Origin: Trichosphaerium sp. ATCC 40318
Taxonomy: Eukaryota; Protista; Tubulinea
Direction of reading: 5' to 3'
Length of the DNA: 64,000 nucleotides
NCBI GenBank assembly: GCA_038496445.1
Contig: JALMLS010000548.1
Span: 186,001-250,000 of the forward strand
The notes beneath the pieces were generated by a model. The model was given only the letters and a program-made list of their open reading frames with translations, was not told where the DNA came from and ran no database searches. Below are positions 1 through 64,000 of the stretch, in pieces; position 1 is the first letter of the stretch; every line of letters starts with the position of its first letter. Made by a program: the position numbers and the translations under genes.

Positions 1-3000
1 ACAATATCATAAGGAATATTGGCTTCAGCCAATAGTACATTAAGTTGTCCAGGCATACGACCAGCAACTGGGTGAATAGCAAAACGTACAGTCTTGCCTA
101 CAGGTAGAAAAAAGTAAACCATATTGATCACATGAATAAAAAAATTAAGCATACCTTGGTCACGAAGCATCTTTGTTACCTCAGCAACAGCGTATTGTGC
201 CTTAGCTACAGCTAGACCATATCCAGGTACAATAATAATACTAAAAAATAGAAACGATTAGTCAAACAATCAGCGAAGAAGGTGTACGATGACACTATCA
301 AGTTGTCAAAGACGTACCTGTTAGCATCTGCAATAAGTTCAGCAGCTCCCTTAACATCTACTTCAGTATGAGTTCCGGTGATCTCCATCTGTTTGCCTAG
401 GTGATACGTCAGTCAAAAGTGTTGGTGTTAAAGCATTCAAGCGTACCCTTGGACAAAGCACCATAACCACCGAATAGTACATTAAGTATACTTCTGTTCA
501 TGGCGATGCACATAATGTATGATAGAATAGCTCCTGAACTACCGACTAAGGCACCAACAATAATCAAGAGATCATTTTGAAGCATGAATCCCTTGGCGTC
601 AATGTTAGAAGAAAATAGAAACAATCACGTGAGCAGCCTGAAAATAAAGGCCAAAACGATTCTGTTCTATAAGACGCTAGTAAAATATGGTACATACCTC
701 TGCGCAAAGAGCCCATCCAGAGTAACTGTTGAGCACAGTAATGACAACCTTGAAAAAGACGTAAAAAAAATGAACACAACAGACTTCTCAAATACATACC
801 GGCATATCAGCTCCACCAATAGCATTTGTAGTAGTGACACCAAGGATGAATGAAAGAGCAGTAGTACCAGCAAGATATGTTAAACCAACAGCGTAACTCC
901 TAAATAGGAACAAGATAAGTACCAAAACAAAAAAAAACAAGAAAAAAGCACGTGGGCGCTACGAAAAGATACTTGAACATAATTAGGGTCTTTAGGAACA
1001 TACCCTGTGGCCATGTATGCAACCAATAGGCCAACATTGGCTAGAGCCATTGTAGCATTACTGAAGTTATGCATTGGTATCTTAACTGGTTTTGAAGACA
1101 TCTTTCCATCAAGTTTTGCGTAAGCAATCAAAGAACCAGTAAATGTGACACCACCAATGAAAGATCCAAAGAATATTGCAGCCTAAAAGAAAAGCTTAGA
1201 CACCAGAATTTACCTTCTAAAAAACAATTTGTCACGCATTTCTTACCTTGTGTACAACTTCCAAGTCATGTCCAGCCATGAAATTGGCAAAAGAAATCAT
1301 AACAGCAGCAAGACCAACGAAACTATTGAAAAAAAGTTAAATTTCTGAGTGCTGGATCGAAATAAATTAATAATACCTATGGAATAAAGCAGTCAATTGT
1401 GGAAGCTCTGTGATTTGTACTTTCTGAGAAATGTACATACCAATCTAAAAGTACAAACAATAAGAAAAAAATATCAAGGCAAGTAAGTAGTTTTCTCTGG
1501 ATTGTTTTAAAATAAGTACGTACTCCTGCACCAGCAATTCCAGCGATAGCGATTTGAGTCAAAAGTGCAGCATTGATAGGCATAGTAATAAGTGCAGCGA
1601 ATATACCGATAGACACACCAACCATACCAAAGATATTACCTCTTCTCGATGTTGTCTAAAAAAAACAATAAACAATACATCGTTCAATCTTTGACTGCTT
1701 TTTGGTACCTGAGCAGAAAGACCTTTCAACGAACCGATACAGAAAGCAGATGCGATCAAGTATCCCATTTGTACGTATAGTCCTAATCCAGTAGCTGCGG
1801 CATAGACGAAAGCACCAATAAATCCAATACCAGGAATCTGAACACGTGTTAGTTTGACCAAGATACAAGCACACAAAACAAAGCTCAAAAGAACCTCAAA
1901 CGTCTTTCGAAAGAGGGAAATATTAGCCACTTACGATATACATTGGACTGTAATCTGGAGGATCCGTGTCACGTTTAAACATATCCAACATACGTCTTGT
2001 AATATTAAATCCACCAAAGACGTTAATTGTCGATATAAAAACAGCGCCCATTGCTAATAGCGAAGACGTAGTTGTAGGCAAAACAGACGCTGGCGAAAGC
2101 AACAGTAAACCACCTAAAGAAACAAAAGTTATTGCCTGCATGAAAAAAGAAGGGAAAGAAGCATGCAGAAAAAAATCAGAAAATAACTCTTAGTTCGTCA
2201 CATGGTGGATGCAGTATCACGTGGTGTACATACCTACTACTACAATACCAGAGATAGCGTTTGTGACAGACATAAGAGGAGAGTGAAGTGCCGGTGTTAC
2301 TTCCCAAACAACCTGATAACCAACTAGACAAGCAAGAAAGAAGGTTGTAAAGCTGAACATGAATGAAGGTGGAGTTGTCATTGCTAATGATATTATAGTA
2401 GCCAACACAAATGCAGTAGCCGAAGCTCCCTTTAGAGATGTCATAAAAGCACTTGGAGGCTCCTAGAAAAAGACTTAGAGTATGAAACAAAGTAAAGCAA
2501 CAGCTTACTTTGACTTCCTCTTTTTGTACTTCAGGTGGTGCTTCTTTCTTGACTGGTGTAGGTTCAATCCTCTTTGGTGGTGGATACATCATTTTTCCTT
2601 CCTCCAATACCAAAGAACCACGTGCTACCTAGAAGAAAATGTCAATAAAAGTGCAAAATCTCTGATTTAAACAAAATAACACGTACAATATCGTCATGGT
2701 CAATATGGTGTCTACCTTTAGGTCCAACAGCGAGAAGGAACTTCGTGATGTTATTGGAGTATAGAGTAGAAGATTGTGTTGGAAGACGAGAAGGTAAATC
2801 AGTATAACCGATGATTACGACGCCAGAAGGCGTTCTGTAAAGTTCGCCTTTAGTAGCGTTAATACAACATGTAGGATTAATCAATAATCTTTTTCTACTT
2901 ACCTGGTTTAGTGAGTGCACAATTTCCACCTGCTTCAGCAGCTAAATCTACAATAACAGAACCAGGTTTCATGGATTTAACCTGTAGAAAAAAACAGTAA

Positions 3001-5192
3001 GAACAAAGAAAAAAATAAGAACGGTGTTCCATTGCTTACCATTTCTTCGGTGATTAGGCGAGGTGCAGGTTTTCCTGGGATCTAAAGGAGTTAGACTTTG
3101 GAGTCTCATTGAAAAAGAAAGGGCTGCATGAATACGTACTAACGCTGTAGTAATAATAATATCAACTTCCTTGGCTTGTTTTGCAAACAATGCCATTTCA
3201 GCTTCAATGAACTCTTTTGACATTTCCTTGGCATATCCTAAACAATCACCGTTAATTAATTGACATACTGAAATTAATGGTGTTTTAAAAGCTAAAACAC
3301 TAATGACATACCTCCTTGACCTTCACCAGACTCCTCAATCTCAACTGTTAAGAATTCTGCTCCCATGGATTCTACTTGTTCTCTTGCAGCTTCACGAGTA
3401 TCGAATGAACGTACAATAGCACCCATGTTCTTGAAACCATGATTAGTGTTTATATAACAAAAAGAATTAATGTACCTTGGCTGTACCAGCAGCTGATAGA
3501 CCAGCAACACCAGCACCAATGATAAGTACCTTAAAACCATGTTAAGTCAACAGTCTTTTATCCAGGATTTGAAATCACGAACCTTAGCAGGCGGAATACG
3601 TCCTGCAGCTGTTATCTGACCAGTAAAGAACCTTCCAAAGTGGTTGGCTGCTTCAATTACTGCCTTGTAACCAGCAATGTTCGCCATCGAACTCAAAGCG
3701 TCATACGCTAAACACAACAATCAATTTGGACTCATGTAGAAATACGCAACCGTACTTTGAGCTATGGTTGTTCTAGGGATGCAATCCATGGCTAGTACAG
3801 TAGCTTGCTTTGCTGCAAGTTTTGCTACGATATCCTTTTGCTGAGCTGGCCATATGAAACTACAAATCACGTTAGAAAGAAATACCACGTGAGTGTTTTC
3901 GTCACATGCCTAACTAGTCGCGCTTTTTCTTTGAGTAAATCGACTTCATGACATCCAAGCGCTTTGTTTTCCTCAGGTGGCCTCACCTTACGCATTTATA
4001 AGCCTATTGGAATATGAACTCAGACGAAATGTTACCTTTAAAACAATATCAGCGTGAAATGCTTTTTTCGCGTCAACAATCTCAGCACCGGCAGCCTTAT
4101 AGTCCTCATCGTAGAATTCAGCCTTTGCACCTAACGATAGATGAGAGGGAAGCGATTTAAGACAATTTACCAGCTCCAGCCTCTACAAAGAGTTTAAAAC
4201 CCTCTTTAATAAGCTTCTTAACGTTCTCAGGGTGAAGAGATACACGTTGTTCCCTGTCATGTATTTCCCGCGGTACGCCAATCGTTAAATCAGAATAAGG
4301 GATGCCTACAACGTCATTAGAACAAATAATCGACTTTTAACAACTCACCCAACTCTTCCACAATATCTTTTTGTGCGTCAGTAGCGTATCCACGAGGGAA
4401 GATTGTGGTCCAATTGTCTAGCGAGAATAGTAAGCACAAAGCTAAAAATGACGTTTTTTTAAACCGCCCAAACAACAAATTCTTTCACGTTTTTTTTTGT
4501 TCATGTCGTTTAACACTTCGTACAGCTATTATTGCCGGAATAACGCATTAACCCTTTAACACCTGTAGTAGCATTTTTCCCATAATGCATTACAGTGAGT
4601 GGCCGTAACCAGTTTTTAAGCTTTCCCTACAAACAATCAAAAAAAAATCAAAAAAAACAAAGGAGAAAAAATATCTTACGCTCTTAGCTATATTGATATG
4701 TTGTCCATTATCGGCATTAGTACGTGTAACACCAGCTCTCTTTGGTGCTTTTGCTTGATCTATACAATAAACAAGTGAGAAAAAGTGTCAGGAAGCTAGA
4801 AAATCGAACAAAACTGGTTTTTGTAGCTGTGATAGAAAAAAAGTTTTATAAAGTGTCAAGTAGGCCTAACGCCGTTTAAAAAACCGTTATTTTATCCGCC
4901 CTTTGACGTACATTTCTTTCTTGCGAAGTTGTTGGTTCTGTTAAACCCTCCTGTGGCTCCCAAGCGCTGACCTATTTAAAACAATGGTAAACAAGATAGA
5001 TTTGAAGTGTTTTGTATGATTGAAAAGCTTTTTACAGCGAGCCGTTGAAGATCTAACCGACAACGTGATAACGCTTCAAAAAGGGCGTAGGTATATGTCA
5101 GAGGCACCGCCAATACATTGCGGGTAAAGCTAAACCTATATCTATCCGTTTAACGTACCGGCAGCTCCAAACTTGCTTGGTACTTGACCCAT
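1..5192 (-). CDS. NNT: Mitochondrial NAD(P) transhydrogenase, alpha-beta fusion, multi-exon, 3' end off window
   Basis: Spliced motifs [90 protein letters not shown]. Long basic N-terminal leader ending PRGYAT; start at 5192 inferred by splicing. Confidence 0.97.
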
Positions 5193-5299
5193 ACTATCAC
5201 AACGCGGTTAAAATAAGATGTAACTGTAAGGTGCTGCGAACGTGACTTGTTGTGTCGATTATTGACGAAAAAAACGGACAATTCTTTTAGTTTAGAAAA

Positions 5300-6475
5300 T
5301 GTAAACAAAAAAACAGTTGAATCGTCATTGCAAGCTAAAGTACACAGGTAAAGATACTCAGGTTTGTTCCCACAAGTTAGTAGTAGTTCGTGGCCTTGAT
5401 TGTAGAAACTGGCCCGCTAGTGAAGGATTTGACGTGAAATAACGCCAGATTTTCGAGACCGTTTATGAACATAGGCAGCCTTTTGCAACTCTGCGAGCTC
5501 CACTATTAGTGTATCCTTACGGAGTACTTTACGTGAGCATAAGTACAGAAAGCCACATGCGTGCTACAAGTTGGAGTGGCTGTTAAAAAGTAGGCTTAGC
5601 GTTAAAATAAACAAGCGCTATTTCAGGTCAAATCCGAAGTTCTGCTATTTTCGAATTGAAAAGAAAACAGAATAAAACAACTTTAATGAATGCCACCAAT
5701 GCCGATCTCTTATCAATCAGTCAATCGTGTTGTTAGCGGTAAAGTCCGTAAGATATAAACGAGACCCAAGTTAGGTACGTGCTTTTTATTTGACTTCTAC
5801 TTTGTTACGACACGAAGGTTTGCACTATGTATTGAGAAACTAGAAGAAATCAGCGTCGCTGTGCACTTATTCAAAACAGCTCGTTTAGCGTAGTCACACG
5901 TGAGGCTAAAACAAGATCCAGAAAAGTTTAAGGTTCACCACACTCCAGAGTGAGTGTGTTAATACGTTTTGTATAGCGTAGTGGTTCGTACGCGACAGCA
6001 ATGCGGCCCAAAAATAGAGACTGAGAAAATAATCACGTGATTGGCTAAGGATCGTTTTTGTTTTTCAGATTAAGACCAGTTTGCACAACTAACAACACCT
6101 CAGATGGAACAAACAGTAGTAATACGATTAAGCATAAGTACAATCTCCTTCAATTGACATCTTCTAACCACTTTGACAGCACAGACGCCTAAGGTCTGTA
6201 CAATACACTCTACACCCTCCATAGAGCCATACAGTACAGGACTTGCCTCATTGTTAATAGAAAAATCAAGCAGGCTGTCCGACAAAGATAAGGAGACGAT
6301 AAAATGGGTTTCTATACCAGATGGAATGATGCTGAGAGGTATTAAATTCCCGATGCGGTCTTTGGTATTACCAGCGCTGATAATACAATATTTCCTATCT
6401 CAAGGGTTTACCCTCGTCAGTGAAGTACTCGCTGGTCCAACTGTCATGACATTCGCAAAAATACATTGTCAATAA
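5300..6475 (+). CDS. Hypothetical multi-exon protein; last exon weakly resembles the GFRP/KCTD C-terminal fold
   Basis: ORF 6173-6475 follows an acceptor site (ctttgacag). C-terminus PALIIQYFLSQGFTLVSEVLAGPTVMTFAK. Upstream exons not resolved. Confidence 0.35.
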
Positions 6476-6838
6476 AACGAGTTTACCCTTCTGATATAAA
6501 AAAGTGTAAACTGTCAGTCTAGTGGTAGTGGTGAGATAAAACGTGAGTCTCTCTGGTTTTGTTGAACAATACAATCGACCGTTAAACAGAACTTTGAAAA
6601 ATGTGCAAGTTTCCAGCTATTTAGCAAGGGTAACAAAAAAAGTGTCAAATAATTTGCTCAAACAAGCATACTACAACTTACTCCTAGCACTGTACCTTTC
6701 CTTAAACTACCAAACCAACGCCTATATTTACTTACTGACACCAAGCCGATATTGACTAATCATGTACATTGATTCCTTTATTAAAACAAAAGAAAACAAA
6801 AGCTTCTGGAAATGTTTTGTAAAACAAGATTTTTTTTT

Positions 6839-9714
6839 TCAAACATTTAGTTCTGTGTCTAGTGTTGCATTTGCTGGTGGACTACCACCCCATTCTGAAT
6901 CATCTTGTTGAACCAATGAAACTACAAAGCGCCCACGTGGGTTCTTTTTAACTAGCTCTACAACTTCTTCATCATCTTCTAGTTCTTTACCTTTATATAC
7001 AACAGAATCAATAGCACTTGCCTAAAAAGCTCTCGGTTATGTTTGACTTTTTTGTTTTTGTTTCAAGGACATGACGTCCCGTACCTGGTTAAGGCCACAT
7101 ACTTCTTGTGCCTTTATGTGAGCTTTTAAATCACTGACATCAATGCCAGTGAATGATAATGATACTGCTTCAGTACCAGGAATCTTAATAGAAACAACTA
7201 AAAGACAGAAAAATAAGTAACGAAACTACGGCTTTTTTTGAAACTAAAAAAAAGTGAAAACAAAAACAACTTACCAATGGCGTCACCGCCTCCATTGGAG
7301 CTATCATCTCCCGCAGATGATATACCATTGTTAAGCTGAACATGTGATTTGCTTGGATTATCAGCCTCAATAGTTGCAGCAGCTGCAGGGACACTGCCAT
7401 AGACAGTATTTCCGTTATTTGTATCAGCATCAATCTTTACGCTTTTCTCTGATTCTTCAAGAGCAGCGTCCTTATCAGGCGGCATGCCTTTGTAGTCAGT
7501 TACATCACCTTCATCTTCTTTTGTTTTTATTCTATCCCTTTCAGATAGTAGAATAGGTTCTTCTTCTGATACATTAGAGGCTCCATTTGTCAACGTATCA
7601 GATAAAAGGAATGTTGTAAGTATCGATACAATAATATTTATAAAAAAGGCAAAAAAGAAGATTGTCCAAGCTCCTACAAGTCATAAAATTAGCCAATATT
7701 TCACATACACCAATTTAAAAACAAATATGTTCATTGCAGTTTGTTTGCTTTTAGGAAGAAGCAATGAAAGAAGTGATATTTATGAAAACAAAGTTGAAGT
7801 TTAATAAAAAACGAACCGACTGGAGAAGCAGACAATGGCGTCAGAAAGAACCCTACTAGTCCAATAGCAGCCAAAGAGAACAGAGACACTGCAAGCGTTA
7901 GCCTACTTGTTTTTACAAACTGAACACGTGCTGCAGAGCGACGTGTGATGGCGTGTTTGTATGTTAAATTAGGTGATAAATAAGTTATCACTATAAGAAG
8001 CGAGAATACAAGTTTTACGATTAGAAATACAAGTAATGATATGTAAAACACGAAAGATGAACGAGGATCAGTTATACCTAATAGATTAAGTGTAAGAAAT
8101 CTAACTTATGGTGTATAAAAAGTTCAGATTTGATTCTTTGAAAATAAAAGCCACAGTACACTTGTCACACGTGTTGGGTTCTTTTTGCGATGCGCTGTGG
8201 TATTAATGGTTTGGGAATTTGGACTTACCGTCATTGATATTTAGAGCCCTTAGTACACCGAATATAAGTTCGAAGATAAATACACCAACAATACCACCAA
8301 CCCAAACACGTGAGTGGTTTGTTACTAGTGTATGAATCTTTCCAGCTATTCCTGAAGGAGTTGAAATGATTTGTTGCCTAAAATAGTGAGTATTGTGTCA
8401 ACATAAGAAAGATGACTTTGTAAACTATCATCAAGCATAATTCAGAAAAACAACAACGTACAGGTAAGTGAAAACAAGCATCAAAGAAGCATTTGTGAGC
8501 GGGTTCAATAACAGGAAAATAAATTGATGATGAAAGTCAACACCATTAAAGTATGGCATTGTTAGTACATTACGAATACGTGGTCTAGGTGCAATAACAA
8601 AATACAATGCACGAACTAATATACAAAGTCAGATTTGACAAAAATACAAAAAAAAAGTAAAAAAACAGCTATCGAGTTCAAGTGATTGATGAGTAAATAG
8701 AATGGATCTCTTCGATACAAATAAACACCACGATTTTTCTATACTCAAATCAGAGTAAAAGACTTGCAAATAGACTAATTTTTCTGACGTCACAAGGCGA
8801 AAAACATTAAACGAAAAAAGTGTCAAAAAAAAAAAAAGAAGAAATGAACGTACCAATATTAGTTATAAGTTCTAGTGTGAGTATAAAGTACCCTAAAGGC
8901 ACACTACATCCAAACCGTGTAAAAAATAATAGTAGCTTATAGAAAGCAATAGCTACACCAACAGCAGCACCTAAACCAAGTATACTCTGCCATACATAAA
9001 CCGCAGGTGAATTCTCACTTTTTATCCATCCGTTTTCGCTGTCTACAAAAACTCAAATGTCAATAAACAACATCACCTCTTTTGTCGAACCTGTGTTGTC
9101 GATGTCCACACTGACATTCGCATTTTGGTTTAAAATCTGCCTCAGAGCACTTGCATCACCCTCTGAAATGCCAAGGATAGGGAAAATAAAGTTATCGCCG
9201 TCTGGGAGGGTATATTGCGTCCGGCCAGGCGTGCCTGTAGTTATTGTACTTAGCAACATACAAAACAGTACGTGGCTTGGTTAATATGACGTACCATCAT
9301 CCTCCCAGAATATAGCTGCGAATGGAGGACCACGAGTTTGTAAAATAGTTAACTGATTTTCAATTGGTCGTGCAACCTCTAGTAATACGATTGTTCGGCG
9401 CAATTCAGTTGCAGTGACTGTAGCAAGATCACTTGCACTTATAAACAATAGTTCTCTTGTTCCAGCGCCTTCAAAACTTGTTGCAGCGCGTGCAATATCC
9501 AATGGAACTACAACCAAGGGCTCTAGATTAAATTGAATTTAGTTTGCAAAGGTTAGCACATAATACACCTACACCACGCACCTATAACACCCTCGGGGTT
9601 TGTCACTGTAAGTAAAGCGTTTGATACGCAAACAAATAAAAAAAGTAATAAAGCTGCCAACCGTTAGTACTTGAAACGTACAGTAAGGTGGTACCACATA
9701 CGCAGGGAAGGCAT
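6839..9714 (-). CDS. Signal peptide + PA-like ectodomain + about 7 TM helices + acidic tail + C-terminal ubiquitin-like segment
   Basis: Spliced MPSLPLLLFLFVCVSNA signal; PA-like FPILGISEGDASALRQIL; seven hydrophobic segments; tail VSDLKAHIKAQ...VVYKGKELEDDEEV. Confidence 0.65.
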
Positions 9715-10026
9715 TTTATCACTTTTTACCATAATTTAGCCTTTATAAATAAATAATGCAACACCACCGACACAACGCACAGTTGTATTGGTTACGCGCG
9801 CTCGAAAATAACAGTGAACGCAGTTTTATACCTGCCTTAACCACAGTACAAAAACAAAAAATTGAAAGTTAACACAACGAGTAAAGTGATGGTAAAATCA
9901 AGCTCTTAGAGTACACTACAGATTCTCGTACAAAATTGAATAGCAAGTAGCCGAGCGTCAACACTAAATAATTCGTAACGCTCATGTTGGGGTCTTTTTT
10001 TTATAATGCTAGAGAGCAGTTAAACT

Positions 10027-11576
10027 CTACCACTGTGGGTTCTTTCCTTGTTCTTCCAATTGCTTGTAGAGCTTGGCAACTTGGGCAACCTTCTTTGTAA
10101 ATGCTTGTTGTAATTCTACCCATTTAGCGGTAACATCAGTGTCGCTCAATTGCTTTTGGTTATCGCGCATCTATAATACAATTAACGCTTCATTTTTTGA
10201 ATGTAACTTGGGCAGCATACCATAGTGTCAAGTTCTTTGACCTCTTTTTTGTATTGTGCTTGTACCAAATCCTCAGATTGTGTCCTCTAAGTCAAAGTGA
10301 GTAATTCAAATAAGGAACAATATTTTTTGAATAAATTTCAGTTTAAAGCAAAGACAATTTGCTACATTTCGTACAGCCTTAAGGAGCTCCATCCAGTGCT
10401 TACGAGAAGCAGCGTTCTGTGTGTAATCAGTTACGCCATGAGGAAGACGAAGTTTATATCCTCTAAGACCTTCTTCGTACTATCCAACCGTTAATAAAAA
10501 AATAATAAAAACAACGCTAAAAAAAAGGCCTTAATTATACCTCAACAGTAAGTTGGAGCTTGTCGTCAGTAATCTTGAGTTGCTGAGCGACAGTCTTTCT
10601 GTAAAAATTCAAAATGCCAGCTTCGATTGGTTGAGGGACAACCAATTGTACGTCAACAATACCACTGTAAACCTACGTTACACGTTAAAAATAAATAAAA
10701 ATAACACGAGCGAAGCTGTTACAGCGATAGCTTTTCAAAAAAAAACGCACTTGGAATGCTTGAAGCAAAGCCTCAGCTACTTTGACCATAACTGCCATAT
10801 TAGTGGCTTTGATAAGTGGTTCTTGGAGGAGTTAGTGAAATCCATGCAGAAATGTATAATGTTTTTTTTTGAAGGCGCACCAATAAAGTATTTGACAGTT
10901 TCAGGCTTTAGGGTCTTGAAAATGTCTTGTCTCTTTTGAAGCTCTTCAAATTTGACTTGATCCTAACGCGGGTGTAAGAAAAGAAGTTTAGTGTAGGCGC
11001 GAAATAAGGCCACTAGCGTTGTAAAGCGAGGTAATGTGAGCTAATTGGTCGTTTTCTTTCATATTAACACTACTTCGTACCGAAGCGACCGTACAAAGGA
11101 CTACGGTGTCGAAATCTTCGTTTTTCTTGTTGTGGGCAACGATCCGTTTCAAGTCGCTTCCTACAGTAGCAAGGGAGGCTTTGGCGTTTACCATGCCATT
11201 AAAAATACTCTTGGCCAATCTACCATCCTCTCCAGTGATTGTCATTTCCACCTGTGCGAGTTTAGCAGATGTTGAAACAAAATAAAACAAAACTCACTTC
11301 AGAATCTTTGCTCTTTGCGACTGTCTTGTTTTTGGTCCACCACTCGTCCAATTGGCGAGATAATTTTTCTGAAGGAAACAATTGCTCCATGTTGGCGGAA
11401 ATAAATTCCATAGCGTCGTCACTGCCAGCAGCAATTTTCTCTGAGGCTATCCTTTCCAAGGCTGGGTTTGCATAATAGCGAACTTGAACACGTCTTTCAG
11501 CTCTACGGCCTTTTTGGGTTGCTTTTTTTGCAGCAACCGAAGCTCTGGCACGACAAGCGGTGCGTACGAGGTGCAT
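10027..11576 (-). CDS. ATP5O: Divergent ATP synthase OSCP (delta) subunit with N- and C-terminal extensions
   Basis: Presequence MHLVRTACRARASVAAKK. ITGEDGRLAKSIF...LATVGSDLKRI resembles GIEGRYATALY...LEQVEKELLRV; VDVQLVVPQPI and LQLTVEYEEGLRGYKLRLPHGVTDYT resemble the OSCP C-domain. Confidence 0.65.
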
Positions 11577-11868
11577 TTTTTTTTGAACTTGTGCCTTAGA
11601 ACAAATATCGCGTAAGGCAACCCAACCACAATACACGCTTTGCTAAAGGTTGCTTACAGCATCACCTGTCGTAAAAGACGGTTGAAAAACCTTGTTTGCG
11701 CTCACAAAAAAAAATTATCAAATCTGTTTGTTACAAACGTTGTAACGTATTGAGAATATGGACGTTAAAGCGTTATCGCGCAATTACTGCACACTTTTAT
11801 TTTGGTCGTCTTTTGTACTTGCTTAGTTACTCTCTGTCACTTTTCATATTATCTCTCGTACTCGCATT

Positions 11869-13565
11869 ATGGCAGCCACGCAAGAGATTAAGGTTACCGG
11901 CGCAACAGGTGCCACCAAGAGACCCCGCCGTTGGCATAGTTTTGGCCCTAATAATGCCATCAGACCAGTTAAACCTTTATTTGTAAAGAGGAGATCGTCT
12001 GAGAAGATAAGCACGGATGGCGAGACAGAGGTCACGTTGCGGGTGTCACAATTAAACACCTCCACACCAGCCCCAAAGGTGTCAGTAAAGCAAGACCATA
12101 TAATGGTACTACCTACTGTGGGTGAAAATGAAGCGGTACGTAGTTAAAACGAAGAGGATACTTGAATTACTGCGCGACAAGCAAAGTATCACCACCCTCA
12201 AAGGGTTATAAATAACATACAGAACAAATAACCTAATTTTGTTTTTATCTTAAATTCTAATTTCTTGATTATTAGGATGGCTCTTCGGATCAGTCTACAT
12301 CCGCAGCTACAGAACAGGTACTAAAAAATATCACGTTTTTTTTTTTTTGCTTTTTCGACCTCTTCAGAAAAAATTCGTTCTCTTGTTGTTTTTGTGTTGC
12401 TGATCCCTTCTTAAAAGGTGTCATCACCACCGAGAAAACGTGTTTCATTGGTAGCTTCTACTCCAAGGTACAATTCTTTTGTAGAAAAACTTCGAGTTCA
12501 TTGAGAGCATTTTTTTTGTTGGGCCATTTATTGCTTTTTTCTTATCGAGGTAATTTTTTTTTAGACCTTCCAACCCTTCACCAGTAACTCGTAACGCGTC
12601 AAATCCTTCAGTAGTACCTAAACCGACGGTAATGTGCTTCTTTATTTATTCAAACACTTTGTGTTTCCCTCCATGACGCCACATTTTTCCTTATGATTCA
12701 TTATAGGGCCCTGTTGTATCTGTATCTGTTGAACCTCCACGGAATGCAGGTAATGGTTTTTTTTTCATTAAAATTTGAGGTCTGGAACCAAAAATTATTG
12801 ACCTTCTTTGTCTTTTTTCGAGCGCTCTTTACATCACATTGATATTTATTTAATTAAATAGCGCCTAAAAAAACGTTGCCAAAGAACTTGCGCGTGAAGC
12901 GTAGAGCAAACTCGCTATCCAGACCACCAACAAGAACGGCAAGGAGAACTTATAGAGGTTAGTAGGCTTACTACCAGTTTTGCAGTAGTTGTTCTCTAAC
13001 CATTGTTTCTTTTTCAGGGCTTGGTGTTGATGAATTAAATACAGCTAAATTAGCGTTCCAAAAGTACGACGAGGATAGAGACGGTAAAATTAACAGGTAA
13101 GGTCACTTTAACGTTTTTTTTTGAAAGTTTCAAAAAAGGCGAATTATTTTGAGACACCACGTGATAACGCACGTGAAATATGTTTTTTTGTTTTGCATAA
13201 AAAAAGGTGGTTGTATCAAAGCATATATAATATCGCTTGCCTAGAAGCAAGAAAAAGAAAAGTAAAGAACATCAAGCTTGTAGTTTCTGTACGTTTTTTT
13301 TATCTAATCGAGATTTTCGCTACAGGGAGTCATTTTACCTTTGGGTACATGATGTTATGGTAAGTCGTAATAAGCGGCTCGGAAAAAGACTACTGAAGAG
13401 GCTCGCAGATATGCACTGGAGTGTACGATTTCGCATTTATTTTTTTCACAAAGATATGTCTGACAATTTTTCCTTTAGAAACTACACGGTGGTAGAAAGA
13501 CAGAAGAGATTACATTTGATGAATTCTTGCGTGTATACTCATACTTAATTTTGGACTTTGTGTAA
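11869..13565 (+). CDS. Low-complexity N-terminus with C-terminal EF-hand pair
   Basis: Spliced ELNTAKLAFQKYDEDRDGKIN (canonical EF loop) and EEITFDEFLRVY. Confidence 0.75.
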
Positions 13566-13735
13566 ACTCGAGTATGACCAAAATCAGCGTAGTTTATTAG
13601 AATGTAAGCAAAAGAAAAAAAAATGTTTCTCAAAAAAAATGACCTGTAACGTTTACGGATAAACTCGTGTTGACTTTGTAAGTTTACAATCCCATACTCT
13701 ACAACGTAATAAAACGAAAGTAACGCTTTGCGGTT

Positions 13736-15821
13736 ATGCACACGAGACTTGTCACATACAAACGGCTCCAAAGCGTCAGAATATGCCATAGACGGTTTTC
13801 TATAACGCAAGATCGTACGTTGCGCCTGTATATCAGTCGTAGAGTATTGTTTTACTCCATGTCATTTTAATTGTCATTACAGCCAGTCTTGGCGATGTGG
13901 AACGTACTAGAACGTATGTAGAATCAAAATCTATTAAATTATCATTAAAACTGACAAAACAACGTAGACGCATGCCAAGGGAGTATTGGATGCAGTTGGG
14001 TAACCAAAAAGCCAGGCTAGAGCAAGTTGCTGAACATTTGGGTGTCAAAACAATGACAGATTGGTACAATGTAACAAGAGACGAGATGGTAGCTGCTGGG
14101 GCTAGTGGTATATTCGCTACGTAAGTTTCCTTGATCTTAACTGCGTTTTAAAGTATTTTTTGTACAGCGGCTATGACTGCATTGTATCTTGCTTGAGTAC
14201 TCTCTATCCAACTTATAGCTTTGTTCCTTGGAAGTTCCAGTACGTACAAAGCCTTAGCCTATTCTAGTGCGACTAAGTCCGTGTTTAGGCGCGTTCCGAA
14301 GTATGTTTTGGGAGACCTTGTAATTCAACTTGAAATTATTGAAGAAATCGGAGAAGCGTTATCTATAAAGCACTTGGATGACTGGTATAATGTATCTGTT
14401 AGATGTATATCTGAAAAAGGAGGATCAAGTCTACTTTCAACGTACAATAAATCAGTGGCGAAGTGTGTTGGCGCTTTGTACCCTCATCACAAGTGGGTAC
14501 CTTGGAAGTTCAGGTAAGTCATTGAACATTTTATTGTTTGATGTTATGAGCTTGTTCTGACTTCTCCTAGAAACTTGGCTACGCATTTATGGACTCAAGA
14601 GAAAAGAAAGAGAGCAAGATTTGATAAAGTTGCGAAAAACTTGGGTGTCAAAGATCTTGAACAATGGTATACTGTTAGTTCTCAAGATATTGAAAGTCAA
14701 GGTGTTAATTCTTTGATAATGTACGTTCATTCTCCTCAATAGAAGTGTTTTGATATTAAAGATGATATAGGAAGTATTATGAAGGATCTGTGCCTAAATG
14801 TATTGCGGATATTTATCCAGAGTTTAACTGGAAGCCTTGGAAGTTTGAGTACGTCTTTTTTAAATCTCCACGTTTTTGTTATGTCTCTCATTTCCTTGCT
14901 TTCTAATGCTATGAACAAACTTGAAAATTTGTTGCGTAAAACTGAGTGTTGAGATTAATGTGTTTTGTTTTGTTTAGGGCGGTGCCAAGGAACTTTTGGG
15001 ATAACCTGTCCAATCAAAAACTCTTCTTTGCAGAACTAGAAGCAAAGTATAACATGAAGACACTTGATCAATGGTATAGAAATATAAAGTATACTGAAAT
15101 AGCACGTGGTATAAGCGAGAGGTAAGATAATCGAAAGAACTCTTGAGAGCCAAAAAAGGAGAAACTTACACCAAGTTTTTTTGATTTAGATATGGAACAA
15201 TCACAAATACCTTGAAGGCTATTTATCCTAACTACAAATGGAATATTTCAAAGTTTCACTGGAATATGCCTTCTCCTTGGAATAAACCAGGACAAGTAGC
15301 ATTCTTGGAGAAGTTACAAAAACGTGCTCTTGTTACAAGTCCAGATATGTGGTAAGAGTTATTAAAAAAACATATTTTTTTAGTCTGCATACCGCAACCA
15401 ATATTATACAAACAAATTGAAGCCTCAGTTGTTGCTTCTCAATATTTACTAAATTATCTGTACTATGACCAAGCAATAGCGCATTCCTTTCTGATTTGTT
15501 CACCTCCAAAAGTGTTTTTTTGAATAACTTCTTGCATGAACTAATTTCTATGAAGGTATCGTATTTCTGTCAGAACGATAATATATTATGGAGGAGCAGA
15601 GATGATAAAAGCAAAACTATGGCCAAGAGCTTTAGCTCACTTTGAGCCTAACTTCACGTTTGATTGGGCTAAGTTTAACCAAGCACGCAAAGCGGCTAGA
15701 CAAAGGTGCGTACATACTGATGAACCCAAAAAAACAAGTTCAATCTTCGTAATAATTCTTGTTAGGGCGCTCACTTATTCCCTAACTAATCTGTTTGATA
15801 ACGTAATATGATTCAACTATT
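13736..15821 (+). CDS. Trp-rich ~70-aa repeat protein with predicted mitochondrial presequence (3' end uncertain, may extend to 16201)
   Basis: MHTRLVTYKRLQSVRICHRRFS leader; repeats PREYW...LGVKTMTDWYNVT, LSIKHLDDWYNVS...YPHHKWVPWKF, VPRNFWDNLSNQKLFF...LDQWY. Confidence 0.8.
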
Positions 15822-16131
15822 GCATGATGAAAGAAGTTGATGTACCTCAGTGTTATACTACACGTTAAATCTTGTTGTTGAAAGAAAGTTAAACATTCTA
15901 CAAGATGAAGAAAGGTATGGAAGTGTTTTTACTTTTTTTGCAAAAATGTATCTTTGTTAATTATCCAAGAAGCAGAAAAAGGATTTCTTCAGTATCTGGG
16001 ATGTTTAGATTCCTGGACAGCTTTACAGCTTGGATACAAAGGGTCGTAGAGCCAACACCAAAACAAATTCAAAGAACAAGATCAGAGGCTGTAAAAAAAC
16101 AGATTTTTTACGGAGGGTGGTGTTTATTATG

Positions 16132-18412
16132 TCATACACTATCGATGACAAGTACCCAATCATTCTCAGGATTATCATATGAAGACAATGGAGTAAATTG
16201 AACCAAACCAGTATTTTCTATTTCACCAAGATGTATCACTTTACCGTTTCTTGGATCTATCCAAGAGGTTGTTACTGAACTTGATTTGATAACAGAAAGG
16301 TCAAGTGTAAAAGCAGCTCCTCTAGTGGAATACACAAATGCGAATGATCCGTCACCTGTAAAAATATATTAGATAAAGCGATATCTAAGTAAAATTTTTT
16401 CAAAGCAATAAAGCAATAAAGAAAAAAACAAGAAAACTTTCACGCAAGTAATTAAAACAAACGTTCTTTAATGATATTGACAGTGTGTGTTGTATGTATG
16501 AAACGCAATCATTGACTAATCAAAGCTTGGTGATTGTACATCGAAAGAAAAAAACAGCGACAACTTTATAAAACAAACTCTGTTATTTTTCTGCGCGTAC
16601 TTGCGTATGTTCCAATTGTGATGTCACAGTTTTGTAAATCTCCAGCGTTTGGTACAAGTTTTCTTTCGTGATCTGGAATCAAGAGTGTCCAATCACGTGA
16701 TGTCGCTAGATTTTTCAAATGTTGAAGCTGCGATGAACCTAGTGCACATACTATGGTAAGTAACGTTCAAAACAATAAAATAAACAACAGGGAGAATAAA
16801 AAATTGTACCTGGAAAGGATAAGGCGCGCTTCCAACTAAATCCAGCACTTCTTGCTTTTGTATGTTAGTAAAAACCAGCAAGAAAGAAGCTTAAAGTTTT
16901 GCTTACCTGAACCACCAGAAAAATCCCATATAGCGTTAGCGCCATAAGTATACCCAAAAGCTCCAGCAAAAACCTAAAGTGATAATCACACCATGAACAC
17001 GAAACTGAACTTACGCTCCAATATGCGTTAAGTCTAACACCATTGATCATTGTAGTACCTAACAACACTTGATTAGACACCTGCTATTAATTTAGACTAC
17101 GTACGGCATACCACAGTATGTGTAAATATCCATCTCGTACGCGCCCTCGCCCATAAAAGTAGGCAGAGTTGGTTTCATATTGTAATCTTTGGATATAAGC
17201 GATTCGATCTTATTGTACTGAACCCACCCTGACTACCATCTCTGTTAGGACGACTAACTCCCACGAATTGGTAAGGGTGGTACTTGGATAAGATTAAAAC
17301 TCAGCCAAGCATCTCCATGAAACATCTCTGATGAAGAATGCCCAGAAGAGGGGTGATAAGTCATTAGCAACTTTCTTATAGGTTTCACTTAGTTTTGTCA
17401 TTGTATGCTTTTGTACGCACTTCCACGTGGGATTTGAGGTGTCATTCCATTTTGGTCTAGTTCCACCAACGTATCCCTGAGCTATACCTTCAGCCATCAT
17501 CCGGTAAACATCAACAGAGTCGCCTATCCCGGCGAAACGTCAGGATGATATTTACTAGTTAAAGTCTACCTGTGAGCGGGAAAGGCGTGTCACCGCCAAG
17601 AACGAACACTACGTTTGTTTTGTTTTGTAGTAAATTGCCGATGTACTGTATGTTAAATTAGGTGCTTATTAGTAGTGTCAAGTATTGGTGTACCTTGCCA
17701 TATATGTATGCATTTGACGGATTAAAGATTACTTGGCTACCATACACAAAGATGCTTCCCCATTGCGGCCTTTCTTTTGTTAGTAAAGGTATAGCTTTGT
17801 AGACAATTATACCATAGTGCTATGTAAAGATTCATTGATGCTGCTTGATCTATAACACTTGACACCTGTGTTGACATTATCAAAAACTATATTTCGGAGA
17901 GCAGTGTACATAGTTAAAAAACTTAGGATTCGGCTTTGTAGGATCCCTATGCTTCTCATCAGTGAAAGCCCAGTCTCCATTAGCGTTGGGGCGATCTATT
18001 CCCCCGAAAGAAAGTGCAGTCTATTTGTGTTTTAATACGTGTTCACAAGGAAGCCAAACAGCGAAGCTAGATTTTTTTTTTGAAGAACTTTTCTTGCGAA
18101 AAGGATGGAACTTACCGCTTGTATTACATTAAACCCCTTTCCAACACGATCTTTAAAGTACTGAGATACATCACCGGTCTTTAACGAGTGAAATAAATCC
18201 CAAGCAGTTGCGCCAGCCCAAAAAAACGGTTTATTTCCTTCTTGCGCTAGTATTCTATTCTCGCCTTTTAAACAACTCTACGTAAGCTCGCTTCAACAAA
18301 CAGTTGTGGATTACATGCCTGGACCTGTGCGAGAGTACACTTGTAGGCGTGGTAATTCAGAACTGACAACAGCTACACAAAGTAACACAACAAACCCTAA
18401 ACTAACTTTCAT
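16132..18412 (-). CDS. Secreted GH140/apiosidase-like (DUF4038) hydrolase with C-terminal collagen-binding-like domain
   Basis: Signal [18 protein letters not shown]; [50 protein letters not shown]; C-terminal WIDPRNG...NDWVLVI. Confidence 0.85.
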
Positions 18413-18794
18413 CGTTAACGACTTGGTAATTGATTTTGTTGTGAAGAATGCACGTGACTGGAAGTGTCAAGAGAACATTACATCTGCCTCTATTTGGCAA
18501 AGTTGTTAGATGTTGACAACCAATTTTAACCACGTGATGGACATGTGTAAGAATCGTACTTTAGAATACCGTAGCGAGCTATAAGGTCACTTGCAACTTG
18601 CGCTTTCCCTTACTGTTCTCAAAGAACATTGTTCTTGACAGGCTGTTTACAACATCTAGGCTTCCGTAACAGCTGTATTGTTCGCTGTCACTGTTGTAAA
18701 ACTGGATATTTTTAGAGCAAGCTAAGCAGTATGTTAAGTCAGATTCTCAGGTCATGAAAATGTATCAAAAACAGAAGTTGCTTCGTACTTTCTA

Positions 18795-21700
18795 ATGGAG
18801 ACCTTTTGGCGTTATTTTATAGACCCTAGATCTCTTACTGATATACAGTATTGTGCTAAAGAGGATAAAATCTACATTCTAAGCAATTACACCAAAAATG
18901 TAGACAGCGAACGTGATGAGAAAAATAATACGCCCCTGATGACCGCGTGCGCGTAAGTAACGCATACACAGTATTAACAGCAATATTTCTTAACGTACAA
19001 AACTTCAGAAATACTAGTTTAGCTTTTGTGACGGCTATACTCGATATGGGAGCATCAGCGTCATTGAAAAACAGCCACGGATCAACTCCACTTCATTTGG
19101 CAGCATACAACCCGTAAGTAACTTTTATTTGAAAAACAGCTATTTACTCTTTTCATTTTTGAAAAATGTTGATTTTGACTTTGCGGCGTTTGCTACCAGT
19201 AGCTTTAAGTTTCATCTCCGTCATTCCTATATGATTGAGCTACGTACCAATTGCAAGTATTATGGTTATAAGAGCTATGAAGATAAGCCTTGTGAGGCGA
19301 ACAGCGTTAAAACCGTTTTTTTTGTTCTCAATCTCAGATTTTTATTTAAATCAAAGTGCAATAACAGCATTGTCATTGTACTAATATGTGGATTGATAAC
19401 ATTTTTATTCATTTAGTGGTTCATCACAAGTACAAATTGGCAAGTTACTAATAAAAAATGGAGCACCTATGGAAGCTGTTGACAATAATAATTTCACAGC
19501 ATTACACATGGTACGTGAATAGAATGACTCCATTTTCCTTCTTTTGGGTAATTAGAAATAAAGGCAATAATACAAAGATGCACACGCTTTGCAAAGTGGC
19601 TCATTGAATCTGGAGCTAATATTGAAGCACAGAGTACGTATATCCTTAGTTCTTGACTTTTGAAAAAATGACACATTTTCCACAAAAACTAAGAAAAGCA
19701 CTGAAGTTTTGTTGTTCTGTGCGTTTTATTGTGGCTGCTTCGCACCAAAGGCTCTTTTGTTATCAAATCAATATTCCCTTAGCTTAATGGTGGAGCATCT
19801 GTCTTACACACAGAAGGTTGTGATTTCGATCCTCATAGGGAATATCTTCCTTTTTGTTATTTTCATAGCTAACACTTTACTCAAGATAACCAAGGATACA
19901 CACCACTCATTGTAGCGTGTGCTAACGGTGACACAGAATCAGCTAAACTATTAATTGAGCGAGGTTGTGATGTTACAATACGATCACGTGGAAGCCACGA
20001 AACATCTTTAATTTTTGCAGTTCGGTAATGCTTTACAAATATGTTGCGGTCAACTCATTTAGTGTAGTTCTGGACACCTTGAAATTGTGAAACTCCTACT
20101 TGCCAAAGATTTGTCTTTGCTCCATGTCAGAGACGCAAGAAAACTGCATTTTTTGCTTTGCTAAACTAAGTTAGTCCTCTGGATCATTACCAATACACTT
20201 TACAGCACACCAAGCAGCAAACACTCGTAAGTGATTGCCACTGTTTCAAAACCGCTACATTTTTTTACCTAACAACGTTCTTCCACGTAGAAATCTTGGA
20301 TTTTTTGTTGTCTGTGGGTGCTGATATAAATGCTACTACAAGTGCTAATGAAACTCTACTTCATTTTGCAACTGAAAGAAATGACGAGGCTCACATAAGT
20401 GCTCTCCTAGATCGTAAAATTAATGCCAATAATCGCTCATCTTTCGGTACAACAGGTAAGCTTTATATCGTATTTCCTTTGCTCTTTTGGCTACTCCGCC
20501 AGCTACGGCTTGGTAATAACAACTGTAAATTCCCTTAGCTTAATGGTGGAGCACCTGTCTAACACACAGGAGGTTGTGAGTTCGATCCTCACAGGGAATA
20601 TTTACAATTTTACGTATTGCAACAATTATTCTGGTAAATTTCTAAGAACATTGTTTAGCCCTTCATGAAGCTTGCATCAAGTGTCAGTATAATATTGTCA
20701 AGTTACTCGTAACAAAGGGAAATGCTGACGTCAATAGTAAAGATACAGATGGATTAACACCTCTTCATACTTTAACACATGCGTCAGTGCGTAAAAACCG
20801 CGAAAACTGTTTTGATTCATTGTGGTTTACCTTAGGCAAAGCAAAGCAGTGAAACTGTTATCAATATTGCATCATTTCTTTTAAAGTCTGGTGCTGATGT
20901 AAACTGTTTAAGCAATGACGGGGTACCTGCACTTCGCCATGCTCTTTCGAGAGCACATCGTTTTGACCTTGTCAAATATTTCTGTGAGGTACACTTTGAG
21001 CGTTTTTCTGATCCTCGCAGCCATTATAATCACGTGATTTTATATAAAATAATAATTGTTTACTTGGTTCAGGTTGGAGCAGAAGCTTGTAATGAAGATG
21101 TTTATGGGTGGACAAACCTCCATTTCCTTGTAAACAACAATAAGCCAAAAGAGACAATTGAGTTCTTTAAATCTTACATTTCCAAAACCAATCCTGATTT
21201 CCTTGAAACGTTTGATCCAAAAAAACCTCGGGTAGAACCTAAAGGTACCGCCAATCCTTTCTTTATTAGTATAGACGCTTATTACTTACTTGACATTACA
21301 GAAATTGAAACATTCAATGGACTATCAAAAGAAGAAAGACATGAAGTGCTAGGTGGTAACGTATCAATCGAAGCAATTGCAGAAAAAATTAAGAATAGCT
21401 CGATCAAAAAGATTATTGTTCTCACTGGTACGGACAGCAGAAAGTTTTTGGAAATCTAATATGTAAATTAAAGGTGCTGGTATCAGTACGAACTCTGGAA
21501 TTCCTGATTTTAGGTCTAAAGAGCAAGGACTTTACACAACAAATTATCTGGCTGAGAAACTTAAAGTTTTCAACAAAAACGCCTTCTCACTTCAATCATT
21601 TCAACAAAACCCAGCAGATTTTTATAAAATCGTAAAGACACTATTCTTACCTATTATAAACGGTGAATACAAGTACGAACTAATAATGATGTATCATTAG

Positions 21701-22677
21701 ATAAATGACGTAAAAAACTAACACCAGAATTAGACCAACACCAACACATTTCTTTTTGAAATTGTTGAGTGATAAAGGACTATTACTTCGAAATTATACT
21801 CAGAATATCGATGCACTAGAGTCATTTGCAGGTATACCAAAGGATAAAGTAGTTGAAGTACGTGACAGGGAGTTTTAGAGTGTTTTTGGGTTGTCTGTTT
21901 TATTGACATAACAAGAAACTAGGCACATGGATCATTTGGTTCAGCCTCTTGTTCAGTGTGCGGAAAAGAGTGTCCAAGTTTACGAGAAGTTTGGGACGCT
22001 GTTGAAAGAAATGTACGCTTAAAATACTCGAAGAAAGTCTACAATTGTTACCTCTTATACTCGCTGTAGAGAGTTCCTAAATGTGATGTTTGTGGTGGTT
22101 TTGTTAAACCTAATGTTGTTTTCTTTGGTGAACCACTACAATCTCAGTTCTTTGACAATCAAAAAGTACGACATAAATTTGAAAATCACATTGACAAAAT
22201 GAACTGTACTTTTCTTCTTATTTCTATTTTTAGGAAGATTTCGACACGTGTGATTTGATTATTGTAATGGGAACATCATTGGTCGTTTACCCATTCGCAT
22301 CACTTGTAAACAGGGCACCGAAGACTGTTCCAAGACTTGTACGTTTTGTACTATTAACCCATGTTGCTTTCAAAAAAACGACAGGAATACGATTTTCTGA
22401 CCCTTTTTTTAAGTTGTTCAACAAAGATCCTACAGGTCCATTCAAAAATGCCGCGTGGTTTAATCCAAAAGAAAATAAGTTTGAAAAAGCTGAAAACAAT
22501 ACACTTGGGAATCATAACTACCGTGACGTAGCATCCCTAGGTACTACAATGATAAGGTAATGTAAAATTCTAATGTGAATGATAGGTGATATTGACCAAG
22601 GTGTAATGGCATTAGCACAGCTCCTAGGGTGGGAAAAGGATCTTTTGGCGTTAATGGGCACATTAGAAGAAAAGTAG
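18795..22677 (+). CDS. Ankyrin-repeat sirtuin (class I SIR2, Dictyostelium Sir2B-like architecture); true start may lie upstream
   Basis: Multiple TPLH/TPLI/TALH ankyrin repeats followed by [58 protein letters not shown]. Confidence 0.93.
19773..19844 (+). tRNA. tRNA-Val(TAC), intronic, with T-stem G53>T defect
   Basis: Cloverleaf: acceptor ATTCCCT/AGGGAAT, anticodon stem TCTGT/ACAGA with loop CTTACAC, T-loop TTCGATC, downstream T5. Lies in intron 19634-19885. Confidence 0.85.
20529..20600 (+). tRNA. tRNA-Val(AAC), intronic
   Basis: Cloverleaf: anticodon stem CCTGT/ACAGG with loop CTAACAC, T-arm GTGAG-TTCGATC-CTCAC. Lies in intron 20456-20658. Confidence 0.92.
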
Positions 22678-23128
22678 AAAGGAACATTATCATAGCTAGA
22701 GAGGCAGTAATAATAGTACCTTATAATTGCAAGGTCAATAAAAATTATTGAATAAGCAAAACGATAAAATCAGTTATCTGTCTTCGTTAGTCATGAAGTT
22801 GAATTTGTTTGTTAGTATTTTAAAGAGATGTTCCAAACTTGTATTGATTAATTCTTGATGAAGCAAGTAATAATGAGGCAAATACGATCTAAAAAATCGT
22901 CTACCAATAAATCCATTGTGCTGAGTTATGTTACAGGCTTTATTATGTATACAAGCGTTAAGCGAATATCCAAAATAATGAAATCGCTTAGGGAGAAACA
23001 TGTAAAAAAATTACTATTCACAAAAAGAAAAAGAGAACCAGCACTACATAGCTATGATACCTCCCTTTTTCTTTTGTTTTTTCTATTATGGTTTTTGGCT
23101 TTTTTTTGGGATTGTTGTTAATTGTTAT

Positions 23129-25324
23129 CTAATTTCCAGCCTCAGATATTGGCACTAAGTTGTCAGAGCCAGCACCACGCTTCTCTTTTCTTTCAACTAG
23201 TTGTTCAGTAATCTTGGAATCTATTTCTTCCTCTGAAAAGCCATAATCAGCTGCGAAACTCCTCCAAGCGCGTGCAAATGAGTTGTCCTTGTAGTATGGA
23301 CCTAAGAAACAAACGAATAAGTACTTTGAAAAGCGAATAATGAACTATAAAATACGCTGCGCGTAGCTTCTATTATCTACGTACCCCAAAAAAACTCGTT
23401 GCCAGGTTTTACATCCGTGCCATCCTTAAAATGTACACAGAGTGCCGTCATATTATCTTGACTGCCTAGATAATAGGTCAAAAGAGCAGTAGCGCTAGAT
23501 TTAGTGGTTTTGCTAGCACTAGATAAGAAATAGAACGTACCGCTTTGTAGCGACTTTTCGCACAAATTAGCAGCAACAATAGCTAAGTCTGGTTGCTTTT
23601 GAACTTGCTAGAGAAAAATTGCGATCAATACTTACTCTACAAACCTACAACGTACTTCATAAACATACTTGCCAACAGCAGTATTATCCATTTGCTCGTA
23701 AATACCATCACAAGCGAGTAATAAAATGTCACCTTCACTGGCCTACAAAAAAAAACGTGTAAGCGAATTTATAAACCACACAATTCGCTAAAAGATCGCG
23801 TGATTGCTTTTTTTTCCAAAGCTCACAAACAGAACTACAACTGAATAAAAAATAGTACCGTTCTAAATGTGACATCAGGAAGAGGTATAACTTCTTGTTT
23901 ATCTGCAGCTAGATCTTTTGTTTTGTACGGTCTATCACCGACAGCTCTACAAAAAACTTAGATTCGGCGTCTTTGGCTTTTATTTGCACTGTAGGCGCTA
24001 GATAAAAGCAATACGCACCTAGATACTGCAAGATTACCATTTACACGACCATTCCTTACAAACCCACCGGCTTCTTTGATGCGTTTAGCCTCCTACAAAC
24101 GACATATTAGAGAAATAAGAAGAATCTTTTATTTTTGTTCGAAAAAAAAAATTTGTAAACTTACTTCAGGGACATTTGGACTGTGATCATCAGTAAGAGG
24201 GAAAATTTCACCGGACTCTATAGAGAACAAAAATGAGAAACTCGAACGAACAGGTGTACATGTTTTTTTTGTTTGCCAAGATGCAACGTGGTAGTAAACA
24301 AAAAAACGATTTTTTTCGTACTTGTAATAAGCATAGCGCGTGAATCACCAACATTCCCAATCGTAATAAAAAAGTCTTTGGTTTCTTCACGATGTTGTAC
24401 AATCGAAAATACTGCAGTTGTACCATCATCCGCACCACTATGTAAACGTAAATAAATTATTATGATCACTGAACTGATTTTTGGGACGATTCGGTTGGAA
24501 TATTTTTGTTTTTTTCGTTTATAATTGCACAAGAAGAGATCAAAAACACGCAGTCGCGATTTAGGAGCGTTTGTCGTTACGTGAACACACGCTAAAATGA
24601 TCCAGTACTTTTTGTAGTAAAAAAATCTCGTGTATGAACACAAAAAAAAATAATTAAGGTAATTAACGCATTTTAGCGATAAAATTCGGTTATGCGTTGA
24701 TAACAAAGAAAATAAAAACTAAATGTACCCAGATTCGGTCAAAAAGTCTTTGTCGGCCTTAGTAGATAATGAGTATATCACGTGATTTGCATTCCGGCGT
24801 TATTTACCTGCATGACGGCTTTTTGTATTGATTTCGCTTCAAAGTTACCCTCACCTTCTACATATTTGTGTATGCGTTCTGAGCAAAATTTTGACGCCTG
24901 AACAGGAATTTTAGAAACTGAAAAAAGAATATAGAGTTCCAGCGGTCTAAAAGCGATGTCCGATAGCGTATAAGGCGACGGAGTTGGTTTTTCACATCAT
25001 GTTAATAAAGACGCACCTTGCTTCCGCAATGGCCATCATAAACGCCGAAGAAATAGCCCTATACGCATATTATTAGCATTGTCGCGTGTAGTAACACAAA
25101 CTGTGTAAAATAGTCTTTAAATTGGCTTTAAATGAGCGCCATTTATTGTGTGGAGGAAGGCTGAATACTTGTACACTCACCCCATTGTAATCTACGATCA
25201 ATTGATGCGAGTCTTCCATCTCTGTGCGATATCCTTGCATACTAGCGCCACCAACGCGCAAATGCTCTGTGCCATGCCTGAACAAAGCCTTACTTTTAAG
25301 AGGGTATGATAGCAGAAGCCCCAT
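23129..25324 (-). CDS. Protein phosphatase 2C
   Basis: SMQGYRTEMED, GVYDGHCG, DDGTTA, GNVGDSR, DDHSP, LAVSRAVGD, LACDGIYE, GSQDNMT. Confidence 0.95.
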
Positions 25325-25498
25325 GTGCTGTAACTGTCAGTTTAGGCGAGTGACTTTTTGTCGGTTTTTTTTTTTTTTTTTTTCGAAGCGCAACTGAAAT
25401 TTACCTTGCGTGACTTTCGCTCCGTTTATATCTCTTGCAATTGCACTGGTAATGCTAAATACGTACAGCCACAACGGAAATTAATAAATCGAGTGACT

Positions 25499-27210
25499 AT
25501 GGGCTGTGTTCAGGGCGTGGATGGCGAAATGTCCCGCAACAACCAGATCGAGAAGGAGCTGCACAGGACTCGCTTGAAGCTTCATAAAAACACTAATATA
25601 CTTTTACTGGGGTGGGTCACGCAAAAATTTATTTGTTTTAATGGCGTTAAAAGCCCAAATACATTTCTACTTCGTTATTTTATTTACTAATGTATCCCAG
25701 ACCTGGCGAATCCGGAAAAAGCACAATTTACAAACAAATGAAAATTATTCAAACAAACGGAGGTTTCACGAGGCAGGAACTGGAGAACTATGCGTTCATT
25801 ATTTACAACAATTGCATTTCGCAAATGAAGGGTAAGTCCATTTGCCTACAAAACGCGCTTTTTTCTTGCTAAAAGCGTTCTTTTCTAGTTTTAGTAAGCG
25901 CTGCTCAACAATTGCGTCTTCCACTTGACAGTCAAGAAAATGTCGTACGTAAACGCTTATTTGGTCGTTTTTTCTTCACGCCGAAAGCTTATCGAGTCAC
26001 AATGCAGGCCAAAGCTGGTAAAATGCTACAATTACCGGCGTCAGGAGCCAATTGGAGTAAAGAGATAGGCGAAACAATTAAAGCTCTTTGGGCAGACTCT
26101 GGTATAAAACGATGCTACGATTACAGGGATAGATATTTTCAACTAAACGATAGTGCAAAGTAGTATGTAGTTTTATGGTGTTTTATGAATTTTGTTGCAC
26201 AGATGTGTTGATGTTTCTTTTCTAGCTTTCTTGATAGTATAGATATCTACACAAAGGATGATTATGTACCAACAGAACAAGATGTGCTCAGAGCACGAGT
26301 GAGATCTACTGGTATCGATGAAGCAACATTCAGATTCGAAGACATGTCGTTCAAGTACGTTTTTCCCTTGGTTTTAGCGTTTGATTCATGTAATTATCCT
26401 TATCTCCATTCTAGTATGATTGATGTTGGTGGACAGAGAAGTGAAAGACGAAAATGGATACATTGCTTCGATGTACGCGAGTTTTTAAATGCCAAGCTTT
26501 TTTGTTTACGCGTGCTTAGGAAGTGACAGCTGTTATATTCGTGGCGTCTTTGAGTGAATACGATCAAATGTTAAGAGAAGAAGAGACACAAAATAGAATG
26601 CACGAAGCTATCTACTTGTTTGAAGAGATAGCGAACTCAAAAACCTTTCGCGTAAGTGCTTTTTGAAAAAAGTCGTTATAAGTTTTCAATCTTTGAGTCT
26701 ACGTAGCTCCCAAATTACCTTTATTTACTTGTATTATTTCTCACCTGGCGCGTAGAATAAATCAATAATCTTGTTTCTAAACAAGATGGACTTGTTCTCA
26801 GAGAAGCTGATGCGAGTACCATTATCAGTCTGCTTTGAAGCGCACCAGCCTGACGTATCAGATCTATCTACTGATAAGCTTAAAACTCAATATATTGAGG
26901 AGGCACTTGATTTTATAAAGGTTCGCTTCCTTGAGCGAAACCAATATGATCATACTATATTTACGCACTTTACATGTGCAGTATCAACAGACAACATCAA
27001 ATTTGTCTTCAGGTTCGTTTTCTTTCTTTTTTGACTTCTTTCGTTGATGTTTCATCACGTTTGTAATCAATGACCAACTTTGGAGACTATTGGTTTAATT
27101 TTTGTGTTTTGTTTTCGATGTCAAGCTAAGTACTAAACTTATGTAGGGCTGTGCGTAAGACGTTGTTGACAAAGATAATGAAGGAGACGGGATTGTACCC
27201 CGTACCTTAG
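25499..27210 (+). CDS. Heterotrimeric G protein alpha subunit
   Basis: MGC lipidation start, [42 protein letters not shown]. Confidence 0.97.
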
Positions 27211-27456
27211 ATGTGGCTATTCCGCCACAATTATTTCCTGTGGAATTACTACATCATTGTTTAAAATAATGAAATATAGCCACTGTAGATGGCTTAAGTG
27301 GTGACACAGCATGTAAATTAATTAAAGAAAGTTTCGAAATTGCAAATTTACAACACGCACAAATTGAGTGAGAAAAGTTGTGTTGGGTCTGACGAACCGG
27401 TTCAAAATGTTCACTGAATGCTATTGATAAAAAAGAGAGTAAACACAACTAACACC

Positions 27457-28458
27457 ATGGCAGAATCTTCTGGACAAATTACAATTGATACCAGCAAATT
27501 GGCTGCTATTGATGGTACGCTTGCTGTTATTTCTAAGGTATCGGCTTATCCCTTTTAGAGAGTCGCACACCAGTTGTAAGTACTACAAGGAAGCTTTTCA
27601 GACTATTGTAACCAATTTTAGATCTTGCTTGGTTGTGGGTCGTTCAATCCAATCACCTTCCTTCATTTACGCTTGTTGGGTGCGTTTTTAGCCGATTTAA
27701 TCAATTTATTTAATTGTACGTTTAGAAATGACTAGAGATCACATTATATCGGACGCAAAAGAACTACAAGTGCTGGGAGCGTACATGTCTCCTGTCGGAG
27801 ATGCCTACAAGAAGAAAGGTCTTCAACCGGTTAGTCACCGTATTGCTATGGTAAATCTAGCTATTGAAGACAGTGACTGGATAATGATTGACACTTGTAC
27901 ATTGTTTCAACGCGCGGTTTTGTTTTTACTTATTTTCTCGCCTCAGGGGAAAGCACTCAAACCGAATACATTCCAACTATGAAGCTTATTCGCAAGATAC
28001 AGGAGAGAGTTGAACCACATTTAAAACGTACTCAATAGAAAGCGAAAAAACCGTTTTCTTTACTAACCAATATTTCACTAGGTAAATGCAAAGTGATGCT
28101 TGCGTGTGGCGCTGATTTATTGGATTCCTTCAACGTACCAGACCTATGGAGTAAACAAGACGTACATAGCTCTTATTTTTCTCTTTTGGCCGTTAATTAT
28201 TGTTAGATGCAAGATATTTGTGGAAACGGTATTGTTGTACTTGAGAGACAAGGTACTGACGTGTCATCTGCTATTGAGAAGAATCCTATTCTCAAGAAAA
28301 ACACGGCAACTATTTATCGAGCAACACAAACGTTTCCCAATGATGTTAGTTCCACTCGTATGCGAAAGGCCATAGCTGAAGGAAAATCTGTAAAGTATTT
28401 GACACCTACTCCTGTTGTTGATTACATTGCAAAACATAAACTATACAGTGCTATTTAA
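27457..28458 (+). CDS. NMNAT: Nicotinamide mononucleotide adenylyltransferase
   Basis: CGSFNPITFLHL, SPVGDAYKKKGL, LACGADLLDSF, NDVSSTRMR, SVKYL. Confidence 0.95.
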
Positions 28459-28668
28459 GAAATAAAATACCTAAGTAGGATTAATCAGTTAATATTCACC
28501 AACTTTTGTTCATTCAACTTCTTTTTTACTACTGTCAATACTGGACGCTACCAAAGAGGATGCACGTACTCGTACAGTGCTCAAACTCACAATAACTGCG
28601 GCGGTAGAAGAGAAAAGTGGTCAAATACGTTCATTAAGGTTTGTTCGTACACAAAAGGGTTTCCCTTG

Positions 28669-31097
28669 ATGGAAACTCCTCCCTACGAGTATTTTAAGAA
28701 GAAAATAGCGAGCGTATTAGATGATATTGCACGTGAGAAGTTATCAAAGCGAATGGACCCGCCAATGTTCTTTGCTACGTCAAAACTACTACTTGGCGAG
28801 CTGGAAAAGCGTAAACTATTAACTCCAGCTGATACAGCTTGGTTGAAAGAAGCAGCTAAAGAAATCGGTTTGAGCGACGTTCTACGCCTGTGTAATGACT
28901 ACATGGAGTTCCTAAACAAACAAGTACTTTGTTTTACAGTTTTAGACACTATATTGCTTATTATATTCCAATTTGCTGTTACAGCACTAGGGATCCAATA
29001 GATTATAACTTAACGCGTTGTAGGTTCAACCACGCGGTAGAATGTTGGCGCGGCATCGCGGTAACTCTGTACATGATTTCGTGTTTACTGTACGCTAATT
29101 CTTCAACTTGCGCAAATCGTCAAGTATTCCATAAAATTATTGTGCTCAAGTTATTGCCTTTTGGCAAAATCATTCTACATAGCTCTCGCTAGTACTTACG
29201 CGTCTTTTTAGCCTGGTGCAAAGGAGCGACCGAAAAAGGTAACTGCCGAACCAAAGGCTTTTCACACACTACGGACATACAAACCTGAGGCTCGCGCGGC
29301 GCGTATTCCAGTTACAGTCGATATACTCACTCCAGTGAGCCACAAGGAACTGAAAAAGAATGAAAAAACTGATCAGAAACGTCCTGTAACTATTCAAGTG
29401 CCACCAATCGCAAAATCACGAACTATGGAACCGGTTGCTTCGCCACGAGAAACGAAACCTACAAACACAGCATTTAAAGAACACGTTTCTCCTCGCGGGA
29501 GCCCAAAGTTATCTCCTCGCGTTTTTCTAGCGGCTTCTCGTAAGGCAAGTACAAGTGGCGGACACGTCAATGGCAGGATTCGTCAGAATTCTCAATCAAG
29601 CGGTGGACAAGCGGACGCTCTTACTTTACCACCTATGTGTACTCGCGATACGAGTAAATCCGCTCCTCAGCGTTTACAAACAACTGCAACAGCGCCTGTT
29701 AGGGTACCTAACCAGCGAGTGGAGACTGTTACAGTATCCGCACAGCCTGCACCTTGGTCGACAGGTCCTGCTAGAAGGGCTTCTTCTCCATTTGCATCGA
29801 GGTACAGACGTAGTGGTGATATGCGAGTACCAGAACCTCGACTTCGAACTGCAAGTAGTCCTCAGAAAGAGTCGTCAGTCTACAAAAATATAATGCTTTC
29901 AAAACAACGTAAAATATCAGCATCAGCTGCTATTGGTAATACAAGCAAGTATGCTCTTGTTATTGGTAATGGTGAGTATTCTTCACCTGTACCGCATGCA
30001 TCTAATGATGCCGAACTTATGGCAGATCAGTTAAGTTTCATGGGGTATTCTTTGATTGGTGGAAAAGCTCAGATAAATGTTGATAAAAATAGCTTAGAAA
30101 AATGTTTGAAGTTATTCAAACAGATTCTTACAACACGTTCAGATAAGAAGATTAATGCTTTTTTTTATTTTTCTGGACATGCTGCACATGTTGATGGATA
30201 TAATTATCTATTTCCTATCGTTGATAATGTTCTTGACGAGAAATCTGTGCCATACAATTGTATAAAAGTAGACAGGTACGTACTAGTTTTTAACACTTTT
30301 TTTTATCTTTTTTTGTTTCAAATTGTTGCTTATGGAGTTTAGTGTTCTATCTTGTATGGCTCAACCTAATGTTGATTTACGATGTGTTATGCTTGATTGT
30401 TGTCATAAGAATCTTTTAGCAGAAGGTAGACGATATGGTATCGGTAATCAAAGCATACAGGCAAGTACTACAGCCTTCTTTCTTTATTTCATAAAAACAT
30501 CGTACATACTTGTGTTTCGGTACTAATATTATGCATAAATAGAGTGATATCCCAACATGCATTGTTCTATCTGCTGGTGTAGCCATGCCCTCTTTAGACA
30601 AGTACGAAAATGAACTTTGCTTCTGCAAATTCTCAAAAAATTCTTATTTTTCATTTCTTTGTTGTTTTTTTCCTCATGTCTCATACTTTGTAATAGACCT
30701 AGTGATGATACGTCTATGTGGACAAAACATTTTTTAAGTCAAAGTAGTGATGTAACCAAAAGTTTGGGTAGAGCTTTGCACCGTAAGTTTTTTGGAGCTT
30801 GTTTTTTCTTCTTCTGGCGGATATCGTTGTTATTTATTGTTTTTCGTCGTCTATCATATTCTTACAATAATTTTAGTTGCTGCTTCAGCAGTTACGAGGG
30901 AAACAGCACAGGTACGCTTTGATGATCAATTTCTTTTATTTTTCGTTTTTCTTCTCCGCTTGGTTAAAAAATCGTATTAACGACGTTTCGTTTCGTATTT
31001 TGATTGTCTGTTGTAGATTTCTGTTAAACATAAACAAATTCCTGTCATACAATCAAATTTTAATGCATACGGGATATGCCTTTATGAGCAATCATGA
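28669..31097 (+). CDS. DED-like domain + low-complexity linker + peptidase C14 (para/metacaspase-like) domain
   Basis: Exon 28669-28923 splices in frame (phase 0) to 29212. Protease motifs YALVIGNGEY, NDAELM, FFYFSGHA, NYLFP, MLDCCH. Confidence 0.85.
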
Positions 31098-31532
31098 CAA
31101 ATGTGGAAAAAAAAAACCCCACCTGTAAATAAATAGTGACAACAGTTTAAAAAAGATAGAGGACGTCACAGATTAAAACAAAAAATCCAACATAAAGAAA
31201 TGGCTCTGGCAAGTTTGCTAAAAGGGTAGGTTCACGCGTGACCCGTAAAGTACTCATTATATACTGCAAAACTAAAACAGTAAAAAGGGCCACTTACAAC
31301 AAACAAACCAAGATAAAGCTGTATTGGTTAACTCAAGGTTGCAATGTACATCTAATTTTTTTGCAGTTTTTTTGTAAAACTTGGAGTTTTCCAGAGTGCT
31401 ATTAAATAGTCATAGGCGTGGTTTTTTACTTGTTCGTATACTTTGCAGCCTGCTTACCCCTTTGGCAGCAATTTGGCACTTTTCGTTCAAATAAGGAAGT
31501 CCTATCTTTATTTTAAACTCTCGACACCAAGA

Positions 31533-33723
31533 ATGCAACAGCTATTGTTTATACTAGCATTGTGTCTATCACTAGTGCTTTCAGCGTCTATAGAAGTATC
31601 TGGCAAGCTCGGGGACGTATCTTGTTCTGGAACAAACCCAAATGTTGGAGTATGCGCTACAGCACCTGCTTTTGCGAGCACCCTCACCTTAGGTGGCTCA
31701 AACTCTGGTTTTTCGGCTGCATGCAACAAGTACAATTGCAAATGAATCAAACCACCTTACAACGTATTTAGAACATCAATGAGTGCCAATTGGATAAGTA
31801 AAGACGTTGTAGCTCCAGAAGATGGTTTTTACTATTTCTCAGGTAAGAAACCGACCAAATTACGCTGCCAGATACAGTAAACTAATTAAAATGACCTTAG
31901 TGAAGTTCACTCACCTACTAAATGAGGCAATGACTGTAGCAGTTTACTCAGACAGCTTTGACTGTGCTAACCCTTGCAACAACGTAGCGTGGGCTCAACG
32001 CGCTTATGAAACGACTTTCGGGACAAATGGTACGTATTTTGCGTAGCACAGTCTCTTAACTGTATTTTCCTCTAGTACTCAACACAGAAGGAACATTTTT
32101 CCTCCCGACAGGTAGTTACAAGGTTATTTTCTCATATGATCCACAAGCTGTGAATACAACAAAACCAGAAGATGGAACTAGCGGATTCCAAGGTGTCTTT
32201 GTAGCTTCAGTTAAGCCTGTTTCTTCTCAGTTTATTAAGTCATACAACTCATCTTCAACAAAATACGAACTACCTCAACTCTCTGGAATGTCTAGTTGTG
32301 TATCTAACAGACCAGCTGTAACACATGTATTTACACCTACAGAGACTAAAACATATTGGCTACAATTCACTGGTAACGTCCAAGCTTCAAAGTGCGTATT
32401 TTTTTTTCTGCCTTTTTTGTTTACAATTAATCGTCTTTAGCACTTCGCAATTTGGACAATCACAAGGATTGTATTCACCAACTGATGATCGTATATTGGG
32501 TCAAAACATCGTTGTAGTTTTAGAGAATGCTACATTGGAGTCAAGTTCTTGTGGGTGTACATTGGAACCTGCATGTGGGGCGCTGGTTAATGATACTGAT
32601 TTGAGTGTATGTTCTTTCTTGGATTTTTGATAAAACTGAAACAATGTTTACCCTGAGCAATATCTCATACTTTTTTTTTAGAGCGAAGACATCTACTCCT
32701 ACGACTTGACAGCTGGTGTAGAATACACATTTGTGTTCCGTATTTTCGGTTTTGTGGAGAACGGTACAGGCCTTTTTTTGTCAAAATTTAAACTGACAGG
32801 AAACTATAAAGGAACAATCGGCTTTAGGATAGTTGAGAGATTTCCAGTTGTACCTACAGCTCCAGTCGCTCCTCCAACAACTGAAGTGCCAACATCTTCT
32901 TGTAGCTGGATATTTCTCTTAGGAGACGTAATGGTACGAGAACACAACTTTCAACCAAGTGCTATCGCCTCAAATCTTTTGGACTTGAATGATCTAACTT
33001 TTACTAGAACTATGCAAGACCTGAATTCGTTGAAGGAAAAGTAACTGAACAATGTATAGCTGGTTCACAACAAGTGTGGGACGCTTTTGTAAGAACTTCA
33101 GTGTTTAACTAAGGTTCTAATCTTGTTATTTTGAAAATAGGCGTTAGCACAAACTGCAGGTTACCACATATGGACACCTTTCAATATAGTCGCTCAAACA
33201 AACTGTGCAGATCCCGTTGATATGGTATTTGCTCTTTACAAAGGCGACTTAGTTCCTACAAACCGTAACTTTAGGTATGTCACTCACTAAGCCATTTCTT
33301 CTTTTTTTGAGAAATAATTCTGACTTATTACATCATAGCACCGCACCAACACCTTGTTCTGCTTCATTCTTGAAAATCTCACATGGCCTTCCTTTGTCTA
33401 CTTATGTTCAACAAGATGAATTTCATACTTTACTAGTAACAAATGCTACTGGCGGAGTTGCTGATCAAGTTTGGTTACTATCACAAGATACTGCTCCAGC
33501 AATTGGTTGTTTCCCAGCAGCGCCTGAGCCAACAGCCCCACCAACAACACCGGTACCTCCAACGGCTCCTACAACGCCTACAACGCCTACCACACCTACA
33601 ATGCCAGTAGCGCCAATAATGCCAGCATCTCCAACAGCTCCAATAGCTCCTAGTGGTAGCACTAGCTTAAAAGCCTTTGGCCCATTACTTGTATTGCTTC
33701 TTGTTGCATTTTCTGTTTTGTAA
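31533..33723 (+). CDS. Secreted Cys-containing cell-surface protein with Pro/Thr stalk and GPI-like hydrophobic C-terminus
   Basis: Signal MQQLLFILALCLSLVLSA; PT-rich region; end SGSTSLKAFGPLLVLLLVAFSVL. Confidence 0.8.
33521..33651 (+). repeat. Coding 9-bp tandem repeats encoding PTT/PTA/PVA
   Basis: cctacaacg cctacaacg cctaccaca cctacaatg ccagtagcg ccaataatg. Confidence 0.7.
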
Positions 33724-33964
33724 AGTCTTTACGAATAAAGAAAAGAGTTGATTCTTCTGCTGAACAAATGCTTGGCTGAGCTGAATGAGACAACCATAAA
33801 CAATCCGAGTTTACCTACACGAGCTCATGGACTTAACCCAAAAAACATAGTGCTCAGGATCGTTTTCTTTTTTGGGTTGAGAAGATTTTGTAGTCAAAAC
33901 TTGTCTACGTTCCTTTTGCGACGCATCAGCTAGCCCAATTGTAGGTACACGGTAATAATATTAG

Positions 33965-34806
33965 ATGTCTAAGTAAGAACTGTTTACCGAATTTCTACTA
34001 ACCGCAAACCACGTGATAGTGCTAAACAGAGATTTTTGGACTTGCCACCCGAGATTTTGGCGCGTATTTTACGACAAACGACCACAGCACGATTTGCGGC
34101 TTGTCAGACGTGTCACCTACTCTGTTCTATCATTCACGACGTTATTGGGTACCATAAAATTAAGATATCACCTGAACAAACCAAAACAGTCGTAAAACAT
34201 GCTGGTATTCTTAGAAACACATATATCATATTAGATGCTGACTTTAATGATGATCTCATCAAAGAATTCGCTGGTGTTCGCATGATTTACCTACAGGGTA
34301 TTTATATTACAGATGAAGGAGTTAAGGTGTTAGCACTTTCTGGAGTTCAAAGAATTGTACTTAAAAATACTTTTATAACTGATGAAAGTCTAATAGCGCT
34401 TGCTGGTATCTATGAGATAGACCTTTCAAACACTTCAGTAACAGATAAGGGCATCAAAGCGCTAAGAGGTGTCCACACTATATGTCTCTATTGCACAGAT
34501 GTGACAGATGAAGGTGTTAAAGCACTCTCGGGTGTTCATACAATAAATGTCTCTTATACTGCTGTGACAGATGAAGGGATCACTGCACTCAAAGGTGTTC
34601 ACAATATTAATGTATCAGGTACATCAGTGACAGATGAAGGCATACGAGCACTCAGAAGCGTTCATACAATAAATGTTTCACATACTTCTGTGACAGATGA
34701 AGGAATCAAATCACTCACTGGCATTCATACCATCTTCGCATTTAGTGCTTGTGTAACGAGGAAATGTGTTAAAGAACATCCTAGTATTTGTGACTATTTT
34801 CTGTAG
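33965..34806 (+). CDS. F-box + 22-aa leucine-rich-repeat protein
   Basis: Predicted MSK|FLDLPPEILARIL after one short intron; about 7 repeats of L.GVHTIN.S.T.VTDEGIKA (66-bp periodicity). Confidence 0.88.
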
Positions 34807-35340
34807 TAAAGTCAGCATTACTGGAACCTAAATTTACTCCTGTTGTAGCCCTCAAATCTCAGTGTATTTTACTTCGGTTTGTGGTAAGACTAAATTGCTG
34901 GCAAATACGCAATGGCTACAGTAGCAAACAGTTGTTACTTCTGTTCATTTATAGTTTCGTTTGCGTGTCCACGTGACTTTGCAAAGTAAAAAGTTCAGGT
35001 TAGCAAGTCTCTCGCAAACTTTGTCTCGTAGGTTGACTGATGCAGTGAAGCTTTGAGACAGGTTGCAGTGTTGCAATCAAAGGTTGGTAAACAACCGTTT
35101 CTTTTCTAACTGCCAAATTTCGAAGTTGCTTTTCTTTTTTCCTTTTCACCATCTGTTCACGGGTAGATAGGGGTTGCTAACTTGTGTGTTGTGATTTGGC
35201 TTTAATTTACAGTATATTACATTTGCTTATCTTTGTACAAGGTATTAGTTTTCACCCTTTTTTTTTCTCTTCGGCTTGATGCTATGTTTCATTTTTTATT
35301 TGCTTCGCACTTCTTTCCTTCTTCGCTATGTTATTGCGCA

Positions 35341-37624
<2,284 letters not shown>

Positions 37625-38358
37625 CGCGTTCCAAACGACCCTGGGAGTTCTCGAATAATTAAATAACTCAGTTTTGGCGTATCGTTTGTTGCTTGCGCTG
37701 CGTATTTAGCGACTTCAATGAATTTTGCTTTGCCTTTGGCTTAGAACGCAGCTTAAACTCAATTCGGACGCAGTCAATTGTAATGAACAAATACCTGCTA
37801 TTACTGCAGGGTTATTTGTAAGTAGAATTACAGACATAAGAAAAATTGCACGTGCAGTCACTGTAATGCTGTTAGACGTCACTACTTTCAAATGAACACA
37901 AACGCTTTTGGTGCTAACTTGGTGACGTTCTACAGAAGTTATCTTTGCCTCGCTACGCAGGCCAACCTCATTTGGGTTTAAGCGGGATATTCAATGTAAG
38001 TGTCAGATTTGACAATGATGGTCGAAGATGTATAGGATAGTACATCTATCGCGTGTTCGCGCGTTGTCAGTTAATGTCAGAAGTGTAGCGAGTGAAACGC
38101 GTTTGAAGCAAGCACAAGACAGAGAAATATAGCGAAATCCATCTAACAAGGAGTAGGTACGCGCATGTAAAGACTCGTTATGTGAGTACCACAACGTTGT
38201 GGCCCAGAACGACCAAGAGTCTATCAAATCACACTAATACTGCTCTACAAAGTTGGTGTCATGCTTTTTGTAAAAATGTGAGGTTATTTGTTGTAAAACA
38301 TCATCTAATAGCTTAGCAGACGCCTAGTGAGTATAGAGATACGGTAGAACGAGATTTG

Positions 38359-41300
38359 ATGGAGTCTGCTACCCAAGGTAACTATACATCGTTTAAAGCG
38401 ATCAATGCACCATCCTACGCGTAGGGATACTAAAAATATGACTAGCACCTACAATGGACGACATTAATGCATCAATGAAATTTGTAGAAGCACTACGTGG
38501 TTATCCTAACGTTATTTTCGCTAAAGAATGCTGGACAAAGAGGGCTACCCAAGTACTAAAACTGACACATGACTTCTGTTTTTTAATTAGCACATAGCTC
38601 TTTGCTACCACGGCAAAGATTGGTGTAGTTGAGAAAACGAGAAGACGTGATGAAGTAGATCATACTTTATTGTATACTGAGCACGTACCGCTTCGTTCTT
38701 TGTTGCCTCAAGGCATTGTTTTTATACAAGGTGAAAAGAATAGATTGTTCTTTTATTGGTTTGTTTTGTTCACTGTTCGTAGAGAGTAAGACGGCAAAAG
38801 ATATGCAATTAGTTTTGTATGGTATGAAGAAATTTTTTGACAAAGACGCTGACAGTTTTGCTCTTCGAGACTTCGAAGCAGGTGCAGATAATTACTTGCT
38901 ACTATTTTTTAAAGTCTTTTGTATAGGTCAATTCTCGTCTCTTATGGTTACGAAGAGGGTTGATGGTGAGTTGTGCCAAGTCTCTGTATTACCAAATGGA
39001 AGCACTTGGGTTATAGGATCAAAATATCGTAAACTAGCAATGAGAAACACTGATGCAATACATGACTACAAAAAAGATAAAACTTACTTGCCTGCTGTGA
39101 ATATGTCAACAGCCTTTTTTGATTACTTGTCGGAAATAGGTAAAGATAAAACAGAGGTACACACAACAGAGTCTATTCCTTTACAGTGTTTTACCAAGCC
39201 TCTAAACACCTCTAAACAGGAACTGCTCAAGTTTTTGCACTTGACACGACTCACACTTAACTTTGCTTTTGAAACACCTAAACGACAACGTGTGATATTG
39301 ACAAAAAAGAATGCATTAACGCTTGTTGGTTTGTCTGGTATTCACCATACCAATAACATGGTTCATCCTCTAACATGTACTTATTTTAATGTTGATATTA
39401 CACGTGTTGTACCTTTTCCTGATTTTATTTTTTAGGTAAAGGATTTGGTGATTACTTTGGTATGGAGCACGCTATACAAGATGAAAAAGTATATTCACCT
39501 GTACGCTTTTTGCACGTGCTTAAAGAGAACCATCTGACTTTCAAACATCAGGCTGATTTGCAAAGTATATTCGAATCAACAGCTTCTAACTGGGGAACTA
39601 TGGGTGCTGTTATTGTATCACTCGATGGAGATATGGTTCCTTTAAATATGCTACAAGTGCGAAGCCACCATTTTACTATAGACTCACAATTCAACCAAGG
39701 TAAGAAGCAAGTGGTATATCTGGCAACAAATGCTACGAGAAAACCTCATTGCATCAGCAAAGACTGATCCATCCAGCAATGCAGCTAGGAATTTGATTAC
39801 ACTTGATTTATGTAATAACATACACAAACATGAGACGAAGGTAAATATGCTTAAAGAAGAAACTGATACTTTGGTATCTCTTGGAGTCAACTTTGCAAAA
39901 GACATGCTATCTCAAGCTGCAAGCAACAAAGTGTCTCTAGCAAAGCTGAAAGTTCAAGAAACTTTTCCAGAACACTGGAATCGGTTTTTAGAACGTAGGA
40001 GTCTTCCTGGTGATGTATTACTTCTCAGTAAAGAAGTAGAGGTAGCAGATTGGCAAAGCTCTTTTGAAACAAAAGAGTTACCTTTGTTAGTTGTTATTCA
40101 AGGGATACCTGGTATTGGAAAGACATTAGTCGCTAATAAAGTGGTTGCTTTGCTTAAAGAACATGGTATAATATCTATGGCTTCCACTCCAGATGACTAT
40201 GCATTCATGACAGAGGGAGTACGTAATTAGGACGCTCTTTTAAAACTCCATATTCTAACACATTTGTTAGACAAGAAGAACAGCTACTGTCAAGATGATA
40301 AAAGAAACGATTCTGAGGTAGTGCAAATAAAGAACCGATTTTCCTGTTGCTCATTCTTATTCACAAGGAACAAGAAAGCTAAGGTGATAATATTGGCTAG
40401 AAATGTAACTGTAAATATGAAAGGTTCAGCGTATTTAACTTTAGAAAGAGAGCGATTATGCAGGGCACTCTTTATCTCACCCGAAGATCACAATACGCGA
40501 CATTTGGAGTACCTTTATATGGCCATGGTTTCAATGGTACATAGAAAGCACCTAAATGAATCACATCCTACAAGTACGCACTAGTTGACAATGTGAAGTA
40601 GCGCTTTTTCTTCTCTGGCATATCTCGTTATTTTCTTATTTTTATCTAGATACTTACGACTTGCCTTTTGCTGCATCTCTACCTTTCAAATACGCACCTG
40701 TATTTGATACACATCCAGGATCATTTCCTGTAAAATTCTTAACGCCTGAATCTATACACGTGCCACACAAAGAAAAAATGCAACAAGTCTACAAACTTTG
40801 CGAGGTACGTAGTTGGTTAATAAAGTCCAACAAATACTACCACATTTCGACTTATTTTTTTGAAGAATCAAGGATTCCGAGGTGCATCAGCATCACCAAG
40901 TGATATTGAAGATATGCAACTTTTGGATAAAGAAAATATTGCAAAGATTGTTCAGTCTGTTCATAGGCCAGTTGAGGATATCGGTAAAGATATAGTCTCA
41001 ATAATACGTGATAATATAGCATCTGATATACCTCCTACACGTACATAATTATAAGCCTAGCCGTAAACCTTATAGTATCTATAGACTCAGTTTTTGGTTT
41101 GGCTCTAAACTCCAATGCCGCCGATGCACTGCTAAGAGTTTGTGAGGGTGCAGGATTCATTGCACCTAAGGAGAATATAGTATCAATGATACGCGTGTCT
41201 GATTATGAATCATATTTTGAGGATAAGGAGTTGTGGATAAAGGTACAAAGCACAAAACTATTGTTATTTATTTTTCTGTTTTTTCAAGAATGTAAGCAAG

Positions 41301-41608
41301 CTTGGTAGTACTTTCAGAGTATCAGTTACAAGCATCAAATACAACGACACAATGGCGCTTTTCACAGCGTATGTAAATAACAAAGAAGACAGTTCCCTAG
41401 AAGATGACAAAGTGCATTTTACAATAAGTCAGCCAGGTGAGTTTTAGATAAGTTATTTTTCATCGAAGCTAATCTACATGTTTTTTTTATTCAAGGTGTC
41501 AATTTACAAGCCATAAAAGCAGAGCTATACAAAGAAAAGGGTACTGTCAATGACCACAAAGTCGAGTTATCGTTTGAAAGCACATTGCGATTGTTTTTAG
41601 ACGAGTAA
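38359..41608 (+). CDS. Trl1/Rnl1-like RNA ligase - polynucleotide kinase - 2H phosphodiesterase protein, degenerate
   Basis: YGMKKFF, VTKRVDGE, WVIGSK, GIPGIGKT, TPDD, VIILARN, HR...HPT, VHFTISQPGV in the Trl1 order. Confidence 0.7.
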
Positions 41609-41693
41609 AATGTATGTACATAAAAGTATCATAAAATGAAGCTTTAGCGGTTTTTCACGTGTTTTGCTTTGAGTGTCAGTTACAATATAAAAA

Positions 41694-42381
41694 TCAGTTA
41701 TTTTGTATATTGAACGTTATCGTGCTTGTTGGTTGTGCTGTAGAACCTTGTTCTATTATTTGTGCCGTTTCTTGCTTGTATACCTCAACCAATTTGCTGG
41801 TACGCGTTATTATTGTTATTTGAGTATATTTGCGTACGTTTTACGTTCTAATTCTCTCATTAGTTCATCCTCAATCTTTTGTTGCTCTTCTGGGCTATAT
41901 TCGGTACACGGAAGCTCCTCGATAGCGGCAGTTAGCATATTAACCTTCTCTGTATACGCTGCGATAGATTTTGAGATAGTAACGCTTTGCTCTTCATTAG
42001 ACACGCTTTGGAGAATGTCTAGGAAGTCTGCAAGTAGGTTACATTCTATTATACTCGTTGATTGCATGTGAAAGCCGCTTGATTTTGAACTTTTGAAATG
42101 CGTTGAAATATCAATTCAAAAAAGTCAAAGAAAAACAACATTTGTAAACCTGTTCAACTGCTCGTTTGAACTGAAAGCAATAAGTATCTTTGTAAAAAGA
42201 GGGTAATAGAACCGAACGTCATAGGACCTGGATTATTGCTTGCATATCCACGAGAAGCTCCTTCTTTGTCTTCCCAAATTTAACCAAGGAACGCAACCTG
42301 ACGACTTGTTAGAGCGTTGACTAAGCTCATAATAGCATCAAGAATTTTAACACCATTATTCTGTGTAGGCAACGACTCCAT
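41694..42381 (-). CDS. MED9: Mediator subunit 9-like
   Basis: AIEELPCTEYSPEEQQKIEDELMRELERKTKLVEVYK matches the LPG...SPEEQ...L...K..LL..YK pattern of MED9; MED21 has a similar motif. Confidence 0.6.
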
Positions 42382-42796
42382 TGTGTTTGGCAACTAAATT
42401 CTAGATTAGCATAAATTGTCTAAAGTCATGGCTCAGGAATTGCAATTTAATAGTAAAACACTTTTCTAAAAGACCCTCAGGACCTGTTCAGTACCAAGCA
42501 CGTGATTTGTTGCAACTAGTAACAAGCAAAGTAGCTGTGCACAGATACCTCTAAGGCATAACTTACAGGTAATTTGTTGGCACACATCGCCCCTTTCTTA
42601 CCTTTCACAAAAAAAAGAGTTCACAAACTTTCAGCATCTCGTACATCCTTTATGTTATTCTGTATGGTGTTGAACAGGTTCCAATACTGCTAACACAAAA
42701 GAATATTGTGTTGATACGTGTTATAGTAACTCATAGGAAAACTGTTCTAGTGCAAAATAATGTGCAACTAATTCCTACTTCGAACTCAGTATTTAT

Positions 42797-43699
42797 TTAC
42801 TTGTAGTAAGTTTCAAGTTTACTAAGACCCATCAAAAATAAACTCCCATAAATGGATCTAAACATAGCCACACTAGCTCCAGTAAACAAAGCAGCAGGTC
42901 CCTCCTTTTGAATAATACTACCAAATAGTTTTACAGCACTTGGGTGGCCTATCTTTTCATCCACAGACATTCTCATACGTGTAGCAACAGTTGAGAATGG
43001 ATAAACCAATAGAGAAGCAGATAGTGACACGCCATAGCCACAAAGAAAATTGATTGTAACATTGTCTTGTACAAAAGGATGGACAGAGTCGTATAATCCA
43101 AAGTACAGTCCTCTTTGTATCACAATACCAACACTTGCAGCCAAAAAACCTCTGTGTAGCCCAACAATACCATTTGCTCTGTAAACCTTCTTGTACACAT
43201 CCAACATCCCACTGTATTTACGCTTAGATCCCTTTGAAGCCAATACATCTCCATATATCTTTATTTTTACTACATCAAGTGACACCAATGGTAGCATGCA
43301 TAAACCAGAAAGACCACCAGTCACCAAATTAGCCAAAACGAAGACGGGGTAGCCATACTGTTGTTGCATCGAATATGCACCTTTCATTGTTGATTTAAAG
43401 ATAGGCCTCAGCACAACAGCAGAGGCTAGTTGCAAGGACTTTGATAGAGGTACAGTTATTGCACTCACAGAGTAACCTCTCCAAAACTGTAGTAGTCCTT
43501 CATTGCGATAAACACTCTGGGTGCAATCAATTATACCCTTGTATGGTACTTTTAAGCGACTTGATTCGAGTAGCAAAGTATTACATTGCAATAATGCTTG
43601 TACACGTGACATAGGCGACGTTGTTGCCTTCAATGCAAGTCCAGTAATTATAGGGGTTACTACGTCTTTGAACCCACGTGATCTTCTGCTATGTGCCAT
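42797..43699 (-). CDS. Mitochondrial carrier, divergent ADP/ATP translocase-like, intronless
   Basis: 300-aa single ORF; YKGIIDC...EGLLQFWRG, ANLVTGG, RKYSGMLDVYKK, VGIVIQRGLYFGLYDS. Confidence 0.9.
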   Translation of the reverse strand: MAHSRRSRGFKDVVTPIITGLALKATTSPMSRVQALLQCNTLLLESSRLKVPYKGIIDCTQSVYRNEGLLQFWRGYSVSAITVPLSKSLQLASAVVLRPIFKSTMKGAYSMQQQYGYPVFVLANLVTGGLSGLCMLPLVSLDVVKIKIYGDVLASKGSKRKYSGMLDVYKKVYRANGIVGLHRGFLAASVGIVIQRGLYFGLYDSVHPFVQDNVTINFLCGYGVSLSASLLVYPFSTVATRMRMSVDEKIGHPSAVKLFGSIIQKEGPAALFTGASVAMFRSIYGSLFLMGLSKLETYYK

Positions 43700-43842
43700 T
43701 GTCGCAACAGTAAACGATGAGTGTGGTTGTAAACAAGCTTCACTGTGAGTTCAGGCGAGAATTGGTTTGACAAATAACCTGCGCTGACTTGAAGGTTTTT
43801 TTTGTTTTTGCCTTCCATATTTTTAACAAATAATGTACATTG

Positions 43843-46800
43843 ATGGACACAGACGCTGTTAAGTATGTAGATGAGTTGATAGAGGACTATCTACTGTTTC
43901 GTGGGTTTACTCAAGCGATAAAAGCTTTCCAAAACGAACGTAGAGGTGATAGAGTTCGCGGTTTTGAGGTTACAACGCTAATCAAAAATTTTTGAAGTAA
44001 ATTAGCTTTGTAGGTGTCCAAAATAATAGCACAGCTCTTCACATATGTCCATACATATAAAATAGACGAACTAATGAATTTATGGAGTCATTTGTACAAA
44101 ACATTTTTCTCTCGCTTAGAAGAGGTACAACTCAGCTAAAAATCGCGCATTCTACAATTTAACGCTTTACAAAAAAAAAACTTGACATCTCAAATAGGAC
44201 AGTGCCGTTACAGTGCAAAAACTAGAATTATCATTGCTACGGTACGATTTATTACTAGTTATTATGACGTTACGCCCTTTAAAACCGAAAAAAAAGGTAT
44301 TATGTAGTACACGCAATCCAAAACGATCAAAAACAAAAAGTAACAATCTTTTTCGAAAAACATGCAAACACTCTAGCCGAAAACAAACACTGGAAGGCAC
44401 GTTTTTCACCCATTTTGCTTCTTTTTTTTCTCTATTTGGTTTTCTTTCTCTTTTCACGTACTGACGTTGTTGTCTATTTCTAGGCATGGTTTGGTGAGTA
44501 TTTTTGAGAATAGAGTCTATACTAACATTCCTGTGAGCTTTACCTTACATGAAGCATCCAGAAAACAGTCCAGCGTTCAAGATTTATTTCGCTAAACAAT
44601 GGGCTGACACTTTTTCAATGTCATTGAATAATTTCCTCACTACTGTTTTTAACAGCTTGTGTATCCTCCTCCAATTTACATATTTTATCATATAACAATA
44701 TGGAAAGCTTTATATAATTTTCAAGCTACCTTCATTATCAGAAAACCAAGCTCTTCCGAACTGGATTACAATATTTTTTTGAAAACTTTGTTTTTTTTTC
44801 TTCTTTCTTTTTGCTTCTTCGAACATCCCAAGTCATCTTGACAAACTTTTCAATAGTGTAGCTACACTTTGTATAAACCTCAAAAGGCGGTATTTTTACA
44901 ATTGTTCTATCCTTGACAACTGTATCAGCTCTTCCTAAGATACTTAATTTCAACGTTGAAAGGAAAACTCGTAAAGCTATGGGAAGACAGATAGATGAGC
45001 TTCAAAATGAGAATGATATGCTTCGAACAAAAATTACTGAGCTAATGCGTGAAGTAGAAAAAAACAAGGTGAATGGGATAGTGACTTAGACGGGACAACG
45101 GTTTTTTTGAAACAAAAAATTCTTGAAAAAAACAAAAAAAAAAGCGTACCTTAAACTTCTCATACCAAACTTAAACTTGTAAAAAATTCCTTCCTCAAGA
45201 TGGATGGACAGAGGTTTTAAATGCCGTGTGAGCGGCAACCCAATAAAACCAATATTTAGACAAACCATCACACTTCACAAAACCTCCATCTCGCCCTTGC
45301 TTGACGCTGAAAACACCAAACAAAAAAACTGAACAACCTTTTTTTTTTTTCATTTCTTTTACTGAAGACATGACCTTTTTTTTCTCAAATATTCACTTTA
45401 TTTTCAAGGCACCTTCTTCTAACGCTGGCTGGGAATCACCTACAGTCACTTCACCAGAGACACCAAGAAAACACTTGGCTCAAACTCGTACACAACAAGC
45501 ACAAAGCTTTGTTAAAGCATCACGAAAGACAATCCAAATACAAGATGATTACCTGAATGCAAGAGACCCAAAACCAAGAAGTCATTCAGCTAGGGCAGTA
45601 TCCGCTAGAGCGCCTTTGAATAGCACGGAGTTTTGTAAGACCATGTTTCTTCCTAACTTCAACGTCCCTCAGCAAACCTCAGTTCAATGTGACTAATTAT
45701 TTCTTTGTTAGTTCCAATCACAGCATCTTCATCACGTTCTAAAGATGATACCTCAATATCAATGTCTTCTCATAGAGACATATCACAGTCACCCCGTTTC
45801 AATAAAATAAAGAATATTGTACGTAGTAACCTCAAAGCTCAAACCCAAAAACAAACAGATTGCTGTATTTAACGAAACTACAAGCGTGCCTTTAAGACAG
45901 GTTCTCCAGTGACTTGCTGTAAATTTTCTCCTAATGGCGCACATGCCGCTTCAGGGACTGAAGGAGGTGTGGTCAAGTAAGTAATATATCTAAAAGCTTA
46001 ATTAATGTTGTGTGAAAGGGTTTGGTCTTTGGACTCTCACAGAGGCGATACTATTGAGCCTTCAACATTAGATGTTGATGAGATTTTATGTTTGGATTGG
46101 GAACCGAAGATGGCTCAACTTGTACGCCAATTTTTAAAGTTGTTTCGAGCGTACATGCCTTCTGGGAGGTTGCAAGAAGACAGTGAGTTACAACGTTAAC
46201 AGATTTTTTATCATAGCTTCTATGCGGAACTTCAGGAGGTAAAGTGAAGTTATGGAGTGTAAATGGAGATACACAGTCATTAGATATTAAAGTGCAAGGA
46301 CAAAATAGATAGTACGTTCGCTCTTATTGCCACACAAAAGATACCTGTTTATTTCTCATAACAAAAAAATCATCTGCGTCTTCAAAACGTCTTTTATCGT
46401 TCATGCTTACTTCACACCAAAAGCTGCTTTTTTGAATTTCGACTTTTTATTGATAAGTAATTGTAGTGTGCGTGATATAGCGTGTAGCCCCACTGGCGAT
46501 ATGTTTGCAGCTAGTGTTACACAAAAAAACAATACTGGTGTGATACTTCTGTACGATATTAAAGAAGCACGTATACAAGTACGATTGAAATAGTAGTGAC
46601 TTTCTTCTTTTTTTCTTATATTCGATCGCTAGCGAAGGATTGATGCCAATCCATCTCCTGGTACAAGTTGCTTTGTTTTTAATCGTAAAGGAACAATACT
46701 TGCTTGTGGAAGCTCAGACGGTATGGTTCGCGTAATAGACATTCGTAACGGCAAGGCATTGATGAGTTGGCAGTACGCCAAAAAAATCTGCACAACTTTG

Positions 46801-47532
46801 GCTAAAAAACTTTCAGAGTTCATAGTAGCGAAGTTGGTAGCGTACAATTTTCACACGATGAAGTAGAAGTATTCTCAGCGGGACACGACAATAAGGTAAA
46901 AATCCGCTCACGTGATCACACGTGTTTTAATTTGTTGAATTTTTTCTGTTTTAATGTTGTATTGTAGCTTGTAAAGTGGGATTTACGTAAGACGCCGATA
47001 CGCAAAAAAGCGAAGAGTAGGATAATTACCGAGTTTGAATATCAAGGGATGCATCATAGACCTAAAATGCCTCAGACACGCGGAACAATAAGCCTTGATC
47101 GTTCAACTAAAGGAAAATACTTTGTTATAAACTCAAAGAATAACTACGGTTTAATCTTCCACAGCTCAAAGGCTAAACCAGTCGGAAAAGTACGCAGTCT
47201 TTCCAAACAAAAAAACATTCCAACTTTATTCTTTTTTCTGTGCTTCTAGGCAACAATCTACAGCTGTATGTCGTTACCTTGACATACGCAATAAGATACT
47301 CCATTGCCACAGAGTGGTTTAATTTTAACCTCCCATACAAGTCAATATTAACCATTTTAATCAAGACATTTCACATATTCTTATTTAATTCTACTTATTG
47401 TTTATTTACAAATTGTGTTAGGTGGGTACACATGACCAACCAGTAGTATGCGCCCAATGGCACCCAACGCAGAATGCCATTCTTACAGGCTCAGCAGGAA
47501 GCAACCTCTGCTTGACTACTTTCGCATCATAA
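43843..47532 (+). CDS. WDR91: WD repeat protein 91
   Basis: VDELIEDYLLFRGF, KLELSLLRYY, WFALPY...YFAKQWADTF..SLNNFL, LPKILNF, then WD40 repeats. Confidence 0.93.
44661..44928 (+). other. U12-type (minor spliceosome) GT-AG intron
   Basis: 5' site GTATCCTC; branch TCCTTGAC at 44910-44917; phase 1; splicing gives NSL-S-LPKILNF. Confidence 0.85.
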
Positions 47533-47655
47533 AGAAAAAATGCATGGATCTTTTTTTTCATTATCTGCGCTGGCTGCCACCAGATTATTACTGTACAATA
47601 AAAAAAGCCACTGGTTGGCTTCCTTCACATTATTTTTTTTTGGGTTCAGTTTAGA

Positions 47656-48463
47656 TCAAGAGTACAAACCCTGTACCAAGTCTTCAATGCTTACTTGACC
47701 ATCGCCAGACTCAAAGTTCAGTGCTGCAAGCAGCTCATCAACATCGTCATCTGATAGAGGGGAGCCACCAAGCTTTGTGAGCGCGTGGCGAAGCTCTCCA
47801 AGCTCAATAATGCCTTTCAAAGTGTCAATAAATGTCTTATAAATAAAACATGGAAAAAACTTTCATGAGACTTTTGTGACGTCATAGATCAACATACCGG
47901 CGCTTGATGGGTCTAATTCTTTTAGCCAGTCCTTGATATCATTCGGGGAAGTACTTTTAAGCAATCCCATGAGTTTGAGAAACTGTTGGAAGGAAATTAA
48001 AAAAAAAACAGTTTTGAAGTAATTTTTCAATTCATACCTCTGCAAACTCGACAGTGCCGTTACCGTAAATGTCCATGCGTTTAAGAGTTAGTTTGAGGTG
48101 TTCTGCTCTGATAAACAATTTAGTACACCCGTTAAAACTAAATTTCCGCGTGTACGCACGTATATGAGCGTCCAACTGCCTTTAGAACGTGTTCAATTTC
48201 GTCTACACCTATAACACCTAAAAACAGCAATGAGCCTATGTACGAGTCGCTGAGTTTCCGTACCATCGCCGTCTTTATCAAATAGAGCAAATGCTTCTTT
48301 GTAAACGTTCAACTCAGAGTTTGCAAGCGTGGACTACGGTAGGATGATCAATACGCAAGGTACCGGTAAAACCCGTTATCCGTGGATAGAAAGAGGTACG
48401 CACAACTAATTTTCTAGCGTGTAGTTCCGTGTCTTTTCGCTTGAGATCCCTATTATTGGCCAT
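47656..48463 (-). CDS. Calmodulin-like EF-hand protein
   Basis: YKEAFALFDKDGDGVI, DIYGNGTVEFAEFLKLM, ELRHALTKLG, LSDDDVDELL. Confidence 0.88.
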
Positions 48464-48564
48464 AGTGTTGTATTGTTATCAATATGTACAAGAGACGCGT
48501 TGACCGTGTCTTCCGTCGTTCTCAAAAAAAAAAAAGTTACAGCTTCACCAAACAACTTGTGCTC

Positions 48565-49457
48565 ATGCCAAAACTTAAATACACAATCGATTTTGGTAAA
48601 GGGACTGTATTCGTTGTCCAATTTGGGCTGTTATTCTTTTTCAACCGCTGGGACAATAATACAGCTCTTTTGTATGCTACATTACACTCATGCTATGGTA
48701 CTACATAATTAACGCATAGTAATTGTTAAACAGTTGCGTGTCAGGTTTCATGTGGTGCGCAAAATCGTTACTGTTTCCAGACTCATCTTGGGAAGCAGAC
48801 ACGCCATGGTACGCAAGCTATACATTTCTTCGGCTTGTAACATTTCTAGGTGGTACATACTCCTTGTGGCGTTCCCTGGTCTGTGCGGTTACCACATACC
48901 TGGTGTTATCATCAGTATTTATGACGTACACGCTCCAGCAATGCTGTTCGTTTTGTGTATTGGCATGTTCATCGCTGGTACACTCTAACGCCATTACACA
49001 CATTTACTAAACGCTTGGTAGGTACATTCATTCATTTTTCAGCTGACATGCAAAAACATACTACACTATCAATAAAACGCGGTCTAATTACTACTGGCTT
49101 ATGGTCACTATCGCGTAACATCAATTACTTTGGGGAACTATTGATATACCTGGCAATGGCACTGTTATCAATGCACTGGCTGCCAGTTTTATACTTGAGT
49201 ACGAACAACTAGACAACATTCTTTTTACCATGTCATTATCGGCCTTGTTTCGAAAAACAATGTTGCTTATTTTTTTTGTAGCGACATTCATTGCTGTTTA
49301 TTGGGTTCCCAACATGCTACGTAAGGATAAATCGTTGTCAAGATACCCCGAATTCAAGGTAAGCTTACAGGCTGTTCTATAACAATGGCACATTCTTATA
49401 ACAATTTTATAGGCGTGGAGTAAGAATACAAAATTGTTTATCCCCTTTATAATTTGA
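48565..49457 (+). CDS. DUF1295 / steroid 5-alpha-reductase-like membrane protein
   Basis: ADMQK...GLITTGLWSLSRNINYFGELLIY, KDKSLSRYPEF, LFIPFII. Confidence 0.85.
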
Positions 49458-49549
49458 CATGTTGAAAAAAAAAAAAAAAAATTACTTCGACACCGTCTCT
49501 TTTGCCTCTTATGTCTCAACTATGGAGCGCAAATCACACATACCTTATA

Positions 49550-50777
49550 TTATGTCAGACTTAAACTGCAGTGCACAAAATCTAAAGCGGTACCGGTGAA
49601 GAACGACTTTTCTGGCAGTACTGTTTTTCCACTACAATGGGCTGCAATAATCAAGCGTTGTAACCGCGTAAGTCTGCTAAATTTTTTCCAAGGTACAGTA
49701 GTGTCATCACCAAGGAAAGAGTCGTGATTATCAGGTAACTCAACTTCGAGTTTGACAAGTTCAAGAGTGTCACTACAACAAACTGATAAGTGGTTTTTTG
49801 TAGCAAACCGAAAAATACTGACCTGAGACGCCATAAGTGCATAAAATCTGCGGCCAATAGACACTCCGATTTTATTGTTAGAGTTTTCAAGTATCTAAGC
49901 TGATACCAGTTTATTCCATGAAGAACAATAGCACCAAGCTATCAAAAATTATTTCAAAAAAATGAAGCCAGATCAAGCGCAATGTACCTGACCGTAATTA
50001 CCTGGCTTCCAAAACCAATCTATGCGCAAGTCGTCAAGTGTACCGCTGAACTCTATTGTCAAGTCTTCAAGATGAGACAACACGCTTATCGCCTCAAATT
50101 CAGCTTCTCCATAGCCACTACATGAACGTAAGTGAGACCTACAAAGGAAAAGTGTTCATTTGAGAAAATACTTTCTAATGTGTTATGATGCCTATGTGCA
50201 AGCTTCGTAGAGTTGAAAATTGTGTCAAATAGTTTTGAATGTCATTTGTTTTCATAGTTTCCACAACTAATTGCAAGTGATTCAGGGCCTATACATCTTT
50301 GTGCGTTAGCTGCAGAGTATTTGTTTTTAAGCTGTTTTGCACTAACGTCAAAAGCCTGTATTGATGTAAAAATGTTGTTTTTGGCGAGCGGAGAAGACGT
50401 GAAGGTGGCATCAACGCACACAAATGTCAAGTTCAAGTATTTTGCTAAACAAGCCAACTGACCCTTGGGGAAGGTATTCACCGCGTAGTAGTTTGCGTCA
50501 GTAGCACTCCACAGGTACTCAGTTTCATTTTGAGCAATAAAAAGGCGACTAGCCACTAATCGCATAGAATGTAACCAAGTCGTGGATGTGCGTATCGTCG
50601 CCAACCTTATTCCCTCAGAATTTGTAACAAAAAGATGAATAAGTACCAGTCACTCGGGTTATCTAACAGGCACAAAATACGTCTAAGTAAAGGCAAAGGG
50701 AGGCCATGTAGCTGAACTTCATAAAGGAGGCTTGGTACGTAAAGAGAATCCCCGACAGCACAATTTCGCCGCTTCAT
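49550..50777 (-). CDS. F-box/LRR-like protein
   Basis: MASLPLPLLRRILCLL F-box-like start; LRR-like LSHLEDLTI, LRYLKTLTI, LTRLQRLII. Start at 50707 or 50777. Confidence 0.6.
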
Positions 50778-50787
50778 TTAATTTCAA

Positions 50788-52985
50788 ATGGTCCAAGAAG
50801 ATTTTACTGCGCAAAAAAAAACAGAAAAAGGCAATGGGTTAAGCCAACAGCTTGATTGCGTTAAGCACATACCCACAAAAACACCAAACCATAAGAGGTT
50901 GTTACGTGATGCATAAACTTCCTCACTCTTGCCATTTTGGCGTGAAGAAACCGTCAAACAAAAACCCACGAAAAAAGGGGCTACTAGATAGGCGGAACCA
51001 CGCCAAATTCTTTCAAATGTTAATAAACAGCGATTGTAACGTCGGTGGGTATACTGCAAGGTGATTTCTTTTTCGCGAGCAATTGACCCACAATGACTTT
51101 TCATTTTTATCTCGAGCTAAGTTTTTTTTTCTTGTGAGCAGACCAAAAAATAGAACTGGTATTGTTTGTGATTACAGAATGGCTCTACACGAAGCTTACG
51201 ACAGACACCCCGAACGCCCTGCGAGAATTGAAGCTGTATATTCTGATCTCTGGCTGCAAGGTTGAAAGTGTCAACCAAAAAAAATTTTTACTGACTTCTT
51301 TTTTTTGTGCAGGACTTGTCGCCAAGTGCGTTAAATATAAGCCCCGTCCTGCTACAAGAGAACAGCTTAGTTTGGCACACTCTCAAAGCGTACGTGCTCC
51401 TTGTTTGGGGATGTTCTGTCTGGGATTTTTTCTGATGTGTTGTCCGTTTAGCATATTGAGAACGTACAGAGGACATCAAGCAAACCAACCCACGACTTCG
51501 ATGGAGACACATTCGCGAATCAGTTTTCGTCAACTGCAGCTCATTTGGCTGCAGGAAGCCTCATACAAATTACAGAACAGGTTGTCAAAGGAAACGTAGA
51601 TAACGGATTTGCAATAATCAGACCTCCTGGTACAACCCATTAAGTTCTCTCAAACCTAACAAAAAAAAAAGGTCATCATGCGGAATGTAATACTGCGTTG
51701 GGATTTTGTCTTTTCAATAATGCCGCAGTAGCAGCTTTGCATGCGCAAAAGCGATTGGGTGTAAAGAGGTACGAAAACATTATAAAACCTTGGGAATATT
51801 TATTGATTGTTTTTTTTCTCCTACAGAATTTTGATTTTGGATTGGGATAGTACGTAGTTTGTTGGTTTCTTTTTTATTTTTTTTTTTTTGGGTACTTACT
51901 GAGCGAAGTACATCATGGGAACGGTACACAGCATATTTTGGAGGACAACAGAAATATCATGTACATGAGTATGCACCGCTCCGATTATGGGCAATACTTT
52001 CCTCAAACGGGCCACGTCCACGAGGTACATTTTCCGCTTTGGTTTAAAGAGTGAAAGCTCTAAAGAAGAGAAACTTTGCAGGTCGGTAGAGGTGCTGGCG
52101 AAGGATTTACAGTAAACCTACCATGGCATGAGGATGAGATGGGAGACGCCGAATACATGAAAGCCTTTGAGATGATAGTGATGCCTATCGCTCGACAATA
52201 CAACCCAGAGCTTGTTATAATCTCTGCAGGGTTTGATGCAGTAAGAGGAGACCCTGTCGGTGGTTACGACGTATCACCAGAGCGTGAGTGCTTTTTTTTT
52301 TCTTTTTTTTTTTTTGGGTTGATTCTACAAAAAGCAAAATACGCGTTAATGTAACGTAGTGTTTGGAAAAATGACAGAAATGATGATGACGCTCGCAAAA
52401 GGAAAAGTAGTTTTGGCACTTGAAGGCACTGCGTTTTTAATTAACCATCCAAAAAAAAAAACCTTCGTGCGAGCTTCTCTTATTCTTTGTTAAGGTGGAT
52501 ATAGTTTACGCGGTATTGCTGCTTCTTCTTCTTCATGTGTACGTGCTCTACTAGGTGAAAAATCAGCACATCTCGACTACAGCAGGCCACTAAGTACGAA
52601 TTCTTAGTAATTCCAGTACATGATTGATAACTCCTCACTCTACTCTAGAGTACAACGCAATATTATGTATCAACTCTTGCATACGCCACCAAAGACCATA
52701 CTGGTCGAAGCTGTCCGATATCGAACTACTTGAAGACCCTACAAAAATCGAATTTGAACCCTCAGAATCACTATTCGACCATTTCATGAAAATCAAACAT
52801 TTGACCTCCTACCGCCCGTACAGCGATCCTCTAGACGACGCTATAAGTAATGTAAGAGAATACCCAAGCGCACAGCGCATAGCAGTTTAGTGAGGACAAG
52901 ATCTTTGAGGCCTACTGAAGAAAAAACAACGAAAGTGAAGAAGAACAACGGAGAAAACAAAATTGTACTTTACATACTTAAATAA
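50788..52985 (+). CDS. Class II histone deacetylase (HDA1/HDAC6-like single catalytic domain); termini approximate
   Basis: [44 protein letters not shown]. Confidence 0.95.
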
Positions 52986-53439
52986 ATTACTGCGTGGATC
53001 TGTTGGTTCTTGTATAAGTAAATATGAACCCCCAACATCCATTTTTTTTTGAAAAAGTTCAGTGGTAATTTTTGTCTCAAAATAACGTGTTTTTGCTTGA
53101 TTTAATTTTTTTTCGCCAATTTAATTTTTGATTATTCAAAACCCAGCAAAGTGTACAGACGCTACAAAAATTAGTACGGTGCGAGGTTTTACAAAAAGCA
53201 CGTTTTTTGGTAATAGTGGAGGGAAAACGGTTAGTTTGTCTGCGAAACAACGAAAAGAGTGCAAAAATGAAAAGGAAAAGTAGTGCGACGCGTGGACATA
53301 ACACGGATGAAGACGGTGAGTAGTTTGTGCAACGCAACGGGCAAATTAATCGTTAGCCATCAAATTTGTCAGAAAATTGTCCTTTGTTTATCCTCGTGTT
53401 AAACCGGCGCGTTTTACAATCGTACAACTATTTTGAACG

Positions 53440-55325
53440 ATGTTGGAGACAACCCAACTGATTCGCACTCATCTTCGTTTTGTGCTCTGCACAGTGTTCT
53501 TAGCGCACAGAAGTAACACTCCTACTAGACTACGTAAACGATAGACACCGTGGTAGGAATTCTACAAGTTCAAACGCGGAAGTAGCCCAAACGCGATCAA
53601 ATCGCGCGCAGAGGTAAACAAATTCAAAATATTCAAAATTTAAAATTGTTGCTTGATTTTTTTTTTTTTTCAAACGTGCTGTTCCTATTTAGCTAACCTT
53701 ACCCCGCCACGTCAAGACCACAACCAGTTCATTCGTCTCTTGGAGTCACGGTACCGTTCTATTTCTTAAAACACGAAACCAAGCTTGTTTCATGTGTTTT
53801 GATAAAAATTATAAAGCTAAAAATCTATAAAAGGTATCCGTGGCGCAACAACTAGCCAGTCTCGCTGCCCCTGGTATTGTCACAAATGTCACACAACCTG
53901 CTATGTCACCTAAAAAATCACCATCTAAAACGCCCTACCTAACGCCACGAGAACCACATGCAAATAGCGAAAGCTTACACAAAGGAAAAGAACCCATGTG
54001 CAAGCAGTGTAACTGCAAAAATTCAAGATGCCTAAAGTTGTACTGTGAATGCTTTGCAGCGCGTGTGTATTGCAACCATTGCAATTGCGCTGGGTACGAA
54101 TGACCTGTTTTGGAAATACGCAAGCTAACAAAATTTGTAGGTGTCGAAACAAGCCAGAATACGCTGCAGAGGTGTTACGTGCTGTTGGACACGCGTTGGA
54201 GAGAAATCCAAAGGCTTTTGAGCCGAAAATAACGACAAACGGCGTACGTATTCACGTTTGCTCTCGCTATAGCGTTCTATGGCTAATCATTAGGTATTAG
54301 ATCGCTAGTAAAGGTATACACGCCAAGGGGTGCAATTGTAGGAAGACCTTCTGTCTAAAAAAGTACTGCGAGTGTTTTCAGGTGCGCAGGACGCGTTGCA
54401 TAGCAATTGTTTTGTGAATAGTTTAATAATGGCGGCAAAAAATTTGAGTGTAAAAAACTTTCTCTGGTCAAAACCACACGTCCAAGAAATATCATTTATT
54501 CGTTTGACAATTGTATTAGGCCGGTGTTATTTGTAGTACATTGTGCCGTTGCGTTGGTTGTAAGAATCAGCATAATAATAAGGAAAGAGAACGCGCTATG
54601 GAAGAAATGCTTCGTTCAGAAAGTCCGCGGGAAAGTAAGCGGCGAAAGTTATCCAGGTCTAATGACGAGATTCAAGTAGCTAGTTTGATGGCTTCTGGCT
54701 ACTTTCCAAAGCGACGACAAACAAACTACGCTCGGTACGTTTTTTTTTAATCAATGGCACCACCAATAAAAAAAAATAACCGTTCCCTTCTGTACTAATC
54801 CTCAAATTAATAAGTGCTGTTGATGAAATTATTAACCCAGAATCTATTTGTGGCTTCTGTGAAACCCTACTTAAATCTCTGCAACAGCCACCTTCTCTGC
54901 CTCAAGTTCAATCCTCTTCTGGTAATCAAGCTAGCACTGTTACGTTCCCTGTTACGCGCGCTACAGGCGTTCCAACTGATTCTAAAATGGAGGCTCCAAG
55001 CAATATAAAATATGCTCAAGTGCTTCCATTACCACAACAGCAAACACAACAACATGGTACAGCCACTGTGATGCCTCTTCCTCAACAATCAACAGAAGGT
55101 TGGACTCCAACTACCCGTGGTAGAGATGGGATGTCTAAAAACAATGCTGGCGTACAAGGAAGTGCCGTTAGCGGTATTTCACAAGAATCAGAACATTTAC
55201 TTTTAAAAGAACTTTTGGGATTTCTAACAGGGACGATGCAAAAGATAACACAGCGTGGTACGTGTACTGAATCTAGTAGTAAATAAGTTATTAAATTTTC
55301 TTGTAGAGAAGCAGCTGCATCTTGA
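53440..55325 (+). CDS. LIN54: LIN54/tesmin CRC-domain protein (DREAM/MuvB DNA-binding subunit)
   Basis: [17 protein letters not shown], hinge [28 protein letters not shown]...CRCVGCKN. Start approximate. Confidence 0.9.
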
Positions 55326-55638
55326 TGCACATAAGGCCGAGAGTACTTGACTTTTCGTATCATGTGCTTTCTGACAACTTGCCAAGTTTGGTTTTTTTTT
55401 TTTGGTCTAGTAGTGGCCTTTGTCCTTATTGTAAATAAATAGCTTGTTTGTACATTGTGACTTTGATTTATAGTTACCTTCTTATAGATTAGTCAACACG
55501 TGGATATTACATAATGCACAGTTAGAACTAAGCGTAGTTCATAGTTTATCAGTAAATTCAACACTTTTTATTACTTTATACAAATACAAACGTGTTGTGG
55601 GGTTTTTTTATATACAGTAAGTACCATTTCACAACGTC

Positions 55639-56900
55639 CTAGGTTGTTGAGCCAAAGATACAAAATGCTTTTGTCCGAAGCTCCCTACAAATATTTTTAG
55701 AATATCACGTGAATGAGAAATGCGTGACAACATACAATTGTTTTGAACAGCGCTGATTTCTTCCATGAAACAAGGACCAATCCCAGTCAACTTCAGGGTA
55801 CACATCTTTGAGAATTGTGGGCCAGTACCTCAAGAGTCCTGAACCCCCAATATCACGTATTTGGCTTTTAGAGATCCAATGCCTTTAAAGGGTAAGTAAG
55901 CTCCAAATTGAAACTAATATAATCAGTGTACCAGTCCACAACCTAGAGTTACATATTAGCAATTACATGTTGATAATTATGGATATTGGGGTACGCACGT
56001 GTGTAATATTGTACATTTCTTCAGCTTTGAGAAAAAAATTCTTGACGTTTTTAAGATTCTGCCACCATCCCATTTCCACTGGTGCGTCACTCATAAACTT
56101 CCTTGAGGTAAAAAAACGTGTCATTATTTGATGAGGTTTCCAATTTCAGCTCTTTGCAAAATACACATACTTGAATACAAAGCGCTCTTCAATCCATTGA
56201 TGCTCCGGGTAACACTCCATAACACCGCGCCTCAGAGAGCCTCCTGTCCTATATAAATACATTAATGAAGCTACGCCAATGATGCACCATTAGAGAAAGA
56301 CTGTACGTCGTAACCAGCATACCACCAGCACCATTTTTAAACCTAAAAGATGTCAGGTTTTTACAGGGAAAACACAACACATTATACTTGAAACTCACGC
56401 TTCAGTTTTGGTAACACGATACCAATCGTCGTATATCTTGACACCCAATTCTTTACCTACAGTATCCATTTTCTTTCTACGCAGTGTGTCATCTTTCCAT
56501 ATACCTGGGTGTCCACGCCTAGTCGATTTCTTAACATTACTTTTTTTAGTAAATCAATTTCGCCATACGTAAAACTCCAAGGCTCCCAAAGGTGCTCTGG
56601 GTACATTTTTTCAAGAACCTGGGATGATGATCCATACCTGACAATCTTGTAAGCATTCACAATGCTATAATTGGGGCGTTACCGAGCTATTAGAGGTGAT
56701 CTTCCAAAACGAACCCATGCATCTTGCGGCACTTTGTACCAATCATCAAGCAGCTTTACGCCAAGCTTTTGGCCCAACTTGTCGGTGAGGTTTTTGTCTG
56801 CATTAGAGGGTGGTAGTTTTTTGGAACGTTTTGCTCTCATCCTGGATGTTGTCATTGCATTTTTTGACACCTTTCGCTTGGGTTGAAATGTCACTCTCAT
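55639..56900 (-). CDS. Trp-rich ~70-aa repeat protein, same family as the 13736 gene
   Basis: LGVKLLDDWYKV, YPEHLWEPWSF, LGVKIYDDWYRVT, YPEHQWIE, YPEVDWDWSLF. Confidence 0.8.
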
Positions 56901-57274
56901 TTTTGACCAACGATTGGGCTGAAATGACCACTGACTATACGCTTACGCGATAGATGTCGTCCGTATACGCGTTTTGCTGTTTTTGTTTTATTTGGTGTTG
57001 ATAGTTGTTAAATGTCCTCACATAGGCGTGTAAGCTGGCTTCGGAGCCTTTGGTAGTGTTAAAACGATAATACGTTATAGCAACATCGGTGATCTAATTC
57101 TAGAAACGAGACTGACATATTGTGTACCTCGTAGCCTGTTACAACGTGTTTAGATGTGAACCGAATCTATACACGCAGAAATCATACGACTTTTTTTTAC
57201 GCTGACAGCAGCGAGTTCACTAACGCTCTGAACTGGTAACCAGTCATAATTAAATAATACAACTCTTTATCTAG

Positions 57275-57988
57275 ATGGCACGAGCATTTCGGTTGTACAG
57301 GGACCTGCGACGCTCTGGAAAGAAATGGCCAGCACCAGGTAATACATTACAACGAGTTATTACATCTTAGAACATATTCTACTCTAAACAGCTGCTTACT
57401 ACGCTACACATTATACCACAACGCAAACTAAAAGTCCAAGAGCGTAATTTCATTCTAAAACGCCCTTTGAGTTTGTTTTGGTTTTTTTTGGTTGTCATTT
57501 CTTTCTGTGGCTGACACTAACTCATAGATGAAAGTCGTATTGAAAGATCGCTCAACCATCACTTCCCAACTATTGTAAAGAAACACTGGACACATGCTAA
57601 ATCACAAGCAAAGAGTGTTCATGACGTTGATAAGATGCTTGATTATGGTGACGGCGAGTTGAAGCACTTACGTGACTTGGCATCAAACAAATATTACAAA
57701 AAGGTACGCACGTTGTTCATTAAGGGTGACTGATATAAGAACAACCACCTAACACCATTTACATTCTCCAATGCATAGCAGCAAGCTCATATTATTTGTT
57801 AGTGTCCACCAAAGGGTATTCATTTCCATTCTAATTTGGACACGTTAATCAAAGACCTCGCTGATTCTCAGCAATTAAAGAGGCGAAAGCAAGGTGCAGG
57901 AATAGTAGGTAGAATTTTGACAGCAATGTTTCCACCACCACCTAAAATGGAAGAAGACCCGGATGATAAACAAAATGTAACTAAATAG
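57275..57988 (+). CDS. UQCC2: Complex III assembly factor UQCC2/Cbp6-like (LYR-like motif)
   Basis: MARAFRLYRDLRRSGKKWPAPDESRIERSL...LRDLASNKYYKK resembles human [22 protein letters not shown]...LARLHSNYYKHKY. Confidence 0.65.
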
Positions 57989-58297
57989 ATAGCACAAAAA
58001 ATTTGAACAACAAAACAGCTTTGTTTTTACATTTTCTTTTTTCGGTGGCGTGTACTATCGTGGGTAGTGGGATTGCATACTAACTAATAACAACACTATA
58101 CGAGAGGAGTGACAAGTGTTTGGTTGATTGAGGTTAGCCAACTTTTCAATGAAACCTCGAAAAAAGTACTTTTTTCTTCAAAAATTGTTGCTGGTTACAA
58201 CGAAATTGGACAAAACTTGCTCTTGGGAACTTCTGCTTGTTGATGGAAGTACTCAGTTATATACTCATAATATAGTACCTAACTATAGCACTGCATC

Positions 58298-58889
58298 ATG
58301 AGCGTTCTACAAGTACAAACTAAAATGGATGACAACTGTCTTGAAGAATTTGATAAGTGAGTAAGAACTATGCAACGATCATTTACCAATTAACGTTACA
58401 GATTTAAGATGGGCAAAGGGCACCGCTACATAGTATATAAACTTACAGATGAATACAGTCGCATTCAAATTGAGAACACAGGTAGTGAAGGAGACACATG
58501 GCAGAAAATGGTTGAGGATCTGCCAGAGGACGAGCCAAGATATTGCGTTTTTCCTTTCACGTACGACCTTGGGCTTGATGGTAAACGAACCAAAACAGTG
58601 TTCCTCTTCTGGTAGGGCAACAAACAATAGAAAATGACTCCACACTAACAATGGCTTTTTACAGGTGCCCAATGAAGTCAGGTGTTAAACGCAGAATGCT
58701 ATACACATGTACCAAAGCATACCTGAAATCTGTATTGCATGTACGTTTTTCATGGCAACGTGACTTGTGTAGTACCTCCAACGATACTAACAGTTATCTT
58801 AGGGTATAGCCCTTCGTATGGAGACTGGAAATAAGTCAAATTTGACTGAGCAAGCCCTCTTAGAAGAATGTAAGCAAAAGTACAGATGA
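58298..58889 (+). CDS. ADF/cofilin family actin-depolymerising factor
   Basis: HRYIVYKL, LPEDEPRY, KTVFLFWCP...VKRRMLY. Confidence 0.92.
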
Positions 58890-59574
58890 GTACGGATTGC
58901 GAATTACTGTACATAAAACACAAAGCCCTGTTTCTTTTTATCTCTTGTGTATTTTGTGTTTCGTTTTACAGGTATTTCTGCCTAACAAACGGCGAACATT
59001 CGGCGAAAGCGTTACAACGTACTGATATTTTTAACATTTATGTGAAGATACCGTGGTTACACAGAGGTTGTACAACTATTTACGTGGATATTCGGGCGTT
59101 GACAACGCCACCATAGCGTTATTTTTATGTCACATTTTCCAGAAAAATAACGAAAACCGATTGAGCGAATGTGGCTGTTCAAAGTGTAGAAGCAGTTGTA
59201 TCCTCAATTAAGCTAAATGTAGTAAACGCCTCGGGCTGTTTGATTTTTTTTTCGGGAAGACCAAATCAACTGGGAAACCGCACGTTAACACCACCGAGTT
59301 CAGTTCACATGGCTCCACGAGAAAAAAGGAAATGAACAAAAACAGCAAGTTCAAGAAAATAGAAAAACAGCGAGAGTCCGCGGAAACTACATAGTGATGA
59401 AACATAAAAGGCACCAAGCAAAAAGACATGAGGCAGTTACGTAATTTGGGTGGACACATTTATCAATTTTATTACAGTATTGTCCTATAATTAGTTGAAA
59501 TTTCAAAGAGAGACTTGAATAAAGTTTATACGTGACTTAGTCATAACTATTTAAACAAAAAGAGACAAACAGCA

Positions 59575-60833
59575 ATGCCTAGAGATTACAAAATCGTCGT
59601 ACTCGGATCTGGTGGTGTAGGTGCGTACTATGAAACCAAATGCAGACCCTGATAAAGACAACATAAAGTTCTTCGTGTGTTGCCTCCTTTTTTTACTGCG
59701 GTGTTTCTCCAATTAGCTTACGTTCTACTCCTAGGTAAATCTGCCATTACTGTCCAGTTCGTGCAAGGTATTTTCGTCGAGAAGGTAAACAAAAGTTTGT
59801 ATTATAATACGCTATATTCCACCACATCGGAAAAACGAACCTTGTGGGCCAGTTCAATGAGCTATTGCTCGTTTTAAAGCACCGCTGAAAAAATCTGAGC
59901 GATCTACGGTTCTTAACCGGCAACTAGCTCGATTTTTATGCGGACGCACTCACCATTGGTGTAATGCAAGCGCTGGCCTTTCAACTCTGTATTTGCGCGC
60001 ATTACAATAGTTTTTTGGTCAAAAATGCATTTACTACCAAAAAAGGTTTAGCGCAGGCTTGGTTTTTTTTTCCATATTTTTAAATCTATGTAATGTAGAA
60101 TGCACACGCTGACGTTTTTTTATAGTACGATCCAACAATTGAAGATTCATACCGTAAACTCGTAGAAGTAGACAATGAACAATACATGCTCGAGATTCTT
60201 GATACTGCGGGAACTGTACGACAAAAACGCAAAAAAAAAAAAAACCAAAAAAAAAATTCCTTTTTTTTGTTTTAAACTCCTCTCTGAAAATAGCAAAAGA
60301 TCTGACCTTGTTATTAGGAACAATTTACCGCTATGAGAGATTTGTACATGAAGAACGGACAAGGTTTCGTCCTCGTTTACAGTATCATCGCTCAATCTAC
60401 CTTCAACGACTTGCCTGAATTGAGAGAACAAATTCTTCGTGTAAAAGATACCGAAAACGTATGTAGCAAGACCCGATCTACTCCGTAGATAACCCCGTTT
60501 ATAAGTTTTGTCGAAAACGACAAGTAGCGTTTTTTTTTTCTTTCTTTAATTCTCTCCCCTTTCGCGTGCTTTGGTTTATTAACTTCTTATTAGGTACCAA
60601 TGGTACTTGTCGGTAACAAATGCGATTTGCAAGATCAACGTGTCATCACCTCAGAACAAGGTGAAGCTTTGGCCAGAAAATTCTCCTCTACCTTCCTTGA
60701 GGCTTCAGCCAAGACAAAGGTCAACGTAGAACAAATTTTCTACGATTTGATCCGTCAAATCAACAAAATGATCCCACAAACTGATGGAAAGAAGGTCGGT
60801 AAAAGGCGTAGAGGTGGTTGTGCCCTTCTTTAA
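59575..60833 (+). CDS. RAP1: Ras-related GTPase Rap1
   Basis: [25 protein letters not shown] (Rap-specific T61), NKCD, SAK, CAAX box CALL. Confidence 0.97.
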
Positions 60834-61197
60834 ATTTAAAGAAGCGCTTTGCCATGATTTGTACAATGTGTTCTAATTATTAAATAAAAGTTCAAAAAAA
60901 AGAAGAAAAAAAAGGGGTTTCCTTGTATTTGAGCTTAGTGTGTGCGCGTTGACTTTGATCAAGTCCCAAAAAAAAAGGTTTTTGTGTTTTGTGCAAAATA
61001 AGATGCGTTGTGGTGATAAGAAATTCGAGTAAGAAATGTACATTGGTTTTTTTTAATTGGACCGTATCTCCTGAAATTTAAGTCCAAAACAGGATGTGAA
61101 AATATATATTTGATAAAAAAACCAAAAAGGTCCATTAATTTACCCGCTACAGCGCTTAATTATCATAAATAGTACAGCCCCTCAGCATACAAGCACT

Positions 61198-64000
61198 ATG
61201 GTTTACATAATTAACGGCAAAGTAATGCCAGGGAAGCCTACTGAGCCTAGTATGTCACTTGTTTGCTTATAGAACTCACAATCCATCTAGAACAGTTCAA
61301 CGATAACAAAACCACATTCAGTGGCGCGATTGGGCCAAAACCAGGCAATTTGCCGGCAGTACTTGATCGTTATGCGCTTTGTGTGGCCTATGCATGTCCT
61401 TTCGCCAGTAGAGTGCTCGCTACTATGAAACTAAAAAAGCTTGACGTACGTTTGCTAAAATGCGCTCGTACGCCTATTTCCCCTTCCTCATACATTTACC
61501 TAGCATGTATTTGACGTATGGTACATGAAACCGAACAAGAACAATGACGTTGGTTGGGAGTTTGCAGAGGAGACCAACGGATTTAATTTCTTACATCAAG
61601 TATACACCGCATCTGATAGCGCATGTACAACAAAAGTTAGCGTCCCTGTGCTTTGGGTACGAAACGGTTTTCTGGTTTTTTTTTTTTTCGTAAAGCAACG
61701 TAGCGGTTTGCGAACGCAATAGTTACTTCAGCCTCATCGTGTGACGGAAATACTGACACATGTGGAAGGATAAAAAAACTCAAAAAATAGTTAACAATGA
61801 GAGCGCTGAGATTTCTCGTATGCTTAACAACGAGTTTAACGCATTTACAGATGCTACGATAGATCTATACCCTAAAGTAAGTAGAAATTTGGGTGTTTTT
61901 ATTGTAACTTTCTTTTGTACTTATACTTGGTGCCAAAGGATCTGGCTACATCCATTGACGAGCTTAACAGTGAGATAGGGAACCACGTCAACAACGGAGG
62001 TACCATCCATAAAACACTCGTATATACTAACACTCAACCTCCTTTATAGTTTACAAAGTAGTACTGTCACCTACGCAAGACATCTACGAGGTATGCACCA
62101 ACGTCATTTTGCAGACACCTTTTGCTATTTTGAGCCTTACACTAATTTTGGCAAAAAAAAGACTCATTGTAAAGCTGTGTTCAAATGTTTGGATGGTCTC
62201 GAAGAGCGCTTGTCCAAGCAACGATACCTGGTCAGTAACACCCATGTTACAGAATCTGATGTACGATTTTATCTATTACAATATCCTGTGAATGACAGTA
62301 CCCCTTAGATTCGCCTATTTGTTTCACTAGTGAGATTTGATGCCGCATACTATCCTATTTTCAAATGTAACATAAAGAGAATCAGCGATTACCCAAATCT
62401 CTCCAACTTTGTTAGGGACATTTACCAAGTACGTCCACACTGACTTTGTTCACGTAAGTATTCACACATTTCTTAAGATTCCAGGCATATCAGACACTGT
62501 AAACATAAGAGAAATTGTAATTGCTTACACGTGCGTAGTAATTAAGCGTGCTTGCGTACTGACTAACCCTTAGATGCTCTTTCGCTTCCAAACCACGCAT
62601 ACCTATCATTAATGATCCAAAGTTTGATTTTCCTCACGATCGCTTCAAATTTGCCAGTGCAAGTGTGAGTGAAGCACTGAAAACGAAAGGTCAAGAAGAT
62701 GACGCTAAGCAAACAGACAAAGCAAAAGGAGTGGTACAAACTTTGAATTTTGGCGTATGCACGCTTATGTAATTGTTTTAGTTTGTCCGTGGTACTAGCA
62801 AACATCGTGATGTTGTTACTGTAGATGGTTCTTCAGGGTTCAAAGCCGAAAAAGGCAAAGAAAAATGCTGACAAGCTTACTGTAGCTCACAAGGTTTTTT
62901 CGTTAGGTCGATACCACCTCTTGGTTGCAAATAACTGTCCTTGGTCCCACAGAACTATAATAGCACGAAAACTTAAAGGGCTAGAAGATGTTGTAACAAT
63001 GGATATACTTTACTGGAAACGTGATGCGGAACGGTAAACAGAACTACCAAAACCAATAATTATTGATTATTCTTCTCCTTCCTAGCGGTTGGCAGTACAA
63101 TCCAGAAGCTCCAGGCTGTACTAAGAATACCGTAAATGATTTTAAGTACATCACGGAATTCTATGAGAGCGTTGGTAAGTGCAAATTGTACAATAAACAT
63201 TGCACGCGTCTTTACAAGTTTGTAGGATCTAAAGAAAAATCTGTACCTGTACTTTGGGATAGAAAAACAAATACAATTGTTAACAACGAGAGTTCAGAAA
63301 TTATTCGTATCTTTAACTCTGGATTTGGAGATCTCGCTTCTTCAACATATGACTTGTATCCTTCTAACCTAGCGCCACTTGTACGGGTTAAGATTGTTTA
63401 TGCAGTTCTTGAACTAACACCATTCATAGATTGACTACCACAACGCATGGATTTATCCAGGTATGGAATTACTTTTTTTCGCGCTTGAAAACAATTTCAC
63501 TAAGACGGCTAACGTTCTTCCTCTAGAAATCAACAACGGCGCTTACAAGGCGGGTTTTGCAAGTGCTCAAGACGCATACGAAAAAGCATACAACATATTC
63601 TTTAGGGCACTTGACAAGCTCGAGTTAGTATTCGCCACGAACAAATACGTTTGTGGTGACAAAGTTACAGAAGCAGACGTCCGCTTGTTACCAACAATTT
63701 TCCGCTTTGACCACGTGTACGTACCCTTCATTCTTCCTTATACGTCACATAACGTTTACGATTTCGATTAGATACTACACACGCTTTAATCTCAACAAAG
63801 CTATGATTCGTGAGGGATATCTTCATACTTTCAGGTGGTTGAAAGAAATGTATGCGCTAAGTTTTGTTTTTTCACTGTTAATTATTTACGTGTTTGTAGG
63901 CTCGCTTTGCCTGGAGTTTTGGACGCATCCAATTTGGAACATTGCAAGAATGGTTACTTTGGGCGGACAGGAAATAACTTGATACCAGTTGGTCCCGATT
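61198..64000 (+). CDS. Tandem-fused glutathionyl-hydroquinone reductase (Xi/ECM4/YqjG-like GST), 3' end off window
   Basis: Two modules, RYAL...ACPFASR...SVPVLWDKK...NNES and RYHL...NCPWSHR...SVPVLWDRK...NNES, joined without a stop. Confidence 0.9.

What the first reader, a model, noticed from the sequence alone, without database searches (positions are those of the whole stretch)
28669..31097. Death-effector-domain-like prodomain fused to a caspase-family protease: a caspase-8-like architecture in a protist
Seen: exon 28669-28923 encodes PYEYFKKKIASVLDD...TSKLLLGELEKRKLLTPADTAWLKEAAKEIGLSDVLRLCNDY. By eye this aligns with the FADD DED (PFLVLLHSVSSSL...SGLDLFSMLLEQNDLEPGHTELLRELLASLRRHDLLRRVDDF), although the RxDL motif reads LSDV. 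The exon splices in phase 0 (caa|gtac...tttag|cct, 29212) to a ~240-aa basic Ser/Pro-rich linker and a C14 domain with catalytic His (SGHA, 30178) and Cys (LDCCH, 30401). Known: DED-caspases (caspase-8/10) are regarded as animal, MALT1 uses DD+Ig, and the Dictyostelium paracaspase has no death fold. Inference: an independent or ancient death-fold proximity-activated protease, which would imply DED adaptor partners and a protist death or immune signalling system.
Basis: partly seen in the sequence, partly recalled or inferred. Interest (0 to 1): 0.88.

Follow-up and report, generated by a model that had tools for sequence, protein, structure and literature searches.

The report
Death-effector-like domain on a protist paracaspase
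A eukaryote that is probably neither animal nor fungus has a gene for a MALT1-type (paracaspase) protease that likely begins with a death-effector-like domain, a pairing known from animal cell-death enzymes, although the domain match is weak and the splice joining the two parts is predicted, not seen.

Summary
The protease is real: six exons (29212-31097) give a complete paracaspase-type C14 domain with His 30178 and Cys 30401. Its family profile matches MALT1 far better than caspases, and it has acidic S1 residues, so Arg/Lys specificity is predicted, not caspase-8-like Asp. Exon 28669-28923 is coding; its only Pfam hit is DED (19.6 bits, E 0.0011, cut-off 35.9, C-terminal half only) and 6 of 7 weak PDB hits are caspase-8 DEDs. 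Against this, the same half-profile scored as high in 10 of 802 bacterial genomes (mostly MeaB GTPase), no homologue was found, and single-sequence models were too poor to show a fold. No RNA crosses the junction. Fusion is inferred because 29212-29424 is coding, lacks an ATG and needs an upstream exon; an extra in-frame mini-exon (29024-29089) may lie between. The host falls outside sampled animals and fungi; lineage unresolved. Best reading: a single DED-like adaptor drives proximity activation of a paracaspase, about 0.6 likely. My literature searches found no such architecture outside animals. It resembles caspase-8 in layout only.

The parts
28669..28923 (+). Exon 1: 85-aa helical N-terminal domain, DED-like (match covers residues 37-78; RxDL position reads LSDV)
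   Evidence: Pfam PF01335 19.6 bits, E 0.0011, only hit; 6 of 7 PDB hits at E<=10 are caspase-8 DED constructs, E 0.25-1.3; coding score; a 200-nt contig of RNA-type run X1 matches 28680-28879 with no difference
28924..29211 (+). Intronic interval: one 288-nt intron (model A) or two introns of 100 and 122/143 nt around a mini-exon (model B); rival acceptor 28984 would end the protein after exon 1
   Evidence: Splice candidates and phases; not RNA-verified
29024..29089 (+). Possible in-frame mini-exon (15 or 22 aa; GC 0.50; branch-like CTTAAC before it; donors 29069 or 29090; holds an in-frame ATG at 29042)
   Evidence: coding score +3.4 bits, reached by 31 of 783 non-coding windows: weak
29212..29931 (+). 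240-aa basic, S/T/P-rich, probably disordered linker (5' part of exon 29212-30275); first in-frame ATG only at 29425
   Evidence: Composition and ATG positions; 29212-29427 scores +18.6 bits coding, 0 of 213 non-coding windows reach it
29932..30275 (+). Paracaspase domain, first part: S1 Asp (30007) and catalytic His (30178, SGHA)
   Evidence: Pfam Peptidase_C14 E 4e-9; 95 bacterial stretches related by tblastn, best 35-38% identity
30343..30460 (+). Exon with S1 Asp (30395) and catalytic Cys (30401, LDCCH); followed by a likely GC-AG intron 30461-30542
   Evidence: GC-AG model 123.3 bits against 115.7 for the GT rival
30543..30601 (+). Exon with loop L5; Asp at 30597 lies at, or one column from, the MALT1 Glu500 position
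   Evidence: Alignments
30697..30782 (+). Paracaspase exon (helix matching the family's 'glFtkaL' segment)
30877..30911 (+). Paracaspase exon (acceptor 30876 or 30888; both keep frame)
   Evidence: 123.3 vs 125.6 bits
31017..31097 (+). Last exon and stop; AATAAA 31 nt downstream (31128)

Best explanation
The locus likely encodes one protein of about 565-587 aa in which a probable single death-effector-like domain is joined, by a predicted splice, through a 240-aa basic linker to a complete paracaspase-type protease that is predicted to cut after Arg/Lys and to be switched on when the N-terminal domains cluster. Shown: the exons, the intact His/Cys dyad, the paracaspase family, the acidic S1 residues, the weak DED match. 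Inferred: the splice; the death fold; homotypic DED contact with an unknown adaptor or with itself; dimerisation of the protease without internal cleavage, as in MALT1; a role in stress, defence or death signalling.
For: Protease: 123 bits over positions 3-220 of a 233-position HMM from 74 bacterial relatives; a profile of 43 of these plus the window's p20 part ranks MALT1 first (10 sequences, E 3e-33 to 3e-31), caspases next (1e-12 or worse), no metacaspase among the best 60 of 207; Asp 30007, Asp 30395 and Asp 30597 map to MALT1 Asp365, Asp462, Glu500, the Arg-binding residues (PMC4357240 passages). DED: only Pfam hit of the exon, the only death-fold hit shown among 300 window ORFs, and it lies directly upstream of a caspase fold; both caspase-8 DEDs align in the same register; exon length fits one domain. 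Fusion: 29212-29427 is coding with no ATG until 29425, so it needs an upstream exon; phases fit in three models; no AATAAA within 150 nt of the DED-only stops while 3 of 5 other genes have one within 31 nt; a separate gene from ATG 29042 would leave 40-51 nt after the upstream stop against gaps of 210 and 435 nt beside the gene. Host: HDAC falls outside the animal (85/86) and fungal (98/94) groups; neighbours are spliced in run X1.
Against: DED score is far below the cut-off and covers half the profile; 10 of 802 bacterial genomes give a match of 19.6 bits or more, and MeaB GTPase, which is no death fold, scores 22.3 bits on the same half. PDB hits are not significant (E 0.25 at best) and not independent of Pfam. 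RxDL is lost. No homologue of the exon in four searches, so no conservation test was possible. Two single-sequence models (pLDDT 59, 58; four helices) gave no significant fold match, and no death fold was in the 50 VIA rows. No read or contig crosses the junction, and an acceptor at 28984 would give a 61-nt intron of typical size and a DED-only protein. ATG 28669 has T at -3 where two neighbouring starts and ATG 29042 have A. The protease is very divergent (branch 4.26; His-Ala and Cys-His where most relatives have His-Gly and Cys-Arg), so activity is not certain.
Confidence: 0.58

Rival explanations
1. The protein is fused as modelled, but the N-terminal exon is an unrelated small helical domain whose last three helices resemble a DED by chance; the gene is a divergent type 2 paracaspase with a long private N-terminus.
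For: Half-profile, sub-cut-off match; MeaB, a glycosyltransferase and NarJ give like matches; no structural confirmation; RxDL lost; N-terminal 36 residues unmatched.
Against: Such scores are rare: 10 of 802 genomes, about four unrelated sources; here the hit is the sole one of a pre-named 85-aa exon at the N-terminus of a caspase-fold protein.
Confidence: 0.22
2. Two neighbouring genes: a DED-only protein (86 aa by acceptor 28984, or 110 aa by read-through) and a separate linker-paracaspase gene starting at ATG 29042; or alternative splicing that yields a DED-only form, like short cFLIP, beside the fused form.
For: 61-nt intron with a pyrimidine-rich acceptor fits the 45-122 nt size of 9 of 10 RNA-verified introns; ATG 29042 is in frame and has A at -3.
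Against: Only 40-51 nt would hold a 3' end and a promoter; no AATAAA (weak since 2 of 5 genes lack it); acceptor 29023 with a branch-like site precedes the mini-exon.
Confidence: 0.12
3. A fused DED-like pseudo-protease or weakly active regulator (cFLIP-like): the dyad is kept but the active site has drifted, and the protein works as a scaffold or inhibitor.
For: Long branch; His-Ala found in 6 of 74 relatives and Cys-His in none; loop L5 motif changed.
Against: His, Cys and all three acidic S1 positions are kept, and the domain is whole.
Confidence: 0.08

Closest known systems
Caspase-8/-10 (animal initiator caspases)
   Same: DED-type module N-terminal to a clan CD C14 protease; best sequence hits of exon 1 in the PDB.
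   Different: They have tandem DEDs (PMC4558505) and Asp-specific C14A domains with basic S1 residues; this has one DED-like module, a 240-aa linker and a paracaspase domain.
MALT1 / type 1 paracaspases
   Same: Death-fold N-terminus plus paracaspase domain with acidic S1 pocket; top hit of the family profile.
   Different: MALT1 has DD-Ig-Ig before and Ig after the protease and is confined to cnidarians and bilaterians (PMC5978004); here the module matches DED, no Ig domain is seen, and direct pairwise search of the p20 part found no PDB hit.
Type 2 paracaspases / metacaspase-like proteases of non-animals (e.g. slime mould paracaspase)
   Same: Same protease family, found in non-metazoans.
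   Different: Defined as holding only the paracaspase domain; this one likely carries a DED-like prodomain, and has DxCH, not DxCR.
Bacterial orthocaspases and bDLD3-caspase fusions
   Same: Closest sequences found (35-38% over the p20 part); bacterial death-like domains are fused to caspase-like proteases in conflict systems (PMC8195603).
   Different: bDLD3 resembles the Death domain, not DED; no bDLD or EAD family matched exon 1; this gene is intron-rich and nests in no supported bacterial clade.

Membership tests
Death effector domain (PF01335) | Profile score above Pfam cut-off over the whole domain | tested here: not met
   19.6 bits vs 35.9; profile 38-79 of 82
Death effector domain (PF01335) | Six-helix death fold | tested here: inconclusive
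   Single-sequence models pLDDT 58-59; no significant match
Death effector domain (PF01335) | E/D-RxDL charge triad | tested here: not met
   Position reads LSDV; caspase-8's second DED also lacks RxDL in the alignment, so this is not disqualifying
Death effector domain (PF01335) | Homotypic binding or filament formation through the alpha2/alpha5 hydrophobic patch | not tested
Paracaspase (C14B) | Caspase fold domain closer to MALT1 than to caspases or metacaspases | tested here: met
   Whole domain 123 bits vs relatives' HMM; that family's profile ranks MALT1 first; indirect, through the profile
Paracaspase (C14B) | His-Cys dyad | tested here: met
   30178, 30401
Paracaspase (C14B) | Acidic S1 pocket (MALT1 Asp365, Asp462, Glu500) | tested here: met
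   Asp 30007, Asp 30395 exact; Asp 30597 within one column
Paracaspase (C14B) | DxCR motif | tested here: not met
   DCCH; DxCH is described as the metacaspase form but the motif is called unreliable in PMC5756287
Paracaspase (C14B) | Arg-specific, dimer-activated proteolysis | not testable with these tools
   Needs biochemistry
Caspase-8/-10 (C14A initiator) | Tandem DEDs | tested here: not met
   One 85-aa module; linker has no Pfam hit
Caspase-8/-10 (C14A initiator) | QACxG motif and basic S1 pocket for Asp | tested here: not met
   LDCCH and acidic S1 residues
Type 1 paracaspase (MALT1) | DD plus Ig domains | tested here: not met
   No Death or Ig hit in exon 1 or the linker

The most novel reading that the evidence does not exclude
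A unicellular, non-animal eukaryote carries a true death effector domain fused to an active paracaspase, so DEDs and death-fold proximity activation of caspase-family proteases are older than animals or were built twice, and this lineage has a DED-based signalling platform whose adaptors remain to be found.
Probability: 0.5. Interest if true: 0.82.

Novelty: new variant of a known kind. Interest (0 to 1): 0.62.

Why it matters
[quoted passage not shown] Non-animal paracaspases are defined as protease-only (PMC5978004). A DED-paracaspase in a protist would fill the gap between bacterial death-like systems and animal caspase-8/MALT1 and makes the question testable with one small domain: solve its fold, test self-assembly, and ask whether clustering activates the protease.

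Full report
Question. I tested four things apart: the protease, the DED likeness, the splice that joins them, and the host.

The protease. The ORF 29212-30342 has a Pfam Peptidase_C14 hit at residues 246-338 (E 4e-9). A scan of bacterial and archaeal genomes found 95 related stretches, 77 loci kept, best 35-38% identity. From 83 matching ORFs I kept 74 full-length domains and built an HMM; a six-exon model (29212-30275, 30343-30460, 30543-30601, 30697-30782, 30877-30911, 31017-31097) has no internal stop and scores 123 bits over positions 3-220 of 233. One intron is best read as GC-AG (123.3 against 115.7 bits for the GT rival). A profile of 43 of the bacterial domains plus the window's p20 part ranks MALT1 first (E 3e-33), caspases next (1e-12 or worse), with no metacaspase among the best 60 of 207 hits. 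Through the two alignments, Asp 30007 and Asp 30395 match MALT1 Asp365 and Asp462, and Asp 30597 lies at or one column from Glu500; these three bind the P1 arginine, and MALT1 needs dimerisation but no internal cleavage (PMC4357240, passages). So this is a paracaspase-type enzyme predicted to cut after Arg/Lys, not a caspase. It is divergent: His-Ala occurs in 6 of 74 relatives, Cys-His in none, and its branch is long and unplaced in a tree with 30 bacterial rows.

The N-terminal exon. It is coding (+15.6 bits in frame) and a contig of RNA-type run X1 matches 28680-28879 exactly (that X1 is RNA is the tool's guess, supported by spliced contigs of neighbours). Its only Pfam hit at E<=10 is DED: 19.6 bits, E 0.0011, residues 37-78 on profile 38-79 of 82, cut-off 35.9. 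In the PDB, 6 of 7 sequences at E<=10 are caspase-8 DED constructs (E 0.25-1.3), both DEDs aligning in one register; these are not significant and not independent of Pfam. Controls: of 300 of the window's 303 ORFs of 62 aa or more, only this one shows a death-fold hit at E<=0.1 (best five families shown per ORF). In 802 bacterial genomes the DED profile reached 19.6 bits or more in 10, never the cut-off; five of these are visibly one family, identified as MeaB GTPase, which scores 22.3 bits on the same half of the profile. So the score alone does not prove a DED, but such hits are rare (about four unrelated sources in 802 genomes), and here it falls on a pre-named, domain-sized exon in front of a caspase fold. 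RxDL reads LSDV; caspase-8's second DED also lacks it in the printed alignment, and its role varies (PMC4558505, passages). No homologue was found. Two single-sequence AlphaFold2 models had pLDDT 59 and 58 with four helices and gave no significant match: the fold test is inconclusive. I put a true death fold at about 0.75.

The join. No contig crosses it. Three acceptors compete for donor 28924: 28984 (61-nt intron, stop after one codon), 29023 (100 nt, branch-like CTTAAC, opening an in-frame 45- or 66-nt exon) and 29211 (288 nt). Nine of 10 RNA-verified introns nearby are 45-122 nt and one is 291 nt, so all sizes are possible. A codon-position model trained on 35 coding and 22 non-coding stretches of the window (most coding ones with Pfam support) scores 29212-29427 at +18.6 bits, reached by 0 of 213 non-coding windows; the mini-exon at +3.4, reached by 31 of 783. 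The first in-frame ATG in the long exon is at 29425, so the coding stretch before it needs an upstream exon: exon 1, or the mini-exon's ATG 29042. The latter would leave 40-51 nt for a 3' end and promoter, against 210 and 435 nt on either side of the gene, and no AATAAA follows the DED-only stops whereas 3 of 5 other genes have one within 31 nt. Against: ATG 28669 has T at -3, ATG 29042 has A. Fusion (565, 580 or 587 aa) is about 0.85 likely; a DED-only splice form may coexist.

The host. A class II HDAC in the window has one deacetylase domain, at most 71% identity on its best exon to 120 listed hits, and in a 40-row tree lies on a long branch outside the animal (support 85/86) and fungal (98/94) groups (no named protist was among the rows). 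Cofilin's best PDB hit is actophorin. A non-animal, non-fungal eukaryote is likely; Amoebozoa is only a hint. Intron style and codon use match the neighbours, so contamination is unlikely.

Mechanism. By analogy with caspase-8 and MALT1 (established knowledge), the DED-like module would bind a like domain on an adaptor or itself, the long flexible linker would let the tethered protease domains meet, and dimerisation would order the active site for cleavage after basic residues. Every step here is inferred. No partner was seen in the window, and no genome was available.

What is in print. Type 2 paracaspases of non-animals are described as protease-only and type 1 (DD-Ig) as limited to cnidarians and bilaterians (PMC5978004, passages; PMC5756287, passages). 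DED is said to occur only in initiator caspases among C14 proteins. The Death domain is listed as an animal gain (PMC6792448, passages). Bacteria have Death-like bDLD3 fused to caspase-like domains (PMC8195603, passages). Caspase-like proteins are reported in Reticulomyxa, with no mention of DED or death domain in that text (PMC5982838, passages). PMC3734836, PMC11874512 and PMC12066828 (passages) gave no non-animal DED. Ten searches showed no DED-paracaspase in a protist, but the library lacks most subscription papers (the original paracaspase classification papers and a J Mol Evol survey of death domains are recalled, not seen), and no supplements were read; domain tables there could list such proteins.

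Verdict. Observation partly confirmed. The likely object is a single-DED-like paracaspase, a new variant of the death-fold-plus-C14-protease design, not a caspase-8 orthologue. Joint probability of death fold, fusion and non-animal host is about 0.6. Interest 0.62; about 0.82 if the fold and junction are shown.

Noticed in passing
window 18929-22557 (+): Ankyrin-repeat exons followed by Sir2 exons, apparently one gene; two tRNA-Val genes (19772-19846, 20529-20600) lie among the ankyrin exons on the same strand, perhaps inside introns.
   Followed up: no
window 27457-28458 (+): NMNAT-like gene directly upstream of the finding, spliced in run X1, with a 17-nt micro-exon inside 27515-27621; shows that this organism uses micro-exons.
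   Followed up: partly
window 38659-41600 (+): Large gene with a faint T4 RNA ligase-like part (E 0.068) followed by a P-loop NTPase motif (weak NACHT/AAA hits, E about 0.001); may be a Trl1-like ligase-kinase.
   Followed up: no
window 16135-18277 (-): Intron-bearing gene with apiosidase-like and collagen-binding domains, a pairing I recall from bacteria; possible old gene transfer.
   Followed up: no
window 61251-63999 (+): Two tandem GST genes (GST_N_2, GST_C_2 hits) that look like glutathionyl-hydroquinone reductases (name recalled, not tested).
   Followed up: no
window 33973-34806 (+) and 42797-43750 (-): Intronless F-box/LRR gene and intronless, divergent mitochondrial carrier in an intron-rich genome; possible retrocopies.
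   Followed up: no
L084-L088: The Pfam DED profile gives false half-domain matches (up to 24.5 bits) to the C-terminal helices of MeaB GTPases in Bacteroidota; a caution for weak DED calls.
   Followed up: yes
L092:1138-2169 (-), L098:988-1818 (-): Bacterial ORFs of 344 and 277 aa whose only Pfam hit is a weak DED half-match (E 7e-4, 6e-3); chance or unrecognised death-like domains.
   Followed up: no
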